This document shows positions 1-64,000 of a DNA stretch of 64,000 nucleotides, piece after piece. The notes beneath the pieces are model-generated. The model saw only the letters and a program-made list of their open reading frames with translations, had not been told where the DNA came from and searched no databases. Origin of the DNA: Euglena gracilis (taxonomy: Eukaryota); NCBI GenBank assembly GCA_039621445.1, contig CP154954.1:10807521-10871520 (forward strand), in the 5' to 3' direction. The number at the start of each line of letters is the position of its first letter. Within the stretch, counting starts at the first letter, position 1. Position numbers and translations under genes: made by a program.

Positions 1-399
1 TTTCGGGGGGTCTGGAAATGACGATGACCGAAATACCGTCCCCTTGTAATCCTGCAATACTTCATCCCTCAACTTGGCCACCCGTTCATCCTCTTTTTGG
101 TCCTCCCCCTCCCTTGCAATTATCATTTGGTTGATAACTTGCACTGGGGGGTCACTTCCCTCCAAATTTCTGGCAACCTCCCCCAAGTCCTCGTCACTCA
201 AAAAGTGCAATTCCTGGTCCAACCCTTCCAAAGGCAAACAAAGACCACGTTTTTGCAACCCACACGAAGACCCCTCCGCCGCAGTCACACTGTCCACTGA
301 AAAATTTGTGTCATCCTGAATTTTTGTGGACCCCTCCATCTTTCAACACCCCGCAAAAAAACCAGGTCGGGGCTGTCTTTCACCAACGCCTTGTGGTGT

Positions 400-740
400 G
401 GAAAAATTCACAGTTTTGCCTCCGCCAACCAAGGATTAGAAAGAATTGCCTCAACTTTGATGTTTGCCTCATGAAATTCAACCTCACATTCCACACACTC
501 AGGGTCCCTTTCCTCATTCCAGCTTTGTTGAAGGATCATTTTCACCTTAGCACATCTGCTCCCCCCCCGTCAAAGTTTGCCCATTGGCAGTTTCAAACCT
601 TAACGGGTCCTCAGCAAGATACACTAGGTGGTCCCCTATCAACCCTTGTCGAATGAGGTTTGTCCTCGTGTCAATCAAAATTCGGGCTGTTTTCTCCTCC
701 CCATTTGCCAACCGTATCTGTGTTTTTAACAGCAGTTGTC
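400..740 (-). pseudogene. Retroviral-type aspartic protease domain (degenerate)
   Basis: QLLLKTQIRLANGEEKTARILIDT(R)TNLIR...PLRFETANGQTLTGG, then after a frameshift ...VEAILSNPWL. This matches the retropepsin D-T-G and ILG-x-x-W-L motifs, with the catalytic motif damaged. Confidence 0.8.
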
Positions 741-859
741 TGTCCTCCCCAAGTTTCTTCGCTCCTCCCCGAGTTTTTGTCCCCCTCAACGTGCTTTTTT
801 CAGCCACACCAATTTTCTCTTCCCTGGGGCTGCCCCCCCCCCCTGGGAGGGTTGCCTTC

Positions 860-1026
860 TATCGATCAACAAGGCCCACACCCCCCAACGGGTACCCCTC
901 AAAATACTCCCATCATCCTCAGACAACTTTGTCCCCTTGGGAAAATAAATCTTTTTGACAGCCGTAGCCAACAGATTTTTAACCCACCTCCTACTCCAGT
1001 CTGGGCAAATACAAATTGCCCGACAC
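860..1026 (-). pseudogene. C-terminal half of an N6-adenine DNA methyltransferase domain
   Basis: CRAICICPDWSRRWVKNLL...IYFPKG...RWGVWALLID. It continues the + strand piece ending ...EKLKNS at 1755 and fits the hhhhP-x-W-x3-W segment of Dam-like/DIRS-type MT domains. Confidence 0.7.
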
Positions 1027-1245
1027 GTCAATTTTCAGATTGGGGATACCAAAAACCAACCCCGATCTGGGGGAGTGAAAATCTGAGCAAGCTGCAGAAC
1101 AAACTCTGCGATGGCCAGACCTGCCCGAATTTTATTACTGAGGGGAGGAGTCACCGAGAAAAGCTGGGAGGGTAGGGAATATCAGTTGGCACCCAGAAAA
1201 AATGGAGGATGCCCAAGCAACTGGTGGATAATTTGTTAACCGTGT
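1027..1245 (+). pseudogene. C-terminal half of a C5-cytosine DNA methyltransferase domain
   Basis: (C)QFSDWGYQKPTPIWGS...KLCDGQTC...HREKLGG, then after a frameshift KKWRMPKQLVDNLL. It continues the - strand piece that ends ...VHVDY at 1757. Confidence 0.75.
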
Positions 1246-1269
1246 TGGAACAAAAAAGCGGATAACGTG

Positions 1270-1529
1270 ACCCCCCCCCCCTATTTGTCCCCCCCCCCTA
1301 ATTGGCCAGAGCCCAGGTGGCCAATTAGGGGGGGGGGGGTTACTCATTTCAAGGGAAAATGCCTTTATTCGGGTGTTTTACGGGGGTTCGCGACTATGAA
1401 GGACGGGGTCCAAGTGGCCAATTAGGGGGGGGGTAGGGGTAACCCCCCCCCTAATTGTCCCCCCCCCCCCTAATTGGCCAGAAGGGGGGTCCGGGCCGCC
1501 CGGAGGGCGGCCAAATAGGGGGGGGGGGT
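1270..1529. mobile_element. MITE-like insertion between the two methyltransferase domains
   Basis: Ends acccccccccccctattt ... aaatagggggggggggt are inverted repeats; internal ctaattggcca/tggccaattag repeats. Confidence 0.6.
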
Positions 1530-1539
1530 GTTGGTAGGG

Positions 1540-1757
1540 TTATGCTCTTAGGAAAGTTTGAATGGATGAAATTGAGAAAGAATTTCAGGTTACGCAGAAA
1601 GGGATTGTTTTGCAACCAGCCAAAATGCCAGGTGTGAAAAGTTTTGTGGTGCGGATGATGATGGCATGAAAAAGGAATGGGGGGCGGACGAAACGTTGTT
1701 GATGAACCCCCCCTGGACTTTGTGGCCTGAGGTGGCTGAAAAATTGAAAAATTCCAA
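1540..1757 (+). pseudogene. N-terminal half of an N6-adenine DNA methyltransferase domain (NPPW catalytic motif)
   Basis: RDCFATSQNARCEKFCGADDDGMKKEWGADETLLMNPPWTLWPEVAEKLKNS: D-x-FA-x3-N, a conserved W, and NPPW at 1705-1716, as in phage Dam-like and DIRS MT domains. Confidence 0.8.
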
Positions 1758-1995
1758 TAATCAACATGGACAAAAGTCAGATTTTGAACACCGGGTCTTT
1801 TCCGCAAAAGCCCATGAAAGGGATTCTCACTCCACCACAACTTTGGTTTGAAATATTCGACAATTTCCAAAGTTTTTTTGACCAGCCAATCTGCCCCCTC
1901 CAAATTTCTGACTCCCAACGTTTTCGCCACGGTATATTCTGTACATGGCAACCCCGCAGCGATGATCTGAAAATATCCGGGGGGGGGACCTCCAA
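1756..1995 (-). pseudogene. Central catalytic part of a C5-cytosine DNA methyltransferase
   Basis: GYFQIIAAGLPCTEYTVAKT...ADWLVKKTLEIVEYFKPKLWWSENPFHGLLRKR...VHVDY: motif IV PC at 1948-1943 and motif VI ENP at 1828-1820. SAM-binding motif I is not in the window. Confidence 0.85.
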
Positions 1996-2014
1996 TATCT
2001 CAAGGCGATGCAGC

Positions 2015-2713
2015 TACCCCCTACCAAAAATTGAAGACATTTTGGTCAAACATGGAGCAAACCAAATGTTTTCGATTATCGATTTGAAGCAAGCTTTTCA
2101 CCAACAACCCTTACACCCAGAAAGCCGACCCATAACGTGTTGTTCCCCCAAAGGCATTTTTCAGTGGAGGGTAAATGTAATGGGTTTGACGAATGCCCCC
2201 CAACAATTTCAGCAAATGATCGATGACCGTTTGACACCAGTAAGTGATATAGCCACAGGGTGCATAGACGACATACTGGTACACATGAAAAAGATTTCAG
2301 GAGGGTGTTGGAAGTGCTCAAAACAGAACATTTGGAGGCTGGTGAATTCAAAGCCAAACTTTTTGTGGAGGAGGGTGAATTTGTGGATAGATTTTAGGAA
2401 ATGGGACTAGGAGGCCAGCACCGGGTAAGTTACGAGCGATCGAAAAGTGGGAAGTTCCAAAAAATTACGGCTTTGAGGGCCTTTTTGTGATTCACAAATT
2501 ATTACAATGCACACATTCACATGTATGTGGAAGTAGCTGCCGATTGCAAGACAAATTGAAAGTCCCCAGGGAGCTGGGAAAGAAAGGAAGTCGAAAACCT
2601 GCGGAATTTGATGGGGCGGATTTAAAAGCTTTTGAGGAGCTGAAAAAAAGGTTGTGTTCGGGCCTAATGTTGCAACGAGTAGACCCAGATAAACTCTTTG
2701 TGCTAAGGGTTGA
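2015..2713 (+). pseudogene. Ty3/gypsy reverse transcriptase plus connection/start of RNase H (degenerate, truncated)
   Basis: YPLPKIEDIL...FSIIDLKQAFHQ...MGLTNAPQQFQ...CIDDILV (YxDD mutated to CIDD at 2261-2272), later AFEELKKRL...LFVLRVD; frameshifted. Confidence 0.92.
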
Positions 2714-3894
2714 TCACATCCTGGGCTGTGGGTCTTCCTCTCCCCTCCTTCATTTGCTCTACTAACGTTGCCCCCACGGCGTACCCACTGGCATGAGAAA
2801 AAAACTGTGCCAGTGGCCTTTCTGTCTCAACACCGGGGGGGGGGGGGCCAACTGTACTGCCAACCCCCCCCCCTCAAAATCGGCCAAAAAACCAGCACCG
2901 AAGGCGCCGGAATTTTTTTAAAGGCCTTTTTTTTGGTCTAAAAAGGCCATTTTTGGTGTCAAAATTTCATCTGTCTCGGGGGGGTCGGCACTGGGGGGGG
3001 GGGCGAAAATCCCAACTGAAACCGTGTTTGGGCCGATTTCGAGACTTTAAAAGTCTTAAATCTTTGCCCAAAACACGGTTTCAAACAAGAACAGTGTTTT
3101 GGGCCAAGGTTTTAGGGGGGCCCAGGGGCTCCCCCTAACTCTTGGCCCAAACACAGTTCTTGACACAGTACAGGGGGGGGGGTCCCCCAAAAACCCCAAC
3201 TGTACTGCCGTCGCCCCACTGGTACCACGCTTTCCTACCCAGTTGGTAATCCTACCCAGTTGGACTCCTTGCTGCTGCATAACTCGGTCCAGGCGGAAGT
3301 TGGGGCTTTTAACGTTGATTGGTTTCTCCACAGCTTCCTTATGGTTGGTCTGCGTTGCTTTGTGGTTGACTTTTGGTGGACACGAACAATGGCTGGCCGA
3401 TGGCTGCACCGGGCTATCCTTTGCAGCCTTCTTCTTTGCTTCTTTGGAACATGTTATATCAAACAAGGTTGATTTCAAAATTTGTAATTTTTTATTCAGA
3501 CTTTTGTTGCTGTCATGCAAGGAGACTCTCTCCCCCCCTTTTTTTGTTTGGAGTTACTTTTCCGTGAGCAAATGAAATTCCTGGATCTATTTTTGACAAG
3601 TTTCGAAAAATAGCCACATATTACACTGGTAGCCACCCAACTTGTAAACCCGGGGTTTATGGGATCTGTTTTGGTTAGCCAAAGGTTTATAAATGGGGTG
3701 TTAATAAGTCAAGGAATTGTCGGTGAAAACCTGACCCCCCAACATGACCCCCAAATCCACCGAAATCGGCAGTTTTCGGTAGATTTGGTCAAAAATGATG
3801 ATGGTGATGGTCGGCCGCAAAAAAAAAATGCCAAAAATGAGTTTTCGGGTGGTTTGCGGCTGAAAAAGTCGTCCCTGGCGGGGGGTTGCTATAT

Positions 3895-4174
3895 CCTGGG
3901 GGGGGGGGGAGTGGGGGTCGACCGAGAGCGACCATGGTCGCTCTCGGTCGATCTCAATCGTGGGCCTGTGAATGTCAAAAAGTGTTTAACCGGGCAAATT
4001 GCCGCAACATACAAGCAAAAGGCGTTACACACACAAGGGATTTTGTTATTTTAGGGCCCTGGAACAGTTGCCTACGCCGCTACATGGCAAAAAAGGTGAA
4101 AAAAAATCCCGGTAGGAATCACCCATAGCGACCGAGAGCGACCATGGTCGACCCCCACTACCCCCCCCCCCCAG
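3895..4174. mobile_element. Small inverted-repeat element (MITE-like)
   Basis: cctgg(g)n agtgggggtcgacc at the left mirrors ggtcgacccccacta(c)n cagg at the right; internal palindrome cgaccgagagcgaccatggtcgctctcggtcg. Confidence 0.55.
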
Positions 4175-4703
4175 GCCAGAACCGGGAGCCGTCCCTGGCG
4201 GCTTTCAAAAATTTTCTTCCCCAGGGGGGGTTATGGTTGGTTGGCCCGAGGGGGGGGGGTATAAGCAGAGGGCAGATATGAGTGAAGGGGTCGGTGCGAA
4301 AGCGTGGGAAAATTATTTGGAATTGCTCCAAAGGTGGCCCAATATTTTGTGGGGGGGGGGTCCCGTGCGAGGTGGGCCTCCCTCTCAAACCCCATCTCAG
4401 AGAAGCTTGAATGCAGTGGGTGTATGAAATCAACCGTGGTTGCACTCTTTCTCCTCCAATTGCATCGATAAAATTATTTTCATCTCCCCAACCATTTACT
4501 GCAATACCACACACGATGGTAGCAGCTCCACGCGCTTTTGTGTTTTACCATATGCGCCAAAGGGACGAGCAAACGCCTCCAACAATGGGGGCTTTGCATG
4601 GCGACCCTTTTGGGATGAACTCGCAAAGGAAAGAGCATGTGGAGGGCGAAGTTCACCCCAGTGGTGATATGGTGTGTCTACCATGTGTATTGCCACATCC
4701 TGA

Positions 4704-6360
4704 GTGCCAAACGGTAGACTGGGGGGGGGGTAGTGGGTAGTCGGCCGACTAGTCGACCGACTAGTCGGCCGACCAATTGGGTATTCGGCCGACTAATTGG
4801 TCGGCCGACTAGTCGGCGGACCAATTGGGTAGTCGGCCGACTAGTCGGCCGACAACCCCGACTAGTCGGCCGACTACCCACTCTAATGTATTAACGGGTC
4901 AAAACCGCCGACTTTTAAGCCCCCCCTCCGGGAAATTTTTTTTTGTCTAAATCACCTCAACACCAGTCAAAACCCACCCAAATGGCTCCAGAACCCCCCA
5001 AGCGGGGGTGAATATGCAAAAAAATTGGGGAAAATGTCCATTTTGGGCCACTTTTGACAAAAGTACACCTCCCATTGAATTTTCAATGTAAGTCAAAATT
5101 TGCACAAAAAAAGGTATTATCCCTCCAAGTCTATTGCCAATATAGAAGGGATTTTGTTATTTGAGGGGGGGGTGCGGGGGGGGGGGGCGGAGCCCCCCCC
5201 CCCCCCCGCCTATGCCAAAGTGAGCCACAAGAACGACTTAGCCCCCGAGTATGTTGCCAACACAGAAGGGATTTTGTTATTTGAGGGGGGGTGTGGGGGG
5301 GGGGGGGGCGGAGCCCCCCCCCCCACCTATGCCAAAGTGAGCCACAAGAACGACTTAGCCCCCGAGTATGTTGCCAACACAGAAGGGATTTTGTTATTTG
5401 AGGTGATGCATGCAGATTGCAGATTGCATTTCTAAAGGATTTTAATGTACCATGCCCCCAATGCCCACCCCCCCCCCCCCCCCCCCCCCCAATGCCCCCC
5501 CCAACCCCCCCTGCCCCCCACCCATCCCCACCCCCCCCCCCCCCCCCCCCACCCTCCACCCCCCCCCGAGCTATTCCCGTCCCCGGGACCCTTTACGGCC
5601 CAATGGGAACAGTACGGGGGGGGGGGAACAGCTCGGGGGGGGGGACCTAGGTCCCCCACCCCAAGCTATTCCCATACCCGACCCTCAGGCAACCCAAAAG
5701 GGGTCATTTTTGGCAACTTTTTGGATGTAAAAAAAAAAGGTCAATTTTGAGCACATTTGCCAAAAGGTGATTTTTGAAAATGGTCCAAAAACGTCGATTT
5801 TTGACCACTTTCTTAGGAAGTTCTTTATAAAAAGTGCTATGACAGTGAGCTATTCCCGTACCCCCAATGGGAATAGCTCGGGGGGGGGGAATAGCTCGGG
5901 GGGGGGAATAGCTCGGGGGGGGGGGGATGGTAATCCCTGTTTCATCATTGGTTTTTTACCCCTCCGGACCCCCATCAAGGGCCCACCGACCCCCCACTGA
6001 CCAAAGATTTCCATCTGGGGGTGTTTATTTTAGGCGTAAGACACTTATTTGGACCCATCCGGACCATTTCCGGGTGATTTGGGCCCACCACAGACCATTT
6101 TTATGACCGCCGACTAGCCACCGACTAGTTTGCGTTGGATTTTGTTCATGGGGGGGGAGCTTAAAAATCGGCGGTTTTGACCCGTTAGTACATTAGAGTG
6201 GGTAGTCGGCCGACTAGTTGGCTGACTGCCCACTACCCCCCCCCCCCCTGTCTCGCCGACTAGCTACCGACTAGGCCTAGTCGGCGGACCAATTGGGTAG
6301 TCGGCCGACTAGTCGGCCGACTACCCACTACCCCCCCCCCCCCAGTCTACCGCCTTGCGC
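4704..6360. mobile_element. Non-autonomous Mutator-like (MULE) DNA transposon with long TIRs and nested repeats
   Basis: 11-bp direct repeat ccacatcctga at 4693-4703 and 6361-6371. About 200-bp imperfect TIRs (cggtagactgg(g)n tagtgggtagtcggccgactag...actctaatgtattaacgggtcaaaaccgccga, with the reverse complement at ~6150-6360). G...C termini. Contains a ~120-bp tandem repeat (~5130-5403) and a nested gagctattccc/gggaatagctc element (~5550-5930). Confidence 0.75.
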
Positions 6361-8378
6361 CCACATCCTGATCATTCTTGTGTAAATTTATCACAAAAAG
6401 TGGGTAGGATGCTTTGGGTGAAGAAAAAAGCCGGCACCCTGAACGTCGCCATTATTTCAACATCCATCTTGCTTCTTTTTAATTAGAAAGCCCCCCTTTG
6501 TGGGTGGCCTGCCCCGGATTCCGGTGCAAAGAGCCAGTGAATTTGAAAGGCCTTCGGAAGGCCCGATTTTGGAGCCCCCCCCAAACCTCGTTCATCCCAA
6601 CCCCTTCGCCTGGGACCACGTTTGTTGGGTCAGGGGGGGCAAGGATTTATATCGAGAACTGCACAGATGCCGGTTTGGGCAAGGAGCCAGTGCTTGGGAC
6701 GCCGGTTCGGGCGGTAGCCCAAACTGGCGTCCCAGGCACCGGCTTCACGGCCGAACCGGTGTATGGGACACACCGTTTCTCCGAACCGGTGGCTGAGGAA
6801 TCACGGCCAATTTCGTCCCAAATACCCATGTTTGGGGCAGTTTTGGGCGATTTTGGCCGAAATGGGCCGCCGGTTGCAATTGGCAGATTCCACACTTCTG
6901 AGGCCATGTTGCTCAACAATCGAAGCTCTTCTCAAGGGCTTTCAGCAGATGGCCTCAGAATTTCGCCATAATGCACATTGCTCGTATTTTCAGCAATCGT
7001 GTGTTCCGAAATTTGACATCTGAATTTGTCAAATCCCAAATCTCAGGTTGCATATTGCACATCAAAGGAAAGCTCTCCCCAAGACCTTTCGCTTGGTAGC
7101 CACAGAACTCAACTACAATGCACAGCGCTCTGAAAATTGGCGATCACATTTTCTGACCCTGTTTGCAAAGTCGAAATTCCATTTCAGCTGCCATGTTGCC
7201 CTTCGATTGAAAGCTCTTCTCAAGGGCAGATGGCCTTAGATTCAGCCACGTTGCATGGTATTCTATTTCAGAAATTCCCCAAAATTGTTGTGCAAAGAAC
7301 CCCAATTTCTGGCATAAGACCTCCCAAAAAAGAAACTGCTCAGATGTTATTGCCACATGTCTACAAACCCTTTTGGATACTTTCTGGCACTTTTTATTTT
7401 GGGTCCAGACGCCGGTTTCATGCCTGAACCTGCATCTGGGATGCCGGTTCGGCGCAGAAATTTCCCGCCCGAGTTGGCATCCCAGACGCTGGTTCGGGCG
7501 TGAACCCAGAGCCCCCAGACACGGTTTCAAAATTTTCGAAATGGACACTTTTGGAGGTTTTTTAAACGCTTTTGGTAGCAGTTGACAATCAATTCCAACA
7601 CAACAACAACATTTATGACTTGTGGTATCCAACCCCCCCCCCCACCGTTGTTGTCCTAAGCCCTCTCCAAATCCAGCTTGCCATTGGTGATGATGGGTTA
7701 CATTAACCTTTTTTCCCACCCTAAACTTTGTTCCATTTACATTTTCCCTGAAAAGCCCAACAAAAAATCTTTCAAATCAAGAAATCAAAAAATCAAAAAT
7801 CTTTCTGCCAGTGAGAATTTTATGAAGAACAGTGATAATTTCAAAGTCTGCAACAATTACTGCCTAAAACTCGCCGACATTCTCCACATCTTAAATTGTA
7901 TTGCGAAATAATCACAAAAAGGGCAGAAAAATGAAGTGTTTTACTCATGTTGTTCACATTTTAATTTCCAACGCGTGGACCAACACTTCGAAAGAAAACA
8001 GGCGATTTGTACTGTCCCCCCCCCCCCGCACAGGTCATTTACAGAGGAGGTGGTCTGAGGGCAGCAACACAAGTGCATAATTGGGGCCCCTCAGGGTTCA
8101 ATATCAGGAGGAACTGAGGTTTGGGGGGGGTCCCCCACCCCACCCTGGACCATTGGTTGTGGGGTCCAGATCCCCCCACGTGCCAAGGGTAGCCCAGGGG
8201 AGAGCCAGGAGCCTCTCAAATTCTCCTCCAGTGTGCGTATTACTTTCTCTTTTCTTTGCTAAGAAATTTTCCCTCAAAACTGCACAAAATCTGTAACTCA
8301 GTCAACTTTTCGGCCCAGAGCTTTGTCCGATTGATAAGCCACTCAACACCCCCTCCCCCCCCTTCCCCCCCTCCCCAG

Positions 8379-9725
8379 TTGATCCCAGGTGCGGTGCTGG
8401 CCGTGGGCGTGCTCCTCACCTGCCTCATTGCAAAATTGCAACAGTATGGCAGCCGCTCCAGCCTGGAGGCCCAAGAGCATCGGGAGATGGAGGCGCTGAT
8501 GATGGCCGCTACAGGTGGCTGCGTTCTGCTTGCTTACTCTTCCCGCCCAGAAGTTATAATCTGCCTTTACTCATTATCTATCCAGCGATTTTATTTTTTG
8601 ATACAAAATGCAACTCAGAAATACCATAACAATCCGTCAATGAAAAACTTGATATTTGGTACTTTTATCATTATTTCACATTGAAATCAGCCTTTGCTGC
8701 TTGACTCTGAAAGAAACTTTGAACACAGTACAAATGGCCACTTAAGAGGAAATGTTCAAGAAAGATTAAATTGAATGACATCATTTTGGATTGTGAGACA
8801 GTTTTCCCCATGACACCAAGGACTTTGAGATACATTTTTATTTGGCTGCTGCTTTCCCAAAATCAATTTTGCAATTACTCTCACCCCCCTATTTGGCATT
8901 GCTTCAGACCCCCCCATTAACCAATTGGGGGGGGGGCTTGAGGACCCCTACCCCTAATTTTTTTCCTGTGCAAATTTGTTGATTTTTTGTGCATGGCTGG
9001 ATTCGCCATGTCTTTTCCTTTCCAGCAATTTTAAGATTTTCGATTTTCGGACGTTTCTGGGAATTTTTGAGCCTTTTTTGCGGCCTTGCCGAAATTCGCC
9101 TGACTTGTCCCGGAGGCCAATTGGCCAATGGGGGGCAAATGGCGAAAGTACCTCATTTCTTTTGTGTGCTCAAGCTGAACAAACCTGGAGTTCAGAAACG
9201 ATTCCAATTAGTTTTCTATTTCCAATGCATTCTATTTGGTTGCTTTCTCTTTCTCAGGCGAAATTGAGGAAGATGGTCAACGGTCGTTTGCATTTCCAAA
9301 GGTTTCCTTCCGTGGTGTCAACATGACGCAACAACAGCCCACCAACAACATGAGACACAACATTTAATACACGTTTTCAACTAATGTGCAAAGTATTACA
9401 GTTATTGCTTTCTGTGACTGTAAGGTGAGTTTGAAAACTCACCTTGCAACCCTCAAGGCACACAGCTGAAGTGGGGTATGATGTTGTGTCATATGTGTTG
9501 TGTGATGAGCTTGTTGATGTCCCCAGGAGCCCCCTCCCAATTAACAACCCTCCCCTCAAATCAGAAGCTTCCGACCAATAATTCAAGAAGCAGCCTTCAA
9601 GGCGGCCCAGCACATTCGACCGAACATTGGTAGAAAATGGATGGAAAATTTGCAATCTTTTCATCATCATCATCATCACCACCACCACCACCACCACCAC
9701 CACCACCACCACCACCACCACCACC

Positions 9726-9757
<32 letters not shown>

Positions 9758-12700
9758 GATCATCATCATCATCATCATCATTACAGGAATTATGTTTGAG
9801 GGTTATATTTAACCCCCCCCCAATTTGAAGCCCCCCGAGCTACAGTCCCTAGCCGTAAATTGTCCCCCCCCCAAAATTCCCCCCCTGAAATTTGGGAATT
9901 TTCCTGGTTTTGCAAAAGGCTCCGAAACGGGCGAAAACTTCCCCCCCCCCTTCAGCCCCAGAGGAACAGCTAAGGCAGGTGGGTTGGGACTTTTTTTTTG
10001 TACATGCAAGGGCAGCACAGCTTCACCACTTGCATGGCCCCTGGGTCGAGGACTTGGCATCTTTTGGGTTTTTTTTGTCCATTGAACCATCCCCGGCATG
10101 TATCTATCAATAAGACCCACCGTCCTGAACAGAGGTGTTCGGGAATATACCATAACAATCCCACAACATACGGCAAATGAATTCCGAATCCCGGTCGGCT
10201 TCATGGCTTCAAAGAATAGAAGGGACGGGACAAAGTGCCCGAAACGGCCGAAAATTTCCCCCCCTGGTCAAGAGCCCAAAAAACCCTCCCTAGGGGGAAT
10301 TTACGCCCAGGGACTGTATTATTTGGTCGCACCGCAGAACCTTTGTTTCACTTCGGCCAATGGGCGACTGAGGTCGGTCTGGGAACCGAACGGGGTCAAA
10401 AAGAAAGAGTGTGGAAATCGTTACTTATGGTGTAATGGGTGGATGGCCAATGGTCCAAAGATGCCAGAAATCAATTCCTTCCCGGTCAACTCAAACTGCA
10501 AATGAGCCAATTGGGAATGAATTCAAAATAAATTGCTCTGTGCTGCTTGCGTTCTACGTGGGGGTTCCTCCATGGCCGCTGTCGTGAGACCCCTCCCATA
10601 ACCTTACTTGGGCTCTTCTTCGGCCTTTATATATATTTTTTTTGATTTTTTTTTTTGCTGCTGATGTCTAATTCGATGGAACTTTTCGGTGCTTTCCAAA
10701 TTTCAGGTTTGCTTTCCAAGTTTCAGGTTTTAATTTTTTGGTATTCCTAATTTGGTGCTAAAATCCTATTTTGATTTGTCGGTGTTCCTTATTTGAGATT
10801 TGTTTTTGCAATATAAATTTGGTACTTCCTAAAAAATTCAGCCACCCAAGGTGCAGTTTCCACATCTCCCATTACCCCCCCCCCCCCGTGATCCGGCCCA
10901 CATCTGTGCCAACCACCCATATGCCAACGGCGTCAGCACTTTCTTTTCCCAGGATCTACCAGTTCCGGCTTTCTCATGCCAATGGCCTCGGATATTGTCG
11001 TTCTCCGCGACTCCGTTCATTATGGGTCTCTGTGCCCGCCGGGAGACAGCTGTATTTAACTGTCTTTTTTTTCCATATGGGGTTATTTTTTGATTTTTAC
11101 GAATGAAGTCGCTTGACGTAAAGTCATGAATATCTTAAGGGTCGATGCGGGGGGGGGGAGGGAATACAGAAAGTTCTGTGTGCCTTTTTGCTCTTTTCAA
11201 TTTTGACAATTTCCTGTATCTCCCCCTGTTTCTTTATACATTTTTTATTTGCATTTTTTTGGATTCAGACCAAACTTTTTTGCTTTTTTTTGCTTTTTTT
11301 ATATCATTTTTTGACCATCAAATTGCTCAATTTTGGAATTAGCATGCTCCCAAAATTACAGAAGCGTATTCTTGATACGCTTTTTTTGAAACAAGCAGAC
11401 CCGAGGGTTTTGAAGGTACATGTTCTGTCCTCCCTCATTGATTGATGTGCTGTGTGGAACCGAAATCATTTTACACCTAAAACTTACAGTTTCCGGGACC
11501 TTTTGCTATTAATTTTTTTGCACTTTTTGAAAATATTTTGTGTGCTTTTTGTCATGATTTTGCACACTTTTGCCAAAAGTTTTGGATCCTTTTTGAAAAT
11601 GCTTTGAATTTTTTTTTTCAGAGGTTTCAGAGACTCCGTGGTTTGGCAGTTTTTTTGTGCAAGTTTTGGGACTAACCTTTTTTTGTTATTTTTGTTCCCC
11701 TTTTCCTTCAGTGTGCTTTTTTGGAATGCCCATCGGTCCAAACGCCGACATAGGCAGCTCGTTTAAAACGTTGTTCTTTGAAAAAATATTTTTCCAAGAC
11801 TTTTTAAAAAAAACAAAAAAAAACGCCATTGAGAGTCGTGGGCAATTTTTTTTTTTCACTTCAAATACAAGCCTTTTTCCCATCTATGGACCTTGCCAAG
11901 AACAAAATTTGGACGGTTTTAACAAGAAGTTTGACAAAAAGTGATGAAAATTGGGGATGTTGTGTGTGTTTTTTTTTTTGTGATTTTGACCAAAAATTGT
12001 GTGATTTTGAAGCATTTACTGGTGGATTTCGATTTCATTTTTTCGATCAAGGGAAATCTGGTCTCATTGTTTTTTCCCTTTGTTTTTAAGTTGTCCCCCT
12101 TTTTCAAAAAAAAATGATTTCTTTTAAAGAAAACAAAAATGCCAGCTACGCCAGGTTGAATGCTAAACGCGCATCCCATCGAGGGTGTTATCGCTTTTTT
12201 TTGTCTGACCGAGGACAAACTGGAGGACATCTTCTGTAGCAAAAACTGCGCCCTAGATGCATTCTCGCATTTTACGCCAAAATGGCCACTCTGGGGGGGG
12301 ACAGACACTTTGGGGGGGGGGGTTGGCTGGTAAACCAAAAGTTGGCAAATTTTTGTCCACTTTGGGGGTGACACTTTGGGGTGGGGGGTGAGGGTGCTTC
12401 ACGGTCCATTTCCACCGGGTATGACCTCATTTGCATCAGCCATGGGATGGTACCGGTGTGTTCAGAGATTTCACATCCCGTGACTTGTTGAATTTTGAAT
12501 TAAGAGAGGTTTTGCAAAACGTCCCAAAATTTTACGGCCAAGTATGAAAGTCTCTGCAACGGAATCGTCTCAAAGATTTTGGCAAAAGCTCCCAGGCGTT
12601 TTGGCGAAAGAGCCGAAAATTAATGGGAAAAGCGGTCAACAATTTTGGTAGGAAGTCCCAATATTGTGAGTGTTAGGTGCAATGTTTGCACACGTGGCAG

Positions 12701-15700
12701 AGAGTTCTGCCCCAAAGTTATAAAGTTATGTAATAGGGCAGCATGTTGGGGTCAAGAAATATACACCTTTGAAGGCAGATTTCTTTATTTTTTATCTTCT
12801 GGCTTTTATTATTATTGTTAAAATAACCTGGACCCAAACAATTGCCGTGTTCCACTGTATTTTTGTGCATTTCTGTCTTATTTTGCTTTTTTTGCATCCA
12901 TTTTGGTGTAGTCCACGTCACCATCGCATCCATAAAACATTTGTTGACATCTGTGGGCCACGAAGCAATGCTCTGTAAAGTGCTCTGTGAACCCACAGAA
13001 AAAGGAGGTTGAGAATCTTTCGTTACAGAACAAAGTTGAGAAGGTGGCTGAAATGACACTGTTTTGCTATAATGGCTGCCTCCTGACGTCATGCTTGTGC
13101 AGCTCATCTTCCATGTGCCGGTTCTGGGCTCAAGCAGAGGTCGGACAGAACGTTTTTTTTTTTGCTCGCGGATGTTTTGGAAACCTTGTGGGGGGAGAAG
13201 AGCCTGCCTGAAGCTTTTCCTATCTTGGGCGTTTATTTTTATTTTTTTTATTTTGCTGTCCAGCCACCCGAAGGATGGTTGGATTGAACATTTTGGTGAT
13301 GGGACACAAAGCCATGGTTTCAGCATTTGCTCTAATTGAGCGGAAATGGATTCTCTGCTGATGAAAAAGCAACTAAAACTTAAAAATTGCACCTTTGCCC
13401 TCACATCTGCAGAAGCCGGCTTGGTCGGGGGGGGGGAGGGGGCTGTTGTTTGGATTTTGGCAGGAAACTCGAGGGGGTGGGCTTCTAATTGAGGGGGAGG
13501 GTTCTGATCTGCACTGCGTAATTCTGATGGTAAAGGTGGTTCTGGAACAGACTGGAGTTTTGTGCATATCCAAAAACGTGCATGCTTCCAAGAATGAAAC
13601 AAAAGGGCCAACAAATTTGACCAAAAGAAAATCCAAAAAAATCTCCACGAAAACACGTGGACATCGGGAACAAAATTGAAAACTGGCGTCCTTGAAACGT
13701 GGCTGTCCACCCGAAACTCAAAAAAGTTGCGTCTTTGCAATTTTTTAAATTTAAATAAATTTTCGACCCCGTTCAATCCCCCGGATCGCCGCCGGCCGAA
13801 GATTTTTCCATTAGACAAAGGGTGCCCAATCAGAAGCCCCCCCCCTCAGGTTTTCCACAGAATAACCAAATAGTGCCCTGGGGGGCATCTTTTTGGGGTG
13901 GGGTTAGTGACAGACCATGCCCAACCTTTGTCTGTGGCGTTTCATTTGGACGGGGAGGTCGCCAAGCTGGCATTGTTTTGGGCGATCCCCTGGATCTCCA
14001 TCTCCATTCTCCCCGTGGAGAAAATCCCGGGGCTGGAAATCCTGCAGGTGTACTCCCTGCCTGGTTTGCTGGAGGATTCCCCCCAAACGGACTCTCAATT
14101 TCAGGCTGCCGGAGGGGGGTCCTGCAACCCTCGACGTGTGGTGAGTAGACCCCCCTCCTGGTTAGGGGGTTCCCCAGACAGAGTGGTTGGAGGGTTCCCT
14201 GACCTCCTGGGTGGGGGGGGGTGGCAAACCCACCCGCCCTGCTACATCCCTGAATGACACCAATGTGCAGGTGTGGAAAGAGATGATGCATCGTCATCAT
14301 TTGACATGGTGGTGCTCTGAAACAAATCTGATCAAGCAGATCCTTACTTGACTCACCACGGCCAGAAAAATAGTGGAGAAGGGTGAAACAAACGGAGTGC
14401 GTGGTTCAATTTTTTTTTGGAATGAGGGTGGAGAGGGCTTCCCTTCAGGCGGTGGGGGGATTCATAAATGAATGTGGTGGTTGGTGAGCAACACAATCAT
14501 TCGGGGTGCACTGTCACTCAGGAGATCCATCAGGTGGGCAAGTTCATCAACATGATCCTGCTGGGGCTGGAAAAGAATTTGCGTACCTTGCCCCACACAG
14601 CGATGGACGATCTCAAGGGTTCTCATCTTCTGCTGTGGATAAGCCAAATAAAAGAGGAAAGCTATGAGAATCTAAAGAATTGACCCGAATGCCCTGCCTC
14701 CTGCACCTATCGCACTGGTCCATTCCAAAAAGCCCTGATGCACCGGGCTTGACACTGATGGACACATAGAACCAACATGGGGTGATACCTGGGGTGATCA
14801 CAAAGTGCTCTCTTCCCCAAATCTGCACATTGGGTTGCTTTGCAGACAACCCACACACTTGTGCATGTGTGTACACTCACGTGTGTATGTGTGCATGTAT
14901 GTACGTGTGCACGTTTGCATGTGTGTATGTAGGTAAGAATTTATGAATGGATGGATGGATGAATGCATGGATGGATGGGTGGATGGGTGGATGGATGGAT
15001 GGATGGATGGATGGATGGATGGATGGATGCATTCTTCTCAAATAATTCAAGAAAGAAACTTACCCGGAGTGGGAAAATTGGATCGGCCGGTGCTGGCCCC
15101 AGATTGTGCTGGCCTCGTTTGTGTTGTCCGTCATGGCGGCGGTGGGGGAGGAGCTGCTGTTCCGTGGGGCCATCCAGGGCGGGCTGCGACCATGCCGCCT
15201 CCCGAGAACGACCCAGTGGTTCCTGGTTCCTTCTCCGGTGCGCTTTCTGAGTGTGACTCTCCTTGAGCATCATCCCGCCCTCGAAGTCTCACCCTCCAAA
15301 GCCAACCGCAAATAAACCTCCAAATTGTGGATATTATGAACTCCCTCCCCCGAATAACCTTGCAGGCCCTTGCCCCTGGCACTGTGGCAGTGGAGGGGCG
15401 AACCCTGAGGACCAGTGGTTCATTCTGCTTGTTCTGATGTTTCGGCTGGAGGAACCGTTTTTCATTTTTTTTGAAGACACCTATCCTCCCAACAATATAA
15501 TTATTTTCTCCCTGCCCTTCCTCCTCTTGGTCCAGCTTGGATGGGTAACATTACACACCAAGGATGGGTAACATTACACACCAAGGATGGGTAACATTAC
15601 ACACCAAGGATGGGTGACATTTTTCACCCCAGTCCGGGGTCCAGAACATACCATTGCTTAACACCTTTCCCGCCCCACCCCCTGGGGGGGTGACTGACTG

Positions 15701-18130
15701 GTTTTTTCAGAGTGGGTGACTAGTATTCAGGCCAGAGCCCCCCCCGGGCCCAAAAACAAAAAAAACGAAACAGTGGCTGGCCTGGCGCCGGAATTTTTTT
15801 GGATTTTTCGAGACTTTTTGGATATATTGCCTTGCCAACATGAGCACATTCAAGAGTTGTCGATCCCCCCCTGGGGGGGTAAAGTGACTGACTTGTTTTT
15901 TTTGGGAAAAGGTGACTGACTGGTTGTTTTTTCAGAGTGGAAAGTGACCCCCCTCCCCCCCCCCCCGGGGGTCCCTAAGCAATGGTATGGTGCAGAATGG
16001 GCATTATCGAGCAAAGATTTCCTGTTTGGTACCCAGCCAGGACACAAATCCTCATCTCTCGATGCGATTGTGGGTGGAGGCACGCCAAAAAAAAGGCAGC
16101 AACTGGGGGGTTAGGAGCTGGGGACCGGTTAAATAAATGTCTCCCCAAATTTCCTTCAACGCCACGTCGTTCTAACCCCCAATTGTGGAACCTTGGAGGC
16201 CTCTGGGGTGTGCTTTGGCAGCCAGCCACGACAAGGAGTGGGTGGCGGCATGCCGGCAGCAATTGTTGACGTTCCTCGGCGCTAACCCCACCGCCACCGG
16301 AGCTGTTCCACTCCAGTGCCCCCCTGTGGTCGGTTGTCTGGAATGATTTCGAGAAACATGGCGACAAGCTCAATCGCTAAAATGGCCGGGAATATCATAA
16401 CGGTTTGAACTCTTTTCAAAAATGGCCGAGAAATTTTTTCATGTGTGTTGACATATTATTGTGGACATTGCAACGCAGTGTCGCAGCTAGAACGTGTGAA
16501 AGATGGAATAATGCTCCGCCGAACGTTCTGTGCAGCTGACATTTTTTCTTTGTTATTGAAAAGTTCCATCCAGGATGCGAGTGATGTGATTGATGAGGTT
16601 TATCAGTGATCGACAAGAGAACCAAGACAAGACAAGACAAGACAAGACCGTGATGTATTTATTTATGTTTATATCAAAGAATATGATAAAATTTATTTTT
16701 TTCAACATTATCTGTCTGGTCCCAACTGCAACAGGATTCGGCTTCGTCTCAAAAGGAGGTCACTGAGGACCACAGCCACGCACCACCGTTTTTTGCCAGA
16801 AACTTTCGCACAGTGCGACAGAGACAGAGACAGTGGCTCTCCCATACACAACAAGCACTCCCATACTGGGAGGTGCTTTTTTTCAGAGTGACTGGCTTTT
16901 GGCCTGGATCCCCCTCCCCCCTGGGGGTAGTCGGCAAAAACCATAAAGTGACCCGGTGTCGAGTCACTCACCGCCCCCCCCAGGGGGGTTGGCCACCCTG
17001 GAGTCCAAGGGAAAGTTCACCACAAACATGAAAATTCAATAGACATCCAGTACCTTGTTGACTGGCGGGTGTTTGTATGAGTGAAAGTGACCCCCTCCCC
17101 CCGCCCGGGGGGGGGGGGGTTGTAAAAATTGCATGCACTGGCCTCCGCTTGTGGTCAGCAGCCTGCTGTTCGGGATCGTCCACAACTACACCAGCAGCCC
17201 GATCTATGCGGTGCTGGTCACGCACCTATAAAATGACCAAGCGTGACTGGGGTGACCAAGTTTGAGATTTTGGATGACCCTAGGTGCGTGCTGCTGGTCA
17301 CGCTGGGCGGAATGGCGTTCGGTGGGTCCTTCCTGATGACGGACAACCTCGCGGTGCCTATGGTGTCCCATTTCCTGCTCAGGGTGTCCATCTGCCTTGC
17401 AAGGCTTCAGCTTATTTGGTACGCCCATACAACCCAAATTGTTTCTCCTTCTGGCTCACATGCTGTCAAAATTCTTGTGGTAAAGTGTGATTTGTGGTAA
17501 ATTGTAATTTGTGGTAAAGTGTGATTTCAAAGATACATTCGCTTCAATGGGAGAGGAGAGTGATTTGCTTCTATGATGAAGGCTTTAAACGTGTCTTTTC
17601 ATGTAGCATACTGTATTTCTCATAAATTGTGCAATTCTTGCTCCACCCGCCCTTGCCTTAAAAGGAACCCCTGGGACATTTTTTTTTTCAGTATAGATTT
17701 TATAGATCTCAGGCAGAGGAATTGTTTTGGGACCCCAGGAGAGCAGCGCCACGTGCGCAGCCCCAATTGCTACAAATTCGAACAGAGAAATGCCCTTTTC
17801 TCTCCAAGTACGTCACACATTTGTCTTTTGATCCCGGAAGGGTGTTGCCGTCTGCCATTCTGTCTCCACGCTCCTCCTTTCCTGCCCTAAATTCCTGACG
17901 TGGCCTACAATCCGCAACACTGTGAGCTCAGTTTTGTCCCCCCCCCCGACGCCCTGACCCCGGTCAACTTCATCGGCTTCCTCTGGGGCTACGCAGTCGT
18001 CTGCTGGCTGGACTCCCCCGAGGAGCAGTCCCGCACCTGGAACGGCACCGCCCCCCTGATCCGCACTCTGCGCCGGCGGTACCACAAGGAACAGGGCCGG
18101 GCAACCGCCGCGGACGCCCCCGAACCCTGA
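8379..18130 (+). CDS. CPBP-family (CAAX prenyl protease-like / Abi) intramembrane metalloprotease, multi-exon; 5' end unresolved
   Basis: Confident exons ~15100-15187, 16258-16309, 17147-17215, 17296-17376 and 17962-18130 splice in frame to ...[102 protein letters not shown]...PEP*, carrying the EExxxR, FxxxH and HxxxN motifs. Tentative upstream exons at ~8379-8533 and ~10551-10575. Confidence 0.88.
9660..9782. repeat. Compound (ATC)n/(ACC)n microsatellite
   Basis: Directly visible trinucleotide runs. Confidence 0.95.
14943..15029. repeat. (GATG)n microsatellite
   Basis: Directly visible tetranucleotide run. Confidence 0.95.
15188..16257 (+). other. Nonconventional (non-GT-AG) intron
   Basis: Starts gac-catgccgcc and ends ggcggcatg-ccggc (9-bp terminal stem); removal joins GL-Q-QLL in frame. 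Confidence 0.85.
15537..15616. repeat. 24-bp tandem repeat, about 3 copies
   Basis: ggatgggtaacattacacaccaa(g) repeated. Confidence 0.9.
16310..17146 (+). other. Nonconventional intron
   Basis: Starts act-ccagtgc and ends gcactgg-cctcc; in-frame join AVP-LVVSS. Confidence 0.8.
17216..17295 (+). other. 80-nt nonconventional intron
   Basis: Starts ggt-cacgcaccta and ends taggtgcgtg-ctgct (10-bp perfect stem); 12-nt direct repeat tgctggtcacgc at both junctions. Confidence 0.88.
17377..17961 (+). other. Nonconventional intron
   Basis: Starts gct-cagggtgtc and ends gacgccctg-acccc; removal creates the HFLVN (HxxxN) motif. Confidence 0.88.
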
Positions 18131-21100
18131 TCAGCCTCCGGCGCGCGACCATCGTCCTTCCCGTCCTCCAACCTTCCTCCCCAAATGGCAGTGTCGTGGA
18201 CGATATCCGCACCCGCGGTGCTGCCTTGCGCTTCGATGCACGTTGCGGGCGTTAATGCGTCTCCCGCAAATGGCCACTTTTGAGCGAATCCCATCCCCGA
18301 ACCCTGGAGTCTCACACCTGACCGACCGTTGGGGGCCGGACTCACCTGGCTTTCTGTACACCATCCATGCGGCGATTCGATCCTTTCCATCCAAGTATGT
18401 GGGCCCAACCCCCCCCCCCCTCCTCCTCTTCCTCCTCCTCTCCTCCTCCTCCTCCGCTCCGGACCGTCTGGAGCGGGACAGCCAGCCCCATTCCATTTTC
18501 CAGCCGGAACTCCCAAATAATATTCCTCCCACGCTTCTCACAGACTCCACAGAAAAAAATGGGGTTTTCTGGGAACCATATTCTGTGGAAGATTTGTTAT
18601 GACTTCTTCCATGATCGGGTTGAATATGGATGGGAAAATACCAAATTGCAAAAGAATTGCACCTACCATGAATTTTGATGGTGTTCAACATAGATGCATC
18701 ATTTTGCGTTCAAAATTTTACACCCAAGATTTACGAAAAATGTTGCTAAATACTGTCCCCCCCCCCCCCGAAGGCGGATTTCGGCTGCCCAAATGATATT
18801 CCATTATTTGGGGGGGGGTTAGGGGTAGGCAAGGACAGCCACCGGATCCCACCGGATCCCACCGGATCCCACCGGATCCCACCAGATCCCACCGGGGATT
18901 TTTTGACCATTTGACTAGTGGGTTCCCACCCCACCGGAGATTTTTTTTCCATGCACAGATTTTTCTTCACAGATTCATGGCCCGCGTGAGGAGAATCATT
19001 TCCGAATGTGCAATTTTCACAAATTTCCACCAGTACCCCATCTTCATTTGATTTGCATTCTTTTTTTGTCTGGTTTCCTGCACTTGGGTGGCTGAAAGGG
19101 GACCGCTTCTGGGTACATTTAACCTCGACTTCTCGAAAGCCTTCACTCAGTTTTGCAACCACCAAGCCGGATCCTATCACCCTCGAAGGAAAAGAAATGG
19201 AGAGGTTCATGCATATTCACAGTCGTTGAATTTTTCATGCAAGGTGCCATTTTGAATGGATTTTTTTGAAGCCATGCAAAAAATGATTTCCAGCTTTGAA
19301 GACCTGAGCGAGGCAGTTCACTCTTTTTTACCCAATTTTCATTTCGATCCTTTGTTGCATGTTCGAATCCAAAAACAACAAACAATAATACCATGTTGCA
19401 GGACGTTACCCAGTGGAAATTTTTCGCCTGGTAATCAAAATTTTGTGTAACAACTTTATTCCTGGACTTTTCTGCATTTTATTTCCTTATTTTTTTGATT
19501 AATTAATTCTTCATTTTCACGACTACAGGTTGGGCACAGTTCTGAGGGGTCTAAGGTTCAACTATAGCTTTTTTTTTGTAGTGCTGGCAACCCGTTTGGA
19601 TCTAAATCGCAACATCCGGAAATGTTCAGCAGCCGTCCAGCGGCAAAAAAAATAAATAAATTGTCGATGATCATCGACAATTTCTATTTTTTCCGCCGAT
19701 GACAGGGGCAAGCCATACCATTGCTTTCAGATATCTGGGGAGGGTGTACAAAAAAACCAGTCAGTAACGTTTGAATCAGTCAAGCACTTCCTCGTGGGAT
19801 CTATCAATCAGGTCACTCTGGACTAAATGGTCCAAAATCAAGGGGGTTGGAGCCGGTTGTACGCTTTTGGAGGTTTCTGGCCACCCACAACGCCGGGCCA
19901 TTTTGACCCCAGTGGCCGAAATGACCCCCCCTGTGGAGGTTCAGCCCAGATAGAACTAACAGACTGCTTTCAAAAAGTGACTGCATTTCCTTTGAAAATG
20001 GAAATTGACACCCTTCGGTCACAAGAATTGATTTTGAGGGGTTTGGAGCCCTAAACTTGCCGCACCTATGGGGGGTGCCGTCAGACAAACATTAGGCAAT
20101 GGTTTGGGCAGAGAATAAGACGGAAAAAGCTGAGGGATAAATATCCTAACAACACCCCTGTTGCAGGAGTATACCATTGAGGATTTTTTGAAAAATTTTG
20201 GTCCCGGGGGGGGGGGGGTGGAGACCCAATCCAGCCACTTCAAAAAAAAAAAAACAACAGTCATTCATGCCCCCACACCCCCGGGACGAGTCGGACACAT
20301 ACTGGGCATAACCATGCATGGGGATGGGAGGGAGTTGATGTCGGTGTGAGCTTCGACATCACATTGGTAAAAAAAAAGAACTCCCGGTCGAATCAAGAAT
20401 TTCAGGAGTACCAAAAAAGGACAGGCGTGATCAGGGTTTGGAAAAATGCTCATGTGAAATACACACATGTGTACATGTGCACACACATGCAAACTGAATG
20501 TTGAGAATATATCGTACAGCTGCATTTGCAAATGCAATGAATCATTCCGGATTGTGAAATGGGAGAAGGCAACAACAACAACAACAACAGAGCCATCAAA
20601 ATCTTATTGGCCACCCAAAATTGTATAGTGAGTGGTGGCAATTGACTTTCGAATGTTTCAAACCAATCAAACCCAGGGACCAAGAACTGAAGATCAACGC
20701 AGGCGACGCTGGGGTCAGCTCACAACTGGAAAGTTTGGGCTGGCTGGAAAAAGGCTGCTGGGCGTAAGGCTGTGTGTGGGTTGCAGCCCCTCTGGAGTTG
20801 CTTTTGTTGTCGTTTTGCCACGGCACAGGCCACAGGCATGGATGGTGGTTCCCGGGTTGAAATCCATGAGAGATTCCGCTCAGATCGTCGATCCGCCACA
20901 CCCGTTCTACAACCTAAATAAAAAAAAATATCTGTGTGTGACAAAGAAACGACCTCTTTGAAATATTGCCAAAATGAAATTCATTAAATCTCCGTGTTCC
21001 CTATTGCGCTTTCCTTCTGTAGTAACAAAGGTCGCAGCAACACAAACGATGCACAGGGTCAGTCGCATACAGCAAAAGACCTCGAACAAACAAATAAAAT

Positions 21101-21223
21101 TCGTGTGCGGGGGAGGGGAGACAGCCTTCAGACTGCCAGTGATGTGATTCGAACAGCCACGGCTGCCACGAACCCACCCATTCCATGAGCGACGTCACAG
21201 CGAGTTGCGAGGGGGCTCTCCGC

Positions 21224-23911
21224 TCACGGCACCACAGCATTCAGCACCACGCCGTCCTCCACGAACGCCTTGATGACCCGCACAGCCTCCAGCGCCGTGG
21301 CGTCTGACAGAGGCGCGATGCGAGAGAGCGATGCGGCACCCCTCACGTAGGCTACCACCCCCGACGCGACCATGCACTCGCCTGGCCTCGAAAACATTGT
21401 ACAAAAGTGTGCAAAAATGCGCAGAAATGCACAAAAAAATGCACAAGAATGCGTACTTTTTGAAGAAAAAAAATGCGCAAAATGCTCCAAATTTTGAGAG
21501 AAAATGTGCAAAAATTATATGAAAACGTACGTAAAACCAATATACAATAATTGTATTTTAATTTTAACCAAACAAAAATTTTTAAAAATTTTTTGACCAA
21601 TTAAATTTTTTTAAAAAATTTTAACCAATTTACATTGCATGGAATCATGAGGAAAATTTCAGTTTCAAAATTCTTTAAAATTTGCAAAAAATTGCAAAAG
21701 TGGTAAAAAAAAGCGAAAAAAATTGTAACAATCACGAAAAAATGTGTTTCCAAAAGCAAAAAAAAAATGTGTTTGAAAAAATTGAATTTTTTTTGCACAA
21801 AAAAACGCAAAAATGCGGAAATATGCGAAACACATCCATCTTTGCTGTCACCACACAGGCCCACCAGCGTTGCACCCGGACGACTTGTTAGCAGGCCGGA
21901 CAATTGCAAGAACCCCAACAATTTCCCGGGTTGCGTCTCATAGGCATTTCAATGGATTTTGACCCTGTGCAGTCTGGGGGATCGTCTACTGCATTGCGAC
22001 ACAAATAAACACCAGTCGCGGAATGCCACAAAACACCCACACAATCCTGCTGCGCACAACCAAGAGAACTCACTTTGAAAATGACATAAAACTGGACACA
22101 AACACACACCACATCTACACACCCACGCACCCACACAACACACGCACTGCACATGCAAACGCACACACACACACACGCGCGCGCGCACACACACACACAC
22201 ACAACACACAACACACACACCACACACACACACACATACAACACATAAAGAACACACAATGCGCAAAATGCACAACACACAACCACCCACCTTGATAGAC
22301 ACACAACCCCAATCCACCAGCACCCACACACCCTGGGCCTGCTCAGTGGCGGCCCCGATGTGGTGGGTGATGTACACGTTGGGGTGCTCTGCGAGGGCGG
22401 AGCGGAACTCCCCGGCCCCACCGGCAGGCTCGCCCTGGAACACGTCCAGCCCTGCGCCAGCGGGGGGGTTTGCAACACCCTGAGACGCTGTTTGAAATTG
22501 TTTGAATCTCAGATGCTCTTCACAAACACGTGGACTTAGTTGACGCCGTGTTACCCGCCCCCCTCGTCCGACGGGGTTCCCTCACCCTGTGACCAGGTGG
22601 GGGGGGGGTCGTAACACCCCCATGACCTGCAACCTGTGACCGGGGGGGGTGGTCGTAGGTAAAATGGTCTTAAATTTTTCGCAACCTGCAACCTGTGACC
22701 GGGAGGGATGGTCATAACACCCCCATGACCTGCGACCTGCAACCTGCGACTGGGGGGGGGTGGTCGTAAATGAGGGGTGGTCGAACGACAGGGGGGGGGG
22801 GGGTAGTCTCAGAAATACCCACTGTTAAGGCTTCAAAAAAAGATTGACTTTGGACCTTTGCGCAAATGAACTATTTGAGTGGTTCCTTTGCGTGCAACTG
22901 CACAAAGCACCACTCAAAAAGTCCCAACAATGTCCATCGAGAGGGGGACAGCGCTTTGGACCCCAGGCCACAGCTCTCCCAGTCCCGACTGGTCTTCAAG
23001 AGGCTGCTATTGAGGGCCGCATCCTGGAGATTTCCTGAAGGTGCAATGTCTGACTGGCTCACACACACACCAATGCCCACCCAACCACACGCACACACAC
23101 AACACACACACAACCACACACACACACACACACACACACATGCACATGCGCACACCCACACCCACACACCCAAACACCCACATCCACACCCACACCTACA
23201 ACCCCCACCCCCCCACCCGCCCACACACACTTTGGGATATTTGGCCATCTACAATTTTGGTATGCCAGTCAGGTAATTTTTTTAAGTTGGAAAAAGCTCC
23301 CCCCCAAGGGGGTGGGGGTCCAGAAAGAATCGAACCCGGCTGCCAGTCTGGACCTGGGTGGGACCCGAAAACAGGCAAAAAACCCAAATACAGTTCAGTT
23401 GTCCTTTTTTTGGGCCAAAATTTTGAGGTGAACCCACAAAAAAATACCAAAAATGGCCATTTTTCCAAAAAAAAATTCGGCGCTTTGTACCAAAATTCTT
23501 CCGGGTCCACTCGTCTTCGCTGGGCCCCTTTGTGTGGATGCATGTACGGGATCGAATTAAAATACCTGTATTATTAAAAAATAAAAAAGAAATTTAATTA
23601 AAAAAATATAAATAATTTTTGGCCCGAAAAATCCACAACGTAAGAAGACGGAGACCGGCTCGGATGCCCTTCTCCCGCAGGGCCCACAGCAGGGCTTCCT
23701 CGTCCACCACGGAGCCCCGCGTCGTGTTCAGGAAGAGGGCCCCCGGCCGCAACGCCCGGAAGAAGTCCCAGCCCGCCAGCCCCGCCGTCTCCGTGTTGGG
23801 CGGCACAGCCCGGCCCGCACGGCCTCCGCGACGGCGGCCAACCCGGTTGGCTGCCCAGCGGCCTACCCGGAGCCGTGAGCGTGAAAAGCTGCAAATCGAT
23901 GGACTTTGGCG

Positions 23912-23945
<34 letters not shown>

Positions 23946-26900
23946 CTCCGGCGCCTGAGGCACCGAGGGGCAACTTTCAGCCAATTTTGGCCGGCTGAAC
24001 CCCCCCCCCCCCGCCCCCCCTGTATCAGACACAACCACGGGGGGGGGGGGGTAAGAACGGTTGGGTTGGGGCAAGGATTTAGGTTCAAATATAGGCTGAA
24101 TTTATCCCTGATTGACGTGTCGCCCCGATTCCTAAGTTTGACTGAGCGGGACTGAGCAGTCCCAGAAACCCCGGGTGGTGGCTGTCGACAACCTCCAACC
24201 CCATTCTGGCAGTTGGAGGGGCGGTCCGATCACCCTTCGCCTCGCGCTTCAATTACCCCCCCCCCCCAACCCCCCGGTCGACCTTCCTTGCCTTGTCTTG
24301 CTGTCAGACCGCCCCGATTCCCCCTCCCCAGCCCACCACCCCACCCAGGGTGGGTGGGTGGGTGGGGGCCTCTCCCCCCTGGGGGTTGAAAATAAGCAAT
24401 CTTTCGGCCCCTGGTCGGATTTCGAGATTGGGGGGGGGGGGGCTGAAGCCACAAAAATTTCACAAAAACTTCGAATTTCCGTGCCAATGATGAGGGATTG
24501 AAGACATGTTTATTTTTTCCCCTGTGGACGAGAAATGCGCCGTATTGCGTTCCTCGTAGGGACCTGTCGACAACCAAGGTAATGAGCATGTCGCCATCCA
24601 CAGGTTTATCGACGAAAAGAGTTTAAATTTACGAATTGGTTTGAAATTACCTTTGTGTTATTTTGTATTTCCAATGGATTTTATTAATCTTTAAATTACC
24701 ATTAATTATTCTTTTTTCAAAATAAGTTTGCAGCCTTCACTCCCCCACTCCCCCCGAGGGGTTCCCACCAGTTTGACAGCCCAGGTTGCCCAGGCAAATT
24801 TCCCTCGAAAAATGCCATTATAAAAAGGGGGTCCTCAATCGAGGATGAAAATATAATCCAAAAAAATTCAATAAGATTTTCGTCTTTTTCAATGAAAGAA
24901 CTGACAAAAAAAATGTGAAAAAAATGGAAACAAAATCAGCCAGTACAGAACCATACTAAAATATAGGTGAGCGGGCACAGAAGACAGAGGTGGGGAGACT
25001 GGTACAATTGAAAACCATTGTTGTTACTTCCAATGAGGTTGCAGTTAGCAATATTTTCCGAAATATGATTTTGTTCATCGCGGGTTTAGACGACATTCCA
25101 ACCTGTTTCACACAGGCTGCAAATGCAAACAAAAATGCAAATGCAAAACGTGGGAAAAAGTCATCACCTCAAGCGGTCTGCAGCTCTGAGAGAAATGAGT
25201 CTTGGTGGGGGGGGATTCCTTCGAGGCCAGGGCCCTGGCCGGCTGCGACGTGCAGCGTCACGACGTGTGCGTCGGCGGCCACAGCCAGCGGGGAGTGGCG
25301 GAAGCCGACTGCCTCCAGGCGGATTTCCTGTTGTCCCCGGGGGCCACCCAGCCTTCTTGTTGAAACCGACCCAGGGTTCCACGCTTTTGTTCTTCTGTCC
25401 GAAATCTGGAATGTGCTAATGTTTTCTGCCACTTTGAGGATGACACAAAATGGAAAAAAATGCAACTTTAAACTTTAATAAAAAACACAAAAATAATAAT
25501 TTAATAAATTTAATAATATTTCAAATTTATTCAAATAATAATAATAAATTGAAAACCAATTTAAATAATAATTTAAGAAAAAACTTTAAAACTTTAAAAA
25601 ACAGAGGAATCTGAAAGGGAATGGCGGCACAAAAGAGGCACTCCGAGTTGTTTGGGACCCTGGGTGCCGACAGCAGATATCAGGGATGCTGCAGTCCACC
25701 CTGAAACAAGCCGTGCCCGACAGAATTCTCCGTTGAAGAAACCCAGTGCTGGGGACATGGACAAGTTGGTTGGCCATGCATCTCTCTGTTGAGATCTGGA
25801 CCCCGTCAGCGCCGAGCCCATGGACGCCAACCCCCTATGCCTACGAAAGGCAGAGGACGTTCCCCCCTGGCCTTCAGCAAAGCAGCCTGGTCCCAAGCTT
25901 TGCAGCCGTCTCTGCAGTTAGAGACCTGGGCAGAGACCGGAATGCAGAATGCAGCCAGCTGTGAGCTGTGAAATCCGAAGGAGCGAGGTCCCGCCTCGGC
26001 CATCCTCGCAGATCTTCCATTCAGGAACTAAAACCAGCCCCCCCCACCCCCCAATGCCAAGGAGGATTGTGGACAAGGCATTTGCCGATTTGGCGACCAT
26101 GGGGAGAGCTCACGAGCAACCTGACGCAATGTCACCCACACAAGTTGTTTTGAGACCTGGGTTGATATCATCTTGACAAATCAAAAGCCCCAAGGTATGC
26201 TGATATTTTCCAAAAAAAATAACTATCAGTTTCCAGTGATGGGCTGTCACCGACGCCTTGTCACCGACATCTTGTCACTGACGTCTTCTCACCGACGTCT
26301 TCTCACCGACGTCTTGACCACCAACGTCTTTTCACCGACGTCTTCATAGATTCACTTAGTCGTTTCCCGGGGGGGCACTTTTTTCCTGGGACCCCAACCC
26401 ACCCACCCACTCTTGGAAACACCCCCAGGGGAGGCTTTAAAATGAATCTACAATTGCGAACCCTTATGCCAAGACCTGATGGCGACAATTTCGCATGGGG
26501 CTGCTTCTTTGCTCTTGTTTGGGCAAAAAAATTCAGGAAGGGGGGACTGTTGTTGGAGGCTGTCAAAAATGTGAAAATTGGGGGAAGATTGGGAAAATTG
26601 ACATTGGTTTTGGGCTTTACTCCAAATGTGGCGGGAAGCAATGGCACTGAAGGAAGAATTTCATTATAGAAATACCTTTCATTGGTTAAACAAATCTATC
26701 AGCAAAATATACACAGAACCTTCCACTGAAGAGCTCAGCAATTAATGAATATAACTGATTGCAACTTCTCAAGCCAATGCGGTGGAAGAGAAATGAAGGG
26801 GACAAAGCAAAAGGTGAAGAAAGATTGTGGAAATTTGAAAAACTTGCAGATCTCCCCCCACAAACACATTCACGTGCATATGTGCTGCTGAGATGGAGCA

Positions 26901-29900
26901 AACAAAACACACACACACACACACACACGCACACACACACACGCACGCACACACACACACGCACGCACGCACACACACACAGACACACACACACACACGC
27001 GCGCGCGCGCACACACACACACACACCGGCCCCAACAGATGACGTTCATCTGCATCAAGAACAGAGCTCTTTAGATTTTGAAAGGTTTGAATAGCTCCTG
27101 TTGACCCTCTTGCCCCCTGCCCCCCCATGGTTTATCAAATCAAAAATGGGGTCCTCCAGTCGGTTGGTGGATCTTTGGACAATCGGTTGGTGGATCTTTG
27201 GACAATATATTTTTATCTCAAGAAATCTCAAAAAAAGCGTTTAAAAAAGGGAATTTTTGCGGGAAGATGAAAGAAGAGAGTGAGTAAGAACAATTTCAAC
27301 TGTTTTGACACACAGACACATGGGTAATTTTTCATTTCAAATAATTCACATATTTTAGAAGAGGTTTCTTTTTGAGCCAGCCAGTGAAACTCGGGTCTAA
27401 TTTCTATGCATATTGGCGCACAATCTTAAAGTTTGACCGGGCGTCAACGATTGGCAGAAGCCATTCACCAACTCAGAAAATCAGCTGGGAATCCTAATGG
27501 TTTCACATTTCAGTTTCACAACCACCTTCGGGGAAAATGGCATGTGGTAAAATGCCAAGGAACATTGGATGTTTCAGGACATCACCTGTTATGTTGCAAA
27601 TTCAACAACCTTTACAAGCGACACGCAGCGGTCCAAGACTTCCTCACCTCCTTGGCTCAACGTGCCGGATTCCAAGCCATGGAAAATGGCATTCCCACCA
27701 GACCAACCAAGAGATATATTGAAAGACAGCGATAAGCACCAAAAAAAGTGAGATGACTAGGCAAATTTTTACCAAAATATAATTGGGATTTTTCAAACTA
27801 CCCCCTCCCCAGTGTGGAACACCCATTCATATGAAACTGTCGACCTCAAAAAAAAGAAAAGGTATTTTTGGGCCGGCAAATACTGGAACAAATAAAATTC
27901 CACCGTCACCACATTCTATGAGCCGGGGTTTGGGCACCACCGAAAAAAATCAGGGTGTACAAACAATTGCTGTCCTTGCTGTGAAATGTGAGTTCAAAAA
28001 ACAAACAATTATCCCCTGATGTGATTCTGTGTCTGTGCGCACGCAGGGCGCACGCTGGGAGTGATTGGAAGTGGAAACATCGCCCAAGCCGTGATCCGCA
28101 TCGCGCTTGGAGGCAGGGTTTTTTGTGACGTTGGTGATGTTGCCATTCACACATTAGTGCACACTGGCACGTCCCCGCCCCAGCCCCTGTGGTGCAATGC
28201 GCTGCGCAAAGTTGAGGGCAGTCTGACAACGAGAGCAGCAGAAAATATATGCCCATGGGGTGCCCAACAACCCACGAAATTAAGAGTGCACAAATAATGA
28301 AAAATGACGTCACATAAAAAACTTCTCTGCCTCATTCAGATACCCGCCGCCCCCCCGGCAATTGTCGCGCGACAAATCGGGCAGCACACAGGGGGGGGGG
28401 TGACAATTGCCCGGGGGCGTCAATTGCCCAGGGGTGTCAATTGCCCACCCATGTAAAAACCAAATAACCAAAAAAAAAACATCTAAAACACAAATGAACG
28501 CGCAAAAATGCAGCTATGGTTGTGATATTTTGCAGAACATTTGGTATGCGAAAGTTCTCAGCACGTTGTAGCAAAATAGAAGATCAATCGAGTTATGTCG
28601 GCGAAAAGAAAATTCACAGACATCTTCTGCGGGAGGGTGACAAATTGGGCAGCACAGAGGGGGGTGACAATTTCCCGGAGTGACAAATTGGCGGGCACAG
28701 CCAGGGGTGACAATTGCCCGGGGCGTCAATTGCCTGGGGGCGTCAATTGCCCGGGGGGGGGGGGTATGATAATGTACGAATGCAATACAAGAGTATTCAA
28801 GTACAGAATGACTGGCTTCACCAAATCCGAAATCGTCGAACAGAAGAAAACTTAAAAAAACCTAAAATGAACCAAAAAAAATTGGCCGGATGTTTTGTTG
28901 TTTTCTCTATTTCAAACTTAAGCAAATTTGAAATCAAAACAAATTGGCACAAAAAAGTTTAAAAATATAAGCACAATGCCCTTCGTCATTTTTTGAGAGC
29001 AAACAATAGGACGTATGACCAAAATATGCTCCGATGTCATCCATTGTTACCACCCGGTTAGAAAAAAATATTATTCATCGCGGGGGAATTTTGCGATAAC
29101 CGACAAACCAGCAATCACACACACTGACCTGTCATCCCGGCGCACCCCCGGACTGCACACCTGCCAGGCCGAGGGCGGCGGAGTGCTTTGCCTTGGCCCA
29201 CCGCCCCTGCCGGCTGTCGGTGACGTTTTCGACGATCCGGCGGCAGGGTTCGCGTTCAAGCAGGGGAGATGGAGTGGGGTGGGGGGCACCCCACACCTAA
29301 ACAGCGGCATCGTCAAAAGGATCCATTTGGTGTTCGGCATTTTGTTTAAAAGTGCTTTGAAAGAAGGATGGGTTTTGGTGCAAAATTTCGGGGTCCCATG
29401 AATCGCCCTCCTCCCGAGTCCAGACCAGGCATTTTTTTTAAGGCGCCTTAAAACACCATAAAAATTTTTTCGAGCAAAAAGAAATAACAAAATATGGCAA
29501 AAACAAGCCAACTCGGGGGGAGATGATTTTTGGCTTCGCTGAAGCATTGTCTATCAACCGAAAAAAAAAATTGTTGCTGTTCTGAACTTTTTGATTTTCA
29601 ACCTGAACCAACTTTGGTTCGATGCCAGCATGGTTTTTTGAGTGCTCTTGGAAAAATAGACACCTTAAAAATACTCAAAAGTTCTCAAAATTGCGTTAAA
29701 AAAGTGTTTTTTAAGTTTTTGAAAACCTTAAAAAACGCTTGGAAAACTTTAAAACTTTTTGAAAAAAATTCGCCCTAAAAATGCCTGGTCCAGACCCTCC
29801 ACAGTGAAGAGCCGATACTTTAGAAAACCCTGTCCGGCGGTCAAGAGCGATCATGAGGCCGATTGTGAGCTCCGCCACCGCTGGAAATGACGGAAAAAAA

Positions 29901-32340
29901 AAAAAAAAAAAAACTAAAAACAAAAAAAAAAAACAAAAACACAAGAGCCACCAACCAACTATAAGCAAAGACCACAGGAAAGTTTGTCGTCCCACCGGGG
30001 TTGACAACCTTTTCGGGAAGCAACCCGTGGTTCATCCAACCCGGGATGCTGCCACCTGATTGCGCTTGCTGCAGCAGAATGCAGCGGCCAAAATCCCCTC
30101 CCTGATTTCTGTCATCCAATGATGACCATCGTCAGCCTGGGCGGTCCTTAAATAAAAAAATTCCTGTTCCAGCACATCAGCAGGTCCTTAAATAAACAAT
30201 CCTGTCTTTTTATGACCGCCTTGTTGTCGGGCCTTGTCCTCGAGATCGTGTGGGCCTGATACCCCCCCCCCCCCCGGGAAACTGTCATGCCTGAGAACCC
30301 GTCCGGGTCCTTGCCGGAAAACTGTCAGGGTCCCTATTGCAGGCCAACCTGTGAGTAGGAAGTTGTCAGGGAGCCCGGTACTGCCAACCTGCCAGGGTCA
30401 TTTTTTCTTTTACTTTCGCTTGAAATGCCCTCCAGGGGAACTGTCAGGGTCCCGCCCGGGAATCCATCAGGGTCTCTGGTTCCGGCCTACTTGTCATTAT
30501 ATGAAATTTCAGGGTCATTGTCAGGGTCCCGGTGACAGTTTTTCGGGGGGGGGGTAGGAATGTCAAGTTGCAAGTTTCAAGAAACCCAACTCAACATGCA
30601 AATGTCATTGTGTCATAAAAAATAAAATAATAAAATAAGCAAATGAGCTACCTTGTTCAAGGGATCAAAGCTTCGAGAAAAAGAACCACGAGGGTCACCG
30701 AGGCAAACGCACACACCGGTGGCGTTCATTCCGGGGCAATTGCAGACGTGGATTCCCCGCTGAGCAGCATGGGCGACGTCGACGTTGTCCACTCCCGCCC
30801 CTGTGGCCACCCCGCACCAAATCATATCTCAAAACAAGGAAGCCATGTGTGGATTTTGGAAAAACATCACCAAGAAAGGCAATTGAACTTCACCAAAAAT
30901 ACCATTCAGTTCAAAAATGCAAAACGCACCCGCAATAACCTTCAAGAGGCACCGCACCAGCTATACAATGCACAATTGGACACAGCAGCACACACACACA
31001 CACACACCAGGCGGGGTGTCTTGTTCCATATGTGGTGTCTCTCCATAGCAGGCACACCTTCCCGGGGGGGTTAGACCAGGCCACTTTTTAAGACGCCGGG
31101 GGGGGGGGGAGGGGGTCCCCTGGCGCGGGATTGGATTCCCCCCCTAGGGGGGGGGGAATCCAAAAAATCGGGCCGTGTGAGGGCATTCCCCAAACCCCCC
31201 GGGACCTTCCCCCGGGGGGGGGGGGGGTCCAGACCCGGACCTACCCCCCCCCCCCAGGGGGTCTTCTGACTTGAAAAGAAGTTTGGGTTGGACCCTGGTG
31301 CCTGCCGACCAAGCCAAATTTCCCTTGAAAATAGCCATTTTTCAGCCACAGCGCCTTCGGCTCTGGGGTGTGCTGTGGCACCACCCACCCCAAAACCCAA
31401 CCTCCGGGGAAGTCAAAAAATGACCGACCCTTCTGCCTGCCCATAGCACCCACCCCCCAGAGGTGCGCACTTCCGCTTAAAGAAGCCTGACAACCACCCC
31501 CACCCACCCACCCACCCACCCACCCACACACACAGAGGCACATAACACACACACATAGCACACCCACACCTACTCACGTTCCCACCCACACACCCACACA
31601 CCAGCCCGCAGAATGAGCTGCAATGATGGGCAGGCGTCCATCATGGCTGCAGTGACCTTTGTGGACCTTACGACCTGCCACAAGGCGGGAAAAAGAGTCA
31701 AGGAACAACTTCTGAGTCTCAATCAGAGGTTTTTTCAGCACCCGGGGGAGGGAGGGTCCGGACACACGTACCCACCCTCTGGGGGGGGAGATCCACTTTT
31801 GGGAGTCAATTTTGGGTCCAAATTTTTTTTTGGTGCTTCATGCGGAAAATAGAAGAAAACCTCGCCTCTGGCGGGGTACCCACACAGCCCGACACCCCTG
31901 CCCGGAGGGGGGGGGGGCTCGGCCCACCCCCCAGGTCACGAACTAAAAAAATATCTGGTCTCAGTGCCTCACCTTGACACAATGGAATCGGATTGCCTGA
32001 AAAATTCAACCACGTTGCACACGGATGTGACCATTGTTGCTGTCAGTCTCGTTGCATCCTCTGGGCGACACCACGCAGGTCGTCCACCCACTGAGTGTGA
32101 GGTTTCGAGGCAAAAAACAAAAACGTGCCTGATTTACGGGCCTGTTGTATGAAAATGGCAACTGTGGCCGGGGGCACACCAGGACGGCCGGCTGGTGCGT
32201 CGCCAGCGCGGCCCGGAGCTCCGCGCCGCCTCCCGCGAGCCCCACCGCGGCGCACCGCACGTCCCGCAGCGCGGCGAGCCCGCAGGGGGCGAGTGGGTCC
32301 GCCAGCAACACCGTGGGCCGGGCCGGGGGTGGCCCGGTGC
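21224..32340 (-). CDS. D-isomer-specific 2-hydroxyacid dehydrogenase, D-3-phosphoglycerate dehydrogenase (SerA)-like, no ACT domain; multi-exon, N-terminus unresolved, one exon inverted
   Basis: Exons (-): 32340-32180, 31674-31602, 30800-30717, 29880-29836, 29238-29161, [28047-28110 on +], 27056-27027, 25840-25802, (25668-25666?), 25310-~25245, ~23801-23656, 22451-22332, 21303-21224. Motifs: [91 protein letters not shown] (catalytic R, E and H present). Confidence 0.92.
22554..22803. mobile_element. TA-flanked MITE with poly-C/poly-G TIRs
   Basis: ta-cccgccccctcgtccgac ... gtcgaacgacagg(g)n-ta. Confidence 0.6.
26245..26345. repeat. 14-bp tandem repeat (tcaccgacgtcttc-like)
   Basis: Several degenerate copies directly visible. 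Confidence 0.85.
27537..27695 (+). mobile_element. Fragment of a restriction-like-endonuclease (CRE/R2-group) non-LTR retrotransposon C-terminus
   Basis: [41 protein letters not shown]: zinc-knuckle-like C..H..C followed by the RH motif. Confidence 0.65.
28047..28110 (+). CDS. Inverted exon of the dehydrogenase gene encoding the NAD-binding GxGxxA loop
   Basis: cgcacgcag|gg cgc acg ctg gga gtg att gga agt gga aac atc gcc ... ctt gg|aggcaggg = (G)[21 protein letters not shown]. 64 nt, phase 1 in and phase 2 out, matching the - strand neighbours exactly. Confidence 0.9.
28343..28764. mobile_element. TA-flanked MITE (caattgccc subterminal repeats)
   Basis: ta-cccgccgccccccggcaattgtcgc ... gcgtcaattgcccg(g)n-ta. 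Confidence 0.7.
29239..29835 (-). other. Nonconventional intron
   Basis: Starts gga-cagggtt and ends aaccctg-ccgcc; 8-nt junction direct repeat ccgccgga; join DR-R-IVEN. Confidence 0.85.
30262..30554. mobile_element. TA-flanked MITE (gggaaactgtca family; related pieces near 47700-47810 and 48715-48862)
   Basis: ta-(c)n gggaaactgtca ... tgacagttttt c(g)n-ta. Confidence 0.7.
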
Positions 32341-32471
32341 CTGCAGCGGGAAGACACCTGAACCCCCATCCATTGGAAGGAGTTTGGGCGGCTGGCTAAC
32401 CCCCCATGAGGGTCCCCCGGCTGGAACTGGGCCCCACCAGGGGTCAAAGGTGCCAAAAAAAAAAAACTGCC

Positions 32472-32525
<54 letters not shown>
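32472..32525. repeat. (AAT)n microsatellite
   Basis: Directly visible. Confidence 0.95.
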
Positions 32526-32527
<2 letters not shown>

Positions 32528-33286
32528 TATTCTGCCCCAAATCTGCCCTGGCCAGCCCTTTTCCGACCCATTTTTGACCCATTTTAGTACCCCTGGAAGT
32601 GAAAAATGTGTAACCATCCAGCCGTCCTCCGCGCGGCTCGAAATAAATAAAACTCGTTGGGGGGTCCTGGCTGGAAAAAGGCTGCTGCTTGCCCCCCCCC
32701 CGGTCAAAATTCTCTTAAGCTGAACGCCCTGAACATGACTTAGTACAAGGCTAGGTAACGACTTCCCAAGGTGATGGTGACAACCCCACAAATTTCTACC
32801 CAAATAAATCAAACAAATTTTTTTGACGACAAAAACAGATTAAATTTTTTATGTATATGTTGTGAATTTAGTTGTGTGTGCCAAATTTCTGCGAAAATGA
32901 CAAAAAATCTGTCAAATTTGTGAAAATTGTGTGCCCAATGTTTTCTCGACACGACAAGCAGGCACAGTCCTAGCTGACCACATCCCAAATGAGAAATCAG
33001 CCAGCATCGCCTGGGTCGTGGAATAATTTAGTGTGGGGTGTGTGCACTTTTTCCAGCCCAAACCCACTTTCTTGGAAAAGACTCACCCACCCAGCCAGCC
33101 AGCAGTCCATCCAAAATTGACCGAAAACTCTTGAACAACATTTTCAAGGGATTTCAGCCTTTTGGCCCAGCCAGACTGGACCTTGGCGCAGCCCCCTCCC
33201 CCAGGGGGTCCAGCAGCCCCAACAAACTCTTGAAACCCCCCGGATCACAAGGTGTTAAATGAATCTATCAAGTTTATGGCCTGAGT

Positions 33287-33428
33287 GATGATATGGAGAT
33301 ATCCGGAATTCATTTACTCGTCATCTATGCACACACCTACACCCACCGCACACTGCAATGATATGGAGATATCCGGAATTCATTTACTCGTCATCCATGC
33401 ACACACCTACACCCACTGCACACTGCAT
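33287..33428. repeat. ~70-bp tandem duplication
   Basis: atgatatggagatatccggaattcatttactcgtcatc...gcacactgca occurs twice head-to-tail. Confidence 0.9.
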
Positions 33429-33747
33429 AAAACTCTGAAATATATTTTAAAAATATAAATTATTCTGAAACTATTGGTGCTCAGGGTGCAATGCAAATGT
33501 CAATCATTTCAGAAAAGCGCATTGCAACACAAGCACACCTGCCAATGCAGCCAGTGGCCAACTTGTGCAAGCCTCGGTGGGTGGTGTGTGGTACCATACA
33601 TGAGCTGGCGCCTGCTGTGGACGGGATTAAATATAAAAACAAATATCACAACAATTTTATGGCAATGAGAACATTAAAAGACAATAACGACTGAGACGAG
33701 TCAAAAAACCCAAGCAGGAATGCCGTTGTGAGTGAATTCACATGTAT

Positions 33748-36700
33748 CTTAGGCGGCCGAATTCGCACTTAAGGGGTTTCCCTTTAGAATTTGCGCATTT
33801 GCGCAAATGCGTAAATTTTACGAAATTCCTGGACCCTGTACCCTGACACACGGAACACAATTTATGAACCATTACAACCCTCTATTGGAGGGGATTAACT
33901 CCCAGTGGTTTGGTGTAAATGCTGCTCACCAAGTGATGTGAATAGGGCGGAGGGTGAGATTGGTGCTCAGGAATGTCAAACAGAGCGCACACCAACACGC
34001 ACATCACGTTTTAAAACCTTGTAGGGTCATGGTCCTCATAGGTGTCTTTTAACATAGAAAGTAAAATACATGCTGGTGGGCGCATTTGCGCAAATAAACA
34101 TAAACATGTTGGTGTGCGCATTTGCGCAAATGCGCACACCACCAATTTAGTTTATTTGCGCATTTGCGCATTTGCGCCCACCAACACGTCATTTTATCAT
34201 CATCGGTTTACGTTTTATTTGCGCAAATGCGCCCACAAACACAATTGTTTTTATTTGCGCAAATGCGCCAATAAACACACATCAGTTGCGTGATGGCTGG
34301 CTGGCTGACGTAGTCTGTGTTGTGTGATGTAATGAGGCTCCGTGTGTTCATCGGCGGCGGCATTATCACAATCAGTTCAGCCAGCATTTCAGCATCATTT
34401 TCAAGTGTCGTAACAAGGGGTGTGTGCCTCTCTTCATTTGCATCCGCATTTGCACAAATAAACACAATTACGTTTGTGCGCGCATTTGCGCAAATGCGCA
34501 AATAAACATTTAATAAACCGCTTCAAAATGATGTGTTTCAGCGAGCCTTAACACACACAAACAAAGTTGTGCTTATTTGGGCAAATGCGCAAATAAACAA
34601 ACATCAGCTGTGTGGTGCCATCTCCTCCTCCGTGACGGCTGGCGAATGCATTTCCTCACGCCAACCATTGATTTGCACCACGATTACGTGGTGATGAAAT
34701 TTGTGGTGAGAGGCAGTGTGTAATGCTCACTGGAACATGGCATGTGACTGGCCAAAATTTGGCTGTCTTGTGTGTGCACATTTGCACTGCTGTTACCCGG
34801 CCCGAACGGCCTGTTGTTTTGGCGGCATCCGTTTGGCAGTTAAACGTCATGAATTGATGGCGTGCAAACCACCTGTGACTGTTGGACACCTTTTCTGCAA
34901 CAGTGCTGCGTTTCAAGAAGACAAAATTTGGCACCTGAAATACCCGGGATGCATCGGGCCGGAGTCCCTTTTCTTGATTTCTCCACCATTTTTCCCTTTG
35001 AAAAACGTAAAACACACCAGATTTTGTGCATAATTTGGGGGGGGAGTGAATCCCACCGCTTTGATGCCACCAGTCCAGTGGTAAAGGTTCAACAATTCCT
35101 TGCACCCAAAGTAACGGGTGTTTGAGGGCTACCTTTTTCTCCGGCTGTTGGTTGTCATGAACTAGCTCCACGTCGTCCCCCCAGTCTCACACCCCGGTTG
35201 CGAGATATAACGTGGCCGCTAAAGCTGGGTGTTGTTGCACCGGGGAGGTTTGGTGGGTGCTGAAGCACCAGCACCTGATGTGGCTGCAACAGCGGAGCCG
35301 AGGCCGCAGGCCAGTGGCAGAGCCCTTGGGACCTAAAAATTGGTGCCGGTGGACGTGTACCGTTACTGGGTGGCCTGGGTGGCTGCGCACCCACCTTCAG
35401 GACATCCTTTGCCTCAACCTTTCCTGGGACCTGTCAATGGCCCAAAAACGGCACCATAACACAATGTGCCGGAGGAGACGGTGTGGTCATTTGCTTTCCA
35501 ATTCAGAAGCCACTAAGGGTAGCAGAAGGAGGACCAAATGAGTCGCTTTTTACTCCTCCATTGGTTTGTGCGAGTTACAATGAAAAAAGGGGAAAAGGAA
35601 AATGCAAAACATGGATTGGGAGGACGTTGAAATTTTTTGTGGCGAATGCATCCATGATTGGGTGATTGTGGGGAGGCCTGTTGAGAGGAAACAGGGGGCC
35701 TGGGCGTGCACAAATAAGTGTGCAAGAATGGGGAAGTTAAGAAGAATCAGAAAAGAGATTCTGGAGGGGAGTTTGGAAAAAAAGGCGTAAAACACAAAAT
35801 GTGCATAATTTGGGGGGTAGGTAAGTGAATTGTAAGGTGGGCAGTAAAAAGGAGGAGGGAGATTGGAGATGAGTGTCGGAAGGGGGTGTTGCACCGGGTG
35901 TGTGGGGATTTGGGGGTGGAAGCACCAGCACCTGATGTGGGCAACAGCGAGGGAGAGCCAGTGGCAGAGCCCTTGGGACCTAAAAAATTGGGGGAGGAGA
36001 GGAATTTGCCGTTACCTTTGACCCTTTGCCTCAACCTTTCCTCTGTTGGCCCAAAAACGGCAATAATGTGCTCATTTGATTTCCTTTTGTTAATTACAGC
36101 CACTTTTTAGCACCCCCTCTTTTTTTTTTTTTTTTTTTTTTTTCTTTTCATTTGCGCATTTTGCGCTAAACATACTTTTTTTTCATGCGCGCTAAGCTGC
36201 TGCTTTTTGTCTTTTTTTCCGTCGCACTCTTCTTTTTTTTTTTTTCGATTTGCAAAACATTTTTTCTTCAATTTTTTTTATCTTTTTTTTCTCTTTTCCA
36301 TTTGCTCGACAGTGTGACAAACTTTATGATCTCTTTTTATGCGTTTACTTTTATTTTTATTTTCCTTCTCTTCTCTTTGTTTCTTTTTTTTTTGCGCTTC
36401 ATACCGCTCCATCTTGTTTCTTCTTTTTTTTTTTGTTCTCTTGTCCCTCAAGCTTGTATTCTTTCACATTTTTTTTCGCTACCTTCCACCGCTTGGTCCA
36501 ACACGTCTTTTTTACAGTCATCAGCAAGGTTCTTAAAGGCACAGTTCCTTTGCTTTTTTTTTTCTTTTTCTTCCCCCCCGTTCGGTCCAGCCCCCCCTCC
36601 AAAGTCCCCTCACCGCCAACGTCATCCCCTTCTCGCCCGCAAAAAATTCCCGCAAGTGACCCACCATTACCCGCTAGTGCTGAACTGCCCATAGCCCAAA

Positions 36701-37894
36701 CAGGAGGGTACCTGTGTCCCTGTGTCAACTTGTCTCAATTCTGAACATCTAATGCGCGCATCTCGTTGTTCATTTGCGCAAATGCGCAAATAAACATAGT
36801 AAACTTGTGCAGTTAATTCATGCAGTTTATTGCGCATTTGTGCCCACAAACAATGTGATGCGCGCAAATGCGCAAATAAGCCACATCTGCTGCTGGTGTT
36901 TGTCAGTTGTGTTTCCGTCGCACCGTTCTTCTTTGTGTTTATTTGCGCATTTGCGCAAATAAACAAAGAACATGTTTATTTGCGCGCGCATAAACATAAT
37001 TTATGTTTATCTGCGCATTTGCGCCCATGAGCTTGCGCCGTCGACAAACAGTGTGACAAACCCACCAACTGGATGGCCCGTTGGTCTGCGCACTCACAGC
37101 TCCTTTATCACACCGTTTATCAATGGCGTCAGTTCATGGGTGCTAAAGCCCAATCCTTGAAAGACATGTTTATTGTTTATTTGCGCAATTGCGCAAATAA
37201 ACATAAACATGTTGGTGCGCGCATTTGCGCAAATAAACACAATTTTGTCCTTCCAGTGTTGGGCTTCTTCTGCTTTGTTATTTGCCACAAAACTGGTTGT
37301 GCGGATCCCGGGTGTAAGCCGGGTGGGAGACACCCATCCCCCTCAGTCCCTGCGGACCCTATTTCTTCCCCCCTGCACTTCCCTTGCCAAACACCCCACA
37401 CTTACCTTCCTCTCACTGCGTTCCTCCTTCCCGCTTGGTCACACCACACTCACACCCCCCCGGCACCTCCTCCCCGCGCTTTAACAAACAGCCCAAAAAC
37501 ACCACAGCAAGGCGTCGCAAGCAAAGCAGTCCGGCAAACACTCAGGACGCACACCGCCGGCAGCTCGGGCACACCCGGGGACACAGCCGAAAGAAGCAAC
37601 AAGGGCAGTAAAGGTCCCATTCCTTTGCCGCTTTTTTGCGTTTTTTTCAGTGTGGGCCGGCAAGGTCCCCGGGGGTTTCGACGTACAAAGTCCATTTTGG
37701 TACACCCCAAAAACACCATTTTTTGCCAAAGTCCCGGGGGTCATACCGCCAAAATCAGAATTTCGCTCATTTTTTTGCGCTCTCTTGTCAACGTGACCTT
37801 CACAGCCGAAACAAAGAAGAATCAAAAAATTCGGAAATTTGCGCAAGTGCGCAAATAAAAATAAAAATCTTAAGTGCGAATTGGGCCGCCTAAG
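33748..37894. mobile_element. 4.15-kb non-autonomous DNA transposon with 26-bp TIRs, 3-bp TSD and dense palindromic subterminal repeats
   Basis: Left end cttaggcggccgaattcgcacttaag (33748-33773) and right end cttaagtgcgaattgggccgcctaag (37869-37894), one mismatch; flanked by tat/tat; many gcgcatttgcgcaaat motifs inside. Confidence 0.85.
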
Positions 37895-38289
37895 TATATG
37901 TGGGTGCATATTTGCAAAAACGCGATCCACACAAGAACTATTGAAGCATACAAAGCGCTGCAATTCACACAAAGAAATATGGACAACTGATTGAAATATT
38001 GTATGTTGAACGAACATTAAAAACAGAACATAGCCAAAAATAATTTTGATTAACACGGAAACAGTATTTTGTTGAAGGCTTTTACCCTGTTGTGTGATCC
38101 CAATGGGATGAAATGAAACATGGTTGCTGTGTCTGACATCTATTATGTACTACTACATCTATTGCACAAGGTGTGCATGCATGTGTCAGGCTGAGAAATC
38201 AACTTGCAACTGTGACTATTTTCCACAAATGCTTCGTTGGTGATGATAAACTCTAGATGTGGACTTCGGCTGCCCAAATAACATCCGCT

Positions 38290-38490
38290 TCAGTAGCCGC
38301 ATCTCACATTTGCTCCAGTAGCCGCATCTCACATTTGCTCCAGTAGCCGCATTCACTCCAGTAGCTGTATCCACCGCATCCAGTAGCCGCATACCGCATC
38401 CACTACAGTAGCCGAATACACCGCAACCAGTAGCCACATCCGCTCTAGTTGCCGAATCCGCCGCATCCACTACCAGCACTCTGCATCCAC
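38290..38490. repeat. Degenerate minisatellite (ccagtagccgcat-like units)
   Basis: Repeated cagtagccgc/atccac motifs. Confidence 0.75.
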
Positions 38491-41400
38491 TCTTTTATCC
38501 GTATCCCCACATCTGCACATCCGAATCTCAAAGCCAAATCTCACACCATTTTGTGTCAAAAATCGTCAAAACGGACCAAAAATAAACAAAAAAAGCCGAA
38601 AATGCCTTAAAATGGCCAAAAAAAAGCCAAAAACAGACCAAAACAGGAGAAAATGGCCTAAAATGACCAAAAGGTGGGCAGAGAACGGTCAGAAAATGGG
38701 CGAGAAAAGGTCAACATGCCATCGCCCTGCATCGCCCTGCATTGGATCCCCACCTTTGGCCTCCAAAATTCCCGCATCGCCCTGCATCGTCGACGGTGCT
38801 TGCCCTCCGAGTGTATTGAATGAATTGAGTGAAGAAGCCCCAGCTTCATTCCGGGCAATTGCTTCCCCATAAACGATGCCAAGAGCAAGAGGGGGTGAAC
38901 TTGCCTGATAGCTGGCTGCCGGCACAAATGTTTTGAGCGTATTCTTCCAAAATTTGCCTAAAACAGGATATTGCCTAGGGACCCGGGGGGGTCCACTGGG
39001 TTGCCATTTTGCTAGACACTGGAAAAAAGGGACTAGCTAGGGTTCAGGGGGTTATCTCCACTGGAATAAAAAGTCCTCTGGCACTGAATCCGAGGTGGAA
39101 GAGATTTTTTAATGTGTTTTTTTTCTGGCTTATTTTGTTCAAAAAAAACCCAAAATGCCCAAAAATGGCCATTTTTGGCCATTTTTGGGAGTTAAATTTT
39201 TTTGGTGTTTTGCGCCGGTCATTGGAAAGATATTTCCACTAGCCAACTCAACTAGCAGACCCCCGGGGGTCCACTAAGATGTCCACCAGCCAAATTTGGA
39301 CGAGCTGCGGTCCAGCCCCCCCCCCTCAGCGAACCCGTAAGCACAGGCTGGCCTCAAACACACACCTGACAGTGCATGCGTAACGCAATATGGGCAGCCG
39401 CAGCCCAGACAGTGCAAGCAGCTGCTGCAACAGCAAGGATGCTCTGCGGGAGAGGAAGATTAATCAGACCAACCCATGAGGATATGCTGCGCTCTGCATT
39501 CATATACCAAACCTACACGGACACAATATCTCTTAAACAGCAACTTCAATATACAGCGATCTGTATATTGAAAATTATACACATTGCATACGTATTATAT
39601 ATTGCATATTATTTCTGAGTTAAAAAGAGGCCTGGAGGGTACACCGGGGATATGCCAACCTGAGGCAGCCGGGAGAACCACGCACTGGAGCATTGGGCCT
39701 GGCCGTCAGCGATGGAGCGCGGCACTGCAGGGGGAAATGCATGGCGAATGTGGTGGTGCTGGTGGCACGGAATGGGGCACCAGCGATGCAAACCGCCTCA
39801 TCTCTCTGGAAAGCAACAGGAAGCAAACCCTCTGCACCAGGAGCTTTGTTGCACTCCTGCCAAAATTAGAGCTTCCCCCTAAAACCATCCCCCTTCCCTG
39901 CCGTTTTTAATTTAGCAAAACCGCCCCAAAAAGCAGACCCTCCCCAAAAGCTCCCCCCCATCCCAAAATGTTAAACTGACCCAAAATGGTTTTTTTTGAC
40001 TTTTTTCTTTTGATTTTTGCCCCCCCCTATGTCCAACGACCGTGGGGGGGGGGGTCGTTGGACACAGGGGTGTGACCAAAAAGGTGTCACACGCCCGCTG
40101 ACTGGCTGCAATCCGCCACTGTCCCCAAAAATGGCGAAACTCCAAGTTGGCCAACTCGAGTTGGCTTGTATTCTTCAAAATTATAGCAAAATTTTGAGCC
40201 GAGAACCCCCGAAAAACCGTTCAAGGATTGTGTGTTTGACTTTTTCAAAAATATGGGTTCAAAATATATATAACCCCCCCAAATATGAAGCCTCCTGGGC
40301 TTTATATTTGGACAGAATTTCAAGACCCTCAGGGGGGGCTTTATGTTTGGGGGGGGGTGGCTTTATACTTGGGAGCGAAAATCAAACTTTTTTCGGGTGG
40401 CCTCTATGACCTTCGGCGGCCTTCAATTGTGGTCAAATACCAATTTTATGGCAATTGTTCTGTATGTATGTATGCCAGTCGTTGTGTACCTCCTATTCTT
40501 CGCAGGAATGTGCAAGTGTTATCCAAAACCCAAAAAATTTCTACTTTTTCCTGAATGACACCAGCTTCTGGCTCCAATTCAGGGGGGGCTTTATATTTGG
40601 GCGGCAAAAACCAAACCCCTTGGGGGGGTTGGGGGGGTCTTTATGTTTGGGGGGGGGGGCTTTATATTTGGGGGGGTTTATTTGGCTTGGTCTCGCTGGA
40701 ACGATGTGCCGGGGTTCCCACTCCCCCCCCCTAAGGGTCCAGCCAGCCAGCACCTGTTTTCCGGCAGCCCTGCCCAGCCAGGTTCTGCTGAAATAGAGTA
40801 GAGCACCTTAAGGCATCCCCTGGTCTGAACCTCATGCAAAGTGAAAACCATTACACGCACGCCCGCACAGGCAATACCGAACCTGGGAAAGGGACTGAAA
40901 CTGGGCGAGAAGATGCCGCACCGACGTTGTCCGACCCGTAGCCGGCTGGGTGTGTGGGTCTGGCCAGAGTTTGACGTCAGCTTCGGATTAACATTGACAA
41001 ACCTCCGATTGTGCGACACGGGTTTTTTGTTATGCTCTGTGATGAACAACACTCGGAATGGGGCCTCTGGGCCTGTGGGACTCTGTGCAACTCTGAACGC
41101 CTCGGGGGTTTCCCTCAGTGGACCTTCACTCTGTTGGTCTTCACTCGACCTTTATGTCCAATCGGAATCAAGACAAAAGCATAAACCATTTTCAAAAGAT
41201 TAATGAAAAGAATAAAAATTATTAGTGCGCAATGAGGACCGTACAGGAACCTGGGTGGAGTGGTCAACCCCCGACATGGCGTGAGGGGGGAGGGGGACCC
41301 CGCAGCCACAGCAACAGCATGTCGTGAAGGTTTGTTTGGCCTTAAAATCAGCGCCAACACCAATCAACACCAGCGGGGTGGCGGTGGGGATCAACCTCCC

Positions 41401-44400
41401 CGCCCACAGCACCAGGCAGATTCTCAGAGGCCAATGCGCATAGGGGGGACAAATCCCCCCCCTGTGAAAAGGACGGCATGGGCGTTAAACCCGGGGCTCG
41501 GCTCAACCTTGTGTTGCGCGTTACGCCGATGGCCAGCCGACACGGCCAGGGCTGCGGAAAGTGGTCACGCCCCGTGCGTGGCTTCAAAACAGCTAACCAC
41601 CCCCGGCTTTTCTAAATCTAAAAATTCTAAAATTCTTGATGGCATTTCCAAAAAAAAAATGGACAAAAATCACGCAGGTAGGGTCCGAATATAAGCGCAG
41701 CCCCCGCTGCCAGAGACGGCGGCCCACCATAAGCGCACCCGTGCTTCCAGTGTAGTGCGGGGGGGGGGGGGGGGCGCAACAGGAGTCGGCTTGGGAGAGG
41801 GGATTAAAATGGAAATTTGCAGAGGTCGAAACACCACAGCAAATTTGATTTTGAGCCCCTGTGGATGCAGCATGGACTCGGGGGTGTGGTGGTGTTAGTT
41901 CGTACAAGGCGAAGACTGCCCCATTTAAATGCGAGGGGTGTGCTGATTTTTAGACCGTATTTTCGGACCCTCAGGAGAGTGACACTTATTTGGGCATTGC
42001 ACCCTTTGCTTTGGGCAGGTTGGGAGGTTTAAACGAGTGGTGCTCATTTTAATGGCCACAGGCCTTGGCCTTGTTCTTTCGATCGTGACTTTGGTGAAAT
42101 AAATGTTCTTTTTTGAATTAATCAGTCTCCCTCCCGAATATAGACCCTCAAGGTCTTTGTTAGACAACCAAACATAGAACCAATTTTTGCAAGAGACACG
42201 TAATACGCATGGGAAAACTTTTGGTGTATTTTTTTTTGATGTTCCTGCCCGCACCCCCTGTGACACGCCAAACCAGGTTGCTGAGTCCAGGCCTGGAAAG
42301 CCATCTTCCGGGGGGGGGGTTATGGGAACAATTGAAAAAGTGTCCAAATTATCACAAATGGCTAAATGCTAAGGAAAAGTGGTTGTGTTCGGGTCGATAA
42401 AATTTCCGACATACACCCTCCCATTACAGTATAAAGCTGCTTGAGAGTCTTGAAGTGAAACTCTGTCCAAACATTGAACCAAGTGGGTCATAGGTGTTTA
42501 AATAAAATAATGTGTTACCCCACGCCTGGAAAATGTCACTTGACAGACAGGCCAGCTTTGGGATTCTGGGATTCTGGCAGCTTTGGCCGGTGGCATGAAC
42601 TTTAACAGCGAGTGTCCCAGATATCGCTGATGCTCAAGGTTGGCCAGTCCCGGACAGTTTCCTTGGCACCACAGTTTTCCATTTCCATGGAGGGGGGTGA
42701 AAACAACAACCCTGATCGTGGGGCGTAGCCATAATGTGCAAACGCCATCACCACCGCGATGATGACGCACAGTTGTACACCAACCATGCCTGAGCAGAGC
42801 AGAAAAAAAACACAAAGAGGCTCATCTGAGAAGAATATGAATGGGATTCCTGGGCTTCATCATTTTTTTTGCATAAAAAAACCATGCAAGCTCCATACGT
42901 CCCCCCTGGTTTTGCAGTTGGGCAGAATAGAGGAGGGGCTGGTAACCTCCCTACTGAAAGGGCATACACTCTTTCTGAGTCTGAGACAACTGTCCTTTCA
43001 TGCCCGAGGTGGGTACATATTCATAAATAACTGCCAAAATTTCTTCGGGGGTAAATCAGGCAGCCGAAATGACGAGACATGAAAAGCACGAAACAGGGGT
43101 GATTGGGGACATGCCAAGTTGCTGCTTGAACACCATGGATGACGCCGAAAAACTTTCCTGTCACACCATCGGAGATGCAAAAGGCATGGGTGGGGGGCTG
43201 TACCTGTGGAAAAAGAATAGAACACAACAACCAACAGTAAACCCATTCAGTCGATGCTTGGGTTAGCATTTCTTTTCCATTCCTTCTGATGACATGCCCA
43301 TCTCAGGCAGAAAGACCCCCTAATGGTGCCATTTTCATATGGGGTGGAAGCGGGAACCCATTTCCCTCCTGGCGCCGGTCCACCGCTTCTCTTTGGATTA
43401 GGCCATGCTGAATTGCCTACCGAATCTGTGGGGTGGGGGACAGGGGTCACTCTCCACGTTCAAAACCAGGCATTCCAAAACCAGGCATTCACTTTATAAA
43501 ACCAGCCACCCACTTCCTTTTCCCCCCGAGGAGGTTGGCAGGTTTGCACCCCGGCCAAAAATGGCTCAAAAAGTCAATGTATTTTTTGATCAAAACCAAC
43601 GAAAATGTTCTGGCGCCTGTAACGCAGGGTGGGTCAGTTTAGGTCGTTCCTGGCCGAACCCCCCCCCCCGAGTTCCGGAGCCAAAAACCAGCAGTCGCTC
43701 CGAGAAAACCAGTCAGTCATCCCCCCTGCCCTGGGGAACTTACCTTTGCACAGATCAGAACCATGTGGCAACTGAGAACCGAGAAATCAGGAAAATTTAC
43801 CCGTCGCTGTGACAAGGGAGTTCTTGTGGCTCCAGCCAATCAAAAGCCTCGCCACTTTCCCACCTTTTCCCTCTCCATTGTTGTGCTGACCAATGAATCT
43901 AACCGATCTGCGTCAAACACCGCTCAAGACTGTCAGGGGTACCCCCTCCAATTGCGGTAATTTGAACCCCACCAAGTGATTGACCGGACAGGCTGGATGG
44001 GGAAAAAGTGCTGGGCCTAGGCTGGGCCTAGGCTGGGCCTAGGGGGTGAGTTGCCCGGGGGTGGGGGATCCGAAATTCAGTCGGGTGGTGCTGCAGGGGG
44101 ATGACATTGGAAGCCTTCAAAAAAATTGCGGAAAAAATGGAGAAACATTGTGGAAATTGCGGAGAAATTGCGGAAAACACAATTTTGGGAATTAGCGCAC
44201 TTCTGTCTGTTGGAGGGGACTGAGAAAAAAATCATCATTAATCATTTTTGCAACATAGAGATAAGTTTTGAGCCATCATTCACATTCCAATAAAAAGGTA
44301 AAAAAACAAACAAACTCAGCACTGGATTCCCTTGTGAAACGTTCAAGGAATGGCTGGAAGATGGCCCGAAATGGCAGTACCCCCTTTTCCCCTTACTCGT

Positions 44401-44904
44401 ACCCATAGAAAACCGTGGTTTGGCCCCAAAGCTGGAAACCAATTGGGGTTTCCCATTGCGATCCCCGGGATACCTATTCCGATGTGCCGTCGGATTCGTG
44501 CTCACAGGTGTGAAAACCATGCGGATATCAAAAAAACATTCCGTAACAGTTTTGGAGGGGCGAAACACACCTTGCGTTCCATCTCATGTTCATGCAGAAA
44601 AAATTGCGGAAAGGGAAAAAAAATTGCAGAAAATTGCGGAAAACTGTGGAAATTGCAGAAATTGTGCATATTAATACGCTTGGCTGCTGACTGGATAAAA
44701 GGTGTTGGTTGGTTGGATCCCTCAGGGTGGGAGGGCAAGATGAGGTCCGGCTCACTGACAGTGCGCAGTGCGGACCAACAACTTGCACGCATGAAACGCG
44801 AACACCAGAGATCACACCCTGATCTGGGGTTTCATGCCAGGGGCCAACACTGGCCGGGCGGCAGTGGGGCACGCGCGGCGTCGCATGACACAAGGCGCGC
44901 GCGA

Positions 44905-47900
44905 TCAGTCCGCGCCCGCCTGCGGGACCGGGCTGAGCACGCGCAGGCCTTGGTCCAGCGTGACCACCATGGCAAAGGGGAACACGTCGGGCTGCTGGCA
45001 CAGGTCGATGTCCCCGTGGGGGGAGGCAGTGGCTCCTTGGCATCCCGGTTTTTGCTCTCTCGTTTGATCTCAATTTCAATTTTTGTTTGCTTTGATTGGT
45101 TTATCTTTATTATTGGTTGCATTAGTCCACTGGTTTCACTTTGCGCGAGTGTTTTATTGACATCGATCACAAACCAGTGAAATATTATTCCTGGTTTCGC
45201 TTTGTGCAAGTTGTGTAACCCCCCCTCCCCTAATAAGTGCACGGGTGCGCGCATTTTAAGGACGTAGTTTCAAACCCCAAGGGGTGCGCACTTATTAGGG
45301 CAGTGCGCACTTTTTAGGGCAAAGCCGAAAATACTGACGTTACCCCCACTCTTTTTCAATTTTACCCCAATTTTGTGATTTCAAGTTATGAGTCAAGTGA
45401 CTATGTGTCAAATGTGTCAAATTTGGGCTTGGACGATAGAAATATTTGGTCTGAGAAGGACAGTTCTGAGAATTATCTGTGCTTTCCGACCTGAGATATG
45501 ACAGTGATTTCTCTTTGGGGGGGTGCGCACTTTATAGGGAGGTAGTTTCGGACCCTTGGGGGGTGCGCACTTATTAGGGCACTGCGCACAATTAGGGCAC
45601 TGCGCATTTATTAGGGAGGGGGGGGGTTATATTTGCCCCTTGAACCGTCTCCTTCAGTGACGGTTCCTGAGCTCAGTTGAGCTCAGATGTCGAAAATGCA
45701 AACCATGGGAAGCGATGCCCCTCTGTACCTAGATTTTTTGTATGAAAAAAAAAATTCGACATCACAGAACAGAAGATCTATAACACATCCGGAAATTCTT
45801 GGCCGTTCATTCTTATTCACATTGCAACGGAGCAGTACCCGCTCACCTTGCTATTGAGCGTCAGCCCAAAAAAAAAGCACCACACATTATTTGGTCAGAA
45901 TAGCCACATACATATGGCAAACGTCCGGGACAAGTTATGGCGGACACCCCTGTTTCTGTGCTCCAGAGTGGAGGTTTCAGAGTGCCCTGGTTTTCTGGGC
46001 AGACAGGCACTCGTTAGTGCCGGCCAGGTTGTGGCCAAAATTTCGGCTTTTCTGGGCTTTCGGAGCCTTCGGTGCCAGAGCGTTTTGGCCAAATGCCGCG
46101 GTGCATTTGAATATGTGCCCCCCCCCCCCTGGAATCTAGGTCCAGACAGGCACCCCCCTGTGCGCACCGTGGCTGTTTGTTTGGTGCCGTTTCTCCCTTC
46201 TTCTGGCCTGGCGTTGGTTTTCGCCTCCGACCCTTTCTGCCTGTGTACGTGGAGATGGCCGGAGCAGGCAGACACCCCCCCCCCCCCGGTGAGGGGCCAG
46301 CTCCACCGTAAAATTCAGGCGCAGTGGCGAAGCCCGCTCCCTCGGCCGAAGTTGGGCCGCAAATCGTCCGGGATCGCCTGGCCGCTGGCCGCCATGTAGT
46401 CCGGCCGCCACGTCAGGAAGTCCCGCACGTCTGCTGGCTGCCCCACCCAGGGCGTCGCCTGACGAACCCCCCCCCCTCCCGGCTGGCCACGTTTGGTGGG
46501 GGTCCATCCCCCCTGCCCCGCCACCCAGAGGGCTGGCTGTGACTGACCCGGCCTCGCCCACCAGCTAGCCAGCCCTGGCCGGATGGGTCGGCGTGGAGCA
46601 GGGGAACTTGAACCTGAACTTGAAATTTGAAATCAATTTCAAATTTCGAATTTAAAATTCAATTTGAGAAAAATTCCGGCACACTCAAATCGTTTTGAGA
46701 ACATGTGCGGCGATGGCCTTGCCCCCGCAGGAGGGCGGCGAGGAACTCGGCACAGGCAGGCGGGGCCCCCTGCCCCATGCCAGGACACGAAACGGCGCGA
46801 GAGGTGGGGCTGTGGTCGGCGGGCGGGACGACCGCATACCGTTTGAAAGCCACTTTCTGTGTTGGGCAGGAATGCCTGCCACCTCACCTTGTTGGCCGGG
46901 GTTTTTCAAGGGGAAGAAACGTCCCAGGCGGACGGAACAAAAGCAACTCAAAAAGCAAAAAAAAAATCGGCCAAAACCACTGAGAGGGTTCGAGGCGTTT
47001 TTGGGGTGCAAATTTGTCGACGAGACAGAGACCGAAACAATGTTTCGATTGGTGGCGTTGCGGTGATAGTGAAATAGCAAACTACGCCGCTAAGGATGTC
47101 TACAGATGCGGACCAAACACAGGACACACACGCAATAGAACAAATACACACACAACATACAACACACACACATACAACACACGCACAACACACACACTCA
47201 CACACACAACACACACACACACACACACGCACACAACACAAATAGAATATATGCTCAATTGAATTGAAGCAAGGGCCCCAGCACGATCCTCGATGCCCAG
47301 GCGGGGGTCTGACGCAGAGCACCGCGAGCTAAAATTACAAAAAAAAGCAAAATGTGTGCTCATGTTCATCTTCAAATGCATTCATCTGCCTTTTTTGCCA
47401 ACGTTGCCCAGGAGAAATAGCCTCCCATGCAGGCTGTGTTTTTACCAACCCCGGGGGGGGGGAGGGGGGGTCCGGAGTGCCTGTGAGGGAGGCAGGCACA
47501 TTCCTATGAAAATAGGCCATTTTTGGCTCCCCGGCGCATTCGGCGCCGGGGTTGTGCTAGGGCACTTTTGGCTGTGTGCCCCCCCCCCGGGTGGGGTCGG
47601 ATTTGGAGTGCCTTGGAGTGCCTGCCCAAGCAGGCCCCCCCCCCCCCCGGGGTGGGGTCGGCACCCGACTAAAATACGGCCTGCTCCCACGACTGACCCC
47701 CCCCCCAGGAGACTCTAACCTGACAGATTGGCCGGTACCGGGGACCCTGACAATTTCCCAGGCAGGACCGTGAGAGGTTCTCGGGCATGACAGTTTCCTG
47801 GGGGGGGGGCAGGTATGAATGGGGACAGTGTGTCTGGGTTTCCTTGGTGGGGTTTCGCCTGCCAAACCTTGGGAAAGGGCTGGGGAGTCACTTTTATTTG

Positions 47901-50900
47901 GCATCGGACCAACGTTTTGGGCGGTTAGCTTGGGGAGAGCCCTATGGTGCCCTGGGGGCCGTCGAGCTTCACCCCCGTCATCACCATCGAGACGGAAACT
48001 GGCTCGGGGACATGCCACCGCTTTTATTATATTATTTGGACCTGGCAAGGGTATATTATTTGGGGGTTTACAATCGCCAACGAAGCGTTTGTGGTACCAA
48101 TAATAGTAATAATCACAGTGTCAAATTGATTCCTCAGCTTGACACATGTATACCCACATATTGCTGGCAAGCATGCCAGACTGGGATGTATGGCATGCTG
48201 TATGCCCAACGACCACCCAGCTCACCGTGGTGCACCTCGGTTCCCAATTCACACAGACCAGACATCCATTTAGTGTGGTGCACATAAGGCGTGTGAACCA
48301 CAACATTTTTTGGGGCGTTCACAGATGAACCACAAAAAATTTCGTGGTGTCGGCAATCTTCCTTTTGGTGTCCACAAATCAACCGCAAAAAAAACTTTGG
48401 CGTCCACAAAAATTTTGATCTCCAGAAGACTTGATTCAAAATCATAAAAAATTTAAGCAATTTTAAAACTAAAAGTGGATTGATCTTTAGATACTTTAGA
48501 CAACAAAGCGGCCACTCTGGTAGGGCGACACTTTGGGGGTCAAATTTGCCTTTGGCCCCTTTGGGGTCAAAAAGAAATAGCCACTTTGAGGGTAAACCAA
48601 GTTTGCCAAGCTACTGCTTGCGTTCAGGGCGGGACAGGGATCAATGGGAAGGACTGGTGGCAGAGCCACCCTCACTTGGTTGCCTGGGGGGAGTCTGGCA
48701 TGCAACAAAAGCCCCCCCCCCGTGGGAAACTGTAACCTGACAAATAAGCGAGCACAGAGGCAGGCGACAGGTCCCTGAGGTGACAGGTCAGCGAGTACGG
48801 GGTTTAGGTGACAGTTTCCCGAGGGTGACAGTTTCCAAGGGTGACAGTTTCCCGGGAGGGGGTAGGAACCACAGAAATTTAGGTTCACAACGGCTCCAAA
48901 GGTACAGTTTCAAGTTCGTGGTTTTGAATCAAAAGCCCCAAAAATGAGCAGACGTGGCGGAGGAGACCTCCGTGCAGCATCCACAGGGCGGCCGGTATTC
49001 CCATGTCTCCCGGGAATCCATAGGGGCGGACCCGGCAGTCGCCCGAAAAGGGGATAGGTCGAAACAGGCCAGCTGGCGCTGAGCGTCGGGTGGTGGGCTC
49101 AGCTGATTGGCTGGGTTCAACAAAGCTTCCATTCAATGCAGGGTGGTCCTTAACAGGGCGCTGCTTGACGACCCCCAGGGGTGAGTTTTTTTATTGAACT
49201 TTTATTTCACAGGTGGGCGTTATTATTCTTCACTTTATGTTCAATTTCAAATTCTTTAAAATTCATTTTTTTATTTGCCATTTCATTTTTCATATTTTTT
49301 GGTGTACCCCCCCCCCCCGGAAACTGTGGGGCCCTACTCAGAACACGGCCAGGCACGGTAGCCCAGCGGTGGCAGTGGCCGGACGACGCGGCCGCGTACT
49401 GCAACACGTGGCGCGCGGTGGCGGTGGCGACGGCGAACGAGGCGGTCAGCAGCAGCGCCGCGCCGGCCGCCCGGACGACGCCCTGCGTGCCCGCCGTCGT
49501 GCGCTGGATCGGCCCCGCCCCGCCGCCCACTGCAAGGGCTGCCCGACCCCCTTTTTTTGATTTGTGAAGAACTTGGTCATTGACATCCTCAGCGGCGTGG
49601 GGGAAGGCAGACCAGTAATCCCTCATGTAGGACTCGAAGCTGTCTGTGAGAGCTCTTTGGGTGAACCCTCTTGCATGCAGGCCCTCGATGTAGTATTGCA
49701 CGGCTTCCTTGAACGCCACCATGGTGTTGGTGACAGTGCCGGCTCGCACCAGGAGTCCTTTCAGCGGTGTCTTTGGTGTGGATGCTGGTCCGTTCCACGT
49801 AGCGCTGCGGTTTCCAACGCCAGCCTGCACCCTTTGGTTCGAGGTGTAGCTGGACGAAGTCTCCACGGGTGGTGATGCGCATACCAAGGAAAACCACTGA
49901 GAGCGGGTCCTCTGAGGTTCGCCGGTGCTCCATTTGGTAGTCCAGCAGGTGCAGTGGCGGGCGTCCAAACCCGAGTATGTCATCGATGTAGTGGAAGGTG
50001 TGGAAGAAGTTCCTGGCAATGTCGACCTGCCCGTTGGCAAGTAACTGATGGTTTTGATTTAATTTTAACTTTTTAACTTTAATTTTAATTTTTCATTTTT
50101 TCCATTTTATTTTAATTTAAATTTATTTATTAGTTATTATTTGAAAGTTATTTAAATTTACTTTAAGCAATTTTAAGTTATTGTAAGTCAGTTTAGGTTG
50201 AGTTAATTCAATTATTTCCAATAAATTGTTTTCTTTTTAAGTCTCATTTTTCATTTTTCTGCACTTTTTGATCCGGGGGGGGGGGGGGGGTGGGGCATTC
50301 CCAACCCCAGCAACCCGTTGGCGGCACACTCTTCGGATTTACTTTGGGATCCCAAAGAAATCGTGCCAAGGAAAAAACGCAACCCCTTCCCGACGGTGGC
50401 TTTCAGCAGGGGGGGGGGATGCGGACCGCAGAATTTGCTGTTTTCGGGACAATCAGAAAAACAAAAGCCCAGAAAAGCATTCAAAACAGTTGCCTTTTGT
50501 TTCGGGTCTCCACAAGGACCGGCCCCCAAAGGGAGAGGTAGAGCCCAACCCGGGTCAACAAACAAACAAGGAAGTTCTCCAGTGCAGCAGGAAACAGAAA
50601 CTGATGAACTGCAGAGCCTTTCACAGGTTTGACTGGCGGTTGCTGATGGCTGGCATTTGCCATCTTAGATACCTGCCCCAAGTGTTGCAGCGTCCAGCGT
50701 GCAATTGCATTGGGGCATTGTGCTTTACTTGCAAAGAGACAGCGACTACACAAAGACGTGCGAACGGTTCCTGGCGAACGGCCGAGACGTTTAACCGGGA
50801 CATGCATGTGCCACTCCACGGTGATTCCGTTATTCCGAATACCCGAAAGTGGCACGGCATTATCACTCGGGCCATTCACGTACGTACGCATGTGAACGTC

Positions 50901-53900
50901 GCGCGCCTGACGTCACCCGGCGCGGGCCGGGGTTCGCGGGCGGCGGGGCGCCAGTGTGCAGCCCCGCAGGTCGGCCGCCTTGACCTGGACCGGCGAGTTC
51001 CAGAGGTCGAAAGTGGCCACCGGGAGGCCGCCGACGAGTCGCACGGCGCCGTTTGCATCGGCTCATACAGGCACCAGGAGGGGGGGGGGGGGCTGGAGGG
51101 CAGTCACCTGTGGTCCGCCCTGGTCGGATAGAGGGTGCAAACAAAAAATTGCCTCAATCTGTCTAAGAAACGGAAATGATGGGTCTGAAAGTGGGTACCC
51201 CCTCCTATGTCCAACAACTGGTTACCTCTGTCCTCCGACTGGGGGGGGGGGTCGTTGGACATAGGGGGTCGTTGGGCATCGGGGGGGGGGAAGAAGTGGG
51301 GACAATTTGGACAAAAAGTATAATATAAAATATAAAATACGGGGGAAAATATGGAAAAAAAATCAGGATAGGTTTGCATAATTATTGTCCCGGGGGGGGG
51401 GGTGCTGAAAAGTCCACTGCAGGAGTTGCCACCAAAGCTTCTCCAGGGGACATTTTATCTGGGGGGTTGGCTGGCATTCAAATGTTTCGGGGCCTGGTCT
51501 TGGCTAACGTGGCGGATCACACTGTTCCTGCCAGGCTGAATTTTATGGCAAGGCCGACCTCCCCCCTCCCGGGTGGTCGGTGCCTGCCTGATCATGGGCC
51601 AAAAAGTGCCCCAAAAGGCTTTTTGGGGGGTTCCCGGCACCTGTTTGAGGTTTCGGCGCGGAAGTGTTTTGGCCGAGTGCCCAGGCACCTTTGGCCATGC
51701 CCCCCCCCCCCTGGTGGGGGTAGGATATGGGCGCCTTGGACCGCCTTTCAGGCAGGCGACAAAACAGCTCGCGTGGGCCCAAAGCGACAAACGTGATGAC
51801 TTCCCGGGGTAGGTGACAAGCTCAAAGAACCCTCAAAGCCCAACAAAATTGGCCGGATAAAAACAAAAAAGGGATAAAACTACAATCCTCCATCCCCTGA
51901 GGTTCATATGAATACCCCCCTCCCCGCGTGCTTTGTTCATTTGCGGTGCTGGGGACGATTTTTTGCCCGGACTGTAAATGCTTGCTGTAGGTGGGGGGTG
52001 TCGCCTCCGGGCAAAACATGGACCTGCGGGACGGACCTGCATGGCCTGTCTGTTTTAAAGTTTAGGTACCCGTCAACCTGCCAGAGGGAAAACTGGTGCC
52101 AAGAATTTGGGTGTCGCCGGATGTGTGAGGTCACTGAAATTTGGACTAGGACGTCAAAATTTGTTCCTTCCAAATGGAAAGGAGATGGAAGAGGCGCACT
52201 TTGGAGGGGGAAAAAATGCACCATTTTGCATCCCGCATTTTGCCTTCATTTCTCGGGATTTCTCAAATTCTCATTGAAGGAGTCCACAACGAAATGCTCA
52301 ATTGGAGGGGGATGCATCGGTGTGGTATTTGTATGTTTGCGCACCAAATCTTTCATTGAAATTTGGGGACACCGGAAAACACAGGGAGCACACAGCACAT
52401 TTGCAATTTTGCCACGGCAGAGAATTGAAGTATGAAAGGGGAAAAAAACCGGTTCCCCCTTTTGAAACACATAGAATCATTCATTCTGCTCTTTGTGGGC
52501 GGAGGGAAATCAGCGGATGAGCCATGGGCACGGAAGCAACACTCAACGAACAGTTAGCTGTTTTCAAATTGGCCCCCAATGGTCAGTAAACGGCGCCGTG
52601 GGCCTCACCGATGATTTTCGAGCCGGGCACGCTCTGCCGCAGCGCCAGGGCCTCGTCCACCGTTGCCAGAGGCCACTGCTCAACGCTCCGCAGGAGGATC
52701 GGCACCCACCGTGTGTCTTGCGTGGAAACGGAAAAAATGCACACGGAAATGTCGGCTATTTTGGGGTGGCTAATTTCATTTCAACGAATTAAGGTATTGA
52801 GAGATGTACGCATACCGTGTACACCGTGTGCGGCACACAGCGGGTCGGTATTGCAGGGTTCATTTTCGCATGTGTTGTGTGTTTCTTAGTGATTTTTCAA
52901 AAACCGGAAATTAGAAAAAAAAAAAAAAAAAAAAAAAAAGACCTTTGGAGGGGATCGAGGGCACCTTCTCGAGTCTGTGGGCGCTTTTTTGACCCTTTGT
53001 CCAACGACCGACCTCTGGTCGAAGGACATCTTGTTGGTCAGAACCCCATGTCCTACTCCTCCCCCCGCCTTGGTCAGAGGGCTGATATTACACGTCGTTG
53101 GACATAAAGGGGGGAACCAAACCAAATTTCACTCAATACCTTGCTCCACCCACCACAATACTTTGCACGGGGGAAACCACTGACCATTTCTGAAGTCAGG
53201 TGACAGCTGTGCTGCGGCAATTTTCCAGATGATAAATGTCTGGTGGGGAAAGCTTAACGTAGGATCAAAAGTTAAAAAAAAAACGTGCAGGGAGAATGCA
53301 AGGTGGGGAGCATGCTTGTGCTTACCGACCGGGGGGGAGGGGGGGGTGGGTGCTATAGGGTGCCTGCCCCTAGCAGGCACCCCCCCCCCGGGGGGATAGG
53401 GGTCCGGGCTGGACCCAGAAAATTTTCATTGAAAATGGCCGTTTCCGGGCCCCCGGCGCCTTCGGCGCTGGGGTCGGAGGGGGGGTGCCTGCTATGGGCA
53501 GGCACCCCCAAAACCCTACCCCCCCGGGGGGGTCGGATCGGGTGCTATGGGGTGCCTGCCCAGGGGGGGGGGGGAATGCAACTGGGCCCTTCAAATTATG
53601 CAAGTCAAAAAAATGCAAAAAAAATGCAAAAAAATGCAAAAAAAATGCAAAAAAATGCAACTTGCATGAAAACCCTGAGAAAAAGCTGGAATATAACAGA
53701 GCTTTGCTGCCTAAGATCAAAAAAAAATTCCAGGGCAAAATATTTTATGCAAAAAAATGCAAAAAAAATGCAAAAAAATCCATAAATATGGCAACCAACA
53801 ACAAAATTTTTTTTCCAGGGCAAAATATTTTATGTAGAAAATGCAAAAATATGCAAAAAAATTCAAACATATGGCAACCAACTACAAAAAAATTTTCCGG

Positions 53901-54680
53901 GGAAAATATTTTATGCAAAAAAATGCAAAAAAATGCAAAAAAATGCAAATTTCGGGAAAAGCCGATTATGCAAAAAAATGCAAATTATGCAAGTTGCATT
54001 TCCCCCCCCCTGGCCTGCCCCTAGCACCCCCCCCCGTGGGGTAGGCACCCGACTAAGCACAAGCCTGGTGGGGAGTGAAATACGAGGGTATTTGATGTGT
54101 CATGAGAGGGAGGGGGAAATGAAGCGGGGAAAATCTGAGAGCTGTTGCCTGCCCCAGTCAGAAGGATCCGCTCTGCCCCGGAGGAGAAAGCATACGCAGC
54201 GGTGGTGAATGCGCGGCACACGTCGATGACAATCTGTGGCGGACAGCAGCGCGCAGGGAAGGCGGGTGGGTGGGAGATGCAGGCCACTGAGACCACAACA
54301 ATTCCAGGGGCAGAAAAAAAATGAATGCATCAGTAAAATTCAAAATGAGTCTGAGTATCAGAAAGCCTCTCGATGGACTGGTAATATATCTCATGTGTTC
54401 GGGAGCAGGAGCAAATTGTACAGGGCGAGCAAACACATCAAAGCTGCCAGATGTATTCGTTGAAACAGGGAAAGGGGTCGGTTGTTGGTATATCGGTTTG
54501 ACAAGCCAATGAGAAAGATGAGCCCCCGGATGCCGTCGAGCCAATCCAGGCGGCGTCCCCAAGCGACGGTCCGGCCACTACGCCTGTTGCCCCGGGACTC
54601 TCCTCCAGCGCCAGGAAGCGGATGTCCTTGATGGGGCCCATAGAGACTGGCCCGGCCACACCGGACGGGGGTTGGCCGCC
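44905..54680 (-). CDS. comB: 2-phosphosulfolactate phosphatase (ComB)-family protein, 10 exons
   Basis: Exons (-): 54680 (ATG at 54641)-54577, 54234-54154, 52664-52604, 51035-50953, 49510-49381, 48005-47958, 47309-47283, 46757-~46721, ~46439-~46345, ~45015-44905. Splices to MGPIKDIRFLALEESPGATGVVIVIDVCRAFTTAAYAFSSGAERILLTGTVDEALALR...GEVGGLPVATFDLWNSP...LIQRTTAGTQG...SFAVATATA...GIEDRACAEFL...DIDLC...AGAD*, matching the ComB motifs IDVxRA, GExGG, FDxxNSP, TxxGT and ED. Confidence 0.88.
45218..45627. mobile_element. TA-flanked Tc1/mariner-type MITE, copy 1
   Basis: TIRs accccccctcccctaataa / ttattagggagg(g)n t; TA on both sides; highly similar to 56255-56657. Confidence 0.85.
49565..50040 (-). 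mobile_element. Penelope-like retroelement reverse transcriptase fragment inside a ComB intron
   Basis: FFHTFHYIDDILGF (YIDD at 49990-49979)...SVVFLGMRI...RYVERTSIHT, then after a frameshift LKGLLVRAGTVTN...EGLHARGF; resembles a PLE-type RT palm and thumb. Confidence 0.7.
53322..54055. mobile_element. Repeat element with ggtgcctgccc ends and an internal (aaaaaatgc)n array; related ends near 47440-47670 and 63775-63860
   Basis: Recurrent gggtgcctgcccctagc/ggcaccc motifs and tandem aaaaaatgc units. Confidence 0.55.
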
Positions 54681-56254
54681 CTGCAGAGAGGTTCAGGAAT
54701 ATGATGGCGCAGGTGAAATATTCACATTCATTTGTTTATTTATAACATATTTTTAAATTTAAATAATATATTTTTGTGTTCATTTACATACCAATTTATG
54801 GGAAGTATGTTTACTATATATTATCCATTTAATCATAATATACATTCTATTATATTTTTAGACACCCATTCTGCCAAGGTGCGGTGCTGTCCAAAATGCA
54901 TTCCAGTTGCGGTTCGTGTGTCCCTGGTTGAATTTGCAAGCGCACTCCGGAGAGCCATGATTACAAAACCCGGGGGGGTTTGGCCCCCGGGGTTTTGGTC
55001 TCAAGCGAAAATTGACCGCAATGCGAAGAAAAAAAATTCACCGAGAATACCCAGCTCCAGTCAAGTTGCTGATTTTTTGACCCTTCTGTGGGAAGGGTTC
55101 GGGTCAAATGCCAATCAGTCACTCAGGAATACTCTGACCCACACATGGACAGAATGGTTTGCACAGTTATGCGGACGTTCACCAATGGCCCACCCACACT
55201 GCGAAGGAATACTAATCAAAGGTGGGCTTGTCGTCACCACTACTCAACACCTCTGGTGCGCTGTTTGGTGTGCTCTGGTGTTATTCTGTCTCGTCAAGGC
55301 ACACTCCCAGCACATCGGGGTTTTTTGCTTCGCCATTTTTATAAAGTTTTTTAAACATAAAGTTTAATTTTTATAAAGTTTACATATATAATTTTATTTT
55401 TATAAAAATTTTATATATGAAGTTATTATTATTATTATTAATTATTACATTTGTATAAAGTTTTTTTTGGCGCTTTTTTATAAAAAACGAGGTCGGTCAG
55501 GGTTTGGCGAGGGGTAGCCCCCCTGGGTATGTCAAGGTCAGTCGGGCAGGGCCAGCGGACTTCCAGGCAGAAGTCTAGGGAGGTGGTGGTGGTGGGGAGT
55601 CAACACACCCAGCAACAAACGGACGCAGATGTTTTGAGTGGTTGCCAGCTCAAACGGGATGGTGGGAGACGGATGGAAAAATATTGCAACAGACACGGAG
55701 GGGGAGGGCGGGAGATTGGGCTGACGCATGGGTCACCATCCACACAGACAGGGTAATAAATGAGAGAGGGGGGTTGCGTTGCAGGCGTTATTGCCCAACA
55801 AATGGGCAAACCCATATAAAAATCAAAATTTGTCCAGTGCAAAAATCCGGGGGAAAATAAGATTTGGTTGATAAAGGTGGGTCACCCCCCCCCTTCCATT
55901 GGAGGGAGAGGGGTCCAGACTCCGGACCTCCCCCTCCCCTTTGCACAAAACCGGCGTTCACTTCGTACCCTGCGTGCAGCCCGACCGTGCTGAGGGGGCA
56001 CTGGCAGCGTGGACGAGCCATGCTATGGGGTAGGGCAGCGGCAGGCCTGACGTGTTGAAATGTGTACGTCAGCAAACGTCATTCCGCATGGCTGTGCGCT
56101 GGCGGGCCAGCCAGAAGGATCCACGTTTGCATTTCGGTGCCACGAACTCGTTCGGCACATACCCACACCCCAGTTTCTTGCTGCGCCGTGCAACCTGGCT
56201 TGGCCACGAACCGCCACCACTCTCGTGTTGGGCTGTGGAACAAATGCGGACATA

Positions 56255-56657
56255 AACCCTCCCCTAATAAGTGCACGGGTGCGCGCATTTTAAGGACGTA
56301 GTTTCGGACCCCAAGGGGTGCGCACTTATTAGGGCAGTGCGCACTTTTTAGGGCAAAGCCAACAATACTGACATTGCCCCCGCTCTTTTTCAATTCCCCC
56401 CCAATTTTGTGATTTCAAGCTATGAGTCAAGTGATTATGTGTCAAATGTGTTAAATTTGGGCTTGGACGATAGAAATATTTGGTCTGAGAAGGACAGTTC
56501 TGAGAATTATGTGTGCTTTCCGACCTGAGATATGACAATGATTTCTCCTTTTGGGGGGTGCGCACTTTTTAGGGAGGTGGTTTCGGACCCTTGGGGGGGG
56601 TGCACTTATTAGGGCACTGCGTACAATTAGGGCACTGCGCACATATTAGGGGGGGTT
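56255..56657. mobile_element. TA-flanked Tc1/mariner-type MITE, copy 2
   Basis: Same sequence and orientation as 45218-45627, with scattered substitutions. Confidence 0.85.
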
Positions 56658-57519
56658 TACCTTTTTTGGGATAAATGGAGGTCTGCGGGGATTATTTGTG
56701 GAGACATATGGCTAAGGTATCCAAATGCCATGGAGACCCGATAATCTGGTGACCATTGAGTATGACTGAATACCCCCCATATTGGCCACACCACGACGCT
56801 GACAATTTCCCAGGCAAGACGTCGGCAAATTCTCAGGCATGATAACGGAGGTAGGTTTGCCAAGCAGAGAAGGATTTTCAATTTCAAAAAATAACTTTGG
56901 GGGTAAAAAACAAGCAAAACAGGGGGGTCAACAAAAAAAAGGGGGTACATCTTCTTCCAAGAAGGTGGGCCTACCCAAATCACGTTCCCAGGTACGCAAG
57001 GAGCTTAAGAAAAACTCTCCGATGTTCGCAGGGAAAGAGCGGAGACAAGATGGGAAGAGCGAATGGGAATGGGGAGGAAACATTTCACAAGCAGCGTGCG
57101 AGAAGTTTCAGGCACACCAGCGCACGTGTTGTGCTTGCTTGTCTAATTGCAAGCAATTTACTGGGGAAAAAAACACTGGACCTAACAGTAATCCAATCCA
57201 GGACACAGGGAACAAGACGCCAACTTCTCAAGCAGGAAGGGAGTTGGTGGCACGTGTGATACCACCTTCAAAAAGCAAAACTATTTTAAACCTTTCTCTG
57301 AAATGTGCTTTGTGAATAACCAACACTTATTAAAAAAAAGACACACACACACACACACACACACATCAATTAAAAGTTTTCTTAACTCACACTTGCAACC
57401 CAATTTTTCTTATATATCAATCGGTCCGACAACTGTCTTTATTCACCCAAATTGCCACCAAACGAGAATGTTTCAGGACAATGTTTCCCCCATTTTCTAC
57501 GCTGCCTGCGCGGCCGCTC

Positions 57520-62090
<4,571 letters not shown>

Positions 62091-62214
62091 GGCGAAATCC
62101 CCACTCGACCCCAAGCAGGTCGGGTCACCCGAGGGGGCCACGGTGGGCCGGTGCCCAGGGGGTCAAAATAGTTTATAGTTTTTTTGCGTTAATGATGGAA
62201 TAGGGTTAGGTGCG

Positions 62215-62293
62215 CGACTTAGGGTTAGGGTTAGGCCTAACTTATAGACGGGTGTTAGGTGTACAAGTTAGGCCTAACCCTAAGCCTAAGTCG
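62215..62293. repeat. Hairpin built from telomere-type TTAGGG repeats, followed by an AT-rich microsatellite (to ~62462)
   Basis: cgacttagggttagggttaggcctaactt-(21 nt)-aagttaggcctaaccctaagcctaagtcg; 29-bp arms, one mismatch. Confidence 0.85.
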
Positions 62294-64000
62294 TATATAT
62301 ATACACACACACACATATACATATATATACATACATACATGTGTGTGTGTGTATATATATACATATATATGTATATATGTATATATGTGTATATATGTAT
62401 ATATGTGTATATATGTACATATATATAGATATATATATTTATATATATATATATATATATATGCAGACATACAAACCCCCTGCCCGGTGTCTCCTGATCA
62501 GGGCGTTGCTGAAGGAAGGACCCCCCCTGTGTGCACTGTAAATGTTTTTTTTGTGCCTTTTGTTCCTTCTTCTGGCGTGGCGCTGTGTTTCGCCTCCGGC
62601 CCTTTTTGTCGGTGTAGGGGCGGCGGCCAGAGCCTGGCAGGACTTACCTTGTTTACGACGCCGGCCACCAAGCGCCAGCCAGGCACATACTCCACTTTAG
62701 TTAGGGGGGGGGGGGTCTCCGTGACGACGCACTGGTTGCGTCCACGACCCCAGCAGGTGGACAACTCAGTGGACGGGCCCACTCAATTGGGAACAAACTC
62801 AAGGGTGGGTGCTCCAGGCCATTACCGTGGGCGGCTGGAAATAAAGAAAACTCTGCAGGGGAAGGGGGGTCCAGGGCTGGAAAAAGGCTGCAGGCTGGCT
62901 GGACCCCCCAGGGGGAATCAAAATTTCTTAAGCAACACCCTGCTCCTGACATGGCTGCATGGGAACGTTTATTTCCCGCCCCCCAGGAGAGGAAGAGAGG
63001 GGGGGGGTGCCCACCCCCCTGGTCTGAGAAGAATAGCATTGTCCATGGCGGGAATAATGTTGTTAAAACCACATCCCAGCCTGTCTGTGGTCTAGGACGA
63101 AATCCAGGGTGGACTGCAGTGTAGTGAGCTGTGCATCGGTCGTGTGGTGGGAACCCTTGCATTCCTCTGCGGCGGCATATAGTCACTTATGCTTCGTGCT
63201 GCTGCGCAACTGCTGCTGTTAGAAAAGATGTGGATACTGCGGGATGTATCCAGATCAGGCTGCTTTTCAGTGTGTTATGTGTGTGTATGTTTTGGGGTAC
63301 GCGCCCATAGGAGGCACATACATATGTGTTGAAAAGTGGGAACAACAACGAACACGCAACTCATCAATAAACATCGCTATTGTGGAACATCCTCTCTCAC
63401 ATGCAAGGTACTAATTCCAGAACATCGAAAACTGTGGCAGAGAGAGATGGTTTGATGGGGTCATAATGCACGGATATATGATTTTCACACTTATCAAATC
63501 CAGAGGAGCAGCAAAAGTTAAAATTGAGGATAAGACTCATCAGAGAGAGATTGTTATCGCGGCTTAAACTGCCATCATTGAAACGGCTGACAAATGTTGA
63601 GTTTGCTATCAGTGTGCTCACCGAAAAGAAGGCAGTGCAGGCTGAGAGTTCCCAGGCAAACAGCAGGTGGAGGAATTGCATTGGCACTGCGTCTGTGTGC
63701 AGACACGGCCGCAAAAGATCCGGTCCAGCGTCGGGATCCGGGCCAGGCGGCTGTTAGTGGTCCACGGCGGTCTTTTTTTTACCAACCCCGGGGGGTCCGG
63801 AGTGTCGTGTCCATGAGTGCCTGCCCAGGCAGGTACTACCCCCGGGGGGGGGGGGTCGGCACCACAAGGCAAGGGACCAAAGGGACGGCCCCACTTATGA
63901 TACATTGGAATATCCAATGGCGGGCCGGTCAATACAACAGTTAATCAGAGCTAGATGATGGTACACTGTCATCATCACCATTAAATGACTTTGTTTCATT

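What the first reader, a model, noticed from the sequence alone, without database searches (positions are those of the whole stretch)
400..2713. Ty3/gypsy retrotransposon encoding both a C5-cytosine and an N6-adenine DNA methyltransferase upstream of protease-RT
Seen: a C5-MTase (PC at 1948-1943, ENP at 1828-1820, VDYCQFSDWGYQKPT, WRMPKQLV) and an amino-MTase (DCFA...NARC...W...NPPW at 1705-1716...ICPDW...W) sit next to a retropepsin and a gypsy-type RT. Re-inverting 1027-1755 gives the colinear order C5-MTase, N6-MTase, protease, pre-RT linker on one strand. Known: Dam-like MT domains are typical of DIRS elements, and cytosine MTases have been reported in retrotransposons of the dinoflagellate Symbiodinium and the alga Klebsormidium. 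I do not know of a protease-bearing gypsy element with both activities in tandem, nor of one in euglenids. Inference: this family may methylate its own cDNA at both C and A (self-marking, or evading host restriction or silencing) and could contribute to host 5mC/6mA. This copy is dead.
Basis: partly seen in the sequence, partly recalled or inferred. Interest (0 to 1): 0.92.

Follow-up and report, generated by a model that had tools for sequence, protein, structure and literature searches.

The report
Dead dual-methyltransferase gypsy retrotransposon copy
This is a broken, internally inverted copy of a gypsy-type retrotransposon family that carries both a cytosine and an adenine DNA methyltransferase domain ahead of its protease, a kind of element already described in Euglena in a 2026 preprint.

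Summary
On the minus strand, 1999->1 carries a C5-MTase fragment, a Dam-like N6-MTase, a retropepsin-like domain and the pre-RT linker. It is interrupted by an inversion of about 1027-1755 and a palindromic insert at 1265-1529. With both undone in a script, one environmental protein (P0003, Pfam DNA_methylase + Dam in one ORF) aligns in a single frame across every junction (E 5e-75). Contigs and RNA reads of the same organism show the un-inverted and insert-free forms.

Relatives of the C5 piece reach Pfam PF00145's cut-off, and a model folds like DNMT3/M.HaeIII. The RT-RNase H piece at 2001-2713 (+) is a separate truncated fragment, not this copy's RT. This copy is dead.

The novelty claim fails. 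A May 2026 bioRxiv preprint (10.64898/2026.05.21.726589) describes Euglena gracilis LTR retrotransposons with DAM plus DNMT ("EpiLTRs"). Enzyme activity remains unshown.

Two side observations are absent from that preprint's main text:
- DNMT, DAM and protease occur in many different orders in related ORFs.
- Stand-alone relatives of this DNMT sit on capsid-bearing, virus-like contigs.

The parts
1756..1999 (-). C5 cytosine-MTase fragment, first part (motif IV PC at 1948-1943, ENP at 1828-1820). The N-terminal AdoMet motif I region is missing; the copy is cut at about 2000.
   Evidence: 885 relatives at E<=1e-3; matches family DNMT HMM positions 49-194 of 197 (199 bits) together with the next part. 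Relatives reach PF00145. Fold of relative P0003 matches DNMT3/M.HaeIII.
1027..1264 (+). C5-MTase fragment, second part (QFSDWGYQKPT, CDGQTCPN, WRMPKQLV), lying in the inverted segment; one in-frame stop.
   Evidence: C5b follows C5a directly in 69 of 150 relatives; the loose end before 1029 in X13 reads as the reverse complement of 1756 onward.
1027..1755 (.). Segment inverted relative to the family arrangement (breakpoints about 1023-1031 and 1752-1758).
   Evidence: joints 'opposite strands' 1025<->1758 (5, 5 and 3 contigs in X1, X4, X13, plus 4 RNA reads in X21), 1023<->1757 (1, 1, 0 contigs) and 1031<->1752 (1, 1, 1); one-frame alignment after re-inversion.
1265..1529 (.). MITE-like palindromic insert (C-run/TAATTGGCCA/G-run units) between the two MTase domains.
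   Evidence: inverted repeats, for example 1318-1339 / 1459-1480 100% complementary; 4 matches against 0.01 expected. table 5c: a contig joins 1264 to 1529 with one letter between.
1567..1755 (+). Dam-like N6-adenine MTase, first part (DCFA, NPPW at 1705-1716).
   Evidence: PF05869 29.6 bits (cut-off 28.1); family DAM HMM positions 9-101.
861..1026 (-). Dam-like MTase, second part (ICPDW ... RWGVWAL), with a frameshift in a C-run near 833-842.
   Evidence: family DAM HMM positions 71-125 (39.7 bits). P0031 131-182 and P0149 358-413 align here.
405..759 (-). Retropepsin-like domain, active-site motif degenerated to DTRT (672-661), with one frameshift.
   Evidence: family PR HMM positions 4-119 in two frames; 48% identity to the PR of P0027. 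Relatives have DTGA; hhalign to RVP_2-positive proteases gives E 3e-4 and 8e-4.
1..342 (-). Pre-RT linker of the same copy, open to the window edge.
   Evidence: matches L004 1923-2030 (47% of 36 aa), which lies between L004's PR and RT.
2001..2713 (+). Separate truncated RT-RNase H fragment of a related gypsy-type element, frameshifted.
   Evidence: RVT_1 44.3 bits; 67% identity over 107 aa to the RT of L030 (a DNMT-PR-RT-RH-INT locus); loose ends and record ends at 2001.
2714..2793 (-). Small inverted piece of the RNase H of that second fragment (ASGYAVGA on the minus strand).
   Evidence: translation; joints 2712<->2794 (5, 5, 3 contigs) and 2714<->2792 (5, 1, 2 contigs, 1 RNA read) on opposite strands.

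Best explanation
Window 1-1999 (minus strand) is a dead copy of a very abundant Ty3/gypsy-type retrotransposon family. Its polyprotein reads ...C5 cytosine-MTase, Dam-like N6-adenine MTase, retropepsin, linker, RT... In this copy:
- the MTase N-terminus is cut off at about 2000;
- a 0.73-kb segment (about 1027-1755) has been inverted;
- a palindromic MITE-like element has landed between the two MTase domains;
- stops, frameshifts and a ruined protease motif have accumulated.

A second, oppositely oriented RT-RNase H fragment of a related element abuts it at 2001.

Shown here: the domain identities by profile and fold, their linkage in one reading frame in relatives, and the un-inverted order in other copies of the same organism.

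Inferred, following the preprint's model and not tested here: in intact family members the two MTases are released from the polyprotein and mark the element's reverse-transcribed DNA or its new insertion. 6mA would draw in the host's maintenance enzyme AMT1 and permissive chromatin. 5mC would let the copy match a host genome in which CpG methylation is the default.
For: - Window pieces: Pfam Dam and RVT_1 are above cut-off.
- C5 piece: 885 relatives. PF00145 at or above cut-off in 13 of 25 scanned. A profile of 25 relatives hits DNMT1 structures (best 3pt6_A, E 3.9e-5; 19 of 20 PDB hits are DNMT1).
- Fold: the AF2 model of P0003 has pLDDT above 90 over most of residues 1-170 (lower at 171-190). 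Its best Foldseek hits are DNMT3B/3A (E 5.5e-9), M.HaeIII and DNMT1.
- Conservation: PC Cys, ENP Glu and other columns are invariant across 25 diverged relatives.
- Linkage: P0003 carries DNA_methylase (27.1 bits) and Dam (45.5 bits) in one 298-aa ORF in the window's order. P0009, P0015 and P0037 show the same order, and 11 of 162 proteins have both domains.
- Colinearity: a single-frame alignment across all junctions after re-inversion.
- Same organism: contigs from 3 DNA runs and 4 RNA reads show the un-inverted junctions and the insert-free form, and the family has thousands of laid contigs.
- Gypsy type: the related loci L003, L004 and L030 read DNMT-PR-RT(-RH-INT).
- Literature: the preprint 10.64898/2026.05.21.726589 reports Euglena LTR elements with DAM + DNMT and a higher share of 6mA-methylated DAM-LTR insertions in E. 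gracilis.
Against: - The window's own C5 pieces and protease give no Pfam hit. Protease relatives reach only sub-threshold Pfam scores.
- No LTR, integrase or chromodomain is visible for this copy, and there is no second copy in the 64 kb.
- None of the 80 metagenome loci has a DAM, so the tandem is a subset feature.
- The order of the modules differs among relatives, so 'the' family architecture is not uniform.
- Activity is unshown. The preprint's E. coli assay for eukaryotic DAMs was negative, and it found LTR expression in E. gracilis low or undetectable.
- Only 55 RNA reads at 80% likeness or more were laid, none at 99% or more.
- Whether the inversion exists in the organism or only in the assembly was not settled.
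Confidence: 0.85

Rival explanations
1. The two MTase domains are real family parts but do not methylate the element's double-stranded DNA. They would act on RNA:DNA hybrids or RNA, or serve as binding modules, so the self-marking idea is wrong.
For: The preprint reports no rise in 6mA when eukaryotic DAMs were expressed in dam-deficient E. coli, and notes that eukaryotic DAMs lack the CD-1 and TR-1 parts of bacterial Dam. The C5 domain is short (about 200 aa), and its usual QxRxR motif VIII (recalled from general knowledge, not from a call) reads KPTR.
Against: Catalytic signatures are kept across diverged copies: PC, ENP and NPP[WFY]. The preprint finds a higher share of 6mA-methylated DAM-LTR insertions in three species.
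Confidence: 0.25
2. The juxtaposition is a chance pile-up of fragments of different elements (a DNMT-bearing one, a DAM-bearing DIRS and a gypsy) at this locus.
For: The region is a mosaic with two inversions, an insert and a foreign RT fragment. The preprint itself warns of nested insertions and assembly artefacts in E. gracilis.
Against: The same DNMT-DAM order lies in single uninterrupted ORFs from unrelated assemblies (P0003, P0009, P0015, P0037). The junctions C5a-C5b, C5b-Dam and Dam-Dam-PR are each seen in independent contigs of the organism. A one-frame alignment crosses all junctions.
Confidence: 0.03
3. The inversions at 1027-1755 and 2714-2793 are assembly artefacts, not features of the organism's DNA.
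For: No listed contig was shown to cross 1026/1027 or 1755/1756 colinearly at high identity. Only about a third of the stretch's 31-mers were found in any run. Two inversions within 3 kb is unusual.
Against: Breakpoints are clean at codon level, and the copy carries many private substitutions (table 3), as expected of an old decayed locus. Nothing positive shows an artefact.
Confidence: 0.25

Closest known systems
Euglena gracilis 'EpiLTR' / DAM-LTR elements (bioRxiv 10.64898/2026.05.21.726589, May 2026; main text read, figures and supplements not seen)
   Same: An LTR/gypsy-type retrotransposon carrying both a DAM-like adenine MTase and a DNMT. It occurs in a host with heavy CpG methylation and shows mixed or chimeric architectures.
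   Different: The preprint's elements also have a chromodomain, which cannot be seen in this truncated copy. The main text does not give the order of domains, so I cannot say whether DNMT-DAM directly upstream of the protease is the published layout.
Cymbomonas tetramitiformis EpiLTR (same preprint) and the relatives P0152, P0153 and P0160 found here
   Same: A gypsy/chromovirus-type pol with a DNMT of the same sequence family.
   Different: There the DNMT is appended after integrase at the 3' end of pol (PR-RT-RH-INT-SH3-DNMT). In the DNMT tree that group is a separate clade (SH-aLRT 96) from the clade of DNMTs placed before RT (SH-aLRT 98).
DIRS retrotransposons with a Dam-like MT domain
   Same: The same Pfam family (PF05869) and the NPP catalytic triplet. 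The preprint derives LTR-borne DAMs from DIRS.
   Different: DIRS elements use a tyrosine recombinase and have no protease. Relatives here have a DDE integrase (rve, Integrase_H2C2) and a DTGA protease.
DNMT-bearing retrotransposons of Symbiodiniaceae and Klebsormidium (de Mendoza et al. 2018, PMC5890265; abstract seen)
   Same: A C5-MTase captured into a retrotransposon.
   Different: According to the 2026 preprint those are DNMT3-type or a separate SymbioLINE type, and they carry no adenine MTase. The preprint places the Euglena/Cymbomonas DNMT as sister to DNMT4.
Stand-alone small C5-MTases on capsid-bearing aquatic virus-like contigs (L010, L011, L039 and others)
   Same: The same compact DNMT with the GYxKPTR[IF]W signature, at 31-42% identity to P0003.
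   Different: No RT, PR or DAM nearby. 11 of 80 loci carry a double-jelly-roll-type major capsid gene (Capsid_N, 35.5 bits in L011).

Membership tests
C5 cytosine DNA methyltransferase (Pfam PF00145) | Profile match at or above the curated cut-off | tested here: inconclusive
   The window pieces give no hit at E<=1. 13 of 25 relatives scanned reach 22 bits or more, for example P0001 33.0, P0078 31.4, P0031 29.1 and P0003 27.1. A family profile hits DNMT1 structures at E 3.9e-5.
C5 cytosine DNA methyltransferase (Pfam PF00145) | Motif IV Pro-Cys (catalytic Cys) and motif VI ENV-type Glu | tested here: met
   PC at 1948-1943 and ENP at 1828-1820. Cys and Glu are invariant in 25 relatives.
C5 cytosine DNA methyltransferase (Pfam PF00145) | Motif I FxGxG AdoMet-binding loop | tested here: not met
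   Missing in the window copy: the family HMM match starts at position 49 of 197 and the copy is cut at about 2000. It is present in relatives as LDLFSGTGS.
C5 cytosine DNA methyltransferase (Pfam PF00145) | DNMT fold | tested here: met
   Tested on relative P0003, not on the window copy. AF2 pLDDT is above 90 over most of residues 1-170 (81-83 at 171-190). The best PDB matches are DNMT3B/3A (E 5.5e-9, TM 0.46-0.49), M.HaeIII and DNMT1.
C5 cytosine DNA methyltransferase (Pfam PF00145) | Methyl transfer to cytosine C5 | not testable with these tools
Dam-type N6-adenine MTase (Pfam PF05869) | Profile match at or above the curated cut-off | tested here: met
   Window 1576-1851 (+): 29.6 bits against 28.1. 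P0003 scores 45.5 bits.
Dam-type N6-adenine MTase (Pfam PF05869) | Asn-Pro-Pro-aromatic catalytic motif | tested here: met
   NPPW at 1705-1716. Relatives read NPPF and NPPY.
Dam-type N6-adenine MTase (Pfam PF05869) | Adenine methylation activity | not testable with these tools
   The preprint reports a negative heterologous assay for eukaryotic DAMs.
Ty3/gypsy LTR retrotransposon | Gypsy-type RT followed by RNase H | tested here: met
   This holds for the separate + strand fragment only: RVT_1 44.3 bits, RT_RNaseH_2 17.9 bits (below cut-off). Relatives P0016, P0152 and P0160 have both domains above cut-off.
Ty3/gypsy LTR retrotransposon | Retropepsin with D-T/S-G-A upstream of RT | tested here: inconclusive
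   The window motif is DTRT (672-661). Relatives have DTGA but only sub-threshold Pfam aspartyl-protease hits. hhalign to RVP_2-positive proteases gives E 3e-4 and 8e-4, probability 24-38%.
Ty3/gypsy LTR retrotransposon | DDE integrase downstream of RNase H | tested here: inconclusive
   Not in the window. It is present in the related locus L030 and in P0152, P0153 and P0160.
Ty3/gypsy LTR retrotransposon | Flanking long terminal repeats and target-site duplication | not tested
   The copy is cut at about 2000 and runs off the window start. No whole genome is held.
EpiLTR (preprint 10.64898/2026.05.21.726589) | DAM and DNMT in one LTR-type element | tested here: met
EpiLTR (preprint 10.64898/2026.05.21.726589) | Chromodomain in the same element | not testable with these tools
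   The 3' part of this copy lies outside the window. A Tudor/chromo-like stretch was seen only in the INT-DNMT type relatives, below cut-off (P0117 18.6 bits, P0153 16.3 bits).

The most novel reading that the evidence does not exclude
Within one clade of gypsy-type elements the DNMT, DAM and protease modules have been reshuffled into most possible orders while keeping one open reading frame. The orders seen are DNMT-DAM-PR, DAM-DNMT-PR, DAM-PR-DNMT, DNMT-PR-DAM and PR-DNMT-DAM, plus DNMT after integrase in a sister clade. In addition, the compact DNMT module came from small capsid-bearing DNA viruses of protists rather than from a cellular DNMT. That would amount to a virus-to-retroelement capture followed by unusually free intragenic module shuffling. 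Neither point is in the main text of the 2026 preprint; its supplements were not seen.
Probability: 0.3. Interest if true: 0.6.

Novelty: already known. Interest (0 to 1): 0.3.

Why it matters
Retrotransposons that carry their own writers of both 5mC and 6mA could set, rather than merely suffer, the epigenetic state of their insertions. That bears on how methylation landscapes such as the heavily CpG-methylated Euglena genome arose.

That idea is now in print (preprint, May 2026), so this window adds only one decayed example. What it adds is modest:
- codon-level evidence that the DNMT-DAM tandem sits directly upstream of the protease in this family;
- evidence that relatives are widespread in environmental assemblies;
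- two leads, module permutation and viral kin of the DNMT, that a specialist could follow.

Tried and rejected
- Whole-genome search: no genome is held for this window. I could not collect full-length copies, LTRs, integrase or chromodomain of this family in its own genome.
- Word-indexed protein search with the C5 piece, longer proteins only: nothing. The exhaustive HMMER search then found the family.
- Earlier-findings look-ups by sequence, by genome and by words: nothing.
- Second copy inside the 64 kb: none.
- Rfam scan of the window: no match, so no help with the organism.
- An apparent alignment of P0016 residues 34-214 to 2269->1703 (-): I judged it a gapped over-extension of the true 1975->1745 match. 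The extra part would overlap the + strand RT and shows no MTase motif I.
- DAM in the 80 metagenome loci: none at E<=0.1.
- Organism identity: not pursued beyond noting that the runs carry a coded label.
- RNA: too few reads (55 from about 5% of one run) to say more than that related copies are transcribed at a low level.
Full report
**1. What is in the sequence**

On the minus strand, reading from 1999 downwards:
- A C5-MTase-like stretch carries PC (1948-1943) and ENP (1828-1820) and ends in VDY at 1764-1756.
- From 1026 downwards come the second half of a Dam-like domain (ICPDW ... RWGVWAL) and a retropepsin-like stretch whose active-site motif reads DTRT (672-661).
- A linker ending in ...LQDYKGTVF... 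then runs off the window start.

On the plus strand between 1027 and 1755 lie:
- the continuation of the C5-MTase (QFSDWGYQKPT ... CDGQTCPN ... WRMPKQLV);
- a 265-bp block of C-run/TAATTGGCCA/G-run palindromes;
- the first half of the Dam-like domain (DCFA ... NPPW at 1705-1716).

From 2001 to 2713 the plus strand holds a frameshifted RT-RNase H fragment.

**2. Profile tests on the window itself (nine pieces)**

| Piece | Pfam family | Score | Cut-off |
|---|---|---|---|
| First Dam half | Dam PF05869 | 29.6 bits | 28.1 |
| RT piece | RVT_1 | 44.3 bits | 29.6 |
| RNase H piece | RT_RNaseH_2 | 17.9 bits | 29.8 (not reached) |

The two C5 pieces, the second Dam half, the protease and the linker pieces gave nothing at E<=1. 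The adenine-MTase and RT calls therefore stand on the window alone. The cytosine-MTase and protease calls needed relatives.

**3. The C5-MTase call**

- An exhaustive HMMER search with the 81-aa piece 1756-1999 (-) found 885 proteins at E<=1e-3 and 283 at E<=1e-10. The best is 64% identical.
- I scanned 25 of these with Pfam. 13 reach the PF00145 cut-off of 22 bits (for example P0001 33.0, P0078 31.4, P0031 29.1). Nine more have weaker hits, and three (P0032, P0084, P0149) have none.
- An alignment of 25 relatives keeps motif I (LDLFSGTGS), PC, ENP, VDYCQFSDWGYxKPTRIW and a C...C...H...LGG tail, with the catalytic Cys and the Glu invariant.
- The profile of that alignment hits DNMT1 structures: best 3pt6_A at E 3.9e-5, and 19 of 20 PDB hits are DNMT1.
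- An AlphaFold2 model of P0003 has mean pLDDT 80.8 and pLDDT above 90 over most of the DNMT part; the DAM part is below 50. It matches DNMT3B/3A (E 5.5e-9, TM 0.46-0.49), M.HaeIII and DNMT1.

The family is a compact C5-MTase. The window copy lacks its first ~48 profile positions, including motif I.

**4. The inversion and the linkage**

Three lines of evidence agree.

(a) Database proteins. The match to the first C5 piece is followed directly by the match to the second in 69 of the 150 best hits. The other 81 show only the first piece.

(b) One protein carries both domains in the window's order. P0003, a 298-aa ORF on a 2.4-kb ENA contig, has DNA_methylase at 27.1 bits and Dam at 45.5 bits. 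I re-inverted 1027-1755 and removed 1265-1529 inside a script. P0003 residues 50-292 then align in one HSP and one frame, 47.5% identical over 244 aa, E 4.9e-75. This alignment crosses the C5a/C5b, C5b/Dam and Dam/Dam junctions. Family HMMs I built cover DNMT positions 49-194 of 197, DAM 9-125 of 125 and PR 4-119 of 120; DAM and PR each carry one frameshift.

(c) Public runs of the same, coded organism (three DNA contig sets and one RNA read set, laid at 80% likeness or more):
- 'Opposite strands' joints appear at 1025<->1758 in 5, 5 and 3 contigs and 4 RNA reads, at 1023<->1757 in 1, 1 and 0 contigs, and at 1031<->1752 in 1, 1 and 1 contigs.
- A loose end before 1029 reads as the reverse complement of 1756 onwards.
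- A contig joins 1264 to 1529 with one letter between, so that copy lacks the insert.
- Contigs run colinearly across 488-905, from Dam end to protease.

Other copies are therefore un-inverted and insert-free. The family is very abundant: 16,362, 19,056 and 6,495 contigs were laid on 3 kb.

I could not show whether the window's inverted arrangement exists in the organism or only in the assembly. Also, its listed records do not settle it.

**5. The neighbouring RT**

- The RT-RNase H piece (2001-2713, +) is not the RT of the minus-strand copy. It is on the other strand and upstream of the MTase. Records and RNA loose ends break at 2001.
- It is nevertheless kin. It is 67% identical over 107 aa (RT) and 53% over 109 aa (RNase H) to metagenome locus L030, which reads DNMT-PR-RT-RH-INT.
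- Its RNase H contains a second small inversion. ASGYAVGA lies on the minus strand at 2793-2714, and joints 2712<->2794 and 2714<->2792 on opposite strands are seen in several contigs.
- No integrase, chromodomain or LTR of either fragment is in the window, and there is no second copy in the 64 kb.

**6. Gypsy type**

- Relatives with long ORFs show PR-RT-RH-INT (Integrase_H2C2, rve, SH3_Tf2-1). Loci L003, L004 and L030 show DNMT-PR-RT(-RH-INT).
- The protease is divergent. Relatives have DTGA but only sub-threshold Pfam aspartyl-protease scores.
- hhalign of 17 aligned proteases against two RVP_2-positive proteases gives E 8e-4 and 3e-4, with probability 24-38%, aligned on the D-T/S-G-A motif.
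- I file the protease as retropepsin-like, not proven.

**7. What is known**

- A full-text search found bioRxiv 10.64898/2026.05.21.726589, dated 22 May 2026. I read its abstract, Results, Discussion and Methods. Figures are not held and supplements are closed.
- It reports DAM-bearing LTR retrotransposons in several eukaryotes. It also reports 'EpiLTRs' in Cymbomonas tetramitiformis and Euglena gracilis that combine DAM, DNMT and a chromodomain. It places the Euglena/Cymbomonas DNMT as sister to DNMT4.
- It notes chimeric architectures, possible nested insertions and assembly artefacts in E. gracilis. It reports a higher share of 6mA-methylated DAM-LTR insertions, low LTR expression in E. 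gracilis, and a negative E. coli assay for eukaryotic DAMs.
- A search for 'EpiLTR' finds only this paper.
- The phenomenon is therefore already described.

**8. Mechanism**

Shown: domain identities, conserved catalytic motifs, and linkage in one frame upstream of protease and RT.

Inferred, following the preprint's model:
- The MTases are cleaved from the polyprotein and mark the reverse-transcribed DNA or the new insertion.
- 6mA recruits host AMT1 and permissive chromatin.
- 5mC lets the copy blend into a CpG-methylated genome.

Nothing here tests activity. The rival reading, that the domains act on hybrids or RNA or are non-catalytic, keeps about a quarter of the odds. The window copy itself can do nothing: its MTase is truncated, and it carries an inversion, an insert, stops, frameshifts and a DTRT protease motif.

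**9. Beyond the finding**

Module order. HMMs built from the hits were run on 162 proteins, namely the 150 best hits plus 12 cluster members.

| Order of modules | Proteins |
|---|---|
| DNMT alone | 129 |
| DNMT>PR | 9 |
| DNMT>DAM | 4 |
| PR>DNMT | 4 |
| DAM>DNMT | 3 |
| RT>RH>INT>DNMT | 3 |
| DAM>PR>DNMT | 1 |
| DNMT>PR>DAM | 1 |
| PR>DNMT>DAM | 1 |
| DAM>DNMT>PR | 1 |
| DNMT>RT>RH | 1 |
| INT>DNMT | 1 |
| RT>RH>INT (no DNMT) | 1 |
| RT alone | 1 |
| None of the six models | 2 |

All are within single predicted ORFs of environmental contigs, so chimeric assembly cannot be excluded.

DNMT tree. This was a quick tree of 68 rows. I kept 25 of 67 DNMT-only proteins at random. Only 18 of the 80 loci passed a filter of 165 or more profile positions with no stop.
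- All 21 DNMTs that lie next to PR, DAM or RT, together with 4 retro loci, fall in one clade (SH-aLRT 98).
- The after-integrase DNMTs fall in another clade (SH-aLRT 96).
- Stand-alone DNMTs from metagenome loci fall outside the PR/DAM/RT clade, except L001.

Viral kin. Of 80 metagenome loci, 75 show only the DNMT. 11 carry a gene like the L011 capsid gene (Pfam Capsid_N, 35.5 bits). This points to small double-jelly-roll DNA viruses as kin of this DNMT. These are leads, not conclusions.

**10. Verdict**

This is a decayed copy of a known, recently described kind of element.

Noticed in passing
window 2714-2793 (with 2001-2826): There is a second small inversion, inside the RNase H of the + strand RT-RH fragment. 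The DAS-type motif (ASGYAVGA) is on the minus strand, and the frame resumes on the + strand after 2794 (VPVAFLSQ). Contigs of three runs show the un-inverted joint (2712<->2794, 2714<->2792).
   Followed up: partly
proteins P0003, P0031, P0032, P0105, P0149, P0016, P0117 and others: DNMT, DAM and protease modules occur in at least five different orders upstream of RT within single ORFs, and the DNMT also occurs after integrase. Only 11 of 162 proteins carry both MTases. Assembly chimeras are not excluded.
   Followed up: partly
L010, L011, L012, L016, L018, L020, L023, L029, L034, L039, L041: Stand-alone relatives of the retroelement DNMT lie on low-GC aquatic metagenome contigs that also carry a major capsid gene (Pfam Capsid_N in L011). 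This suggests polinton-like, virophage-like or giant-virus kin of the DNMT module.
   Followed up: partly
window 1265-1529; similar G/C-run bounded blocks at about 2826-3200, 3890-4170, 4730-4880 and 5160-5660: The region is peppered with short palindromic elements bounded by long C and G runs (for example TAATTGGCCA cores and GACTAGTCGGCCGAC palindromes). The one at 1265-1529 is absent from other copies of the retrotransposon.
   Followed up: partly
window 21949-22581 (-) and 23594-24229 (-): Two exon-like stretches of a host gene of the D-isomer-specific 2-hydroxyacid dehydrogenase family match Pfam 2-Hacid_dh_C at 37.6 and 18.1 bits, on consecutive profile positions 99-147 and 147-178. They are separated by about 1 kb of intron-like sequence rich in TG/CA repeats.
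   Followed up: partly
protein P0031: A DAM-PR-DNMT-linker protein is filed in NCBI as a hypothetical protein of the carnivorous plant Genlisea aurea, on a 2.5-kb contig. It may come from a protist in the plant's traps rather than from the plant; this was not tested.
   Followed up: no
window 5079-5435: A direct repeat of about 120 bp (units ending in ...GGGATTTTGTTATTTGAGG) is flanked by very long C and G runs. Similar 'GGGATTTTGTTATTT' words also occur near 4040.
   Followed up: no

What the first reader, a model, noticed from the sequence alone, without database searches (positions are those of the whole stretch)
27057..29160. An essential exon of an otherwise intact dehydrogenase gene lies on the opposite strand
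Seen: all other exons are on -, but the Rossmann-loop exon [22 protein letters not shown] is at 28047-28110 on +, and I see no - strand copy in the gap. Its AG acceptor (28045-28046) matches the phase-1 GT donor at 29160 (-). Its nonconventional 5' intron end agg-cagggtttttt (28111, +) can pair, with G-U wobble, with aaagagctctg-ttctt ending at 27057 (-), giving in-frame LAG-RTLG...[13 protein letters not shown]. No other exon has a stop or obvious frameshift. Possible explanations: a mis-oriented assembly segment; a recent null inversion allele; an invertible on/off switch; or inter-strand trans-splicing, which is conceivable in a lineage with trans-splicing and structure-defined introns.
Basis: partly seen in the sequence, partly recalled or inferred. 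Interest (0 to 1): 0.85.

Follow-up and report, generated by a model that had tools for sequence, protein, structure and literature searches.

The report
Inverted exon in euglenid dehydrogenase gene
One short, essential exon of an otherwise orderly phosphoglycerate-dehydrogenase-type gene of a Euglena-like alga lies on the opposite DNA strand, most likely through a small recent inversion or an assembly error, so that as assembled the gene cannot make its enzyme unless pieces of two different RNAs are joined.

Summary
A SerA-type 2-hydroxyacid dehydrogenase gene runs on the minus strand from about 32.3 to 21.2 kb in at least 11 exons. Its NAD-binding loop exon (28047-28110) is on the plus strand, and the window holds no other copy. 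When that exon is read from the plus strand, the eleven exons give 966 nt without a stop. The product is 59% identical to the Eutreptiella braarudii orthologue, with no gap at the two junctions. Without the exon the frame breaks.

The intron before the exon is a conventional GT...AG intron. The intron after it carries the published Euglena nonconventional signature, and its two ends pair about as well as those of a cis intron in the same gene. Each intron is therefore split between the two strands.

No inverted repeats flank the exon, so an invertible switch is unlikely. I obtained no read evidence, DNA or RNA, and no second copy or same-species sequence. I therefore cannot separate three readings:
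- a real recent inversion giving a null allele, which I favour at about 0.42;
- a mis-oriented assembly segment, about 0.33;
- inter-strand trans-splicing, about 0.09.

The start codon and the C-terminal ACT domain were not found.

The parts
32180..32314 (-). Exon 1 as far as it is recognisable (TVLLADPL...AVL). No ATG at the orthologous position; the frame stays open upstream to 32395.
   Evidence: tblastn and alignment with homologues; flanks
31602..31674 (-). Exon 2, with conventional AG and GT borders
30717..30800 (-). Exon 3 (AGVDNVDV...NCPGMNAT), with conventional borders
   Evidence: Pfam 2-Hacid_dh E 1.1e-7
29836..29880 (-). Exon 4 ([15 protein letters not shown])
29239..29835 (-). Intron 4, a nonconventional intron in cis (GGA-CAG-GGTTTTCT ... 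AACC-CTG-CCGCC|G). Used here as the internal comparison for intron 6.
   Evidence: duplex -18.2 kcal/mol; about 6 of 2000 shuffles reach it; signature from PMC12501133
29161..29238 (-). Exon 5 ([27 protein letters not shown]), ending in phase 1
29159..29160 (-). GT donor of conventional intron 5 (GTGTGCAG...)
28045..28046 (+). AG acceptor of intron 5 on the opposite strand, preceded by a pyrimidine/TG-rich tract
28047..28110 (+). Exon 6, the Rossmann NAD-binding loop (G)[20 protein letters not shown](G). It is the only copy in the window.
   Evidence: (2-Hacid_dh_C positions 35-57, E 0.011)
28111..28134 (+). 5' end of nonconventional intron 6 (AGG-CAG-GGTTTTTT...)
27057..27080 (-). 3' end of nonconventional intron 6 (...AAAGAGCT-CTG-TTCTT), which pairs with the 5' end on the plus strand
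   Evidence: duplex -17.7 kcal/mol; about 4 of 2000 shuffles reach it
27027..27056 (-). Exon 7 ([11 protein letters not shown]), followed by a GT donor inside a (GT)n run
25241..25355 (-). Exon 8 (start 25355 or 25352; both keep the frame)
23656..23800 (-). Exon 9 (PNTETAGL...[13 protein letters not shown]...IRAG)
   Evidence: Pfam 2-Hacid_dh_C E 1.9e-9
22332..22451 (-). Exon 10 (LDVFQGEP...[12 protein letters not shown])
21227..21303 (-). Exon 11 ([26 protein letters not shown]). A TGA follows in frame at 21226-21224; the 3' limit of the exon is uncertain.
28339..28775 (.). MITE-like element with terminal inverted repeats and 17-nt GTCAATTGCCC units, inside the stretch between exons 5 and 6. 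Not shown to take part in the rearrangement.

Best explanation
A short piece of DNA carrying exon 6 and the adjoining intron ends has been inverted, recently and for real, inside a minus-strand SerA-type dehydrogenase gene of a euglenid. One breakpoint lies in conventional intron 5 and the other in nonconventional intron 6. This leaves the acceptor of intron 5 and the 5' end of intron 6 on the plus strand. The minus-strand transcript then carries the exon only in antisense. Cis-splicing can at best join exon 5 to exon 7, which shifts the frame and removes the NAD-binding loop, so this copy is a null allele or a young pseudogene. On this reading the enzyme comes from another haplotype or paralogue. 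What is shown: the strand of the exon, its uniqueness in the window, the signals, the frames and the orthology. What is inferred: that the inversion exists in the organism, that it is recent, and that another working copy exists.
For: - Exon 6 lies on the plus strand and nothing else in the window matches that part of the protein.
- All signals and phases are those of a once collinear gene. The e5/e6/e7 junction sequence agrees with the Eutreptiella orthologue.
- The two ends of intron 6 form a cognate nonconventional pair. They fit 5'-N3CDG...CH'GN5-6|R, and their duplex of -17.7 kcal/mol compares with -18.2 for cis intron 4. This is what an inversion with a breakpoint inside that intron would leave behind.
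- The exon and its flanks show no decay, so the event is young.
- Without the exon there is a stop at residue 141.
- The 64 kb window has no N and runs through microsatellites, long homopolymers and transposon fragments. From general knowledge, this suggests a long-read contig, where small inversion errors are uncommon.
- Hints that this copy may be decaying in other ways: no ATG at the orthologous start, an in-frame TGA after exon 11, and no ACT domain found.
- Transposon fragments and a MITE-like element lie in the affected introns.
Against: - No DNA read, second assembly or second copy was examined, so the orientation rests on this assembly alone.
- The breakpoints were not found. No microhomology or repeat could be assigned to them.
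- The strand-composition model gives only a weak signal. Windows starting at 27958-28108 look 'sense on plus' with first- and second-order models (-5.0 and -6.4, against 5th percentiles of -3.7 and -4.5). The third-order model does not show this, and the classifier is right for only 66-75% of the 95 control windows.
- Exons 1-10 are fully intact and well conserved, which would also fit a working gene.
- The pseudogene hints are weak. An N-terminal extension from an upstream exon, a conventional GTGAGC donor at the TGA, and small divergent ACT exons could explain all three.
Confidence: 0.42

Rival explanations
1. Assembly artefact. In the organism the exon is collinear with the gene, and a short segment was mis-oriented when contigs were merged, scaffolded or gap-filled.
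For: - Every feature is exactly what a normal gene would show if one segment were flipped: perfect signals, phases and pairing of the intron ends, and no decay.
- Exons 1-10 are intact.
- Published euglenid assemblies include hybrid short-read/long-read pipelines with contig merging, scaffolding and gap filling (passages of PMC12501133). I do not know which assembly the window comes from.
Against: - There are no Ns in the window.
- No inverted repeats flank the exon that would make its orientation ambiguous to an assembler; the longest flanking inverted matches are 8-18 nt.
- The window is contiguous through difficult repeats.
Confidence: 0.33
2. The inversion is real and the gene still works. 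The plus strand is transcribed across exon 6. The spliceosome joins exon 5 (minus RNA) to exon 6 (plus RNA) in trans, as it does with the spliced leader. The nonconventional machinery then joins exon 6 to exon 7 across two RNAs held together by the CAG.../...CTG end pairing.
For: - Both trans junctions have complete, in-phase signals.
- The intron-6 ends fit the genetically defined signature and pair as strongly as a cis intron.
- Neither the exon nor the other ten exons have decayed.
- A precedent exists for an inverted exon block rescued by trans-splicing through sequences that become complementary when the two strands are transcribed: C. elegans eri-6/7 (passages of bioRxiv 10.1101/2024.01.15.575659).
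Against: - No RNA evidence of any kind was obtained.
- Two separate trans events of two different splicing systems would be needed to insert a 64-nt exon.
- My searches found no report of nonconventional splicing in trans or of inter-strand trans-splicing in Euglena nuclear genes (PMC12501133 has 0 occurrences of 'trans-splic').
- In eri-6/7, trans-splicing reaches a median of only 10%.
- Intact signals are equally expected for a young inversion or an artefact.
Confidence: 0.09
3. A programmed invertible DNA segment that switches the gene on and off.
For: Only the fact that one essential exon is inverted and intact.
Against: - No flanking inverted repeats that could serve as recombination sites. 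The best pairs around the exon are 8-18 nt at 75-100%, of the kind chance gives in A/T-run-rich DNA.
- No recombinase-like ORF was recognised in the ORFs I scanned (4 gap ORFs).
- From general knowledge, no such system is known in euglenid nuclei.
Confidence: 0.03

Closest known systems
C. elegans eri-6/7: an exon block inverted by transposon-mediated rearrangement, with function partly rescued by trans-splicing (Fischer and Ruvkun, as described in bioRxiv 10.1101/2024.01.15.575659; passages read)
   Same: Part of one ancestral gene lies on the opposite strand. Relatives have the collinear form. DNA repeats in direct orientation give complementary RNAs when the two strands are transcribed. Transposon remnants lie in the locus.
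   Different: Here a single internal 64-nt exon is inverted, so two trans junctions would be needed instead of one, and one of them is of the nonconventional type. No mRNA and no polymorphism has been shown. No long flanking repeats are present.
Euglenid nonconventional introns with the signature 5'-N3CDG-/-CH'GN5-6|R and end pairing (PMC12501133; passages read)
   Same: Intron 6 has AGG-CAG at its 5' end and CTG-TTCTT|G at its 3' end. The ends form a 14-bp-class duplex (-17.7 kcal/mol), like cis intron 4 of the same gene.
   Different: In this assembly the two ends lie on opposite strands. They cannot form the intramolecular hairpin that the published model requires.
Drosophila mod(mdg4) trans-splicing (PMC13490949 and PMC4387717; search listing and start of abstract only). 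That some variable exons lie on the antisense strand is recalled, not read.
   Same: Exons of one mRNA come from separate transcripts of one locus.
   Different: In mod(mdg4) the trans-spliced part is a 3' terminal module joined by one spliceosomal event. It is not an internal exon flanked by two different intron types.
SerA-type D-3-phosphoglycerate dehydrogenase / D-isomer 2-hydroxyacid dehydrogenases; orthologue in Eutreptiella braarudii (P0153, 408 aa)
   Same: Pfam 2-Hacid_dh and 2-Hacid_dh_C. 59% identity over 314 residues to P0153. Intronless metagenome homologues of about 400 aa are 49-58% identical to P0153.
   Different: The C-terminal ACT domain and the start codon were not found in the window. 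The substrate is not established: PDB neighbours include phosphite, glyoxylate and phosphoglycerate dehydrogenases at similar scores for one exon.

Membership tests
D-isomer specific 2-hydroxyacid dehydrogenase (SerA-like) | Catalytic-domain and NAD-binding-domain profiles match | tested here: met
   PF00389 E 1.1e-7 on exon 3. PF02826 E 1.9e-9 on exon 9, 0.0018 on exon 10 and 0.011 on exon 6. Collinear hits to a profile of 13 homologues.
D-isomer specific 2-hydroxyacid dehydrogenase (SerA-like) | Glycine-rich dinucleotide-binding loop GxGxxG/A | tested here: met
   GSGNIA in exon 6; the euglenid orthologue has GQGNIA. The loop is encoded on the plus strand.
D-isomer specific 2-hydroxyacid dehydrogenase (SerA-like) | Conserved Arg / Glu / His active-site residues (their roles are recalled from the family literature, not read here) | tested here: met
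   NTTRGS, QGEP and THHIG align with the orthologue.
D-isomer specific 2-hydroxyacid dehydrogenase (SerA-like) | C-terminal ACT regulatory domain of the 400-aa SerA type | tested here: inconclusive
   No profile or tblastn hit on the minus strand below 21233. Only a weak motif, DVAHGMGGFVAAV, lies behind an in-frame TGA.
Euglenid nonconventional intron | 5'-N3-C-D-G ... C-H'-G-N5-6 | purine-starting exon | tested here: met
   AGG-CAG at 28111-28116 (+). CTG-TTCTT ends at 27057 (-), and the next exon starts with G. Signature from PMC12501133.
Euglenid nonconventional intron | Intron ends base-pair | tested here: met
   Duplex -17.7 kcal/mol, reached by a fraction 0.002 of 2000 shuffles. 250 of 11000 24-nt windows of 25.0-30.5 kb pair better, among them the exon's own antisense.
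Euglenid nonconventional intron | Both ends lie on one transcript (intramolecular hairpin) | tested here: not met
   In this assembly the 5' end is on the plus strand and the 3' end on the minus strand.
Euglenid nonconventional intron | Removal is seen in RNA | not tested
   No reads could be laid.
Inter-strand trans-spliced gene (eri-6/7 type) | Exons of one coding sequence lie on opposite strands | tested here: met
Inter-strand trans-spliced gene (eri-6/7 type) | A mature mRNA joins them while the DNA has only the inverted form | not tested
   No RNA or DNA reads were obtained.
Invertible DNA switch | Inverted repeats at both borders of the invertible segment | tested here: not met
   Only 8-18 nt matches at 75-100%.

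The most novel reading that the evidence does not exclude
The inversion is real, this is the working copy, and the cell builds the mRNA from two antisense-overlapping transcripts. A spliceosomal trans-splice joins exon 5 to exon 6. A nonconventional intron whose two halves sit on different RNAs, held together only by their CAG/CTG end duplex, joins exon 6 to exon 7. This would be the first split nonconventional intron. It would show that this still unexplained splicing system needs only end pairing and not a continuous intron.
Probability: 0.08. Interest if true: 0.9.

Novelty: new member of a known kind. Interest (0 to 1): 0.45.

Why it matters
If the arrangement is an assembly error, it is a concrete, checkable mis-orientation that breaks a gene model. 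If it is a real inversion, it is a clean natural null allele of a serine-pathway-type dehydrogenase in a genome whose ploidy and allelic decay are poorly known. It would also be a natural experiment on nonconventional introns, whose removal mechanism is unknown. The two halves of one such intron have been placed on opposite strands while their pairing is kept. Existing RNA-seq could then show directly whether pairing in trans is enough for excision and exon joining.

Tried and rejected
- **Whole genome:** none is held for this window, so I could not search for a second copy or haplotype.
- **Rfam:** no match in the window.
- **Sequencing runs:** no RNA holder listed. Of 24 runs listed, 20 hold part of the stretch, and 4 are raw RNA runs of the same species label that are not indexed.
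- **Reads:** two attempts to lay reads returned no data, so there is no evidence on DNA orientation, splice junctions or strand of transcription.
- **Protein database searches:**
  - Exon 9 against longer proteins: 0 hits.
  - Exon 9 against proteins of near length: 1 hit at 60% identity.
  - The 141-aa antisense ORF spanning the exon: 0 hits.
  - No same-species protein or independent contig came out of these.
- **Exact 40-nt search of metagenome contigs:** 0 matches.
- **Related loci in metagenome contigs:** 452 pattern matches, 160 relatives, 80 kept. I examined 6 of the 80 (L001-L004, L007, L014). In all six the homologue is read without introns, and in L002 with one frame break. They give no euglenid genomic context.
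- **Breakpoint search:** looking for inverted or direct repeats found nothing above chance.
- **Strand-composition model:** suggestive with first- and second-order models, not with the third-order model. It is not used as evidence of breakpoint positions.
- **Pfam:** nothing for 4 ORFs in the 27.1-29.1 kb gap.
- **Earlier findings of this scan:** nothing.
- **A decayed minus-strand remnant of exon 6:** considered and rejected, because none is seen at protein or DNA level.
- **A retrocopy or captured fragment:** considered and rejected, because the exon keeps its intron flanks.
Full report
**What is there**

The window is eukaryotic DNA with no N, and no whole genome is held for it. Between about 32.3 and 21.2 kb the minus strand carries a multi-exon gene of the D-isomer 2-hydroxyacid dehydrogenase family. 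Pfam finds the catalytic domain in exon 3 (E 1.1e-7). It finds the NAD-binding domain in exons 9 (1.9e-9) and 10 (0.0018) and, on the plus strand, at 28025-28297 (E 0.011, profile positions 35-57).

A full HMMER search with exon 9 gave 412 relatives at E up to 0.001, among them full-length proteins of about 400 aa. One hit, P0004, shares its 90% cluster with P0153, a 408-aa protein that its source labels Eutreptiella braarudii, a euglenid.

tblastn with these proteins, and a profile built from 13 full-length homologues, place eleven exons in collinear order on the minus strand. The exception is the part that matches profile positions 140-162, which lies only at 28043-28111 on the plus strand. 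Ten profile hits scored above 3 bits. Eight are the minus-strand exons, one is this plus-strand exon (17.8 bits), and one is a 3.8-bit plus-strand hit at 2569-2622 that I regard as noise. At DNA level the exon is single copy in the window.

**Gene model and junctions**

Reading the flanks gives these exons:

| Exon | Window coordinates | Strand |
|---|---|---|
| e1 | 32314-32180 | - |
| e2 | 31674-31602 | - |
| e3 | 30800-30717 | - |
| e4 | 29880-29836 | - |
| e5 | 29238-29161 | - |
| e6 | 28047-28110 | + |
| e7 | 27056-27027 | - |
| e8 | 25355-25241 | - |
| e9 | 23800-23656 | - |
| e10 | 22451-22332 | - |
| e11 | 21303-21227 | - |

- Introns 1, 2, 3, 7, 9 and 10 are conventional (GTGTG... to ...AG).
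- Intron 4 is nonconventional: GGA-CAG-GGTTTTCT ... AACC-CTG-CCGCC|G.
- Intron 5 starts with GT at 29160-29159 on the minus strand. Its acceptor, CGCACGCAG, ends at 28046 on the plus strand.
- Intron 6 starts on the plus strand with AGG-CAG-GGTTTTTT at 28111. It ends on the minus strand with CTG-TTCTT at 27057, in front of an exon that begins with G.

This matches the sequence signature 5'-N3CDG-/-CH'GN5-6|R that was defined genetically for Euglena nonconventional introns (PMC12501133, passages read). The organism is therefore a euglenid. I did not determine the species.

The first 24 nt of intron 6 (plus strand) and its last 24 nt (minus strand) form a duplex of -17.7 kcal/mol. A fraction 0.002 of 2000 shuffles reaches that value. 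Cis intron 4 gives -18.2 kcal/mol, with a fraction 0.003. As a specificity check, 250 of 11000 24-nt windows of 25.0-30.5 kb pair better, and the best of these are the sequence's own antisense.

Joined by coordinates, the eleven exons make 966 nt with no stop. The product aligns with P0153 at 186 of 314 positions (59%). There are five gap columns, none at the e5/e6/e7 junctions. The orthologue has GQGNIA where the window has GSGNIA, and KGMDMKVVMWSR where the window has [12 protein letters not shown]. Leaving exon 6 out shifts the frame and gives a stop at residue 141.

**What the anatomy does and does not tell**

The exon was clearly once part of a collinear gene, or still is in the organism. 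Its acceptor matches the other conventional acceptors of the gene, its phases fit, and the downstream intron end has its partner in front of exon 7. All of this is expected whether the segment was flipped in the organism, was flipped by an assembler, or is used in trans. It does not discriminate between these.

I looked for the borders of the inverted piece.
- No inverted repeats of note flank the exon. The best pairs are 8-18 nt. This argues against a recombinase-type switch and against an orientation that is ambiguous to an assembler.
- The introns of the gene are A-rich on the plus strand.
- A strand classifier was trained on the other eight introns. With first- and second-order models it marks only windows starting at 27958-28108 as 'sense on plus': -5.0 and -6.4, below the 5th percentiles of 95 cross-validation windows. 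The third-order model does not show this, and the classifier is right for only 66-75% of control windows.
- At most this hints that the flipped piece is a few hundred bases rather than the whole 2.1 kb.

**Is the gene otherwise intact?**

It is intact for e1-e11, but three points remain open.
- At the position of the orthologue's initiator Met the window has Pro, and the frame is open upstream without an ATG. An upstream exon or a presequence could explain this.
- Directly after e11 there is an in-frame TGA at 21226-21224. It coincides with a good GTGAGC donor. It is followed in frame by a weak ACT-like motif.
- The roughly 90-residue ACT domain of the orthologue was not found anywhere downstream.

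These points fit a copy that is beginning to decay, but each has an innocent explanation.

**What could not be done**

Public runs of this organism exist. Fourteen DNA-type runs hold 53-60% of the sampled words, and four raw RNA-seq runs carry the same species label. The two attempts to lay reads returned nothing.

Other searches also gave no independent view of the DNA arrangement and no view of the mRNA:
- No same-species protein was found.
- The exact 40-nt search of metagenome contigs found nothing.
- Of the 80 related metagenome loci kept, the 6 I examined hold intronless homologues.
- The scan's earlier notes hold nothing.

**Verdict**

I favour a real, recent small inversion that makes this copy a null allele or young pseudogene (0.42). 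The reasons are that the contig is gap-free through difficult repeats, nothing would confuse an assembler at this spot, transposon debris lies in the affected introns, and there are weak signs of decay elsewhere in the gene.

| Reading | Confidence |
|---|---|
| Real recent inversion (null allele or young pseudogene) | 0.42 |
| Mis-oriented assembly segment | 0.33 |
| Inter-strand trans-splicing | 0.09 |
| Invertible DNA switch | 0.03 |

The trans-splicing reading has a precedent in C. elegans eri-6/7. There, inverted exons are rescued by trans-splicing, at a median of 10% (bioRxiv 10.1101/2024.01.15.575659, passages read). Here it would need two trans events, one of them by the nonconventional system. 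My literature searches found no report of that (in PMC12501133 'trans-splic' occurs 0 times).

The decisive data exist publicly: long DNA reads across 26.9-29.3 kb and RNA-seq junction counts for e5-e6-e7.

Noticed in passing
window 28339-28775; related terminus at 30258-30284: A MITE-like element with terminal inverted repeats (GATACCC + C/G run + GGCAATTG ... CAATTGCCC + G run + TATGAT) and internal 17-nt repeats of GTCAATTGCCC units. It sits in the intron stretch next to the inverted exon. A similar terminus lies in intron 3 of the same gene.
   Followed up: partly
window 21224-21226 and 21131-21223 (-): An in-frame TGA directly after exon 11 coincides with a GTGAGC donor. It is followed in frame by DVAHGMGGFVAAV, which resembles the start of the orthologue's ACT domain. 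This is either a nonsense codon in a longer exon or an intron start. The rest of the ACT domain was not found.
   Followed up: partly
window 32315-32395 (-): There is no ATG at the position of the orthologue's initiator. The frame stays open upstream (…[17 protein letters not shown]), and a possible acceptor CCGCTGCAG lies about 30 nt upstream. This suggests an N-terminal extension from an upstream exon or a lost start codon.
   Followed up: no
loci L001, L003, L004, L007, L014 (metagenome contigs): The euglenid enzyme's closest relatives outside euglenids are intronless genes of about 400 aa on large metagenome contigs. They are 49-58% identical to the Eutreptiella protein over the whole length. 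This suggests a bacterial-type SerA-like gene in euglenids.
   Followed up: partly
window 1748-2410 (+), 1451-1999 (-), 49207-50092 (-): Retroelement debris. One ORF has a reverse-transcriptase domain (RVT_1, E 2.2e-11). A neighbouring ORF has motifs that look like a cytosine methyltransferase (by eye; no Pfam hit). A frame-shifted ORF pair contains YIDDIL (no Pfam hit at E 0.1).
   Followed up: partly
window 27430-27735 (+): A 101-aa ORF in the intron stretch upstream of the inverted exon, on the same strand as the exon. It has a Cys/His-rich pattern reminiscent of retroelement C-terminal domains. It has no Pfam match.
   Followed up: partly
window 26885-27030, 22000-22330, 31500-31600 and others: Conventional introns of this gene tend to begin with (GT)n or GTGTG runs, seen as (CA)n on the plus strand. 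The microsatellites thus sit right at the donor sites.
   Followed up: no
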